Of a stretch of DNA of 44,580 nt, positions 1-44,580 are shown piece after piece; within the stretch, counting starts at the first letter, position 1, and every line of letters starts with the position of its first letter. The position numbers were made by a program, and so were the translations under genes. This DNA comes from Actinomycetes bacterium (GTDB lineage: Bacteria > Actinomycetota > UBA4738), in the NCBI GenBank assembly GCA_021784765.1, contig JAJYHN010000139.1, positions 1-44,580 on the forward strand, written 5' to 3'. The notes below the pieces were generated by a model. The model was not told the origin of the DNA, searched no databases, and saw nothing but the letters and a program-made list of their open reading frames with translations.

Positions 1-374
1 TCTGGGACGATCACGTCGTCGCCCTCCTCGCAGAGCGCGAGGATCGCGTAGAACATGATCGGCTTCGCGCCGGGCGTCACGATGCAGCGCTCGGCCGGGT
101 AGGCGGCGCGCCCGGTGCGCCCGAAGAACTCGCCGACCGCCGCCCGTAGCCCCGGCGCCCCGGGGGCAGGGCCGTAGTGGGTGAGGCCGCGGTCGAGCCC
201 CTCCTTGGCCGCCTCGACGACGTGCGCGGGCGTGTCGAAGTCGGGCTCGCCGATCTCCAAGTGGATGACGCGCCGGCCTGCGGCCTCCATCGCCCGCGCA
301 CGTGCGAGCACCTCGAAGGCCGACTCGGTGCCGAGCCGCGACATGCGAGAAGAGAGCGTGGGGATGCGGGCCAT
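1..374 (-). CDS. PLP-dependent aminotransferase class I/II (aspartate aminotransferase-like), N-terminal part; runs off the window edge
   Basis: Not in the ORF track. Manual translation from ATG 374: MARIPTLSSRMSRLGTESAFEVLARARAMEAAGRRVIHLEIGEPDFDTP...THYGPAPG...LRAAV...IVTPGAKPIMFYAILALCEEGDDVIVP. The GEPDF, THY and VTPGAK motifs are typical of the family. Confidence 0.9.
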   Translation of the reverse strand, partial: MARIPTLSSRMSRLGTESAFEVLARARAMEAAGRRVIHLEIGEPDFDTPAHVVEAAKEGLDRGLTHYGPAPGAPGLRAAVGEFFGRTGRAAYPAERCIVTPGAKPIMFYAILALCEEGDDVIVP

Positions 375-505
375 CCGGAGGCGCAGCGTAGCCGGAGGCG
401 ATCGGATCGGTCAAGCGCGCGGGTCCTGTCGACAGCCGGACGGTCCCGGCGGGAAGGGGCCCTTCGTCGGTAGGCGCTTCCGCCAGCCGGACCGATCCTT
501 GCCTC

Positions 506-994
506 GTGTTCGTTCGGTACTTCGAGATGCTACCGATCTCCTACGAGGCGGCCGACGCTGCCCTGCGGGGCTGCCCGCGGGACTGGCTGCCCGAGCTCGC
601 CATCGACGCCGGCCGTGTGAGGGACCGACTGCTGGCCGAGGCGCGCCTGGCGCCGCCGGCAACGCGGCTGCGTTCCGAGGGGGCATCGCTGCAGGTCGGG
701 GCGCCGCTCCGGCTCGCCGAGACGAGCTTCCTCCCCCTCTCGTGGCCCCCGGAGCGCGCGGTCGCGCCGTTCCCCACGCTGGAGGGGGACCTGCAGCTCG
801 CGCCGCTCGGGCCGACCGGCGCGCAACTCTCCTTCAGCGCCTTCTACCGGCGCCCGGACGAGGTGCGCGACGGCGCCGTCGACGGCGGCGTCCTGCACCG
901 GATCATCGAGTCCACCGTGAAGGACTTCGTCGACCGCGTCGCGCTGGCCGTCCAGGCGATCGTCGCGAGTGGCCGGTATCGCGCCACCGCGTGA
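506..994 (+). CDS. Hypothetical protein, possibly SRPBCC/START-like fold
   Basis: 162-aa ORF with normal high-GC codon usage and globular composition (FPTLEGDLQLAPLGP...LHRIIESTVKDFVDRV). The fold is a guess. Confidence 0.65.
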   Translation: MFVRYFEMLPISYEAADAALRGCPRDWLPELAIDAGRVRDRLLAEARLAPPATRLRSEGASLQVGAPLRLAETSFLPLSWPPERAVAPFPTLEGDLQLAPLGPTGAQLSFSAFYRRPDEVRDGAVDGGVLHRIIESTVKDFVDRVALAVQAIVASGRYRATA

Positions 995-1061
995 CCGGCC
1001 GGCACGCGGACCGCGCGGGGAGTGGGGATCTCGTGGCCGCTTCGGCGGCCGGAGGCCGCTC

Positions 1062-1077
1062 TGCTAGATTCGAACGA
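1062..1077 (+). promoter_or_regulatory. Extended -10 element of a probable leaderless greA promoter
   Basis: TGcTAGATT (hexamer 1065-1070) lies 6 nt before ATG 1077; no SD sequence. Confidence 0.55.
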
Positions 1078-1622
1078 TGGCCAGCGACGTCGACCCCAAG
1101 TACCTGCCGCCCGAGCGCCCTCCGCGCAAGCCGGGCCAGGAGCCGAGCGCCAGGCTCACGCTGGACGCCTACGTCCGGCTGCGCAAGGAGCTCGAGGACC
1201 TCGAGACCAACGGCCGCGCGCACATCGCCGATCGGCTGCTGCACGCGCGCGAGTTCGGCGACATCCGCGAGAACGCCGAGTACGACGCCGCGAAGAACGA
1301 GCAGGGGCTGATGGAGGCCCGGATCCGCGAGCTCAAGCGCAAGCTCGCCGACCCCGAGATCATCGAGGCCGTGCACGGGGACGAGATCGACGTGGGCGCG
1401 ATGGTCACGCTGCGGCCGGTCGACGAGGACGACCCCGACGACGAGATCTACCTGCTGGCGCACTCGGCCGAGGAGAGGGCCCCCGGCGTCCGCACGGTGA
1501 CCGTGCAGTCCCCGCTCGGCTCGGTGCTGATGGGCAAGCGGGTCGGCGACCACGTGTCCTACGAGGCGCCGGGCGGGACCTTCACCTACGAGGTCGTCGC
1601 GTTCGGCCCGCAGGGGCCCTGA
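1077..1622 (+). CDS. greA: Transcription elongation factor GreA
   Basis: AREFGDIRENAEYDAAKNEQ...EARI motif and C-terminal SPLGSVLMGKRVGD. Confidence 0.95.
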   Translation: MASDVDPKYLPPERPPRKPGQEPSARLTLDAYVRLRKELEDLETNGRAHIADRLLHAREFGDIRENAEYDAAKNEQGLMEARIRELKRKLADPEIIEAVHGDEIDVGAMVTLRPVDEDDPDDEIYLLAHSAEERAPGVRTVTVQSPLGSVLMGKRVGDHVSYEAPGGTFTYEVVAFGPQGP

Positions 1623-1804
1623 ACCGCCAGCACCACCTGGCGGAAAGTCGAGGTGGCGTACTGGTCGTAAGCCCTGGTTGCCCCCGGGTCCTGTGGCCCC
1701 CCAGGTAGGCCCCATGTGGACCTGCCCATAGGTCCCGTAGAGCCCCTACGTTTGGTCATCCGTTCCGCTGCTGAGTCCTCTGCGGAGAGCCAGGGGGGCG
1801 CCAG

Positions 1805-2422
1805 GTGCGTAGGAGAGAGGACCACGCAGCCCCGACGCGTGATGGGGCGGTGCATCGTCGCCGCCTCCCTCCGCCGCCGTTGCCGCCCAGGCGGTTCGCG
1901 TGTGTCTTCGCCGCGCTGGAGGCGGCGCTCTACCGGCACACGGGACACACGATCGGGGGGATGCTTGCCGGCGTCCACGTGCTGCTCATCACGACGACGG
2001 GCAGGAGGACCGGCACCTGCCACACGGTCCCGGTCGCCTTCATCGCCGACGGAGAGGACCTCCTCGTCGTCGCCGGCAACGGCGGGTCCTCGCAGGACCC
2101 GAACTGGTATCGCAACCTCCTGGCCGACCCCCGTGCCGTCGTGGAGCTCCGCGGCGCCTCGTTCCCCGTCGTCGCGAGCCCGGTGACGGGCGAGGAGCGT
2201 GACCGCCTGTGGGCCGTGCTCGAGCAGCGGCTCCCGCCGCTCCCCTTCTACGAGCGGCGCACGACCCGGGAGATGGCGGTCATGAGGCTGTCGAGGGTCG
2301 AGCGCGAGACCCCGCCCGTCACCCGTCCCGTGCTCCAGCCGTCCTCGACCTTCGTCGGGCAAGGTCGCCTCGCCAACGTCGGGTTCGACCCCGGAGGCGA
2401 CGGCGTCCCCCCGGTGATGTGA
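1805..2422 (+). CDS. Deazaflavin (F420)-dependent nitroreductase family protein (Ddn-like); start uncertain
   Basis: LLITTTGRRTG, VVAGNGGSSQDPNWYRNLLADP and YERRTTREMAV motifs. Confidence 0.85.
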   Translation: MRRREDHAAPTRDGAVHRRRLPPPPLPPRRFACVFAALEAALYRHTGHTIGGMLAGVHVLLITTTGRRTGTCHTVPVAFIADGEDLLVVAGNGGSSQDPNWYRNLLADPRAVVELRGASFPVVASPVTGEERDRLWAVLEQRLPPLPFYERRTTREMAVMRLSRVERETPPVTRPVLQPSSTFVGQGRLANVGFDPGGDGVPPVM

Positions 2423-2465
2423 GGCTCCCGAGCTCGGTGGACCGCGTCGCCTGGTCGCGGATTGG

Positions 2466-3698
2466 TCACGGATAGGTCCAGCGAACGCCACCACACTCGG
2501 GCGTCGCCCCAAGTGGGAACCGCACGGCGGGCTGGACGGTGGTCCATGCCCCGTTGCCATCCCAATCCGCCCCCGTCACCCGGATCGATCCCGTTCGAAG
2601 GTCGATTGCCAGCCAGGGCGCGCGGACGGGGCCACCGGTTGCCCCGGATGCGGCCGCGGCTGCTGCAGCCGCCCGTCCGATCGCAAGCACCGTGTGGGAT
2701 CCGAACGGAAGCAGCGGCCAGAGGACGTCGCTGGTGGAGAGGTCGAGCCTGCTTCCCGTGTAGACGGGATGCGATCCGAAGAACTCACAGCCGTAGCGGA
2801 ACTCCTTCAGGCTGTAGACAGGGAGCGTGTCCTGCTGGCCGACGCCCGCGACGTAGGTGGTGGGGGAGACCCAGGCGACGCCTGCCTCGACATCGGTGTT
2901 CGCGACCGACTGCCAGTAGCCCCAGACCGTTGGCGAGGATTCCCTTGCGCCCGCGTACAGGTCGTCCTCGCGCAGGACCTCGAGTCGGGTCGGGATGTTG
3001 TCCCGGCGGAAGACCATGAGGGCGATCGCCGGGGTTCCCGGGTAGGCGCTCAGCTCGAACGGCGCCTCGCCCCATCGGAGCGGAACGACGACCGGCTCGG
3101 GGGCGCGCGGCCCCAGGGTCATCACCGAGAGCCGAGGCGTCTGGGTCGCAGGGTCCAAGGCCGTGCTTGCCCGTGCGACCCAGTACAGGCGCAGGGGGCC
3201 GGTCGGGTCGGTCGGCGGTCGGACGAACACGGGCGAGACCATGGAGGTGCCGTCTGAGGCCGTTGCCACTGCCCGGATGCGCCCGTCGGGCATGAGCTCG
3301 TAGAGGACCGAGCCCCTCCCACCGGGCAGCCCGACGCTGTAGGCGAGCTCGATGCCGTCGGGCGCGGCGGCGATCTGGTAGACGTCGACCCGGGGATGGG
3401 TCCAAAGGACGCGTGGGCGGCCGGAGAGCGGAACGTCCCACAGGTGCGTTCCGTCGTCGTGGAGCAGCATCCCCGCGTGGAGGCGACCTGCGGGCCAGCG
3501 TAGACCAGCGAGCGCGCCGATCTCGGGCGCCGGCGCCGTGGACATCCCCGGCGGGGCCGACGCGGAGGTGGCGGCTGGGGCGGACGGACGAGCGGATCCG
3601 GGCGTCCCGGAGGTCCCACCCGAGCTCGTGCACCCGGCGAGGGCGAGCGCCGCCACCAGGGCCGCCGCCTTGAGGCGGTGAGCTTGCCGGAACGGGAT
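2466..3698 (-). CDS. Putative lipoprotein with a TolB-like/beta-rich extracellular domain; start uncertain
   Basis: Lipobox AAALVAALALAG-C, then an S/T/P/A linker and a Trp-containing beta-rich domain. The track's extension to 3905 overlaps the upstream gene. An in-frame ATC at 3698 has GGGGAGG 7 nt upstream. Confidence 0.65.
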   Translation of the reverse strand: MPFRQAHRLKAAALVAALALAGCTSSGGTSGTPGSARPSAPAATSASAPPGMSTAPAPEIGALAGLRWPAGRLHAGMLLHDDGTHLWDVPLSGRPRVLWTHPRVDVYQIAAAPDGIELAYSVGLPGGRGSVLYELMPDGRIRAVATASDGTSMVSPVFVRPPTDPTGPLRLYWVARASTALDPATQTPRLSVMTLGPRAPEPVVVPLRWGEAPFELSAYPGTPAIALMVFRRDNIPTRLEVLREDDLYAGARESSPTVWGYWQSVANTDVEAGVAWVSPTTYVAGVGQQDTLPVYSLKEFRYGCEFFGSHPVYTGSRLDLSTSDVLWPLLPFGSHTVLAIGRAAAAAAAASGATGGPVRAPWLAIDLRTGSIRVTGADWDGNGAWTTVQPAVRFPLGATPECGGVRWTYP

Positions 3699-3759
3699 GC
3701 CGGTGCCTCCCCCGCCAGGTACAGGGTCGATCGATGGGGGCGCCCCTCCCCCGAGGGCG

Positions 3760-4716
3760 CTACGGCGCACTGTAGTGCACGTAGTTGTCCGGCCCCGGAC
3801 TCCACGACTTGTTGGACGTGTTGTAGACCCAAAGTGAGTCGAGGCTTGAGATCGAGGTTGAGGGCGCCCGGATGCATCCGTTGGTCGGCGTCGTCCAGAA
3901 ATCATGGGCGTTGATCCCTCCGTGGATCATGAAGGAGCTGCGGTTCACACCAGAGGAGGAAGTCACATACCAGGGATCGAGGGGCCACTTGCCCGGGTAG
4001 TAGGTATCACTTGTGTCGCTTACGAACCCGACTTGGCTCCCAAGTTCCCAGCCCCAGTGGAAGTGATACAAGTTCGCAGGGGCTGAGTTCGCCCAGTCGC
4101 CGTTGGGAAGTGGACCAAGATTGACGACCCAGTGATCCTTCGGCATGTTGTCGCCACTTCTGCCTGGAAAGATCGTCGTGTACGTGTGTTTCGCGATGCC
4201 GCTGACGTACACGGTGTAGTGATTGTAGAGCCATCCACAGTAGCCGTTGTACGTCACGGTTCCGCTGCAAGCGGAACTCGAGTATGGCTCGAGGTAGAAG
4301 TCGTTCCAACCCAGGTCACCCGAAAAGTTGGACGGAATCGCGGGTCCCGCCAGCTGCGCAACCTCGAGCGAGATCGCTGACCCCTCCGCCTGCATCTCCG
4401 CCGTGTCGATGCCCCGCGCCTGAAGTTCCGCCCACGTGGCGTCGCAGAGGACAGAGCCGGTGCAGTGGGAGGTCGGAGCGTCTGTTTGGGGTGTGGGCAT
4501 GGAGGTTGGCATGCATTGCGCCGTTGCTGCCGCAGGGTTGCCATCTTGAATGCACGGGCCGGACAGCCACGGGGGTTGGTTGCCTCCGTTGCTCGCGAGC
4601 GCGGGAGCGGGCCACACCGTGATGAGCACCAGAACGACAATGCCGACAGCTCGTCGAAGCAAGGGGGTCCTTCCTTGCGTTGCTTCCTCAAGGTTGGGAC
4701 GGCCAATCGTTCTCAT
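3760..4716 (-). CDS. Secreted protein with C-terminal Tlde1/DUF2778-like (L,D-transpeptidase fold) domain
   Basis: Purine-rich SD (GGGGAGGAGGGAG) before ATG 4716; signal peptide ending ...VWPAPALA; motifs RSG-N, GPLPNG, LDP, RSSFMIHGG...TNGCIR (H-x15-C). GC is lower than the flanks. Confidence 0.75.
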   Translation of the reverse strand: MRTIGRPNLEEATQGRTPLLRRAVGIVVLVLITVWPAPALASNGGNQPPWLSGPCIQDGNPAAATAQCMPTSMPTPQTDAPTSHCTGSVLCDATWAELQARGIDTAEMQAEGSAISLEVAQLAGPAIPSNFSGDLGWNDFYLEPYSSSACSGTVTYNGYCGWLYNHYTVYVSGIAKHTYTTIFPGRSGDNMPKDHWVVNLGPLPNGDWANSAPANLYHFHWGWELGSQVGFVSDTSDTYYPGKWPLDPWYVTSSSGVNRSSFMIHGGINAHDFWTTPTNGCIRAPSTSISSLDSLWVYNTSNKSWSPGPDNYVHYSAP

Positions 4717-5109
4717 CAATCTCTCCCTCCTCCCCAGGGGGTTGATCACGCATCAAGTCATGTCGGGGCACGCTCCTTGCGAAAAGCGGTGACGAACGGG
4801 CCGTGGCAGCACGACGGGACACTCCCTGGGGACCGACGAGAGCCGGAGTCCGATCGGGGCGGCGACCGAGTGTCATCCCTCGCGTCTCTCCCTCGGGTTT
4901 CCCCTAGGGCCCTTCCACCCCCGCCCCTCTTCCTACTCGGCTGTGAACGCGGTGTCGAGCCATCCGTGAGACCTACGCAGATCGCCGTAGTGACGTCGGC
5001 CCGGTCCTGACTGTGCCCAACGCTGGGTCACCCGGGGCACGTCCTTGGGGAGCGACGGCCCCTCAGGCCGTCGCTTCGCGGGGGGCGTGCGATCGGGACG
5101 TGCCGGCCG

Positions 5110-5847
5110 TTACCGCCGCGCGGCGGCGCCCCGCCACGCGGACCACAGCCGCTGGGCGGCCGTGACCAGGCCGAGCGCCGCCAGCAGGGCCATGACCGGC
5201 CGGAGCATTCCCGGGGCGATCAGTCCGATCATCAGCGCGACGTAGCGCTCGAGCCGCTGGACGAGCCCCTCGGTCAGGGTCAGGCCGAGCGCCTCGGCCT
5301 CGGCGCGCACGAAGCTCACCAGGAAGGACGCCACCAGTGCGACGAGCGTGAGCAGGGCCGTCGTGCGGTCGCCCTGCCCGGCCAGCGACCAGAACAGGCA
5401 GCCGAAGACGATCACGTCGGAGGCGCGATCGAGGACGGAGTCCAGGAACGCCCCGCCGCGGCTGGCCTCGCCGCGCAGCCGGGCGACGCCGCCGTCGAAG
5501 ATGTCGAGCATCCCGGCTGGGGCCAGCAGCAGGCCGGGCAGCAGCCGGCGGCCGGTCAGCAGCAGCCATCCGACGATCACGTTGCCGGCCAGCGAGAGCA
5601 GCGTGAGCTGCCAGGGACGCACGCCCATCCGGTACAGGCCGGCCAGCCCGAACCGGTAGGGCCAGGCGAAGATCCGCCCGAAGCTCGGCGCGATCATCCC
5701 CTTGACGCTGCGGGGGGCCGGCATGTCGCGGATGTGGGCCTCGGGCCGCTCGCCGCGGCGCCGGGGCGCAGCCCGCGGCGGCCCCCCTCGGGGGTCGCCG
5801 CCGGGCGGTCGGCGTCCCCGGCGGATCCCACGGCGCTTCTCCCTCAC
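5110..5847 (-). CDS. CDP-alcohol phosphatidyltransferase family protein; start uncertain (GTG 5847 or ATG 5724)
   Basis: Signature DIFDGGVARLRGEASRGGAFLDSVLDRASD; several hydrophobic helices. Confidence 0.9.
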   Translation of the reverse strand: MREKRRGIRRGRRPPGGDPRGGPPRAAPRRRGERPEAHIRDMPAPRSVKGMIAPSFGRIFAWPYRFGLAGLYRMGVRPWQLTLLSLAGNVIVGWLLLTGRRLLPGLLLAPAGMLDIFDGGVARLRGEASRGGAFLDSVLDRASDVIVFGCLFWSLAGQGDRTTALLTLVALVASFLVSFVRAEAEALGLTLTEGLVQRLERYVALMIGLIAPGMLRPVMALLAALGLVTAAQRLWSAWRGAAARR

Positions 5848-6049
5848 GACCTCGCCCCCTCCGCGCACCGCACCATCGTAGCTGGCCGGCCGGGGGCGCC
5901 GCGGCCGCGTTCGCCCTGGTCGCAACGCGGATGCCACAGACCGTTGGGCCGCCGGCAACCCCGGCGTTACCGACCGCTGACCCATCCCTCCCTACGCTCG
6001 TGCGTGGGTCCCGGATCGGGGCCGAGCGGATCGAGCGACGAGGTGGGCG

Positions 6050-6220
6050 ATGAACAAGCGGTCGGCGATGGTGATCTCCGGGGCGCTGGTGGCGGCGCTC
6101 CTCGCGGGAATGGTCGGGGCGGGCGTGCAGGCATCTCGCTCGGTGGCCCCGGTGACGAGGACGGTCGTGCTGCAGACGGTCCCGGCCGGCTCGTCGACCT
6201 GGGCGGGCGGCGATGACTAG
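6050..6220 (+). CDS. Small membrane-anchored or secreted protein (56 aa), absent from the ORF track
   Basis: SD GAGGT; MNKRSAMVISGALVAALLAGMVGAGVQASRSVAPVTRTVVLQTVPAGSSTWAGGDD*. Its stop overlaps the ATG of the next ORF (ATGACTAG). Confidence 0.6.
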   Translation: MNKRSAMVISGALVAALLAGMVGAGVQASRSVAPVTRTVVLQTVPAGSSTWAGGDD

Positions 6221-6536
6221 GGCGGACGGCGCGGCGGGGCTGGAGCCGGGGCCGGTGCCGGCGCGCCCGGTGCGTGCCAAGCGCGCGTCCCGGGCCTCGC
6301 TCCGGCTCTGGACGGCGGTTGCCGGGGCGGTCGGCTTCGCGCTCCCGTTCGCCGCGTTCCGGGTGGCGCCGCGACCTCCGGCGCCGGCGGCCGCGCAGCA
6401 GGTCGTCGTGCTGCCGGCCGGAAGCAAGCTCGTGAGCTCCGGCAGCGGCGTGAAGGTCGTGGCCGCGTCCGGCGGGGCCGCCACGGCCGGAACACCGGTC
6501 ACGACGACCGGTGGCTCGGCACCTCCCCCTCCGTGA
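6213..6536 (+). CDS. Small single-TM protein with low-complexity tail ending PVTTTGGS-APPPP
   Basis: TM segment LWTAVAGAVGFALPFAAF; start overlaps the stop of 6050-6220; 38-nt convergent overlap with the cimA 3' end. Confidence 0.55.
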   Translation: MTRADGAAGLEPGPVPARPVRAKRASRASLRLWTAVAGAVGFALPFAAFRVAPRPPAPAAAQQVVVLPAGSKLVSSGSGVKVVAASGGAATAGTPVTTTGGSAPPPP

Positions 6537-8130
6537 CGGTGGCCGTGCGGCGGCGCAGCAGGCCGTACGTGTAGCTCTCGGCGAGCGCCTCGTAGGAGGC
6601 CTGGATGATGTCCTCCGAGACCCCGACCGTGACCCACTCGGCGTCCCCGTCGCTCGTCTCGATCAGCACGCGCACGACGGCGCCGGTGCCCTTGGTCCCG
6701 TCCAGCACGCGGACCCGGTAGTCCGTCAGCTCCATCCGGGCGAGCTCCGGGTAGGTCCGTCCGAGCGCCTGGCGCAGCGCGTTGTCGAGCGCCCCGACCG
6801 GCCCGTGGCCCTCGGCGGTCGCGATGTGCCGCTCCCCGTCGGCGACCACCTTCACCGTGGCCTCGGCGAGCCCCTCGCCGCCCTCGCGCTCCTCGACCAG
6901 GACCCGGAAGGACTCCACGCTGAAGAACTCCTGTCGCCAGCCGGCCCCGCGCCGCAGCAGCAGCTCCAGCGAGGCGTCGGCGGCCTCGAAGGCGTAGCCG
7001 GCCGCCTCGCGCTCCTTCAGCGAGGTCAGGACGCGGCCGACCGCATCGTCGTCCAGCCCCACCCCGAGCTCGGCGGCCTTGCGAACGAGGTTCGCCCGAC
7101 CGGCGAGGTCGGAGACCACGATATGGTTGCTGTTGCCGACGGACGCGGGCGGGACGTGCTCGTAGGCGTCGGCGCGACGGACGACGGCCGAGACGTGCAG
7201 GCCCGCCTTGTGCGCGAAGGCGTTCCGGCCGGCGTAGGGCTGGTGCGGGTCCGGCGGGATGTTGGCGATCTCGGCGACCCGGTGGGCGAGCTCGGTCAGC
7301 CGCGCGACGCCGTCGCCGGGGAGGACCTCGTAGCCGAGCTTCAGGGAGAGATTCGCCGCGATCGGGATGAGGTCGGCGTTCCCGCAGCGCTCGCCATAGC
7401 CGTTGATCGTCCCCTGGACCTGCAGCGCGCCGGCGCGGACCGCCTCGACCGAGCCGGCCACCGCGCAGCCGGTGTCGTCGTGCACGTGGACGCCGAGCGG
7501 GACCGCGGCCAGCCTGCCGACCTCGCGGACGACCTCGGCCACATCGCCCGGCAGCGACCCGCCGTTCGTGTCGCAGAGCACCAGCCGCTCGGCCCCGGCC
7601 TCCTCGGCCGCGCGCAGCACGGCGAGGGCGTAGTCCCGGTTGCGCCGCCACCCGTCGAAGAAGTGCTCGGCGTCGAAGAACACCCGGCGCCCCTCCGCTC
7701 GCAGGAACGCGATCGAATCGGCGACCATCGCGAGGTTCTCCTCGAGGGTCGTGCGGATGGCCTCGGTGACGTGGAGGTCGGAGGACTTGCCGACCAGGCA
7801 CACGACCTCGGTCCCCGCCTCGAGCATGTCGCGGAGGACGGGGGAGGCGCCGGCCCGCTCGCCAGGGCGGCGCGTCATGCCGAACGCGGCGAGCTGCGAG
7901 CGCGTCAGCGGCTCGCGGACCGCGAGGCGAAAGAACTCGGTGTCGCGCGGGTTCGCCCCCGGCCAGCCGCCCTCGACCAGCGGCATGCCGAGGTCGTCGA
8001 GGGCATGGAGCACCTTCAGCTTGTCCTCGACGCTGAACGAGAGCCCGGCTCGCTGCGCGCCGTCGCGCAGCGTCGTGTCGTACAGCTCGACGGCCGGCGC
8101 CGCCGCAGGGCCCGTCCCCGGCTCAGGCAT
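6499..8130 (-). CDS. cimA: Citramalate synthase
   Basis: LYDTTLRDGAQ, EGGWPGANPRD, FFDAEHFFDG, LCDTNGG, HKAGLH, GYAFEAADAS. Confidence 0.92.
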   Translation of the reverse strand: MPEPGTGPAAAPAVELYDTTLRDGAQRAGLSFSVEDKLKVLHALDDLGMPLVEGGWPGANPRDTEFFRLAVREPLTRSQLAAFGMTRRPGERAGASPVLRDMLEAGTEVVCLVGKSSDLHVTEAIRTTLEENLAMVADSIAFLRAEGRRVFFDAEHFFDGWRRNRDYALAVLRAAEEAGAERLVLCDTNGGSLPGDVAEVVREVGRLAAVPLGVHVHDDTGCAVAGSVEAVRAGALQVQGTINGYGERCGNADLIPIAANLSLKLGYEVLPGDGVARLTELAHRVAEIANIPPDPHQPYAGRNAFAHKAGLHVSAVVRRADAYEHVPPASVGNSNHIVVSDLAGRANLVRKAAELGVGLDDDAVGRVLTSLKEREAAGYAFEAADASLELLLRRGAGWRQEFFSVESFRVLVEEREGGEGLAEATVKVVADGERHIATAEGHGPVGALDNALRQALGRTYPELARMELTDYRVRVLDGTKGTGAVVRVLIETSDGDAEWVTVGVSEDIIQASYEALAESYTYGLLRRRTATVTEGEVPSHRSS

Positions 8131-9217
8131 CGACGGCTCCCTCCGTGACGAGGTCGCCGACCTCGGCCGTCGAGAACCCCATCTCCGCGGCCCGCATCGA
8201 GCGCATCTTCGAGACGGCCCGCCGGATGCCGGCGTCCACCCGGGCGGCGGCGGCGTCCTCGCCCAGGGATCGCAGCATCAGCTCGCCGGCCGCGATCGCC
8301 GCGATCGGGTTGATCGTGCCCCTGCCGGTGTGGTCGGGGGCCGTCCCGCCGATCGGCTCGAACATCGACACCCCGCCGGGGTCGGGGTTCAGGTTCGCCC
8401 CGGCCGCCACGCCCATGCCTCCCTGCACCGTGGCCGCGAGGTCGGTCAGGATGTCGCCGAACATGTTGTCGGTGACGACCACGTCGAACCGGCCCGGGTT
8501 CTCCAGCAGGTAGATGCACGCGGCGTCGACGTGGACGTAGGCGGTGCCGATGCCCGGATGCTCGGCCGCCACCTCGTCGAAGACCCGCTGCCACAGGTCG
8601 CCGGCGTAGGTGAGTACGTTGGTCTTGTGCGCGAGCGTCACGTGACCGCGCCGGCCCGGGCGCGTCGCGAGGTCGAACGCGAACCGCACGCAGCGCTCGA
8701 CCCCCCGTCGCGTGTTGACGCTGTCCTGCAGCGCGACCTCCTGCGGGGTTCCCCTGCGGAAGAACCCGCCGGTGCCCGCGTACAGCCCCTCGGAGTTCTC
8801 GCGGACGAAGGCCATGTCGACGTCCTCCGGCGCGAGGCCGCCGACCGGCGAGCGCACGCCCGGGTAGAGCCTGACCGGCCGCAGGTTGACGTACTGGTCC
8901 AGCTCGAAGCGCAGCCGCAGCAGCAGGTCGCGCTCGAGGATGCCCGGCTTGATCTGCGGGTGCCCGACGGCGCCCAGGTAGATCGCATCGGCGTCCCGCA
9001 GCTCCTCGAGCGCCGGGTCGGGCAGCGTCTCGCCGGTGCGCAGATAGCGCTCGCCGCCGAGGTCGTGCTCGACGGTCTGCAGCTCGAACCCCTCGGCGGC
9101 CGCGACGGCCCGCAGCACCTTCAGGCCCTCGCGGATCACCTCGGGGCCGGTGCCGTCGCCGGGGATGACCGCGATCCGGTGCCGGCGAAGGGCGCCCTCC
9201 GATCCGCCGCCGCTCAA
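8123..9217 (-). CDS. leuB: 3-isopropylmalate dehydrogenase (short type)
   Basis: IAVIPGDGTGPEV, RENSEGLY, HKTNVL, TDNMFGDILTDL, SMFEP. TTG start overlaps the leuD stop (TTGA). Confidence 0.93.
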   Translation of the reverse strand: MSGGGSEGALRRHRIAVIPGDGTGPEVIREGLKVLRAVAAAEGFELQTVEHDLGGERYLRTGETLPDPALEELRDADAIYLGAVGHPQIKPGILERDLLLRLRFELDQYVNLRPVRLYPGVRSPVGGLAPEDVDMAFVRENSEGLYAGTGGFFRRGTPQEVALQDSVNTRRGVERCVRFAFDLATRPGRRGHVTLAHKTNVLTYAGDLWQRVFDEVAAEHPGIGTAYVHVDAACIYLLENPGRFDVVVTDNMFGDILTDLAATVQGGMGVAAGANLNPDPGGVSMFEPIGGTAPDHTGRGTINPIAAIAAGELMLRSLGEDAAAARVDAGIRRAVSKMRSMRAAEMGFSTAEVGDLVTEGAVDA

Positions 9218-9795
9218 TCGAGCCTCCAGTCGGCCTGCGGGGGCTCCCCCTCCGGCACGCCGACCGCGACGCCGGGGGTCCCGGACGACCCACTCGCGCC
9301 GCCTGTCTTCGTGCGCCGCGCCACCCATGGCATGAGCCCGCCGGCATCGAGGATCTCCTGCATGAATGGCGGCAGGGGGGTCGCGGCGAAGCGCTTGCCC
9401 CTCGTCACGTTCTCGACGATGCCCTCGTCGAGGTCGACCCGGAACACGTCGCCGGTCGCGGCGTCCTCGGTGACCCCCGGGCACTCGACGATCGGCAGGC
9501 CGACGTTCACCGCGTTTCGGAAGAAGATCCGTGCGAACGACTCGGCGACGATCACCGAGATGCCCGACCCCTTGATCGCGAGGGGCGCGTGCTCGCGCGA
9601 GGATCCGCTGCCGAAGTTCCGCCCCCCGACCATGACGTCGCCCGGCCGCACGCGGGAGACGAACTCGGCGTCCAGGTCCTCCATGCAGTGCCTGGCGAGC
9701 TCCTCGGCCTCGGTGGAGGTGAGGTAGCGCGCGGGGATGATCACGTCGGTGTCGACGTTGTCCCCGTAGACGTGCCCGATCGCCTCGACGATCAT
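9214..9795 (-). CDS. leuD: 3-isopropylmalate dehydratase small subunit
   Basis: GDNVDTDVIIPARYL, NFGSGSSREHAP, SFARIFFRNAVNVGL. ATGA overlap with leuC. Confidence 0.93.
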   Translation of the reverse strand: MIVEAIGHVYGDNVDTDVIIPARYLTSTEAEELARHCMEDLDAEFVSRVRPGDVMVGGRNFGSGSSREHAPLAIKGSGISVIVAESFARIFFRNAVNVGLPIVECPGVTEDAATGDVFRVDLDEGIVENVTRGKRFAATPLPPFMQEILDAGGLMPWVARRTKTGGASGSSGTPGVAVGVPEGEPPQADWRLD

Positions 9796-11165
9796 CGGGC
9801 CGCACCCCCCTCCGCGACCGCGGTGCCGGCCGCCACCAGCGGGGCGCCGGGCCCCCTGCTCATCAGCGCCATGTCCGGCGGCTCGACGCCGACCTCGTCG
9901 GGGTGGGCGAGGCGCCCGAGGACGGCGGTGGCGGCCGCCACCGCCGGGCTCGCCAGGAACACCTTGGCCTCGCGGTGGCCCATGCGGCCGACGTAGTTGC
10001 GGTTCGACGTCGAGACGCAGACCTCGCCAGGCCCGAGCACCCCCATGTGGCCGCCGAGGCACGCGCCGCACGTCGGGGTCGACACCGTGGCGCCGGCCGC
10101 CGCGAAGATCTGCAGCAGGCCCTCCTCGTTCGCCTGCTTCCAGATCTCCTGGGTCGCGGGGATCACCATCAGCCGAACGCGCGGGTCGGCCGTGCGCCCG
10201 CGCAGGATGTGGGCGGCGATCCGCAGGTCCTCGATCTTGGCGTTCGTGCACGAGCCGATGAAGACCTGGTCGACCGCCACCCTCTCGGCCTGCGACACGG
10301 GCTCGGCCTTCGAGGGCAGCGAGGGCAGCGAGACCTGCGGCTCGAGGGCCGAGACGTCGATCGTGTGCGTGGCCGCGTACTCGGCGTCGGGGTCGCTGGC
10401 GTCGACGGGGAACTCCCGGACGCGGCCGGTCGCCGCCTGGCGCGCACGGACGTAGTCGAGCGTCACCTCGTCCGGCGCGATGATGCCGGACTTCGCGCCC
10501 GCCTCGATCGCCATGTTCGCCAGCGTGAACCGCGAGTCCTGCGACAGGTGGGCGAGCGCCGGGCCCGTGTGCTCCATGGCCTGGTAGGCGCAGCCGTCGT
10601 CGCCGACCTGGCCGATCACCGAGAGGATCAGGTCCTTGCCGATGACCCAGGGGCCGGGCCGGCCCTCGTAGACGAACCTCACCGACTCGGGAACCCGCAG
10701 CCAGATCTCGCCGGTTGCGAACACGGCCGCGAGGTCGGTCGAGCCGACCCCGGTCGAGAACGCGCCGACCGCGCCGTAGGTGCACGAGTGCGAGTCGGCG
10801 CCGATGATCACCATGCCCGGCAGGGCCAGGGCCTCCTGCGGGAGCAGGATGTGCTCGATGCCTCCGCGGCCGAGCTCGAAGAAGTGCTCGATGCCCTGCT
10901 CGCGGGCGAACCCGCGCATCGACATCATGAGGCCCGCGCTCGCGATGTCCTTGGCCGGGACGAAGTGGGAGGGGACCAGCGCGATCTTCGACGGGTCCCA
11001 CACCCGCTCGACGCCGAGCTCCTTGAAGCGCTTGATCGAGACCGGCGCGGTCACGTCGTTGCCCATCGCGAGGTCGACCCTGACCATGACGAGGTCGCCG
11101 GGCCGGACGGACTCGTGGCCGGCCGCGCGGGCCAGGACCTTCTCGGTGATCGTCATTCCCGGCAT
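9792..11165 (-). CDS. leuC: 3-isopropylmalate dehydratase large subunit (short LeuC/HacA type)
   Basis: GADSHSCTYGA, FIGSCTN, PTCGACLGG, STSNRNYVGRMG. Confidence 0.93.
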   Translation of the reverse strand: MPGMTITEKVLARAAGHESVRPGDLVMVRVDLAMGNDVTAPVSIKRFKELGVERVWDPSKIALVPSHFVPAKDIASAGLMMSMRGFAREQGIEHFFELGRGGIEHILLPQEALALPGMVIIGADSHSCTYGAVGAFSTGVGSTDLAAVFATGEIWLRVPESVRFVYEGRPGPWVIGKDLILSVIGQVGDDGCAYQAMEHTGPALAHLSQDSRFTLANMAIEAGAKSGIIAPDEVTLDYVRARQAATGRVREFPVDASDPDAEYAATHTIDVSALEPQVSLPSLPSKAEPVSQAERVAVDQVFIGSCTNAKIEDLRIAAHILRGRTADPRVRLMVIPATQEIWKQANEEGLLQIFAAAGATVSTPTCGACLGGHMGVLGPGEVCVSTSNRNYVGRMGHREAKVFLASPAVAAATAVLGRLAHPDEVGVEPPDMALMSRGPGAPLVAAGTAVAEGGAAR

Positions 11166-12701
11166 CTACGCCGACACCTCCTCGGTGCTCGTGACCGCAA
11201 GCGCCCGGTTGATGGCGGCGAGGTAGGCGCGGGCGCTCGCCTCCACGACGTCGGGGGCGAGCCCCCGCCCGGTCACCAGCCGGCCGCCGACCTCGAGCTG
11301 GACGACGACGTCGCCGAGCGCGTCGCTCCCACCGGTCACGGCCGACACGTTGTAGGAGACCAGCGTGGCCGCGACGGCGGTGGCCCGGCCGATCGCGCCG
11401 TAGGCGGCGTCGATCATGCCGTCGCCCATCGCCGAGTCCTCGACGGTCTCCTCGCCCCGGCGCAGCCGCACGGTGGCGGTCGGGGAGAGGTGGGTCCCGC
11501 CTGCGACGGCCAGCGACTCCATGACGAACGCCTCGCCGACACCGGCGCCGAGCTCCTCGGCGGCGATCGCCTCGAGGTCGGCGTCGGTCAGCGAGATCTT
11601 GCGGTCGGCGAGGTCCTTGAACCTTGCGAACGCGCGATCGAGGGCGTCGGGCTCGAGCCGGACGCCGAGCCCGGCCAGGGCATCGGCGAACGCGTGCCGG
11701 CCCGAGTGCTTGCCGAGCACGATCTTCGACCCCTCGTAGCCGATGGCCGTCGGGTCCATGATCTCGTAGGTCGCGCGGTTCATCAGGACGCCGTGCTGGT
11801 GGATGCCGGACTCGTGGGCGAACGCGTTGGCGCCGACCACGGCCTTGTTCGGCTGCACCGGGTAGCCGGTGAGCTTGGAGACCAGCCGCGAGGTCCGGGC
11901 GATCTCCTTGACATGCAGGCCGTGCGCGAGGCCGGTCGCCTGCCCGCGCGTCGCGACGATCATCGCGAGCTCCTCCAGCGAGCAGTTCCCGGCGCGCTCG
12001 CCGATGCCGTTCACCGCGACCTCGACCTGCCGCGCGCCGGCCAGCACGCCGGCGAGCGAGTTCGCGACGGCGAGGCCGAGGTCGTTGTGGCAGTGGACCG
12101 AGATCGTCACGTGCTCGGGCATCGCCTCACGCGCCGCCCGCACCAGCTCGGCGAACTCGTGCGGCAGCGCGTAGCCGACCGTGTCGGGGACGTTCAGGGT
12201 CGTGGCGCCCTCCTCGACGGCGGCGTGGAACGCCTCCAGCATGAACTCCGGATCGGTGCGGGTCGCGTCCTGCGCGCTGTACTCGACGTCCTCGGTGTAG
12301 CCGCGGGCGCGCCGCACGGCCCGCCGCGTCGCCTCCAGGACGTCCTCGCGCGACATCCGAAGCATCGAGTCCATGTGGATGTCGCTGGTCGAGATGAACA
12401 CGTGCAGGCGCCCATGCTGCGCGTCGCGGATGGCCTCCCATGCGCGGTCGACGTCGCCGTCGCTCGCGCGGCAGAGGGCGGCGATCACCGGGCCCTTCAC
12501 GTTCCGGGCGATGCGCCGGACGGCCTCGAACTCGCCGGCCGACGAGGCCGGGAACCCGGCCTCCAGCACGTCGACCCCGAGGCGCGCGAGCTGCTCGGCG
12601 ATCTCGAGCTTCTCGGCCTCGGCCAGCGCGATGCCGGGCGCCTGCTCGCCGTCGCGCAACGTGGTGTCGAAGATGCGTACGTGGTCAGGCACCGGAGGCA
12701 C
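11166..12701 (-). CDS. leuA: 2-isopropylmalate synthase
   Basis: [44 protein letters not shown]; C-terminal regulatory domain present. Confidence 0.95.
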
Positions 12702-13710
12702 CCCCCTCCGGCGCGCCGCGGCGTCCGAGCCACGGCATCATCGAGCGGAGCCGGGCCCCGACCTCCTCGATCTGGTGCTCGCGCCCCCGGCGGCGCAGCG
12801 CCTCGAACCGCGGGAACCCGGCCTTGGCCTCGAGCACCCACTCGTTCGCGAACTGGCCGGTCTGGATCTCCGACAGGATCCGGCGCATCTCGGCGCGGAC
12901 GTGATCGTCGACCACCCGCGGCCCGCGCGTGTAGTCGCCGTACTCGGCGGTGTCCGAGACCGAGTAGCGCATGCCCCCGAGCCCGCCCTCGTACAGCAGG
13001 TCGACGATCAGCTTCAGCTCGTGCAGGCATTCGAAGTAGGCGATCTCGGGCTGGTAGCCGGCCTCGACCAGCGTCTCGAACCCGGCCTGGACCAGCGCGG
13101 CCGTCCCGCCGCAGAGCACGGCCTGCTCGCCGAACAGGTCGGTCTCGGTCTCCTCGCGAAACGTCGTCTCGAGGATCCCCGCCCGTCCGGCGCCGATGCC
13201 GCTCGCGTAGGCGAGCGTGCGGGCGCGCGCGGTGCCGGTCGCGTCCGTGTGCACCGCGAAGAGCGACGGCGTGCCGGCGCCCTCGGCGTAGGTGCGCCGG
13301 ACCAGGTGCCCGGGGCCCTTCGGCGCGACCATCGCGACGTCGACGCCCTCGGCCGGGCGGACCTGGTTGAAGTGGATGTTGAAGCCGTGGGCGAACATCA
13401 GCATGTCGCCCGGCGCGAGGTTCGGCGCGACGTCGGCCTCGTAGACGGACGGCTGCGTCGTGTCGGGCAGCAGCATCATCACGACCTCGGCCTCGCCGGC
13501 GGCCGCGGCGGTCGGGAGGACCCGCACCCCGTCCTCCTCGGCCGTGGACCACGACTTCGAGTCGCGGCGAAGGCCGACCCGGACGTCCACGCCCGAGTCC
13601 CGCAGGTTCAGCGCGTGCGCGTGGCCCTGGCTGCCGTAGCCGAGCACGGCGACGCGCTGGCCCTCCAGCGCAGACCGGTCGATGTCCCTGTCGTAGAGCA
13701 CGCTGCCCAT
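12685..13710 (-). CDS. ilvC: Ketol-acid reductoisomerase
   Basis: [54 protein letters not shown]. Confidence 0.97.
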
Positions 13711-13782
13711 TCGGTCTCCTTCGTCGTCGGTGGTGGGGTGGGTGGCGGGCGCCGAGCCGCACGGCGGCGCCCCGGCCGGGGC

Positions 13783-14316
13783 TCAGGCGGTCGCGGGCTC
13801 CTTCGCCGCACGCAGGCGGTCGCGGTCCCGGATCCCGCGCTCGCCGCGGCCGAGCGCGATGCGGCCGGTGCGGACCATCTCGACCAGGCCGTAGGGCTCG
13901 AGCAGCTCGCAGAGCGCGTCGATCTTCGCCGACGGGCCGCTCACCTCGATCGTGACCGTCGCCTGGGCGACGTCCACGATGCGGCCGCGGAAGATCTCCA
14001 CGAGCTCGACGACCTGGAACCGCTGCTCGGGCTTGGTGCGGACCTTCACCAGGGCGAGCTCGCGCTCGACCGAGGCGGTCTCGCCGAGCTCCACGACCTT
14101 GATCACGTGGATCAGCTTGTTGAGCTGCTTGGTGACCTGCTCGAGCGGCTTGGTCGTGACCTCGACGACGATGGTCATCCGCGAGAGCCCTGGACGTTCG
14201 GTCGTGCCGACGGCGAGCGAGTGGATGTTGAACCCGCGGCGCGCGAACAGGCTCGAGACCTGGGTCAGCACGCCGGGCTGGTCCTCGACCAGGACGGAGA
14301 TCGTGTGCAGGCTCAT
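13783..14316 (-). CDS. ilvN: Acetolactate synthase small (regulatory) subunit
   Basis: [17 protein letters not shown]...[15 protein letters not shown]...KQLNKLIHV...[14 protein letters not shown] overlap with ilvB. Confidence 0.95.
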
Positions 14317-16073
14317 GCGACCGGTGCCTCCGCGGGATCGTTCACGGGCCGAACGCCCTCGGGCCCGAGGATGATGTCGTCGTTCGAGGCGCCGGCCGGC
14401 ACCATCGGGAACACGTTCTCCGACGGGTCGACCCGGAAGTCGATCACGACCGTCCGGTCGGTGATCGACATCGCCTTGTCGAGCACCGCGTCGACGTCGC
14501 CGGGGTCCTCGGCTCGCAGCCCGACGGCCCCCATCGCCTCGGCGAGCTTGACGAAGTCCGGCGTGTCCTGGGTGAGGTGCACCTGCGAGTAGCGTTCGCC
14601 GTAGAACAGCTCCTGCCACTGGCGGACCATGCCGAGGTAGCCGTTGTTCAGGATCGCGACGGTGATCGGGATGCTCTCGGTGGCGCTGGTCGCGAGCTCC
14701 TGCGCCGTCATCTGGAAGCAGCCGTCGCCGTCGATCGCCACCACTCGCTGGTCGGGTCGGCCGACCTTCGCGCCGAGCGCCGCCGGAACGGCGAACCCCA
14801 TGGTCCCGAGCCCGCCGGAGTTGATCCACTGCCGGGGCCGCGTGAACCGGTAGAACTGCGAGGCCCACATCTGGTGCTGGCCGACGCCCGAGACGATCGT
14901 CGCCTCGCCCCTCGTCGCCTCGTAGATCCGCTCGACGACGAACTGCGGCTTGATCGGGCCGCCGTCCTCCTGCCGGTAGCGCAGCGGGAACCGCTCCTGC
15001 CAGTCGCGCAGGGTCCCGAGCCACGCCGAGTGGTCGGGCCGGCCTCGCTCCTCCTGGAGCTTTGCCAGCTCGCGCGCCAGGGCCGCCGTCACGTCCCTGG
15101 CGTCGCCGACGATCGGGACGTCGACGGACCGGTTCTTGCCGATCTCGGCCGGGTCGATGTCCACGTGGATCACCTTCGCGCCCGGCGCGAACCCCGCGAG
15201 GTTGCCGGTGACCCGGTCGTCGAAACGCACCCCGATCGCGATCAGCAGGTCGGCCCGCTGCATGGCGGTCACGGCCGTGTAGTTGCCGTGCATGCCGGGC
15301 ATCCCGAGCCCGAGCGGGTGGGTGTCGGGGAACACGCCACGGCCCATCAGGGTCGTGACCACCGGCAGGTCGCCCGTCTCCGCGAGCCTGCGGAGCTCGT
15401 CCGAGGCGTCGGAGCGCACGATGCCGCCGCCGACGTAGAGCACCGGACGCTCCGCGCGGAGGATCAGGTCGACCGCGGCCTTCACCTGCTTCATGCTGCC
15501 CCTGGTCGTCGGCCGGTAGCCGGGCAGGTCGACCGACTCCTGCCACTCGAAGCGCATGTCGGAGATCAGGACGTCCTTCGGCAGGTCGATCAGCACCGGC
15601 CCGGGCCGCCCGGTCGAGGCGACGTGGAACGCCTCGCGGACGACCCGCGGGACGTCGTTCGCGTCGGTCACCATCCAGGTCTGCTTGGTGATCGGCATCG
15701 CGATGCCGGTCATGTACGCCTCCTGAAAGGCGTCGTTGCCGACGACGGCGGTCGCCACCTGCCCGGTGATGGCCACGAGCGGGATCGAGTCCATCATCGC
15801 GTCGGCGAGGGGCGTGACCAGGTTGCAGCCGCCGGGGCCGGAGGTCGCCATGGCGACGCCGACGCGGCCGGTGGCGTGCGCGTATCCCTCGGCCGCGTGG
15901 CCGGCGCCCTGCTCGTGGCGGGTCAGGACGTGGCGGATCGACGACTCGAGCAACGGGTCGTAGGCGGGGAGGATGGCCCCGCCGGGGATCCCGAACACGG
16001 TGTCGACGCCCTCGAGCTCGAGGGCGCGAAACAGCGCCTGCGCGCCGGTGAGCTTCTCTCCGCCCCTGGCCAT
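14313..16073 (-). CDS. ilvB: Acetolactate synthase large subunit, biosynthetic type
   Basis: [39 protein letters not shown], ThDP motif DGDGCFQM...LNN. Confidence 0.97.
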
Positions 16074-16077
16074 GGTC

Positions 16078-16377
16078 CTAGCTCGCCCCCCGTCCGGCCT
16101 CCACGGCCTCGCTCGGCGTCCGCCGTGCCCGGTAGCCGCGGCCCTCCAGCGCGTGGCAGGCGCGCTCGAACTCCCACGGCGTCCAGTCCCGCCGACGCTG
16201 CTGGAACGCCTCGTCGTCCTCGTCGAACGCCGTGGCCAGGTAGGTCACCTCGCTCGCGAACCAGTCCTGCAGGAACGCCCGCTCTCGGGTGTCGGACACG
16301 TCCAGCCGCACCTGACCGGGTCCCTCCCACTGGGCGGACCCCACGGATCGCCCGCCGCGATCGAACTCGAAGCGCAT
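16078..16377 (-). CDS. Hypothetical 99-aa protein, first cistron downstream of the ilv attenuator
   Basis: SD GGAGGAGG before ATG 16377; [21 protein letters not shown]...[15 protein letters not shown]...; stop is 4 nt from the ilvB ATG. Confidence 0.7.
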
Positions 16378-16487
16378 CTCGAACCGCCTCCTCCGGCGCC
16401 CTCGGCGCCGCCGTGTCACGTGTGTCTCGCTGCGTTCCCGGCCTCGCCGGGTCCCGGTCGCCTGCCGTTCACGGGAACCGGGGGAAC

Positions 16488-16516
16488 AAAAAACCCCTGG
16501 CGGATGCCAAGGGTTT
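16488..16516 (-). terminator. Intrinsic terminator of the ilv attenuator
   Basis: Minus strand reads AAACCCTTGGC-ATCC-GCCAGGGGTTT-TTTG: a GC stem-loop ending in a run of six U. Confidence 0.9.
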
Positions 16517-16551
16517 CGGCGCGGTCAGGGCGTGCGACGCCCCGCCCGCGC

Positions 16552-16608
16552 CTAGGTAATAAGGACGAGGACCAGGAGAGAAGCCAGAACTACCTGGTTG
16601 CCACTCAT
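16552..16608 (-). CDS. Branched-chain amino acid attenuator leader peptide (IlvL-like)
   Basis: MSGNQVVLASLLVLVLIT*; 10 of 18 residues are V/L/I. Followed by a GGCGCGG...CCGCGCC hairpin and the terminator. Confidence 0.88.
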   Translation of the reverse strand: MSGNQVVLASLLVLVLIT

Positions 16609-16617
16609 GTGGCAGCT

Positions 16618-16646
16618 ATGCTACGGGTCGCGCCACGATCGGTCAA
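16618..16646 (-). promoter_or_regulatory. Housekeeping sigma promoter of the ilv-leu-cimA operon
   Basis: TTGACC (16646-16641), 17-nt spacer, TAGCAT (16623-16618), 9 nt upstream of the leader ATG. Confidence 0.8.
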
Positions 16647-16725
16647 GGGGTCCTGCGGGCCCGACCTGCACGAACTTCCGGGCGCGGATTGTCCGCCCCG
16701 GCCATGCGGACGGCCGTGGAGCCAC

Positions 16726-17265
16726 TCACGAGGTCGGAGCGTCGCCGAGCCCGACGGAGTCGCGTGAGGCCGAGAGCACGCGCGTCGCTCGCCAGGTGAG
16801 CCCGGCGACCATCGCGAAGAGCGCCGCAAGACCGATCGTGCGTGACCAGTCGACGACGAGCCAGAGGTACCGGGGGAAGGACCGGAGGGCGCCGATCGAC
16901 CCGCTCGAGGTGAGCGGTGGATAGGCGGTCCAGACGGCGGACTGTCCCCTCAACGCATGCCAGGCGGCCGTGTCCTGCCAGACGGACCCGATCGCCCAGA
17001 CCCCGGCCGAGACGAGGACCACACGCAGGAGCCCGCGCACCCAGCGCCCGCTGGCGCGGTCGCGGAGCGTTCCGGCGATCCCGGCGGCCATCGCCGCGAG
17101 ATACGCGAAGAACAGCGTTGCCGCGAGAACCCCGCTCACCGTGTTCCTCCCGATCCGCCTCCGCACACGGCGGGTGGCCGGGACCTCGGCTGCCACCTGC
17201 CACCCAAGCTGCCGCCTCACACGAGCATGCGCCGCGCGCCTTGACCCGCCAGACCCGCTCATCAT
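16726..17265 (-). CDS. Hypothetical membrane protein (3-4 TM)
   Basis: Hydrophobic segments VLAATLFFAYLAAMAAGIAG, LLRVVLVSAGVWAIG and IGLAALFAMVAGL. Confidence 0.55.
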   Translation of the reverse strand: MMSGSGGSRRAAHARVRRQLGWQVAAEVPATRRVRRRIGRNTVSGVLAATLFFAYLAAMAAGIAGTLRDRASGRWVRGLLRVVLVSAGVWAIGSVWQDTAAWHALRGQSAVWTAYPPLTSSGSIGALRSFPRYLWLVVDWSRTIGLAALFAMVAGLTWRATRVLSASRDSVGLGDAPTS

Positions 17266-17278
17266 CCTCGAGACTTGG

Positions 17279-17854
17279 TCAGGATGTCGAGGAACTGAAG
17301 GCGCCTGTCGAAGGATCGAAGTTCAGTTGGTGCCCGCCGACGTCGACGATGAGCTCGGTCGGGGGTGCCGGATTCGCGGTCGGCGGCAGCAGGCCAAGGA
17401 GCGTCACGCCCCCCTGGTACGGAGGCTTGATCCAGGTCCAGTTCGCCAGAGGGTGGGCGGCTGCACCGTTGAGGCACGCGGTATCCGCGGCGGTGCACTT
17501 GTCGATGCCGATGAACCCATAGGCCTGACCTGCTCGGGGAAGAGTCAGGATGATCCACCAGGAACCGTACCTCATGCAGTTTCGGATCTCGCCCCTTGCC
17601 TGCGCGATGGCCGAGCTCTGACCGGACCACGATCCGCACGCGTCCGGGTCACTGGAGGGGGTCGGCGACGGAGAGGGTGTCGCCGTCGGCGAGGGCGAGG
17701 AGGCTGGGCTGGGTGTGGGCCCAGCAACCACGTTCGGGAGGCGCGCGCAGGCGACCAGCGCCAAGGAGAGGAAGAGAAGGACGAGAAGTCGAAGGCGGCG
17801 AGCGAACACGGGAATCGGAGCATCGCCGGGCTGTGATGCCCCTTCGCCGCTCAA
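17279..17854 (-). CDS. Putative lipoprotein with S/T-P linker and small Cys-containing domain
   Basis: RRLRLLVLLFLSLALVA-C lipobox; PTPSPASSPSPTATPSPSPTP linker; four further Cys. Confidence 0.7.
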   Translation of the reverse strand: MSGEGASQPGDAPIPVFARRLRLLVLLFLSLALVACARLPNVVAGPTPSPASSPSPTATPSPSPTPSSDPDACGSWSGQSSAIAQARGEIRNCMRYGSWWIILTLPRAGQAYGFIGIDKCTAADTACLNGAAAHPLANWTWIKPPYQGGVTLLGLLPPTANPAPPTELIVDVGGHQLNFDPSTGAFSSSTS

Positions 17855-17953
17855 CAGAAACTCACCGGGGGGCGATGCGCCGCCAGGTCGTGCCGCAGCG
17901 CCGCTCGGCGACCCGGGTGAGCAGCAGGGCGAGCCAGCAGGGCAGCACGGAAG

Positions 17954-18586
17954 TCACGAGTGCCCTGGGTCTTGCGACAGGACCGTGGTGAGCGATAGGC
18001 ACGGCACTTCGTACGAAGCCGGCCGGAGCACGGGGGCGGTGGTGACAACGGGCTGCACGAGTGTCTCGGGAATCACCTGGCGAAACGACCGAGCGCCGAC
18101 TCGGTAGTAGACGACTTCGTTGCGAACAACGAGGCGCCCAGGGCGCAGCGCTCGAAGAACCAGCAGGATTCTGCTCGTTGCTCCCGGTCGGAGCGTGAAT
18201 GGTGCGGCGGCGAGTGGCTGGACGCGACAGGTATGCGCGAAGAACCAGACGGGGGGAGATGCGACGTACCTGCCCCCGGGGACGCTTCGTGCGCCATTGG
18301 GATTGTCCACCGTGTACTCGATGCGTTCGACGGCGACCACAGTTCCCAGCCCGACGCCGGACAGGGCGATCCGCTGAACCGTCAGCGAGTTGGACGAGAC
18401 GTTGTGGAGCACGGGATCGAGCCATATCCACTGGGCGCCGGGGCGAACGGGCGGGAGGGAATCGGTCAGTGGATACGAGTGCTGGAGAGCATCGCCGGAC
18501 ATCAGAGACGGCCCACACGCGGGGGTCGCCGCCAGCAACGCGGCAGCCCCCGCGTACAGCACGACCCCGACGAGTCGCCTCTTCAC
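17954..18586 (-). CDS. Putative secreted protein or lipoprotein, Ig-like beta-rich
   Basis: MKRRLVGVVLYAGAAALLAATPAC signal; GTG start overlaps the TGA of the upstream remnant (GTGA). Confidence 0.65.
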   Translation of the reverse strand: MKRRLVGVVLYAGAAALLAATPACGPSLMSGDALQHSYPLTDSLPPVRPGAQWIWLDPVLHNVSSNSLTVQRIALSGVGLGTVVAVERIEYTVDNPNGARSVPGGRYVASPPVWFFAHTCRVQPLAAAPFTLRPGATSRILLVLRALRPGRLVVRNEVVYYRVGARSFRQVIPETLVQPVVTTAPVLRPASYEVPCLSLTTVLSQDPGHS

Positions 18587-19000
18587 GAGAGACAGCTTGC
18601 CTGCACGAGGTCAGTGACCGTGTAGCCGGAGCTCGTTCCCCACAGGTACCGATGCTGACCGCACCCTGACACGCCCGTCCATGTCTCCGTGGTGATCTGA
18701 TCATACATGGCCTTCGAGGACAAGCTGACCCCTTCGATGCTGAACGAGCCGCCCCATGTGTGCTTGGGTCCCGCTGCTTCGGGTGATGGTCTCGCCCACC
18801 AGCAGGACGTGAGCGTACGTCGCGATGAAGCTCGGAACGCTGTACGTATCCACTCCTGACGGCGGATTCCCGTAGTCACCTTCCCAGTAGAGCGGATCCC
18901 AGTAGTACCAGTGAATGCAGACGTGGTCGCACTGGACGGCCAGGTACTCGCGGAACCAGTAGCTGTGCACGAGTTCGTCGTCGGGGCCCGTCCGTGCGCC
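18583..19000 (-). pseudogene. 5'-truncated, frameshifted fragment of a Trp/Tyr/Cys-rich probable secreted protein
   Basis: One frame gives ...HSYWFREYLAVQCDHVCIHWYYWDPLYWEGDYG...GETITRSSGT. After a one-base shift near 18765 it continues KHTWGGSFSIEGVSLSSKAMYDQITTETWTGVSGCGQHRYLWG...ASCLS*, whose stop overlaps the next start. No start codon or SD is visible after ilvD. Confidence 0.6.
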
Positions 19001-19023
19001 CGGGGGCGCGCCGCGTTCGCCCG

Positions 19024-20694
19024 TCAGTCGCAGACGGCGCCGCGGCTCGCGGAGCTCACGAGCCTCGCGTACTTCGCCAGGGCGCCGCGCTCGTAGCGAG
19101 GGGCCGGGGCCTTCCACCCCTCGCGCCGGCGGGCGAGCTCGGCGTCGTCGACCTCGATGTCCAGGCGCCGGGCGTCGACGTCGAGCGAGATCGCGTCGCC
19201 CTCGTGCACGAGCGCGATCGGTCCGCCGACGACCGCCTCGGGCGCCACGTGGGCGATAGAGAAGCCGTGGGTCGCGCCGCTGAACCGTCCGTCGGTCACG
19301 AGCATCACGTCGCGGCCGAGCCCGGCACCGAACACCGCGGCGGTCACGGCCAGCATCTCGGGCATGCCGGGCGCCCCCTTCGGGCCCTCGTTCCGGATCA
19401 CGATCACGTCGCCGCGCTCGATCCGCCCGCCGGTCACCGCCTCGAACGCGTCCTGCTCGGAGTCGAACACCCGGGCGCGCCCGCGGAAGCTCAGGCCCTC
19501 CATGCCGACGACCTTCGCGACGGCGCCCTCCGGGGCGAGGGAGCCGCGCAGGATCGCCATGCCGCCGTAGGGGTGGATGGGCTCGGCCATCGGCCGGACG
19601 ACGTCGCCGTCGGGCCCGCCCGGCGAGAGTGCCGCGAGGTTCTCCGCCACGGTCCTGCCGCTGACGGTCAGCGCGTCGCCGTGCAGCAGCCCCGCGTCCA
19701 GCAGCTCCCTCATCAGCACCGGCACGCCGCCGACCCGGTCGAGGTCGGCCATGACGAACCGCCCGGCCGGGCGCAGGTCGCCGATGTGCGGGGTGCGCCG
19801 GCTGATGCGGTCGAAGTCGTCGATGTCGAGGTCGACCTCGGCCTCGTGCGCGATCGCGAGCAGGTGCAGCACGGCGTTCGTCGAGCCGCCGCAGGCCATC
19901 ACCAGCGTGATCGCGTTCTCGAAGGCCTCGCGGGTCATGATCTGGCGGGGCCGGATGCCGGCGCGCAGCAGGTCCACGACCGCGGCGCCGGATGCGCGCG
20001 CGAACGCGTCGCGACGCGCGTCGACCGCCGGCGGCGAGGCGCTCCCCGGCAGCGACATCCCGAGCCCCTCGGCCGCGACGGCCATCGTGTTCGCCGTGTA
20101 CATGCCGGCGCACGAGCCGGGCCCGGGACAGGCGTGCGCCTCGACGTCGTGCAGCTCGCCGTCGCTCATGGTCCCGGCGGCGTTCGCGCCGACGGCCTCG
20201 AACACGTCCTGGATCGTGAGGTCCCTGCCCCGGAGGTGCCCGGGAAGGATCGTGCCGCCGTACAGGAACACCCCCGGCAGGTTCAGCCGGGCGGTGGCCA
20301 TCAGCATGCCCGGCAGGCTCTTGTCGCAGCCGGCGATCGTCACCACGCCGTCGAACCGCTCGGCGTGCATGACCAGCTCGACGGCATCGGCGATGTTCTC
20401 GCGACTGACCAGCGAGGCCCGCATGCCGACGGTGCCCATCGCGATCCCGTCCGAGACGGCGATCGTCGTGAACTCGACCGGGACGGCGGCGCCGGTCTCG
20501 CGCACGCCCTCCTTGGCGACCGCGGCCAGGCGGTCGAGGTGGATGTTGCAGGGCGTCACTTCGTTCCACGCGGAGGCGACGCCGACCTGGGCCTTGGCGA
20601 AGTCCCCGTCCCCGAACCCGACCGCGCGCAGCATCGCCCGCGCCGGCGCGCGCTCGGTGACGTCGGTGCTGCGGGGCCGCATCGGGTCGCTCAT
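19024..20694 (-). CDS. ilvD: Dihydroxy-acid dehydratase
   Basis: [52 protein letters not shown]. Confidence 0.97.
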
Positions 20695-20829
20695 CGGTCA
20701 CTCCTTCGTGGTCGGGCCGGGGCGCGCGGCGCGGGCGTTCGCGGGCGCGACGTGCAAGGAGTGTACGGGCGACGCCCCGTGCGCGCGAGCGTGGCCCCGA
20801 GTTCGCCGGGCCGGCATACGATGGGCTCC

Positions 20830-22071
20830 ATGACCGGGCGGCCGACGCACGTGATCGTGGGGGCGAGCCTTGCGGGCACGGCGGCCGCCGGGGCGCTCCG
20901 CCGGGAGGGGTTCGACGGCCGCGTCGTCCTCGTTGGCGACGAGCCCGATCCGCCGTACGAGCGCCCGCCGCTCTCCAAGGAGTACCTCCGCGGCGAGAAG
21001 CCCGCCGAGGACCTCCGTCTTCGTGAGGAGGGCTGGTGGGACGAGAACGACGTCGAGCTGCGCCTCTCGACCCGTGTGGTGCGCCTGGACCCGGCCGCCC
21101 GCGAGGTCGAGCTCTCGGACGGCGAGCGGCTCGGCTACGACCGCCTCCTGCTCGCGACCGGCGCCCGCAACCGCCCGCTCTCGATGCCCGGCGGCGGCCT
21201 CGCGGGCGTCTTCCAGCTCCGGACGCTCGAGGACGCCGACCGGCTCCGCGAGGCCTCGCGGGCGGGCGCGCGGGCCGTCGTGGTCGGCGCCGGGTTCATC
21301 GGCATGGAGGTCGCCGCCTCGCTCCGCTCGCTCGGCCTGGACGTCACGGTGGTCGAGGTCTTCGAGGCCCCGCTCGTGCGCGCGATCGGCGCCGAGATGG
21401 GTCGGGTGCTCGAGGCCATCCACCGTGATCGTGGGGTGGCGTTCCGCTTCGGTGAGGGCGTCGAGCGGCTGGAGGGCGACGGTCGCGTCGGCCGGGTGGT
21501 GACGACCGGCGGGGAGGCGATCGATGCCGACCTGGTGGTCGCCGGCGTCGGCGTACGACCGAACGCCGAGCTCGCCGAGGACGCCGGGCTCCCGGTCGAC
21601 AATGGGATCCTGGTGAACGAGCGGCTCGAGACGAACCTCCCCGGCGTCTTCGCGGCCGGCGACGTCGCCAACCACGAGCACCCGGTGTTCGGGCGGCGGA
21701 TTCGCGTCGAGCACTTCGACAACGCGAGCCGCATGGGGGCCGCCGCCGCGGGGAACATGCTCGGCAGGGGGGCGTCCTTCGACGATGCGCACTGGTTCTG
21801 GTCGGACCAGTACGAGCACACGATCGACCACGCCGGCTTCGCACCCGAGTGGGACCAGGTGGTCGTCCGCGGCAGCGTGGAGGAGCGGGACTTCGTCGCG
21901 TTCTACCTGAAGGACGGCCTGCTGCGGGCGGCGTTCGGCGTCGATCGCGGGCGCGACGTGCGCAGGGCGCGGGACCTGATCAGGGCGGGGCGGCCGGTGG
22001 ACCCGGAGCGGCTGCGCGACCCGGAGGTCGACCTGAAGAAGCTCGCGAGCGACCTGGCCGCGAACGCGTGA
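20830..22071 (+). CDS. FAD-dependent NAD(P)H:ferredoxin reductase-like oxidoreductase (HcaD/putidaredoxin reductase family)
   Basis: IVGASLAG, PYERPPLSKEYL, VVGAGFIGMEVAA, FAAGDVA, RVEH, WFWSDQY. TACGAT -10 lies 7 nt before the ATG (leaderless-type). Confidence 0.9.
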   Translation: MTGRPTHVIVGASLAGTAAAGALRREGFDGRVVLVGDEPDPPYERPPLSKEYLRGEKPAEDLRLREEGWWDENDVELRLSTRVVRLDPAAREVELSDGERLGYDRLLLATGARNRPLSMPGGGLAGVFQLRTLEDADRLREASRAGARAVVVGAGFIGMEVAASLRSLGLDVTVVEVFEAPLVRAIGAEMGRVLEAIHRDRGVAFRFGEGVERLEGDGRVGRVVTTGGEAIDADLVVAGVGVRPNAELAEDAGLPVDNGILVNERLETNLPGVFAAGDVANHEHPVFGRRIRVEHFDNASRMGAAAAGNMLGRGASFDDAHWFWSDQYEHTIDHAGFAPEWDQVVVRGSVEERDFVAFYLKDGLLRAAFGVDRGRDVRRARDLIRAGRPVDPERLRDPEVDLKKLASDLAANA

Positions 22072-22130
22072 CGCGGGCTGCCGGCGCGGCTGGCCGGCGC
22101 GCCGCGGCGGGACGGACGAAAGGGGTGGAC

Positions 22131-23149
<1,019 letters not shown>

Positions 23150-23153
<4 letters not shown>

Positions 23154-24574
23154 GCCTGAAGCCCGCCGATCCCCAGGCGATCGTGATCTTCGGCGCCTCG
23201 GGCGACCTCACCAAGCGCAAGCTCCTGCCGGCGTTCTGGCACCTGTTCGTGGAGGGCCTGCTGCCCTCGGGGTTCGCGATCGTCGGGTACGCGCGAACCG
23301 AGATGCACGACCGCGACTGGATCGAGTACGTGCGCGACGCGATCCACGAGTTCGGCAAGGTCGACCCGTCCGGCGAGCCGTGGGACGAGTTCGCGAAGGC
23401 GCTCTCGTACCTGCCGGGCGAGTTCGACTCCGAGCGGGCGATGGACCACCTGCGGGGCCACCTCGCCTCGGTCGACCGGCGCCGGCACACGGCCGGCGGG
23501 CGCTTCTACTACTGCGCGACGCCGCCGGCCGCCTACCCGTCGATCGTGCGGCGTCTCGGCGAGAGCGAGCTGCACGGCAACGCGAAGATCGTGATCGAGA
23601 AGCCGTTCGGCCGCGACCTGCCGAGCGCACACGATCTGAACGACGAGCTGCACGCGGTCTTCGACGAGTCCCAGATCTTCCGCATCGACCACTACCTCGG
23701 CAAGGAGACCGTGCAGAACATCCTGGCGTTCCGGTTCGCCAACGGCATGTTCGAGCCGATCTGGAACCGCCGCTACATCGGCAGCGTGCAGATCACGGTC
23801 GCCGAGGAGATCGGCATCGAGGGGCGCGGGCAGTTCTACGAGGAGACCGGGACCATTCGCGACATGGTCGCGACCCACCTCTTCCAGGTGATGACGTTCA
23901 TCGGCATGGAGCCGCCGGTGAGCTTCGAGCCCGACCGGCTGCGCGACGAGAAGGTCAAGGTGCTGCGCGCGATGAGCCTGTGCGACCCGTCGAAGGTCGT
24001 GCGGGGGCAGTACGCCGGCTACCGGGCCGAGCCCGACGTGTCGAAGGACTCGCAGGGCGAGACCTTCGCCGCGATGGAGCTCGAGGTCGACAGCTGGCGG
24101 TGGGCTGGGGTTCCCTTCTACCTTCGGACCGGAAAGAACCTGAGGCGGAAGGACACCGAGGTCACCCTGTCGTTCCGCGACGTGCCCTACAACCTGTGGA
24201 GGGGCGTCGACGCCGCGCCGCTCGCGCGCGACCACCTCACGATCCACATCCAGCCGCACGAGGGCATCACCCTTGCGATGAACGTGAAGAAGCCGGGGCC
24301 GGGGCTGGCGTTCGACCGCGCGACGATGGACTTTGCCTACGACCGGCGGTTCGAGGCGCCGCTCGCCGAGGCCTACGAGCTGCTGCTGCTCGAGGCGATG
24401 GAGGGTGACCACACGCTCTTCACGCGCGAGGACGAGGTCGAGCGCGCGTGGGAGATCCTGCAGCCGGTGCTGGACGATCCGCCGCCGGTGGTGTTCTACG
24501 AGAAGGGGTCGTGGGGCCCGAAGGAGGCCGACGAGCTCATCGCCCCCCACGTCTGGCACGTGTCCAGGCGCTAG
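23150..24574 (+). CDS. zwf: Glucose-6-phosphate 1-dehydrogenase
   Basis: IFGASGDLTKRKLLPA, EKPFG, RIDHYLGKETVQN, RWAGVPFYLRTGK. GTGA overlap with gnd. Confidence 0.96.
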
Positions 24575-24636
24575 GGGAGATCCGGCCCAGTGGCTCGCCG
24601 CGGCTCGCCGCCGACCGACGCCGCGATTCGGAAGGG

Positions 24637-24679
24637 TACATGCAAGATACATGTATGTCATGCATATCGCATGTACACT
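24637..24679 (+). promoter_or_regulatory. Toxin-antitoxin promoter with two tandem palindromic operators
   Basis: TACATG-N7-CATGTA (24637-24655) and CATGC-N5-GCATG (24659-24673) abut the -10 TACACT (24674-24679), 7 nt before ATG 24687. Confidence 0.75.
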
Positions 24680-24686
24680 TCCACGT

Positions 24687-24917
24687 ATGACGAAGTCGGT
24701 CCAGATCCGCAACGTGCCCGCCGAGGTGCACCGAACGCTGCGGGCTCGCGCCGCCGCCGCCGGGCAGTCTCTGTCCGACTACCTCCTGGCCGAGATGGTC
24801 CGCATCGCGGAGCGTCCGCCCGTGGCGGACGTGCTGGCTCGGGCCGGTGCGCGGGCGGGCGGGACGAGCGGGTCGAGCATCGTGCGGGCCGTGCGCTCGG
24901 GTCGCGACCGGGCGTGA
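24687..24917 (+). CDS. vapB: FitA/VapB-like ribbon-helix-helix antitoxin
   Basis: MTKSVQIRNVPAEVHRTLRARAAAAGQSLSDYLL; GTGA-coupled to the PIN toxin. Confidence 0.88.
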   Translation: MTKSVQIRNVPAEVHRTLRARAAAAGQSLSDYLLAEMVRIAERPPVADVLARAGARAGGTSGSSIVRAVRSGRDRA

Positions 24918-25315
24918 TCGTCGTCGACACGTCGGCGGTTCTCTCGGCCCTGGCGGGCCGGCCTCGGGACGACCGGCTCGTGTCGCGCCTCGCGGGCGAC
25001 GGCGATCTCCACGCGCCCCACCTCATCGACGTCGAGGTCGTCCATGCCTTGCGCCGGCTCGTCGGGATGCGCGCGCTGACGCAGGAGCGTGCCGAGGACG
25101 TACGGTCGGACTTCGCGGACCTCCCCATCGTCCGCTACCCGCACCAGCCGCTGGCCGATCGGATTTGGGAGCTCCGGCACAACCTCTCCGCGTACGACGC
25201 CGCGTTCGTCGCGCTGGCCGAGGCGCTCAGTGTTCCTCTGGTCACCTGCGACGCGCGCCTGGGGCGAGCGACCGGGCACGAAGCTCGCGTCGAGGTGTTC
25301 GCGGGTCGAAGGTGA
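24914..25315 (+). CDS. vapC: VapC family PIN-domain toxin
   Basis: MIVVDTSA, APHLIDVEV, LSAYDAAFVALAE, LVTCDARL. Confidence 0.93.
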   Translation: MIVVDTSAVLSALAGRPRDDRLVSRLAGDGDLHAPHLIDVEVVHALRRLVGMRALTQERAEDVRSDFADLPIVRYPHQPLADRIWELRHNLSAYDAAFVALAEALSVPLVTCDARLGRATGHEARVEVFAGRR

Positions 25316-25328
25316 GTCGCGCTCGGTC

Positions 25329-26389
25329 TCACCGGCGGCTCGCGAGGAAGCCGGCCAGGTGCCACACGAGGACGCTAAGGAACGGGAGGACCAGCCAGGC
25401 GAGCAGCCGCGGCCGGAGGCGCAACAGGAGCACGGAGAGAAGCCCGACGATCACGAGCTTGCCCGGGAGCCCGATCAGGCGCGCGACGGGATTGCTCTCG
25501 ACCGCTCCCTCGCCGTGCAGGGCGAGTCGCGTGGAGAGAGCGTCACCCACGTTCAAGGCGTTGAGCGCGACGAGCGCGACCGTCGGCGTCCGCTGCAGCA
25601 AGACGATGGCCTGCGTGAGCGGAGCCCATGCGGCGGCGATCGCGGGCATGATGAGGTAGGGAGCCACCTGGGTGAGCCCGGATGAGATGCCGAACCAGTC
25701 GAGTCCGTATCCGAAAGGGAAGGGTGGCCAGCCGGTCCAGAGCAGGCCGGGACCAAGACAAGGGTCCACGCCCACCGGGGCCGGAGGGTCCCGAGCAGCG
25801 CCCCGAAGAGGAAGAGCGGCGGGACCGTCAGGCAAGGGTCGCCCATCCGGGCCCGGACGGGGACGCCGTCACCTGCCAGGCCCAGACGAGCGCCCACGTT
25901 GCGAACCCTGCGAGGCCGAGGCTTGCGGCGCGCAAGCCGAGGGGGGAAGAGTCCAGCGCAGCCCGCCGGGGTGCCGCTCCAGCCCTCACCGACGGCCGTG
26001 GGCATCCTGCCCGTGACGGCGCAGTTCGTGTCGGCCCACCCAAGGACCAGCGGTCCGAGGGTGTAGGCGACGGCCGGGGCGAAGAACCACCGTCGGCGGC
26101 CCGCCAGCACCAGCGTCGCACCGGCGAGCAGCAGCGCCGCGAACCGGGCGACGTCCGCCTCCATCTGGCCGCGTACCGCGGCCCAGGACACCACCAGCCG
26201 TTCGGTCACGGCACCGGGTGACTGGACCCAGGCGGCGTTCAGCGCGCGATCGGCGTGGAACTGCATCGTCGCGAAGACAGCCAGGCTGGCGACCCCCGCG
26301 ACAACCGGAGGCCACCGGGCCTGCGCCGTCGCGCGTAGCCACCGGATCGGTGCGGCAGTGGTGGCGGTGGAGAGCGGGGGCGGCCTCAT
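25329..26389 (-). pseudogene. Multi-pass membrane protein with C-terminal DUF5658-like domain, broken by about three frameshifts
   Basis: ATGA-coupled start at 26389. Hydrophobic coding sense switches frame near 25950, 25845 and 25746. C-terminal LNALNVGDALST...GAVESNPV motif. Confidence 0.6.
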
Positions 26390-26859
26390 CGACGACCGCC
26401 GGAGGTGGGCTCGTCGGGCGGAGCGTCGCGCTTGGCGGGGCGCCAGATCGCATGGAGGCCGACGGCGACGATCGCGAGCGCCGGCCCGAGGCCGACCGAG
26501 CCGTAGGCGACCCATGCGCGAACCCCGCCGGAGGCACGGAGGGGCCACAGGAAGATCCACATCACCGCGAGCGCGGCGAGCACCACGAGGGCGCTGAGCG
26601 CCAGGCGCCCTGCGAACCCGAACGAGGTCGGCGTGGCGCCGGTCCGCGTCGACACCTCCGGCGCCAGGCGCTCTGGTCCGGGGTCGAGGCGCGGGGGTGG
26701 CCGTGATCCGGGGCCGCCTCGGACCGCAGGGCCCCTGGTCGGGGTCGGCACGTCGACCCGGGTCAGGCAGCGCGGGCACCACGTCATCGCCTCCGGCACG
26801 ATCCCCCCACACGAGCGGCAGGTCTGGCCGCGGGTCTCACCGCCCTCGTTCACCTGCAT
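26386..26859 (-). CDS. Zinc-ribbon membrane protein
   Basis: CRSCG...WCPRC, Pro-rich linker and two TM helices; SD GAGGT. Confidence 0.7.
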   Translation of the reverse strand: MQVNEGGETRGQTCRSCGGIVPEAMTWCPRCLTRVDVPTPTRGPAVRGGPGSRPPPRLDPGPERLAPEVSTRTGATPTSFGFAGRLALSALVVLAALAVMWIFLWPLRASGGVRAWVAYGSVGLGPALAIVAVGLHAIWRPAKRDAPPDEPTSGGRR

Positions 26860-26958
26860 CCGGCACCTCTTCGGACCATGTCCTTCTGCATCGGCAGAGG
26901 CGGGACGCGGGGAGAGCCCGATGTGCGGGCGTGTGGAACGGGCCGGATCGTCGCGCGG

Positions 26959-28518
26959 CTATGCGCCGACGACGGGGGCCCCGAGCGACGGGGACGGCTC
27001 CTCGGGTGCCGCGGACGCCGCAACCGGTTCGGGCCCGCCGCCGCCCGCCGCCCGCCGCCCGGCGATCCGGAGCGCGAGGATCCAGGCGCCGAGGGCCCCG
27101 GCAGGGGCCAGCAGCGGGATCGAGGGAAGCAGGTAGCGGTAGTCGAACATCGAGGTCGCCATCGCCGTCAGCGCCAAACCGGCTCCGGAGAGCGTGTAGA
27201 GCAGGACCTCCGCGCGGAGCCGCCTCGGCGCCGCGCGCCGCAGCCCCACCGCGCCGGCCCCGAGGCCGAGCGCGATGCAGAGCGCGAGCAGCGGTCCGGG
27301 GGTGTAGCCGGCACGCTGGTAGGCGATCAACGCCTGGGCGACCGGGCGGTCGATGCGCGTCGTGGGCGGCACCGGCGGCCCGAAGCGTCGCTGGGCGCGC
27401 AGCGCCGCCCTGCGCTGGTCGGGCACCGACAGCCCGAACTGCCACATGCGAACCGGCTCCTGCCACCTTCCGGTGCGGTGCCCAGGCGCGAGCAGGTGCA
27501 GGAAGTCCGCGCCGACCACCCGCGCGAAGGTCAGCGGCTGGTGGCGCAGGACCGCGAGCGAGAACTGGAGGAGCGCGCGGTCCCTCGTGATCCCCTTCGG
27601 CGGGCGGACGTGCGACGCGGGAGAGGCCGCGTTCCACACGTACCAGTTGGGTCCGGGCCGATCGGCCGGCGGCATCGCCGGACAGAGCATGCGCTCGTAG
27701 GCCGGGATCGCGAGGCCCTGGCACGTGGCGAAGTCGACGACGCGTCCGTACAGGAAGTGGCCGTCGAAGCTCGTGATCGTGTAGCGGCGGTGGTAGTGGT
27801 GGAACCATCCCGCGTACAGGCCGATCGGCAACGCGAACGCGACGACCAGCGCAACGGCCCGAGCCCCTCCGAGCCGTGTGCCCAGCACGAACAGCAGCGC
27901 GGGGGCGATCAGCACGATGCCGACCGTGCGGGCGAGGGTCGCGAGCGCCAGCAGCAGCCCGGCCGTCGCGACCACCGTGACCGGCGGCCGGCGCCACCAC
28001 ACCAGCAACGCGAAGGCCGTTCCGACGAGGACGTCGAACATGGTCTCGGCCATGACGTACTGCTCGAGGTCGATCAGGTAGGCGTCGAGCAGCAGCGGCG
28101 CCGCCCCGAGGGCGGCGAGCCACGCCGGGAGCCCCAACCGCCGCAGCACCGCGTACGCGAGGACGCCGAGCGCGAGCCCCAGCAGGTGCTGGAACGCCGG
28201 CACCACCGCGAGATGCCCGCCCCCGAGGGCGAGCAGCACCTTCAGCAGGGCCGGGTAGGCCGCCGGGCGGAGCCCGTTGGGGATCAGCCGGTGGGCGTTG
28301 TGCAGGTAGTAGTAGGAGTCCCCGTAGAAGAGCAGCGCCGGGCGGTAGCCGAGCGAGGCCATGGCCCGAAGGACGGCCCCTGCCGCGAACAGGACCAGGA
28401 ACAGCCAGTGCCGCCGGGCGAGCGCGGCGGCGCCGCTCGTCCGGCGGACCGACGCGCGGGTCCCGGCGTTCGTCGCCGGCGGGCCGGGCGGCGAGAGGGT
28501 GGCCTCAGGCCGCGGCAC
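26959..28518 (-). CDS. Polytopic GT-C-like (lipid-carrier-dependent) glycosyltransferase
   Basis: Many TM helices; GDSYYYL...RPAAYP, EQYVMAET, DYRYLLP; directly downstream of a GT2. Confidence 0.7.
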   Translation of the reverse strand: MPRPEATLSPPGPPATNAGTRASVRRTSGAAALARRHWLFLVLFAAGAVLRAMASLGYRPALLFYGDSYYYLHNAHRLIPNGLRPAAYPALLKVLLALGGGHLAVVPAFQHLLGLALGVLAYAVLRRLGLPAWLAALGAAPLLLDAYLIDLEQYVMAETMFDVLVGTAFALLVWWRRPPVTVVATAGLLLALATLARTVGIVLIAPALLFVLGTRLGGARAVALVVAFALPIGLYAGWFHHYHRRYTITSFDGHFLYGRVVDFATCQGLAIPAYERMLCPAMPPADRPGPNWYVWNAASPASHVRPPKGITRDRALLQFSLAVLRHQPLTFARVVGADFLHLLAPGHRTGRWQEPVRMWQFGLSVPDQRRAALRAQRRFGPPVPPTTRIDRPVAQALIAYQRAGYTPGPLLALCIALGLGAGAVGLRRAAPRRLRAEVLLYTLSGAGLALTAMATSMFDYRYLLPSIPLLAPAGALGAWILALRIAGRRAAGGGGPEPVAASAAPEEPSPSLGAPVVGA

Positions 28519-29686
28519 GGGCCGTCCGGCGCAGGGCTGCCATCCAGGCGGTCGCGGCCAGGGTCACGATGGTGAGCGCCACGAGCATGGAGAACATCCT
28601 GCCGTGGTGGCTGCCGATCGTCAGCCTGCGCGTGGTCTCGCCGAGCAGCGCCGCCAGGGCCACCTCGGCGATGACCGCCATGCCGCCGACGGCGAGCGCG
28701 CCCCTGGTGAGCGCCCACCGCAGGGCGCTTCGCATCCGCTCGTTCGGGTCGAGCGCGAGGGCCCGGTACAGGCGAAGGCCGAGATGGGCCTGGGCGAGGG
28801 CGCCGCCGGCGACGAGCATCAAGACGCCGGCCGGGACGCTCACCGGCGCCGGCCCGACGCCGGTCACGAGCGCGCCGCCCACCGCAGCGAGCAGCAGCGC
28901 CGGCACGAGGAACCACCCCGAGGCCGCGTACGCGAGCATGTAGCGGACGTGGCGGAGCCCGTCGCGCAGCGACTTCAGCTTGGAGATGCTGCCGCCGGGC
29001 CGCGGCGCGTAGGTGATCGGGGTCTCCGCGATGCGAAGCCTGGCCTGGCGCGCCCGGATCACCATCTCGGAGGCGAACTCCATGCCGGTCGAGCGCAGGC
29101 GGAGCCGCTCGAGCGCGTCGGCGCGCACCATCCGCAGCCCGCAGTGGGCGTCGGAGACGCCGCTTCGGTAGAGCAGGTTCAGCACGCCCGTGAGGATCGG
29201 GTTGCCGATGTAGCGGTGGTGCCATGGCATGGCGCCCGGCAGGATCCGGCCGCGGAAGCGGGAGCCCATGACGAGGTCGTTGCCCTGGCGGGCGAGTGAG
29301 ATGAACGCCGGCAGCTCGCGGAAGTCGTAGGTGAGGTCGGCGTCGCCCATCAGGATCGTGCGCCCGCGCGCGTGCTCGAGGCCGGTCAGGTAGGCGCGGC
29401 CGTAGCCGCGCCGGGGCTCGTGGATCACGCGGGCGCCTCCCCGGTGGGCGAGCGCCGCGCTGGCGTCGGTGGAGCCGTTGTCGACCACGAGCACCTCGCC
29501 GCCCACCCCCGCCTCCTCGATCGCGGCCCACGCCTCAGCGACGCAGCGCTCGATGGTCGGCTCCTCGTTCAGGCAGGGGATCACGATCGAGACGTCGAGC
29601 GAGCTCGCACCGGGCCCGCCGGGCTCTCGGAGGATCATGGGGAGGGGTGTCGCCCCCTCGGGCGTGGCGTGCAGGCGTGCGTTCAA
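28505..29686 (-). CDS. GT2 glycosyltransferase (polyprenol-phosphate sugar synthase-like) with C-terminal TM helices
   Basis: SIVIPCLNEE, VVDNGSTD, GYGRAY, MGDADLTYD, DLVMGSRF, SDAHCGLR, GMEFASEM. Confidence 0.9.
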   Translation of the reverse strand: MNARLHATPEGATPLPMILREPGGPGASSLDVSIVIPCLNEEPTIERCVAEAWAAIEEAGVGGEVLVVDNGSTDASAALAHRGGARVIHEPRRGYGRAYLTGLEHARGRTILMGDADLTYDFRELPAFISLARQGNDLVMGSRFRGRILPGAMPWHHRYIGNPILTGVLNLLYRSGVSDAHCGLRMVRADALERLRLRSTGMEFASEMVIRARQARLRIAETPITYAPRPGGSISKLKSLRDGLRHVRYMLAYAASGWFLVPALLLAAVGGALVTGVGPAPVSVPAGVLMLVAGGALAQAHLGLRLYRALALDPNERMRSALRWALTRGALAVGGMAVIAEVALAALLGETTRRLTIGSHHGRMFSMLVALTIVTLAATAWMAALRRTARAAA

Positions 29687-29861
29687 GAGTCCCTCCGTCC
29701 GGTGAATCGGTCACGGCGCGGCGACGCGTGGGCGGGTGCCCACGCCACCTCGTGCGTGTGTTCGACTGAGATGCGTTCGGAGGATGTTGCGAGCCCGTCG
29801 CGGTCTTGCGATTTCGCGGCAACGCCTCCGCCGGCCCCCGGGGGGACGGCGGAGGCGCCGG

Positions 29862-31436
29862 TCAGGACTGGGGTCCGAAGACGTAGGTCGTCACGCTCTG
29901 CGGGGGCACCTGCAGGACGAGCCGGCCGTGGGCGTCGAGCGACGGGAGGGCGACCCGGGCGAGGTCCAGCGTCGCGCTGGTGCGGACGGCCGCCGAGGGG
30001 ACGAACGCGCGAAGCAGGGCCGTCGGGAGGCGGAGCCGCAGCGTCGCGCCGGCGTGCCCGGCCGGCGCGTCGTCGATCACGATCACCGTCCACTGCGAGG
30101 CCGACGAGAACGCCAGCAGCCGAACGCCCGGCACGGTGGTCGCGGCCGGGCGCCGGACGGCGCCCGGCCGCACGTACCTGCTGAAGTTTCCGAAGACCCA
30201 GTAGCGCTTGGTGGTGGTGATCGCGGTGTTGCCGTCGGTCCGGAAGTTGGGGTCGTAGTAGAGGAGGCCGTCGTCCCATCCCCGGTGGTTCACGCTCCCG
30301 GCGCAGGTGGGGGAGGCGGCCGGATCGCAGCCGAGGCTCGAGGACAGTGCCCGCCACCAGCTGAACGAGGACGCCCCTGCGCCGGCGACGTCGCTCCAGA
30401 TGCGGCCGGCGAGCCACAGGCCGCTCGCCATCGTCGGGTCGTACAGCCGGCCGAACCGGTGGCCGTCGACGCAGCAGATCTCGGTCATCCAGAGCGGCTT
30501 GCCGTACCGGCGCCCGGCGGCGGCGAGGCCCTGCAGGACCGAGGCCTGGGGCGTGCCGTAGTCGTGGTAGGCGATCGCCGCGACGTAGCGGGCGACGCCG
30601 GGCCGCCCGAGCCACGCGGGCAGCTCCGGCAGCAGCTGCGCGCGCACGTGGCTCGACTCGTCGGCGATGACGTGTGCCCAGGGCGCGCGCCGCGCGAGGT
30701 CCCCGCCGAGGTCGGCGATCAGCGTCGCCCGCTGCGCCGGGGGGACGGCCATGCCCTCCTGGTAGCACGAGCCGAAGCCGAAGTCCGGCTCGTTCATCGG
30801 GCTCACATACGAGAGCGTGATGCCGTCGGCCTCCCGGAGGTGGGCGACGACGTCGGTGAGGTAGGCGGCGTAGGCGGCCGTGTCGGCCGGCACGAGCCCG
30901 CCGCCGCAGTTCTTGCCGTTGGTCTTCCACACCCCGGGCGCGCTGTTGGCGAACCCGACCAGGTTCGGCACTCCGTCTCGGGCGGCGAGCCGGAGGAACG
31001 CCAGGCCTCCAGGGTCGGCCGACCAATCGTAGGTCCCCGCCCGAACGAGGAAGCTCTGGGGCCCCGGCAGCCCGGGCGTCCCGGCGCCGGCCCCGATGTC
31101 GTACCGGTACATGCTGAGCCGGATCCCGGAGGGACGAAAGAGCATTGCCGCGACCTGCTGCTGGACCGCCGGCGGGAAGGACGCGAGGTCCGCCGGCCAC
31201 CCCTCGCCGGAGGCCCCGAATCCCTGCATGGTCTGCAGGGGGGCCGATCCGACGAAGCCGTTCGAGGTCGACGGGTCGGCGCTCCCGGGGCGCCCGGCGC
31301 TCGAGTGGATCGATGCGAGGTCGAGCGCCGCGGAGCCGACCACCAGCGCCGCGAGGGCCCCCGCGACCCACCATCGGGCGCTCCTCGACCGGGAAGGTTG
31401 CCGCCGGCCCGCCGCGTCCCGACCCTGTCCCGCCAT
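29862..31436 (-). CDS. Secreted or membrane-anchored glycoside hydrolase family 30
   Basis: QTMQGFGASG, RYDIGAG, SPMNEP (acid/base), LWMTEICC (nucleophile), KRYWVFGNFSRYVRPG; N-terminal hydrophobic segment. Confidence 0.85.
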   Translation of the reverse strand: MAGQGRDAAGRRQPSRSRSARWWVAGALAALVVGSAALDLASIHSSAGRPGSADPSTSNGFVGSAPLQTMQGFGASGEGWPADLASFPPAVQQQVAAMLFRPSGIRLSMYRYDIGAGAGTPGLPGPQSFLVRAGTYDWSADPGGLAFLRLAARDGVPNLVGFANSAPGVWKTNGKNCGGGLVPADTAAYAAYLTDVVAHLREADGITLSYVSPMNEPDFGFGSCYQEGMAVPPAQRATLIADLGGDLARRAPWAHVIADESSHVRAQLLPELPAWLGRPGVARYVAAIAYHDYGTPQASVLQGLAAAGRRYGKPLWMTEICCVDGHRFGRLYDPTMASGLWLAGRIWSDVAGAGASSFSWWRALSSSLGCDPAASPTCAGSVNHRGWDDGLLYYDPNFRTDGNTAITTTKRYWVFGNFSRYVRPGAVRRPAATTVPGVRLLAFSSASQWTVIVIDDAPAGHAGATLRLRLPTALLRAFVPSAAVRTSATLDLARVALPSLDAHGRLVLQVPPQSVTTYVFGPQS

Positions 31437-31576
31437 GCCGTGATCTCCGCCCGCCGTCGCCGAGGACGCCTACGGTAGCGCGCCGACGCCGGCCCGCGGC
31501 GAGGGGCGCATCCGGTAGCCTTGCGGCGGGCGCCGGTGCGGCGCCCGCCCCACGCCGTACGACGAAGGAGGTTCAC

Positions 31577-31765
31577 GTGGCCGAGCAGATCGACCGCGCG
31601 CTGTTCGACAAGGCCATCGAGGTGACGGCGGCCGCGCTCCGTGGCGCGATGGGCGGCCAGGGCAGCCAGCCGCCCTCCTACGCGGCCGACCTGTTCCGGG
31701 AGGTCTGGAGGGCGCTGAAGGAGGCCTCGGCCGACCTGTCGGACCGGCCGCGGGCCGGGTTCTAG
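31577..31765 (+). CDS. Small helical hypothetical protein (62 aa)
   Basis: SD AAGGAGG before GTG 31577; MAEQIDRALFDKAIEVTAAALRGAMGGQGSQPPSYAADLFREVWRALKEASADLSDRPRAGF*. Confidence 0.75.
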   Translation: MAEQIDRALFDKAIEVTAAALRGAMGGQGSQPPSYAADLFREVWRALKEASADLSDRPRAGF

Positions 31766-31937
31766 TCGCGATCGCGACACCGGAGTCGACGAGCCGCCGG
31801 CGCCGCGGGTCAGGGCTCGACGGATCCGCCGCGGGACGGTACCGTGCGCGGATCCCTGCCCCCGCTGCCGGCGTGCTTCAGCCGGGCAGCGGGTAAGGTG
31901 GAATCGGGCCGGTGGAACCCCTCGAGGGAGGAGTGGT

Positions 31938-33773
31938 GTGATGGATCGCATCCACGAGTGGAACGAGCTCGCTGCGCAGCTTGCGGTCGACGGCATCCGC
32001 GCATCGACGGCGGCCGGCTCGGGCCACCCGACCTCGTCGATGTCGGCCGCCCACCTCGCGGCCGTGCTGTTCGACGGCCACCTCCGCCTCGACGTCGCCG
32101 ACCCGAAGAGCCCGGCGAACGACCGCTTCGTGCTGTCCAAGGGTCACGCCTCGCCGATGTTCTTCTCGGTGCTGAAGGCGATCGGCGCCATCACCGACGA
32201 CGAGCTGCTGTCGTTCCGGAAGTTCGGGAGCCCCGTCGAGGGGCACCCGGTCCCGCGGCCCGACATGCCCTGGGTCGACGTGGCCACCGGATCGCTCGGC
32301 CAGGGACTGCCGATCGGGCTCGGAATCGCGCTCGCCATGCGCATGGACGGGCTGCCCGGCCGCGTCTGGGTCCTGATGGGCGACTCGGAGGTCGCTGAGG
32401 GCTCGGTCTGGGAGGCCATGACGAACGCCTGGCACCACGAGGTTCGAAACCTCATCGGCATCCTCGACATGAACCGGCTCGGGCAGCGCGGGCCGACGAT
32501 GCTCGAGTGGGACGGCGAGGCCTACGCGCGCCGCGCCGAGTCGTTCGGGTGGCGCACGATCCTGGTCGACGGCCACGACGTCGCCGCGATCGACGCCGCC
32601 TACACCGAGGCGGAGGACGGTGAGGGACCGACGCTGGTCGTCGCGAAGACCGAGAAGGGCCACGGGGTGTCGTTCCTCGCGAACAAGGAGGGCTGGCACG
32701 GCAAGGCGCTGTCGCCCGACGAGGCCGAGCGGGCGATCGCCGAGCTCGGCGGCGTGCGTGACCTGCGCGTGATCCCGGTCCCGCCCGAGCCGGTCGCGCG
32801 GCCGGTGGCCGGCGGCGGCACGGTGACCCTGCCGGCCTACGAGGACAGGATCGCAACCCGCAAGGCGTTCGGCGAGACGCTGGCGGCGCTCGCCGCCGAC
32901 CCGCAGGTCGTCGCCCTCGACGGTGAGGTCGGCAACTCGACCCACACCGAGGACTTCCAGAAGGTGGCTCCCGATCGCTACGTCGAGATGTACATCGCCG
33001 AGCAGGCGATGGTGGGGGCCGCCGTCGGGCTCCAGGTGATGGGCAAGAAGCCCTTCGCGGCGACGTTCGGCGCCTTCCTGACGCGCGCCTACGACTTCGT
33101 GCGCATGGCGGCGGTCAGCCGCGCGCACCTCCGGCTCTGCGGCTCGCACGCCGGCGTCTCGATCGGCGAGGACGGGCCGTCGCAGATGGCGCTCGAGGAC
33201 CTGGCGATGATGCGCGCCGTGCACGGCTCGACCGTCCTGTACCCGGCCGACGGGAACTCCACCGCGAAGCTCGTCGCGCAGATGGCCGACCTCGACGGCG
33301 TCGTCTACATGCGGACGACCCGCGAGGCGACGCCGAAGCTCTACGACGCCGGCGAGACGTTCCCCATCGGTGGCTCGAAGGTCGTGCGTTCGGGGCCGAG
33401 CGACCGGGCAACGGTCGTCGCGGCCGGGGTGACCGTGTTCGAGGCGCTGCGCGCCGCCGACGCCCTGGCGTCCGAGGGGATCGACGTCCGGGTGGTCGAC
33501 TGCTACTCGGTGAAGCCGATCGACGCCGCGACGCTGCGGACGGCGCTGGTCGAGACCGGCCTCGTCGTCACCGTCGAGGACCACTGGGCCGACGGTGGCC
33601 TGGGCGACGCGGTCCTCGCGGCGCTCGCGTCGCAGGGCGAGCTGTCCGGGCGCGTCGTGAAGATCGGGGTGACCGGGATGCCGGGCTCGGGGACCCCCGA
33701 CGAGCTCCGCGAGTGGGCCGGGATCTCCGCGGCGAAGATCGCCGAGCGGGTGCGGGCCGGGCTCGGCGCCTGA
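31938..33773 (+). CDS. tkt: Transketolase (short ~610-aa type)
   Basis: SGHPTSSMS, DRFVLSKGHA, ATGSLGQGL, GDSEVAEGSVWEA, IAEQAMVG, GEDGPSQM. Confidence 0.95.
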   Translation: MMDRIHEWNELAAQLAVDGIRASTAAGSGHPTSSMSAAHLAAVLFDGHLRLDVADPKSPANDRFVLSKGHASPMFFSVLKAIGAITDDELLSFRKFGSPVEGHPVPRPDMPWVDVATGSLGQGLPIGLGIALAMRMDGLPGRVWVLMGDSEVAEGSVWEAMTNAWHHEVRNLIGILDMNRLGQRGPTMLEWDGEAYARRAESFGWRTILVDGHDVAAIDAAYTEAEDGEGPTLVVAKTEKGHGVSFLANKEGWHGKALSPDEAERAIAELGGVRDLRVIPVPPEPVARPVAGGGTVTLPAYEDRIATRKAFGETLAALAADPQVVALDGEVGNSTHTEDFQKVAPDRYVEMYIAEQAMVGAAVGLQVMGKKPFAATFGAFLTRAYDFVRMAAVSRAHLRLCGSHAGVSIGEDGPSQMALEDLAMMRAVHGSTVLYPADGNSTAKLVAQMADLDGVVYMRTTREATPKLYDAGETFPIGGSKVVRSGPSDRATVVAAGVTVFEALRAADALASEGIDVRVVDCYSVKPIDAATLRTALVETGLVVTVEDHWADGGLGDAVLAALASQGELSGRVVKIGVTGMPGSGTPDELREWAGISAAKIAERVRAGLGA

Positions 33774-33802
33774 CCCCGCCGGCGGGGGAGGATGAGGTGG
33801 AC

Positions 33803-34780
33803 GTGAACCGGGCCTCCCGCCGCGCCGGATCGCGCTGGGGCCGCGAGGACGCCGGCCCCGGGTCCGTCGGGCTCGTGCGCGCGAGCTACGCGGGGGATCG
33901 GTTCGTGCTCGGGTACGGGTCCGACTTCTTCGGCATCTGGGACCGGGAGGCGCCGGGCGGCCCCGTGGAGCGCTTCGCCCGCACCGATGCGGGGTGGGAG
34001 GCCGCCTGGCGCCGGTTCACGGCGCTCGAGCCGAACCCCGCGGTCGCCGGGCCCGCAGCGCGGGAGGAGCGTGCCGCGGGGTTCCGCTCGGCCCGCCGGC
34101 TGGGGCTCGCGCTCTCGGCGCTGCTCGCGGTGGCGGCCCTGATCACGGTCGCCGACATGGCCTTCCGGGTAACCGAGCTCGCGTCGCTCTACCGGGCGCG
34201 CGCGGGGCACGCCGTCCCCGCGGCCGAGACCGTCGCCATCCGCACGCGGCTGGAGGGGGCGTCGGCCGTCGGCGACATCGTGAGCGTGGCGACGGGGCTC
34301 CTGTGGCTCGTCTGGCAGTACCGGGCGGCGACGAACCTGCGGGCGCTCGGCGTCAGGGAGCTCCGCTACTCGCCCGCGTGGGCGGTGGGCTGGTGGTTGA
34401 TCCCGGTCGCGAACCTCGTGATGCCGTACCTGACCGTCCGGGAGCTGTACCGGGCGAGCGACCCGGATGCCGGCGCGACCGACTGGCGCCGCCCGGTCCC
34501 GTTCCTGTTGCCGGTCTGGTGGGCGGCCTGGATCCTCCCCCTGATGGTCGGTGCCGCGGGCCTCGCCCTCTCGTCCCGCACCTCGCTGGCGCCGTCGGCG
34601 GCGATCGCCCGAGACTGGTGGACGATGGCCGGCTCGTCGGCGGCCGTGGCCGGCGCGATGCTCTCGATCGCGCTGGTCCGCGGCATCGGCAGGCGCCAGG
34701 AGCGGCGGCGCGAGCGGATGACCGCGGTCGCACCGGCCCCCGCCGGAGCTGCCGGGGCTGCCGGAGGCGCCGGTGGCTGA
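33803..34780 (+). CDS. DUF4328-like membrane protein with an extra N-terminal domain
   Basis: WLVWQYRAATNL...YSPAWAVGWWLIPVANLVMPYLTVREL...WWAAW. Start is GTG 33797 or 33803. Confidence 0.75.
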   Translation: MNRASRRAGSRWGREDAGPGSVGLVRASYAGDRFVLGYGSDFFGIWDREAPGGPVERFARTDAGWEAAWRRFTALEPNPAVAGPAAREERAAGFRSARRLGLALSALLAVAALITVADMAFRVTELASLYRARAGHAVPAAETVAIRTRLEGASAVGDIVSVATGLLWLVWQYRAATNLRALGVRELRYSPAWAVGWWLIPVANLVMPYLTVRELYRASDPDAGATDWRRPVPFLLPVWWAAWILPLMVGAAGLALSSRTSLAPSAAIARDWWTMAGSSAAVAGAMLSIALVRGIGRRQERRRERMTAVAPAPAGAAGAAGGAGG

Positions 34781-35564
34781 CGTCGTCACCCCCGACGGCG
34801 TCCGGCTCCACGTCGAGGTCGACGGCGACGGCGACGGCCCGGTCTCGGTGCTCGCCCACGGCCTCAGCCTCACCAACTCGTGCCGCGAGCTCGCGATGGT
34901 CACGCCGTTCGTGCCCGGGACCAAGGTTCGCTCCTGCTTCCGCGGGCACGGGCACAGCGACTCGCCCGAGACCGGGTATCGCTTCGCCGACTTCGCGACG
35001 GACGTCGACACGGTGGGCGTGGCCTACGGCGCGACGGTCGGGGTCGGCACCTCGCTCGGCGCCGGCGCGATCGCGAACCTCGTCGCCCGCGAGCCGGATC
35101 GTTTCGACAGGCTGGTCTTCCTGCTGCCTGCCGGCCTCGACGTCGAGTTCCAGCACAAGGAGCGGCTGCTGCGCACGGCCGACCTCGTGCAGGGCAGGAC
35201 GCAGGAGGAGGCCATCGACGCGCTGCTGTCGGACCCGGAGCGGACGGCGAGCTACCTGCAGATGCCGTGGCTCCGCGACCTCGACCACGAGCTGCTGGCG
35301 AACCTGAACCCGGTCGGGGTGCCGCGGGCGATCCGCGAGATCGTCCACGACCGGCCGCTGCGGAGCCGCCACGACATGGCGAAGGTGAAGGCGCCGACGC
35401 TGATCGTGTGCCAGCGCGGCGACGTCATCCATCCGGTCGAGGTCGGCGAGATCCTCGCGGAGATCATGCCGGCCGCAGAGCTGCTGGTCTTCGACGACGG
35501 AGAGGCGCTCTGGCATGCGATCCCCATGCTGGTCGCCCGCGTGAGCGAGTTCCTGACGGGCTGA
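34773..35564 (+). CDS. Alpha/beta fold hydrolase
   Basis: LAHG, FRGHGHSD, GTSLG nucleophile elbow, PTLIV...DVIHP. Confidence 0.85.
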   Translation: MADVVTPDGVRLHVEVDGDGDGPVSVLAHGLSLTNSCRELAMVTPFVPGTKVRSCFRGHGHSDSPETGYRFADFATDVDTVGVAYGATVGVGTSLGAGAIANLVAREPDRFDRLVFLLPAGLDVEFQHKERLLRTADLVQGRTQEEAIDALLSDPERTASYLQMPWLRDLDHELLANLNPVGVPRAIREIVHDRPLRSRHDMAKVKAPTLIVCQRGDVIHPVEVGEILAEIMPAAELLVFDDGEALWHAIPMLVARVSEFLTG

Positions 35565-35567
35565 CCC

Positions 35568-36977
35568 GTGGCTGCGATCTCCAACGGTGAGCTCGAGACC
35601 GCCTCCGAGATGGCGGCGGCGCTCGCGGCCGGCGGGACCTCGTCGCTCGAGCTCGTCGAGCGGGCGCTCGCTCGCGCCGAGGCGTGGCAGCCGGCGACGA
35701 ACGCGCTCTCGCAGCCCCCCTGGGCCGAGGAGGGCCTTGCCGCGGCCCACGCGGCCGACGCGGCGCGCCGGGCCGGGGACGCCGGGCCGCTCGCCGGCAT
35801 CCCGATTGCCGTCAAGGACCTGTTCGACGTGGCCGGCCACGTGACCACCGGGTGCTCGCGTGCCTACGCGGATCGCGCTCTCGCGGCCGCCGACGCGCCG
35901 ATGGTCGCGGCCGTGCGCGCCGCCGGGCTGGTGCTGATCGGCAAGCTGAACCAGCACGAGCTCGCGGCCGGCGGGACGAACCTGGTCTCGGCGTGCGGGC
36001 GCACGGCGAACCCGTTCGACCCCGAACGGATGACCGGCGGCTCCAGCGGCGGCTCGGCCGCCGCCGTGGCCGCCGGCATCGTGCCCTGGACCCTCGGCTC
36101 CGACACGGGTGGGTCGATCCGCATCCCCTCGTCGATGTGCGGGGTCTACGGCCTGAAGCCGACGACCGGACGGCTCTCGATCCGGGGCATGCTGCCGCTC
36201 GCGCCCTCGCTCGACTGCCCGGGACCGATCGCGGCGACGGGGGCCGATCTGGCGATCCTGTTCGCCGTCCTTCACGGGCGGGACCCGGGGACGGCGGTGC
36301 CCCGACCCCCGCCGGCCGCTGCGGTCGGCCGGCGCGTCGGCGTCCCCGAGGGCTACCTCGACGGGGTCGTCCACCCTGAGGCCGGGGCGGCGGTCGAGGC
36401 GGTCGCGGCCATGCTGGGGGGGGCCGGCGCCGAGGTGGTCCGCCTGGACGGACACGGGATCGAGGACGCGCGGAGCGTATGGAACCGCGTCTGCTGGTCG
36501 GAGTTTGGCCCCGCGCATCCGGCCCTCGCCGACCCGGCGCGCCGGGCGCTGCTCGACCCAAGCGTCCGAGAGTGGATCGAACGGGGGGAGGCCCTCTCGC
36601 CGGAGGAACGCGAGCGAGCGGCGGCCCGCCGCGAGGAGATCGGCGAGTGGTTCCGCGACCGCCTCGGCGGGGTCGACGCGCTGGTGGTGCCGACGACGCC
36701 CTACCCGGCCCCGCGGGCCGACCAGGAGGAGGTCGACCTGGGCCCGGCCGGCACCGTCCGGGTCGCGCGGATCGGTCCCGGCTACCTGACCTCCGCGGTG
36801 AACCTCGCGGGGCTGCCGGCCCTGTCGCTCCCGGCCGCGTGGTCGTCCGAGGGGCTGCCGATCGGGGTGTCGCTGATCGGGCACGACGACGGGGAGGCGA
36901 CGCTGCTCGAGCTCGCCGCCGTGTGGGAGGCAGGGGGCGGCCACAGGCCGCGGCGACCGCAGCGGCCGGCGCAGTGA
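35568..36977 (+). CDS. Amidase-signature family protein
   Basis: PLAGIPIAVKDLF, GGSSGGSAAAVAAG, GSDTGGSIRIP, NLAGLPALSLP. Confidence 0.92.
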   Translation: MAAISNGELETASEMAAALAAGGTSSLELVERALARAEAWQPATNALSQPPWAEEGLAAAHAADAARRAGDAGPLAGIPIAVKDLFDVAGHVTTGCSRAYADRALAAADAPMVAAVRAAGLVLIGKLNQHELAAGGTNLVSACGRTANPFDPERMTGGSSGGSAAAVAAGIVPWTLGSDTGGSIRIPSSMCGVYGLKPTTGRLSIRGMLPLAPSLDCPGPIAATGADLAILFAVLHGRDPGTAVPRPPPAAAVGRRVGVPEGYLDGVVHPEAGAAVEAVAAMLGGAGAEVVRLDGHGIEDARSVWNRVCWSEFGPAHPALADPARRALLDPSVREWIERGEALSPEERERAAARREEIGEWFRDRLGGVDALVVPTTPYPAPRADQEEVDLGPAGTVRVARIGPGYLTSAVNLAGLPALSLPAAWSSEGLPIGVSLIGHDDGEATLLELAAVWEAGGGHRPRRPQRPAQ

Positions 36978-37023
36978 GCCGCCGCCGTCGAGGCCGTGGG
37001 GTGCCCCATGCGAGAATGAGCCC

Positions 37024-37482
37024 GTGCGCCTCTCCGCGAAGGCCGACTACGCGATCCGGGCGACCGCCGAGCTCGCGGCCGCCGGCCCCGGCGCGCCCGT
37101 CAAGGCCGAGCAGATCGCGCGGGCGCAGAGGATCCCGGTCAAGTTCCTGCTGAACATCCTGGCCGAGCTGAAGCACGCCCGGCTGGTGGCGAGCCAGCGG
37201 GGAGCGGAAGGGGGCTACCTCCTCGCCCGGCCGGCCGAGGAGATCACGCTCGCCGACGTGATCCGCGCCGTCGAGGGCCCGCTCGCGAGCGTGGGCGACC
37301 GCCGCCCCGAGGTCCTCTCCTACGAGGGGCCGGCCGAGCGCCTCCGGGACGTTTGGATCGCAGTGCGCGCCGGCCTCCGCGCGGTGCTCGAGCACGTGAC
37401 GCTCGCCGATCTCGCGTCGGGCGAGCTGCCCGAGGTCGTCCTCGCCCCCGGCCGCGACTCCGAGGCCTGGCTTCCCCACTGA
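37024..37482 (+). CDS. Rrf2 family transcriptional regulator (no Fe-S Cys ligands)
   Basis: MRLSAKADYAIRA...SQRGAEGGYLLARPAEEITLADVIRAVEGP; the protein contains no cysteines. Confidence 0.93.
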   Translation: MRLSAKADYAIRATAELAAAGPGAPVKAEQIARAQRIPVKFLLNILAELKHARLVASQRGAEGGYLLARPAEEITLADVIRAVEGPLASVGDRRPEVLSYEGPAERLRDVWIAVRAGLRAVLEHVTLADLASGELPEVVLAPGRDSEAWLPH

Positions 37483-37483
37483 T

Positions 37484-37928
37484 GTCATGAAGGAGCGGGC
37501 CTCCGCTCCCGTGCTTAGAGCGTGACGGCGTACCGTCCGCTCAGCACAAGCGACAGGAAGGAGGCCCTACCGGGACGAGTCCGGGTGCCGGACCTACCCG
37601 GTCTCCTCCGCTCCGACGTCGGTCCGGGCGCGCTCGCTAGGGGTCATGGCCTCGCCTTCGGGCGACGGCCGCTGCCACTGATTGAGCCGCCCGTGCCGCA
37701 CGCTCACCATGGGAGCCCACCCGAACAGATGACTGGCGCAGACGTCGCCCCTGCGTGGTCCACGCGGCCAACCGACCACCCCGGCCGTCCATCCAACGCC
37801 GGTCCTCGCCGGCGTCAAGGTCGTTCGTCCGGTTGGGCGCTCCACCTTGACCCCGGCTCCGGGCCGTCGTGTGAGGCGGCCAAGGAGGTGATGTGGACGG
37901 ACTTGACACCCGCCCGCCCTTCATAGAT
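37484..37928 (+). mobile_element. Non-autonomous, transposase-less IS110-family (IS1111-like) element
   Basis: Flanked by direct repeat GATG (37481-84 and 37926-29). Sub-terminal IRs ATGAAGGAGCGGGC (37487-37500) and GCCCGCCCTTCAT (37912-24). A left-end hairpin occludes an RBS with no start after it; outward TTGACA at 37903; internal guide RNA matches the flanks. Confidence 0.75.
37625..37739 (+). ncRNA. Putative bridge/seek RNA core (target-binding loop plus donor-binding loop)
   Basis: Stem CGGGCG-c-GCTC/GAGC-CGCCCG encloses an internal loop with GGGTCAT (37641-47) and CCACTGAT (37675-82), capped by GGCC-TCGCC-TTCG-GGCGA-c-GGCC. A second stem GTGCCG/TGGCGC has loop strands containing ...CCAT and ...AGAT. 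Strand inferred from the cUUCGg tetraloop and G-U pairs. Confidence 0.7.
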
Positions 37929-37962
37929 GACCCGGGGAGCGGCACCCCCGCCGAAAGTCCAG

Positions 37963-38022
37963 TTGACGTGCCCGCCCTGCAACCGTAGCCTGGGTGAGGA
38001 TACTCAAGTGTTTCGGTGGAGT
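37963..38022 (+). promoter_or_regulatory. Promoter of the TauE/SafE gene with a possible Rrf2 operator
   Basis: TTGACG (37963-68), 17-nt spacer, TAGCCT (37986-91); ACTC-N13-GAGT (38002-38022) just downstream. Confidence 0.6.
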
Positions 38023-38070
38023 TGATCGACTTTCTGGGGTCCGGCCCGGAGCTCCGCCGGAGGAGGGGCG

Positions 38071-39102
38071 ATGCACCTCGATCCGTTCGTGGCGCTGTCC
38101 GGGTTCATCGTCGGCGTCGTCGTCGGGATGACGGGGATGGGCGGCGGCGCGCTGATGACGCCGATCCTGGTGCTGCTCTTCAACGTGAACCCGCTCGCGG
38201 CGGTCTCGAGCGACCTGGTGGCCTCGATGGTCATGAAGCCTGTGGGGGCGGGGGTTCACCTGCGCCGCGGCACCGTGCGGATCGACCTCGTGCGGTGGCT
38301 GATGGTCGGGTCGGTGCCGGCCGCGTTCGCCGGCGTGTTCGTCCTGAGGGCGTTCGGGACCGGTCGGGCGGCGGCGTTCGATCTCGAGCTGGCGCTCGGG
38401 GCCACCCTGCTGCTGTCGGCCTCGCTGATCGTCGGCAAGGGCTGGCTCGCCACCCGCCGCCGTCGCGTCGAGGGCGGGGGTCTCGCCGGCCGCCGGCCCC
38501 TTCGCGTGCGACCGCTGCGCACGGTGGCGATCGGCATCGCCGGCGGGCTCATCGTCGGCATGACCTCGGTCGGCTCCGGGTCGCTGATCATCGTGGCCCT
38601 GATGCTCGTGTACCCGTCGCTCGCGGCCTCGGAGCTCGTCGGGACCGACCTCACGCAGGCCGTCCCGCTCGTCGCCTCGGCGGCGGTCGCGCACATCCTG
38701 TTCGGGGACTTCCGGCTGGGGCTCACCGCGTCCCTGCTGCTCGGGAGCTTGCCGGGGGTCTTCCTGGGCGCGCGGATGTCCTCACGCGCCCCCGACGGCG
38801 TGATCCGGCCGGCGCTGGTGTTCGTGCTGCTGGCGTCCGCGCTCCGGCTCCTCGGGATGCCCGCGTCGGTGCTCGGGCCGGTGCTGCTCGGGGTCGTGCT
38901 GGCCGGCATGCCCGCGTGGGCGCTCGTCGACGCGGCCGGCTGGCCGCGGGAGCTCTGGGCGCGCGCGGGGCTCGACCGTCGGCGCTGGATCGGGCTGCAG
39001 GCCGCGCCGGCCGCCGGCCCCATCGCCTACTTCGCCGCCGCCCGGCCGCGGCTCGCCGCGGCGGCGGTCGACCGCGACCGGGTCGAGCGCGAGGTCGCCT
39101 AG
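38071..39102 (+). CDS. Sulfite exporter TauE/SafE family membrane protein
   Basis: VGMTGMGGGALMTP, AVSSDL, VGMTSVGSGSL, LVGTDLTQAVPL; SD GGAGGAGG. Confidence 0.9.
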   Translation: MHLDPFVALSGFIVGVVVGMTGMGGGALMTPILVLLFNVNPLAAVSSDLVASMVMKPVGAGVHLRRGTVRIDLVRWLMVGSVPAAFAGVFVLRAFGTGRAAAFDLELALGATLLLSASLIVGKGWLATRRRRVEGGGLAGRRPLRVRPLRTVAIGIAGGLIVGMTSVGSGSLIIVALMLVYPSLAASELVGTDLTQAVPLVASAAVAHILFGDFRLGLTASLLLGSLPGVFLGARMSSRAPDGVIRPALVFVLLASALRLLGMPASVLGPVLLGVVLAGMPAWALVDAAGWPRELWARAGLDRRRWIGLQAAPAAGPIAYFAAARPRLAAAAVDRDRVEREVA

Positions 39103-39142
39103 ACCCTCGGCCCGCAGGAGGGCGGCGTCAGGACGGTCGATC

Positions 39143-39979
39143 TCACGCGACGGCGCCGGCCGCCCTCAGCTCCTCGAACAGGGCGCGGGCGAGCCCGGGG
39201 TTCGCCGCGACGATCCCGAGGTTCGAGGTGTTCGGGAGGTCGAACACGATGACCTCCGCCCCGGCCTCGCGCGCGATCACCGAGCCGGCGGCGACGTCCC
39301 AGGGTGCCAGCCCGAGCTCGTAGAACCCGTCGACCTGCCCGGTCGCGACCATGCAGAGGTCGAGCGCGGCCGAGCCGCTGCGGCGGATGTCGTGGACCTG
39401 CGGGAGGATCCGCACGAGGATCTCCGCCTGCCAGCGCCGCCCGCCGGCGTCGTAGGAGAAGCCGGTCGCGAGCAGCGAGCGCTCGAGCGGCCGCTCGGTG
39501 ACGTGGATGGGCTCGCCGTCGCGCCGGGCCCCGAGTCCTCGGGCGGCGGTGTAGACGACGCCGTGCGCCGAGTCGTGCACGACCCCGACCGCCGGGGCGC
39601 CGCCGACCTCCACGCCGATCGAGACGCAGAACGCGGGGTAGCGGTAGACGTAGTTGCGCGTGCCGTCCAGGGGGTCGACGACCCAGCGGACGCCGCTCGT
39701 CCCCGGCCACTCGGTGAGCTCCTCCCCGAGGATCGCGTCGCCAGGCCGTGCCCCGCGGATCGTCTCGACGATCGCTCGCTCGGCCTCGCGGTCGACCTTG
39801 GTCACCAGGTCGGCCGCCGACGACTTCAGCCCGACCTCGAGGTCCCGGCCGATCCCCGCACGGTGGACCGCGGCCCCGGCCGCAGCGGCACGTCCGGCGA
39901 GATCGAGCAGGTCGCCGACGTCGCCGAGATCTCCGAGATCCCCGAGACCCCCGAGGTCGTGCGCGCGGTCCGCGGTCAC
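39143..39979 (-). CDS. Inositol monophosphatase family protein (SuhB-like)
   Basis: DLVTKVDREAE, ILGEE, WVVDPLDGTRNY, RRSGSAALDLC, WDVAAG. GTGA-coupled start at 39979. Confidence 0.92.
   Translation of the reverse strand: MTADRAHDLGGLGDLGDLGDVGDLLDLAGRAAAAGAAVHRAGIGRDLEVGLKSSAADLVTKVDREAERAIVETIRGARPGDAILGEELTEWPGTSGVRWVVDPLDGTRNYVYRYPAFCVSIGVEVGGAPAVGVVHDSAHGVVYTAARGLGARRDGEPIHVTERPLERSLLATGFSYDAGGRRWQAEILVRILPQVHDIRRSGSAALDLCMVATGQVDGFYELGLAPWDVAAGSVIAREAGAEVIVFDLPNTSNLGIVAANPGLARALFEELRAAGAVA
39911..39958 (-). repeat. Degenerate 9-bp tandem repeat (about 5 units) encoding (D/G)-(L/V)-G in the IMPase N-terminus
   Basis: Plus strand gtcgccgac gtcgccgag atctccgag atccccgag acccccgag gtc; protein DLGGLGDLGDLGDVGDL. 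Confidence 0.6.
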
Positions 39980-40284
39980 CGGTGCGGCGCGGCCGCCGGG
40001 GCCCGCCCGGCGACCTCCCACACGGCGGCGGTCGGCTCGGCGCCGGCCTCGCGGAACACCGACGCCCCTCCGGCTCCCCGTCCGGTCGCCGCGGCGGCGG
40101 CCGGCGCCGCCTCGGAGGTCCAGACGGAGGCGAGCCGCCACCGCGCCGGATCGTTCGGGTCCCGCAGCAGGAAGGTCTCGATCAGGCCGTCGGGCAGGTC
40201 ACGCATCGTCAACTCGGCGAAGGCTTGGCGCAGCACGCCCTCCTTCTCCGGCGCCACGTGGGCCTCGAGGATGGTCACGATCAT
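39976..40284 (-). CDS. Small dimeric alpha/beta-barrel (ABM-like) protein
   Basis: MIVTILEAHVAPEKE...LPDGLIETFLLRD...WRLASVWTS; SD GAGGAGG. Confidence 0.7.
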   Translation of the reverse strand: MIVTILEAHVAPEKEGVLRQAFAELTMRDLPDGLIETFLLRDPNDPARWRLASVWTSEAAPAAAAATGRGAGGASVFREAGAEPTAAVWEVAGRAPAAAPHR

Positions 40285-40397
40285 CGGCGTCCCTCCTCGG
40301 CACCCGCGACCGCGAGGCGCCGACGTCCCGAACGATACACAATGTGCGTGGGGCGGGCCGCGGCCGGGGGCCGGGATCCTGGCCCCCGGAGGGCGAG

Positions 40398-41816
40398 GTG
40401 GAACGGGTCGGGCCGCAGGACGCGTCGTTCTTCTACCTGGAGACGCCGGCCGTGCACCAGCACGTCGGCGGAGTCCAGATCCTCGATCCGTCGACCTGCT
40501 CGGCGGGCGAGCCCTCGATCGACGAGCTGCGCCGGCTGATCCTCTCTCGGCTGCATCTCGCGCCGCGTTTCCGCCAGCGGGTGGTGTTCCCGCCGGTGCC
40601 GCTCAGCCGGCCGCGATGGGTGGACGACGAACGATTCGACCCCGACTTCCACATCCGGCGGGCGGCGCTGCCCTCGCCCGGCGGGCGGCGCCAGCTCACG
40701 GACTACGTGCAGCGGGTGATCTCGCGCCCGCTCGACCGCAGCAAGCCCCTGTGGGAGCTCTATCTGATCGAGGGGCTCGAGGGAGGCCGGGCCGCCATCC
40801 TCACGAAGATCCACCACGCCATGGTCGACGGCGTGTCCGCGATGGACATCGCGACGGTCCTGTTCGACACCACGCCGAACCTGCACATCCTGGAGCCGCC
40901 GCCGTGGGTGCCCGAGCCGCTCCCGGCGAGGGCCGAGCTGCTGCGCGAGGCCGTCCGCGACGCGGTGGCCGATCCGCTCGGCGCGGTCGCCGAGGCGATC
41001 GGGCGGGTCGTCACGGCGCCCTCGCGCGCCGCCGGGCAGGTGCGCGAGGTCGCCGCCGGGGTTCGCGAGATCCTCGGCGCCGGCACCCCGCCGGACTCGC
41101 CCCTGAACCAGCGCGTGGGGCCGAACCGCCGCTTCGCGATGGCCGAGGCGCCGGTGAGCGACTTCCGGGCGGTGAAGCGGGCTCTCGGCGGCACCGTGAA
41201 CGACGTGGTGCTCGCCACCGTGGCGGGGGCGCTGCATCGCCTGTACCGGCACCGGCGACTCCCCGTGCGGGGCGCCAGCCTCCGCGCGATGGTGCCGATC
41301 TCGGTGCGCGGCAAGGACCAGCGCGACGGCCTCGGCAACCGCCTCTCCACGCTGTTCGTCGACCTGCCGATCGGGCGGATGGGCCCGCGCCGCCGCCTCG
41401 CGCTCATCCGCGAGACCACGCGGAACCTCAAGGAGTCCCGGCAGGCGGTCGGCGCGGAGTTCTTCATGAACATCGGGCTGTGGGCGCCGCCGACCATCCA
41501 TGCGACCGCGGCGCGCCTCGCCGCGCGGACCCGGATGTTCAACCTCGTGGTCTCGAACGTCCCCGGCCCGCAGATCCCGCTGTACATCTGCGGGGCGCGG
41601 CTGCTCGCCCTGTACCCGATCATGCCGCTCGGGGAGACCGTGGGGCTCTCGGTCGCCGTCACGAGCCTCGGCGGGACGATGGCCTTCGGCCTGGTCGGCG
41701 ACTGGGACGCGCTGCCGGACATCGAGGTGCTGGCCGACGGCATCCGCGAGTCGATCGGCGAGCTGAAGGAGGCCGCGGCCGGGAGGCGGAGGGGCGCCGC
41801 CGCGGGGGCGGCCTAG
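40398..41816 (+). CDS. Wax ester synthase / diacylglycerol acyltransferase (WS/DGAT)
   Basis: QDASFFYLE, PLDRSKPLWE, KIHHAMVDG, TVNDVVLA, NLVVSNVPGP. Confidence 0.95.
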   Translation: MERVGPQDASFFYLETPAVHQHVGGVQILDPSTCSAGEPSIDELRRLILSRLHLAPRFRQRVVFPPVPLSRPRWVDDERFDPDFHIRRAALPSPGGRRQLTDYVQRVISRPLDRSKPLWELYLIEGLEGGRAAILTKIHHAMVDGVSAMDIATVLFDTTPNLHILEPPPWVPEPLPARAELLREAVRDAVADPLGAVAEAIGRVVTAPSRAAGQVREVAAGVREILGAGTPPDSPLNQRVGPNRRFAMAEAPVSDFRAVKRALGGTVNDVVLATVAGALHRLYRHRRLPVRGASLRAMVPISVRGKDQRDGLGNRLSTLFVDLPIGRMGPRRRLALIRETTRNLKESRQAVGAEFFMNIGLWAPPTIHATAARLAARTRMFNLVVSNVPGPQIPLYICGARLLALYPIMPLGETVGLSVAVTSLGGTMAFGLVGDWDALPDIEVLADGIRESIGELKEAAAGRRRGAAAGAA

Positions 41817-41842
41817 CGGTACAGGCCGAGCGGCTCCGGCCT

Positions 41843-42409
41843 TTACAGGTACTGGCCGGAGCGGTCCTCGCGGGCCGGGGCCGCCTGCGCCGGACCGGGC
41901 AGGCCACGACGCTGCAGCTGCTCGAGCTGGGCACGGGCCGCCATCTGCTGCGCCCAGATCGCCGCCTGGATCCCGTGGAACAGCCCCTCGAGCCAGCCGA
42001 CCAGCTGGGCCTGCGCGACCCGGATCTCCGACTCGGTCGGGACGCCTTCGATCGAGGGCGCCAGGGCCTCGAGCTCGCGCTGCAGCTCCTCGGACAGGAC
42101 CTCGCGGAGCTCCTTCACGGCGCGCTCGTAGATCTCGCGCAGCAGCCGCCGGCCCCGCTCGTCCGGCGGCGCCTGGCGCGTCTCCTCCAGCAGCTCGCGC
42201 ACCATCGCGGCGATCCGCACGACCTTGTCGGGCTCGGCGACGAACCGCTCGGCCCGCTCCTCCGCCTGGCGCGCGCCGCCCTCGGCGGCCTCTGCCCGGG
42301 CGCGCGCGAGCTGCTGCGCCGCCAGCTGCTGGGCGACGACCTCGGCCATCGGGGAGGGCGAACCGGCGCCGCCGAGCGCCGGCCGACCCTCTGCGTCCTG
42401 TTCGTTCAC
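41843..42409 (-). CDS. bpa: Bacterial proteasome activator Bpa/PafE
   Basis: PDKVVRIAAMVRELLEE, SEIRVAQAQLVGWLEGLFHGIQ and C-terminal GQYL. TACCGT -10 lies 7 nt before GTG 42409. Confidence 0.92.
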   Translation of the reverse strand: MNEQDAEGRPALGGAGSPSPMAEVVAQQLAAQQLARARAEAAEGGARQAEERAERFVAEPDKVVRIAAMVRELLEETRQAPPDERGRRLLREIYERAVKELREVLSEELQRELEALAPSIEGVPTESEIRVAQAQLVGWLEGLFHGIQAAIWAQQMAARAQLEQLQRRGLPGPAQAAPAREDRSGQYL

Positions 42410-42496
42410 AGAGCACACGGTAGCAGCCGCGGGTCGGGGAAGCGGCACACGCGCTTCGGCCTCTCGCCGCTGGCGCCAGGACCGCGCCGGCCGCGC

Positions 42497-43453
42497 TCAG
42501 CCCCTCGCGCGTCCGGCCGTCGCGAGCCAGGCCGACACCGACCCCAGCCAGCGGTCGGGCGCCTCGAGCTGCGGCACGTGGCCGAGGTCGGGGTACACCT
42601 CGAGGCTCCAGTCCTCGTGGCCCTGCACGGCGAGCTCGGCGACGACCCTCGGGACCAGGCGGTCGACGCCGCCGTGCAGCACGAGCGCCGGCGTGCCCAC
42701 CCGCCGGACCAGCTCGCGGTAGCGCCACGGCCGAAGGTGGGCCCGGACGATGGAGCGGGTCGCCGTCGAGACCGCCAGCTCGGCCTCGCGCGAGCCGATT
42801 CGGGCCGCGAGCAGGTCGGCCTCGAGCGCCACCACCGCGGGGTCGATCGCTCGCGGGTCGGCGGCGATCGTCTCGAAGGTCTCCCGCAGCATCCCGTCGG
42901 GTCCGAGACGTCGCTCCCAGAACGACATCGCCTCGGGCCCGAGCAGGCTGCTGCCCGAGATCAGGAACCCGGCGGCGATCCGCAGCGACAGCCGGCCGGC
43001 CCAGCGCGGAGGGCGGGGGAAGGCGGCGTTGGTGAGCACCAGCCGATCGACGGCCTCCGGCGCGTGGGCGGCCTCGATCAGGGCGAGCATCCCCCCCATC
43101 GAGTTCCCGACCAGCACGACCGGCGGAAGGTCCATGGCCCGCAGGAACCCGTCCAGCAGGCGCCACTGACCGGCGATCGAGGCGCGGCGCCCGGCGACGG
43201 GCGTGTGCCCGTGCCCGACGAGGTCGGGCGCCAGCACCCGGCCGTGCCGGGCCAGGCCGGGGGCGACCAGCACCCAGTTCAGGTGCGAGCCGCCGAGCCC
43301 GTGCACCAGCACGAACGTCGGGCCGCCGGCCGGGCCCTCCCACTCCAGATAGTGGACGGGCCCGCGGACGTCGGCCCAGCGGCCGGCCGGCAGCCCGAGG
43401 GCGCGCGCCGCGGGAGAGGGGTCGTGCGAGCGGTGGGGATCCTGCGGATTCAT
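42497..43453 (-). CDS. Alpha/beta fold hydrolase
   Basis: LVHGLGGSHLNW, PDLVGHG, GNSMGG, DRLVP, GHVPQLE. Confidence 0.92.
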   Translation of the reverse strand: MNPQDPHRSHDPSPAARALGLPAGRWADVRGPVHYLEWEGPAGGPTFVLVHGLGGSHLNWVLVAPGLARHGRVLAPDLVGHGHTPVAGRRASIAGQWRLLDGFLRAMDLPPVVLVGNSMGGMLALIEAAHAPEAVDRLVLTNAAFPRPPRWAGRLSLRIAAGFLISGSSLLGPEAMSFWERRLGPDGMLRETFETIAADPRAIDPAVVALEADLLAARIGSREAELAVSTATRSIVRAHLRPWRYRELVRRVGTPALVLHGGVDRLVPRVVAELAVQGHEDWSLEVYPDLGHVPQLEAPDRWLGSVSAWLATAGRARG

Positions 43454-43560
43454 CGGTGTTCCGACCGAGAGCCTACGACGGGGGCGCCGCTCGCGCCCAC
43501 GATGGCCGCTTGCGGCCGCGGGCCGGGCCCGGCGGCGGGCCCGAGGGGAACCGGCTCACC

Positions 43561-44580
43561 TCACATCACGCCGAGGCCCCCGAGGCTCGCCATCAGGTCG
43601 CTCCGGGCGTCCGGGTCGCAGACGGCGTCGATCACGGCCGGCCGGCCCTCCGCCGCGGCCGCCGCGGCCCGCTCGAGGGCGCCGTGCACCTCGTCGTGCG
43701 CGGTCACGCGCTCGCCGTGGCCGCCGGCGGCCTCGGCCAGCAGGTCGTAGCGCATGGCCGAGGCGGCGGCCGTCTCGGCGCGGCCGGCGCCCGGATGGGC
43801 GTGCTCGTGGACGTCCCCCCACCCGCCGTTGTTCACGACGACGACGACGATCCCGAGCCGACCCCTCGCCGCGGTGTCCAGCTCCATCGCCGACATGCCG
43901 AACGCCCCGTCGCCGGTGAACAGGAACACCGGCTCGTCCGGGCGCGCCGCCTTCGCCGCGACCGCGAACGGCAGCCCGATGCCGAGCGTCCCCATGGCCG
44001 AGCCGATGAACAGGTTCGTCCCCGGCCGGTGGGCCCTCGAGAATGCGAGGCCCCACACCACGCTGTCGCCGCCGTCGGAGACGAACGTCCCCGGCCCGAG
44101 CCCGTCGGCGAAGCGCGCCACCTCGCGCGCCAGCCACCCCGGGTGGATCCCGTTCGCCGGCCGCTCGCACTGCGCGTCCCAGGTGGACAGGCTCGCGGCG
44201 GCGGCCTGCCGCGTCTCGTCTGCCCAGCCGCCGAACGCGTCGGGCTCGCCGGGCCAGGCCTCCGTCAGCGCCTCGAGCGTCGCCGCCACGTCGCCGGCGA
44301 GGGCGATCTCGGGCCGGCGCAGGCCGCCGAGGTGCTCGGGACGCACGTCGACCTGGATGATGGTTTGCCCGGGCGGGAACAGCGGCGGCCCGCCGTAGAG
44401 CGTGTTCGCGTTGAACGCCGACCCCAGCACCAGCGCCACGTCCGCGGAGGCCAGCGCGACGCCGCCGTGCACGAGGCCGCCGGCGCATCGAGGGTGGTCG
44501 TCGTCGAGGAGCCCGCGCGCGGCCGATGTCGTGGTCACCGGGATCCCGGTCAGCTCGGCGAACGCCCGCAGCGCGGGGCC
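43561..44580 (-). CDS. Thiamine pyrophosphate-binding enzyme (acetolactate synthase-like / 2-hydroxyacyl-CoA lyase family), 5' part outside the window
   Basis: Frame is open to the window edge; ADVALVLG, MGTLGIGLPFA, TGDGAFG...VNNGGW. Confidence 0.88.
   Translation of the reverse strand, partial: GPALRAFAELTGIPVTTTSAARGLLDDDHPRCAGGLVHGGVALASADVALVLGSAFNANTLYGGPPLFPPGQTIIQVDVRPEHLGGLRRPEIALAGDVAATLEALTEAWPGEPDAFGGWADETRQAAAASLSTWDAQCERPANGIHPGWLAREVARFADGLGPGTFVSDGGDSVVWGLAFSRAHRPGTNLFIGSAMGTLGIGLPFAVAAKAARPDEPVFLFTGDGAFGMSAMELDTAARGRLGIVVVVVNNGGWGDVHEHAHPGAGRAETAAASAMRYDLLAEAAGGHGERVTAHDEVHGALERAAAAAAEGRPAVIDAVCDPDARSDLMASLGGLGVM

Follow-up and report, generated by a model that had tools for sequence, protein, structure and literature searches.

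The segment from position 37480 to 37927 of the window, the whole stretch of 44,580 nucleotides of actinobacterial DNA that was analysed, is very probably a non-autonomous derivative of an IS1111-type element of the IS110 family, inserted by RNA guidance and afterwards shortened by an internal deletion. The original prediction, an IS110/IS1111-like element that lacks a transposase and has guides fitting the site it occupies, has held up, with full-length parents, an empty allele and covariation between loops and flanks all found. It had also named what would speak against it: a locus that never occurs without the insert, homologous ends that never belong to an IS110 transposase, and loops that do not follow the flanks. 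Since the opposite was found each time, none of the three refutes it. The element adds a well-documented case to a known kind and is not a new mechanism. It is also a clean natural case, in which the guides, the target, the crossover and the empty site of an RNA-guided insertion sequence can be read from end to end.

Boundaries of the insert and the empty site

All features given here are on the forward strand. The element lies between a gene for an Rrf2-family regulator of 152 aa (37024–37482; PF02082, 124.6 bits) and a downstream gene for a TauE/SafE-family membrane protein (38071–39102; PF01925, 132.6 bits). The same Rrf2-TauE locus was found empty in run X5, which belongs to another study, on a contig of 5375 nt with 98% identity and flanks that differ at 23 of 1150 positions. 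Its joint leads from 37479 to 37928 and skips 448 nucleotides, with an ambiguity of 3 nt (TGA), and the natural empty site reads CCCCAC-TGA-CCCGG. The element is therefore 448 bp long, and the shared crossover lies inside TGA, not in AT. Because of the repeated TGA (37480–37482 and 37928–37930), the boundaries can be placed only to within 3 nt. An insert of about 445 bp between two GATG copies had been predicted. The copies can be read from the window sequence, at 37481–37484 and 37926–37929, but the length was too short and the point of excision 3 nt off. The proposed AT core and target, CCACTG-AT-GACCC, have to give way to a crossover in TG(A) and the target CCAC-TG(A)-CCC, and the empty allele, although it exists, does not have the sequence foreseen for it (...CTGATGACC...).

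The crossover triplet at 37480–37482 is the stop codon of the Rrf2 gene, whose reading frame is unaltered by the insertion, and the TauE/SafE gene has been pushed 448 bp farther away from it. There is no target duplication, the sole repeated bases being the TGA common to the start of the element and the target. As set by the empty-site joint, the left terminal extension is 7 nt (TGATGTC, 37480–37486) and the right one 3 nt (AGA, 37925–37927). Inside them are the sub-terminal inverted repeats (IRs), ATGAAGGAGCGGGC to the left (37487–37500), which is conserved in the relatives, and GCCCGCCCTTCAT to the right (37912–37924); the right flank, TGACCCGGGG (37928–37937), begins with the crossover triplet and continues into the right target. 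The IRs of 13–14 bp described earlier were recovered as 13 complementary positions with a one-base indel, and it is because of this indel that the pair is missing from an ungapped repeat search. A perfect 15-nt version is present in Chloroflexota relatives.

It was also possible to observe an outward-facing TTGACA (37903–37908), 17 nt from a GATGAT hexamer that is formed only when the ends are joined. Across the joined ends of a circle the two are a putative junction promoter. TTGAC occurs in 72 of the 73 elements among the matches listed, with a spacer to the would-be junction hexamer of 17 in 59 elements and 18 in 12, and 72 of the 73 end with the six nucleotides CATAGA.

In runs X1, X3 and X4 the occupied locus is the mini form. 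A full-length element at the Rrf2 site was not found among the assembled contigs of the four runs compared, where absence is uninformative. Run X3 also shows an empty joint, although a weak one, with 27 nt on one side and 85% likeness. A further joint in run X5 leads from 37507 to 37808 (300 nt skipped, side of 29 nt).

Full-length relatives and the lost recombinase gene

Full-length relatives were found in other MAGs of Actinomycetota and Chloroflexota and, as the original prediction anticipated, they have a DEDD_Tnp_IS110 and Transposase_20 protein encoded between homologous ends. Two of them, G118:C159 and G152:C88, are 88–89% identical to the window copy at the left end and 78% and 76% identical in the 3' region, with the recombinase gene between; the closest identities sampled are thus 89% at the left end and 78% in the 3' region. 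The recombinase of G118, P0001 (337 aa), matches PF01548 (71.1 bits), PF02371 (81.3 bits) and NF033542, 'IS110 family RNA-guided transposase' (217.7 bits), and through residues 190–325 also the transposase chains of ISCro4 and IS621 in PDB (E 8.7e-17 and 2.7e-14). In G152 the recombinase gene is shortened. The window element has no open reading frame with the two domains, only a C-terminal remnant of 11 codons, and as its full-length relatives have one it must be a derivative, not an autonomous member of IS1111.

The left end of the window copy (37486–37568) corresponds to the 5' UTR of the lost gene, including its ribosome binding site GGAAGGAGG (37556–37564). It is followed by the remnant RDESGCRTYPV (37571–37603), identical to RDEGGCRAYPV of P0001 in 9 of 11 residues and with the stop codon lost. 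About 970 bp (about 969 of G118:C159) are missing. The two BLAST segments against G118:C159 overlap at element nucleotides 81–85, which read GCCCT (37564–37568), and this 5-nt microhomology is found at both breakpoints in G118:C159. The direct parent is unsampled, and GCCCT, read off a relative, is the probable deletion junction.

From 37604 to 37927 the element is homologous to the non-coding region that lies downstream of the recombinase gene in the relatives, where the RNA scaffold starts, as judged by eye, about 20–30 nt past the stop codon. In 15 relatives the distance between a point 30 nt before the scaffold and the right end is 222–336 nt. The region includes a hairpin module (37797–37866), also seen in G119:C113, which is specific to actinobacterial copies and recurs in other contigs and genomes, with a depth of up to 134 in other contigs of about 1 kb. 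Decay is common to more members: among the 57 judgeable metagenomic relatives (matches listed), the recombinase gene carries internal deletions in 5, a further 4 are truncated at the 5' end, and one is without both the recombinase gene and the left end.

Structure of the retained RNA

The retained RNA has, as predicted from its sequence, the stem, internal loop and hairpin shape of the target-binding loop of a seekRNA or bridge RNA (37620–37698). It is built of an outer stem (37620–37624/37694–37698), a stem of 9–10 bp (37627–37636/37683–37691), an internal loop, and an inner hairpin capped by UUCG (37647–37671, with arms 37647–37653 and 37664–37671). The 10-bp stem and the UUCG hairpin enclose both loop strands in single-sequence folds as well as in the consensus fold of 16 homologs, in agreement with the first description. 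The consensus (RNAalifold) has 24 pairs with 96.6% of the cells paired, and 7 pairs have changed on both sides. Its score was reached by none of 500 shuffles, slid controls were 21–47% paired, and within the consensus helices just one pair of the window copy is broken. Folded by itself, the 128-nt RNA core does no better than shuffles (z = -0.90); for the fold of the whole 445-nt stretch z is -6.14. As the folding energy of the core is ordinary, it is only the covariation that carries the structural argument. No Rfam family came above threshold, and the weak matches to Acido-1, MIR1846 and P33 (E 0.07–0.67) were judged to be chance.

Directly after the target loop there is a putative donor-binding loop (37699–37736). 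It has a 5' strand CACCA(T) (37705–37710), a short stem of GGG (37711–37713) and CCC (37720–37722), and a 3' strand GAACAGATGA (37723–37732). The short stem, helix 4 of the consensus fold, covaries, with exchange between GC and AU in 6 sequences. The family consensus of the 3' strand, GAATAGATGA, equals the right end ATAGA plus TGA in 55 of the 58 parsed elements among the matches listed, and the 13-mer GAATAGATGACTG is present in 50 of these 58. A donor-binding function is suggested by this likeness. The window strand differs by one mismatch, a substitution found in 1 of the 58 parsed elements (matches listed), which could mean either decay or a tolerated change. The 5' strand, CA(C/U)CA, fits TGATG by eye in 4–5 of 5 positions, which is a weak match, and the element ends are invariant across the family. 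The earlier suggestion that a second loop partly matches the circle junction is borne out only in part: the 3' strand of the family consensus fits, the window copy has the mismatch, and the 5' strand is weak.

Match between guides and flanks

The loop strands match the right and left flanks at the coordinates first given for them. The 5' strand, GGGTCA(T) (37641–37647), complements the top strand of TGACCC (crossover and right flank), and GGGTCAT is the reverse complement of ATGACCC at 37927–37933, so that its final T matches the last A of the element itself. The 3' strand, CCACTGA(T) (37675–37682), pairs with the bottom strand; as CCACTGAT it is identical to 37476–37483, the left flank plus TGA, and its final T matches the fourth base of the element. 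The two matches overlap in the target and the top-strand match is on the 5' side, the order of IS1111.

This agreement between guides and flanks is beyond chance. The match recurred and co-varied in 15 and 12 elements in a first comparison, and a metagenome scan with the RNA scaffold pattern gave at least 120 loci; 57 of 120, which were without a stricter anchor, were left out. The covariation set comprised 79 elements at 60 distinct insertion sites, among the matches listed. On the right flank 283 of 371 variable positions were matched, against 159.5 +/- 8.5 when permuted (n=53 distinct sites), and on the left flank 178 of 287, against 119.0 +/- 6.8 (n=41 distinct sites). None of 20000 permutations reached the observed match on either side, and the guides do track the flanks in homologs, as had been proposed. 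For instance, the guide of G118 reads CGCTGGTCAT and its flank ATGACCAGCG, that of G152 reads CGCAGGTCAT and its flank ATGACCTGCG, and in G119 guide and flank agree at 12 of 12 positions. Beyond the three invariant bases, the window guides match at 4 of 7 positions to the right and 5 of 7 to the left, which is mid-range for the family. The clade has its crossover in TG(A), and stop codons and the stretch directly 3' of tRNA genes are frequent sites.

Proposed history and alternative explanations

The likely ancestor would be a full-length element of about 1.3–1.4 kb, with a left end, a gene for a 337-aa DEDD/Ser recombinase, a 3' seekRNA or bridge RNA region and a right end. RNA-guided recombination would have placed it in CCCCAC-TG(A)-CCCGG, right on the stop codon of the Rrf2 gene, with the 5' loop strand paired to the top strand of TGACCC and the 3' loop strand to the bottom strand of CCACTGA. 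Two GCCCT repeats would then have bounded a deletion of about 970 bp that took away the recombinase gene but spared both ends, the sub-terminal IRs, the RNA gene and the -35 box that faces outward. That insertion came first and the deletion in place second is assumed, since no full-length copy was seen at the site in the contigs of the four runs. The copy is presumably immobile today for want of a cognate recombinase.

The order could be reversed, so that the deletion came first and the 448-bp unit moved in as a mini-element, MITE-like and RNA-only, with its own RNA as guide and a recombinase provided in trans by a full-length relative that the cell had at that time. We consider this improbable, although it has several points in its favour. 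All features known to be needed in cis are kept (ends, IRs, extensions, RNA gene and outward TTGACA), and the guides, unique among the 79 elements (matches listed), fit the Rrf2 site. The occupied locus was always the mini form where seen, and it is empty in X5 and weakly in X3, and X1 and X3 have further short contigs with related left ends (about 87% identity). In published work, a cargo flanked by ISEc11 ends is mobilised by transposase and non-coding region supplied in trans (PMC11187229), and MITEPpu9, a MITE of the IS110 family, forms circles (PMC12288879).

Against it, the element is single-copy in the MAG, which is 84% complete, and other copies, for which the original prediction had advised a search, did not turn up there; several copies of the short unit at different sites, which is what characterises a MITE, were thus not seen. 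No protein encoded in the MAG comes closer to P0001 than 30% identity, and the ends that go with this best match are unrelated, so a cognate recombinase was not found in it. The 22-nt deletion junction has no exact match in the metagenome contigs, and none of the 57 judgeable metagenomic relatives (matches listed) has both ends and the RNA but no recombinase gene. A mismatch between the donor-guide strand and the element's own right end is unique to this copy, and the empty joint in X3, with its short side and low likeness, makes a weak case for coexistence of both states in one study. Movement in trans thus seems less likely than decay in place, because the copy is single, no cognate recombinase is in the MAG, and the deletion junction is found nowhere else; the evidence favours a decaying single copy. 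It is improbable that the 448-bp unit is a natural, still mobile guide-only transposon with its own programmable targeting RNA and both recombination ends, which borrows the recombinase of a relative and came into the stop codon of the Rrf2 gene in the form of a mini-circle. If it were, the presence/absence polymorphism in environmental populations would mean recent movement, and movement of such units in trans would be a new life-style for the IS110 family.

Other possible parents or partners were considered and rejected. The two resident IS110-family recombinases (C172 and C49) are at most 30% identical to P0001 and have neither ends nor scaffold in common with the element. In G010, the two assembled recombinase genes do not begin with the N-terminus found at contig ends, and the sole exact match to the right IR falls within what looks like coding sequence; the G010 copies have no assembled right end. 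A family-level DNA search gave only short, weak matches beyond G010.

It is very unlikely that the RNA has been domesticated, to act as a regulatory small RNA in the host or to guide a different IS110-family recombinase resident there. Its scaffold is intact except for the one broken pair, it lies directly 3' of the Rrf2 gene on the same strand, where read-through transcription is possible, the MAG holds the two other recombinase genes, and according to PMC11187229 a seekRNA is not limited to very closely related transposases. However, a 98%-identical relative has the locus without the insert, so that the RNA is no conserved host feature, the two resident recombinases are as distant as stated, and neither promoter-like nor terminator-like sites were found in 37300–38150. 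That the insert is ordinary conserved intergenic DNA with guide matches by chance, for which one could quote the unremarkable fold of the RNA core and the lack of an Rfam family, is already refuted by the empty allele, the homology to elements with a recombinase gene, the covariation of guides and flanks over 60 distinct sites (matches listed) and the covarying helices.

Decay in place of a once complete element is thus the preferred reading, and the transposase-less copy shows that RNA and ends can outlast the gene for the enzyme. The relatives make up an IS1111-type clade of some size, hitherto uncharacterised, among high-GC Actinomycetota and Chloroflexota (79 elements and 60 distinct sites among the matches listed). 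Their guide-target pairing is visible as natural covariation, and they are raw material for mining bridge/seek recombinases for high-GC hosts.

Comparison with known systems

The IS621 and ISCro4 bridge RNA systems of the IS110 group are reportedly those of Durrant et al. and Hiraizumi et al. 2024. Their recombinases share the Tnp domain with P0001 (residues 190–325). The two-loop logic is also the same (PMC13626964): the strands of the target loop read opposite DNA strands around a short core, and the 3' strand of the second loop matches the donor (right end and core), as does the consensus 3' strand of the putative donor loop in the clade described here. The window guides match the post-insertion junctions one base beyond the empty target, which may be reminiscent of handshake guides. 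The window family differs from IS621 and ISCro4 by an RNA on the 3' instead of the 5' side of the gene, an inverted order of the strand matches, the possession of sub-terminal IRs and a core of TG(A) where theirs is CT, and the 5' strand of its putative donor loop has a weak match.

In the literature we found no natural IS110/IS1111 derivative that has lost its transposase and retained the bridge/seek RNA, although the supplementary tables of PMC11187229 and Durrant et al. may contain the clade or remnants of this sort. The nearest is MITEPpu9/ISPpu9 of Pseudomonas putida KT2440 (Pares-Guillen et al. 2025, PMC12288879). MITEPpu9 is also a short unit without transposase, with IS110-family ends and a small-RNA gene, and it relies on a recombinase in trans, as the window element would have to. 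The small RNA of MITEPpu9, ssr9, is not a bridge RNA and is dispensable for transposition, whereas the window element carries the targeting RNA. MITEPpu9 has 8 copies and its circles were detected, while the window element is single-copy and known from its sequence. In an engineered mini-ISEc11 (PMC11187229), nothing but the ends is needed in cis, provided that protein and RNA are given in trans. Movement is therefore conceivable in principle for a unit such as the window element, but mini-ISEc11 is a laboratory construct and the window element is natural, with its RNA kept in cis.

The closest likeness is to the IS1111-family elements with a 3' seekRNA, ISEc11, ISPa11, ISKpn4 and ISPst6 (Siddiquee et al. 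2024, PMC11187229). According to this paper, the family has left and right terminal extensions of 7 and 3 bp and sub-terminal IRs of 11–13 bp, and the four elements have IRs of about 13 nt with the same extensions as here. They also have, like the clade, a long non-coding region downstream of a gene for a DEDD transposase of 330–350 aa, to be compared with 337 aa in P0001. The order of the RNA strand matches is reversed in IS1111 as compared to IS110, and just as in the window the top-strand match is 5' of the bottom-strand match, with an overlap in the target. Unlike these elements, the window copy has no transposase gene, and its two guide matches overlap by TG(A). The clade, from MAGs of Actinomycetota and Chloroflexota, has been likened to IS1111 by published descriptions, and what is known of it comes from sequence. 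Its agreement with the family extends to the ends, since there too the insertion adds no bases and the -35 box at the right end faces the junction (PMC11187229).

The element and its empty site

Direct reading of the sequence recovered every feature that the original prediction had listed: GATG copies at 37481-84 and 37926-29, GGGTCAT at 37641-47 as the reverse complement of 37927-33, and CCACTGAT at 37675-82, identical to 37476-83. The near-complementary sub-terminal repeats, 37487-500 and 37912-24, match at 13 positions and carry one indel, which is why an ungapped repeat finder leaves them unlisted. The insert follows an Rrf2 regulator gene (stop TGA 37480-82) and precedes a TauE/SafE gene starting at 38071. 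The source genome is a MAG (1.94 Mb, 213 contigs, 84% complete), and a search of it gave one copy.

Twelve metagenome sequencing runs hold parts of the locus, four from one mine-drainage study with 76-95% of the sampled words and the others with small shares, and occupied and empty forms were compared in assembled contigs of four of the 12. One contig of run X1 spans the whole occupied locus. The locus without the insert, sought as an empty allele, was found in run X5, a wastewater metagenome from another study, where a 5375-nt contig has 36903-37479 and 37928-38500 contiguous, with 23 of 1150 positions differing. At the joint 448 nt are absent and its position is ambiguous by 3 nt (TGA), which gives the natural empty site CCCCAC-TGA-CCCGG and an element of 448 bp, 37480-37927. 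The same joint in one X3 contig, with 27 nt on one side and 85% likeness, was treated as weak. The empty site had been predicted as ...CACTGATGACCC... with an AT core; the X5 joint places the crossover within TGA instead. Since 7 of 56 right flanks begin with TGC and not TGA, the common core is likely to be TG, as far as the flanks can tell. The crossover TGA is the Rrf2 stop, and the element's first three bases restore it, so that the reading frame is untouched. One X5 contig joins 37507 to 37808, skipping 300 with a shorter side of 29 nt; this could represent a further deletion form or some unrelated element with both pieces.

Full-length relatives and the deletion

An order-wide search of 294 genomes gave matches in 12, the MAG itself included. 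Two of these genomes have both parts of the element, 850-970 bp apart: its left end at 88-89%, and its right 365 nt at 78% (G118:C159) and 76% (G152:C88). The gap in G118 is an intact 337-aa ORF, P0001, with the domains DEDD_Tnp_IS110 and Transposase_20; its score against NF033542 ('IS110 family RNA-guided transposase') is 217.7 bits, and a PDB search matched it to the ISCro4 and IS621 transposase chains. G118 thus has a full-length element of the kind expected as a parent, with the recombinase between homologous ends. The G152 copy is decayed, and its gene is shortened. In the window copy the two blocks of homology share element nt 81-85, GCCCT. G118 has this motif twice, once directly behind the RBS and once 14 codons ahead of the stop codon, so that about 969 bp have been lost from between a pair of short direct repeats. 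Of the recombinase gene, eleven C-terminal codons are kept, RDESGCRTYPV as against RDEGGCRAYPV. The closest relatives are only 78% and 89% identical, and the direct parent is therefore unsampled.

In the same-family genome G010, two contig ends match the first 85 nt of the element at 88% identity, and behind each match come an ATG and an IS110-type N-terminus. The two copies lie a few bases 3' of tRNA-Leu(CAG) and tRNA-Ser(TGA), after CTGA (L006 133-145; L008 1489-1500), and the assembly is broken by these two copies of a full-length relative. Targets of the family often end in TGA. Recombinase relatives of 29-60% identity were seen on contigs binned as Micrarchaeaceae, Elusimicrobia, Bathyarchaeia, Thermodesulfobacteriota and others (L043, L048, L051-L058 and more); a loop-like segment of the low-GC Elusimicrobia copy (40% identity) matches that copy's right flank over 9 nt, by eye.

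The RNA and its guides

Scanning genome_contigs at the protein level found 33 related loci, from MAGs of Actinomycetota, Chloroflexota and more distant groups, and a scaffold-pattern scan of metagenome_contigs gave at least 120, with the full RNA anchor in 63 among the matches listed. The consensus fold, computed from an alignment of 16 copies, has an outer 5-bp stem, a 9-bp stem, an internal loop, a 7-bp hairpin and then a short second stem. In this fold 96.6% of the cells are paired, as compared to 21-47% in slid controls, and 7 pairs have changes on both sides, a number reached by 0 of 500 shuffles. The variable parts are the two internal-loop strands; the remaining scaffold is almost invariant. 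Row L038, identical to a G126 locus, stands in the alignment and counts, and no conclusion depends on it.

The two loop strands correspond to the two flanks: the 5' strand to the reverse complement of the right one, and the 3' strand directly to the left one. Compared with the empty target, the junctions formed by insertion add one base to the match of both strands. Guide and flank read CGCTGGTCAT and ATGACCAGCG in G118, CGCAGGTCAT and ATGACCTGCG in G152; they agree at 12 of 12 positions in G119 and at 8-11 in several Chloroflexota copies. That the loops track the flanks in homologs, as had been proposed for checking, was borne out by two counts, in each of which the observed match was reached by 0 of 20000 permutations on either side. 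The first, of 15 right-side and 12 left-side elements (duplicate row L034 dropped), gave matches at 70 of 105 variable positions on the right (permuted mean 41.1) and 54 of 84 on the left (34.9). The larger began with 79 elements among the matches listed, which represent 60 distinct insertion sites; on each side, rows were excluded if they had no recognisable end or if their flank ran into the end of a contig. It gave 283 of 371 positions on the right (permuted 159.5 +/- 8.5, n=53) and 178 of 287 on the left (119.0 +/- 6.8, n=41), with four right sides lacking any match beyond the invariant bases. The window element, at 4/7 right and 5/7 left, is mid-range.

The intact G118 copy (L037) has TAA in place of TGA at its left junction, where its 3' loop strand matches 1/7 variable positions (right side 7/7); this junction could be off-target or later mutated. 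At 37640, just 5' of the GGGTCA guide, an X3 occupied contig has T, not G, and neither matches the flank.

The second loop and the right end

The second loop had been predicted to match the circle junction in part. Of 58 parsed elements, 55 have a 3' strand starting with GAATAGATGA, and 50 have the 13-mer GAATAGATGACTG; this family consensus equals ATAGA of the right end plus TGA. The window copy deviates, being alone among the 58 in reading GAACAGATGA. Judged by eye, the 5' strand, CA(C/U)CA, could pair with TGATG with no more than one mismatch. The element ends are invariant and so offer no covariation for this putative donor loop. TTGAC lies within the last 40 nt in 72 of 73 elements, at a distance of 17 nt in 59 elements and 18 nt in 12 from the would-be circle hexamer GATGAT, composed of the last two and first four bases; the integrated right junction reads GATGAC. 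Such an arrangement would fit the family's junction-promoter model, and a consensus scan found neither promoter nor terminator in the integrated copy.

A hairpin module of about 70 nt in the 3' region of the element (37797-37866) was also observed in other ~1-kb contigs of X1, X3 and X4, at depth up to 134, and at 89% identity inside the apparent 3' end of a different IS-like element (G119:C113, L024) with its own TTGAC and ...ACAGAT end. It is absent from the Chloroflexota copies, and its arms resemble the element's own ends (repeat pairs I1, I5). About 35 nt inside the right end, 37883-37893 reads AGGAGGTGAT then G, a 10-nt perfect Shine-Dalgarno-like string and ATG. The copies of G118 and G152 have it too; the short reading frames that follow show no conservation.

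Origin of the gene-less form

The window copy is probably immobile at present, since it is without a recombinase gene, the MAG shows no close partner, an exact search of metagenome_contigs for the deletion junction gave no hit and the direct parent is unsampled. With the gene-less architecture absent from all 57 relatives judged as well, we favour a history in which a full-length element would have inserted at the locus and then been deleted in place. Two other IS110-family genes of the MAG (G000:C172:235-1155 and G000:C49:2695-3777, open frames of 350 and 460 aa) were considered as partners and rejected, being at most 30% identical to P0001 with ends unrelated to the element. Among the matches listed, 63 metagenomic relatives include six cut by contig ends and 57 judged by eye. 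In these 57 the recombinase match is full-length in 47, internally deleted in five and 5'-truncated in four, one has lost both gene and left end, and none lacks the gene while keeping the RNA and the two ends. These same observations make it unlikely that the mini-element itself moved with a recombinase acting in trans, although such movement is compatible with its retained cis features and its unique, site-matched guides, and the mini form is the only one seen at occupied loci in the run contigs.

Comparison with known systems

The extensions beyond the inverted repeats, taking the X5-derived ends, are 7 nt (TGATGTC) and 3 nt (AGA), the lengths stated for the IS1111 family in PMC11187229. The RNA order, with the top-strand match 5' of the bottom-strand match, is that of IS1111-family seekRNAs in the same paper. 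The one-base-further match to the junctions may recall the IS621 handshake guides (PMC13626964). With relatives, empty allele and guide/flank covariation in hand, the transposase-less element descends from an IS1111-type IS110-family member with a 3' seekRNA and would work in the same way, as originally proposed. It is not autonomous, because it is without the recombinase gene, and it does not occur in the multiple copies of a MITE. MITEPpu9, the one IS110-family MITE found in the literature, carries ssr9, which is not the bridge RNA (PMC12288879), whereas the window element keeps its own targeting RNA; mini-ISEc11 is an engineered element (PMC11187229). In the article texts searched, we found no natural transposase-less derivative keeping its targeting RNA. 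The element is a real and well-supported case of a known kind.
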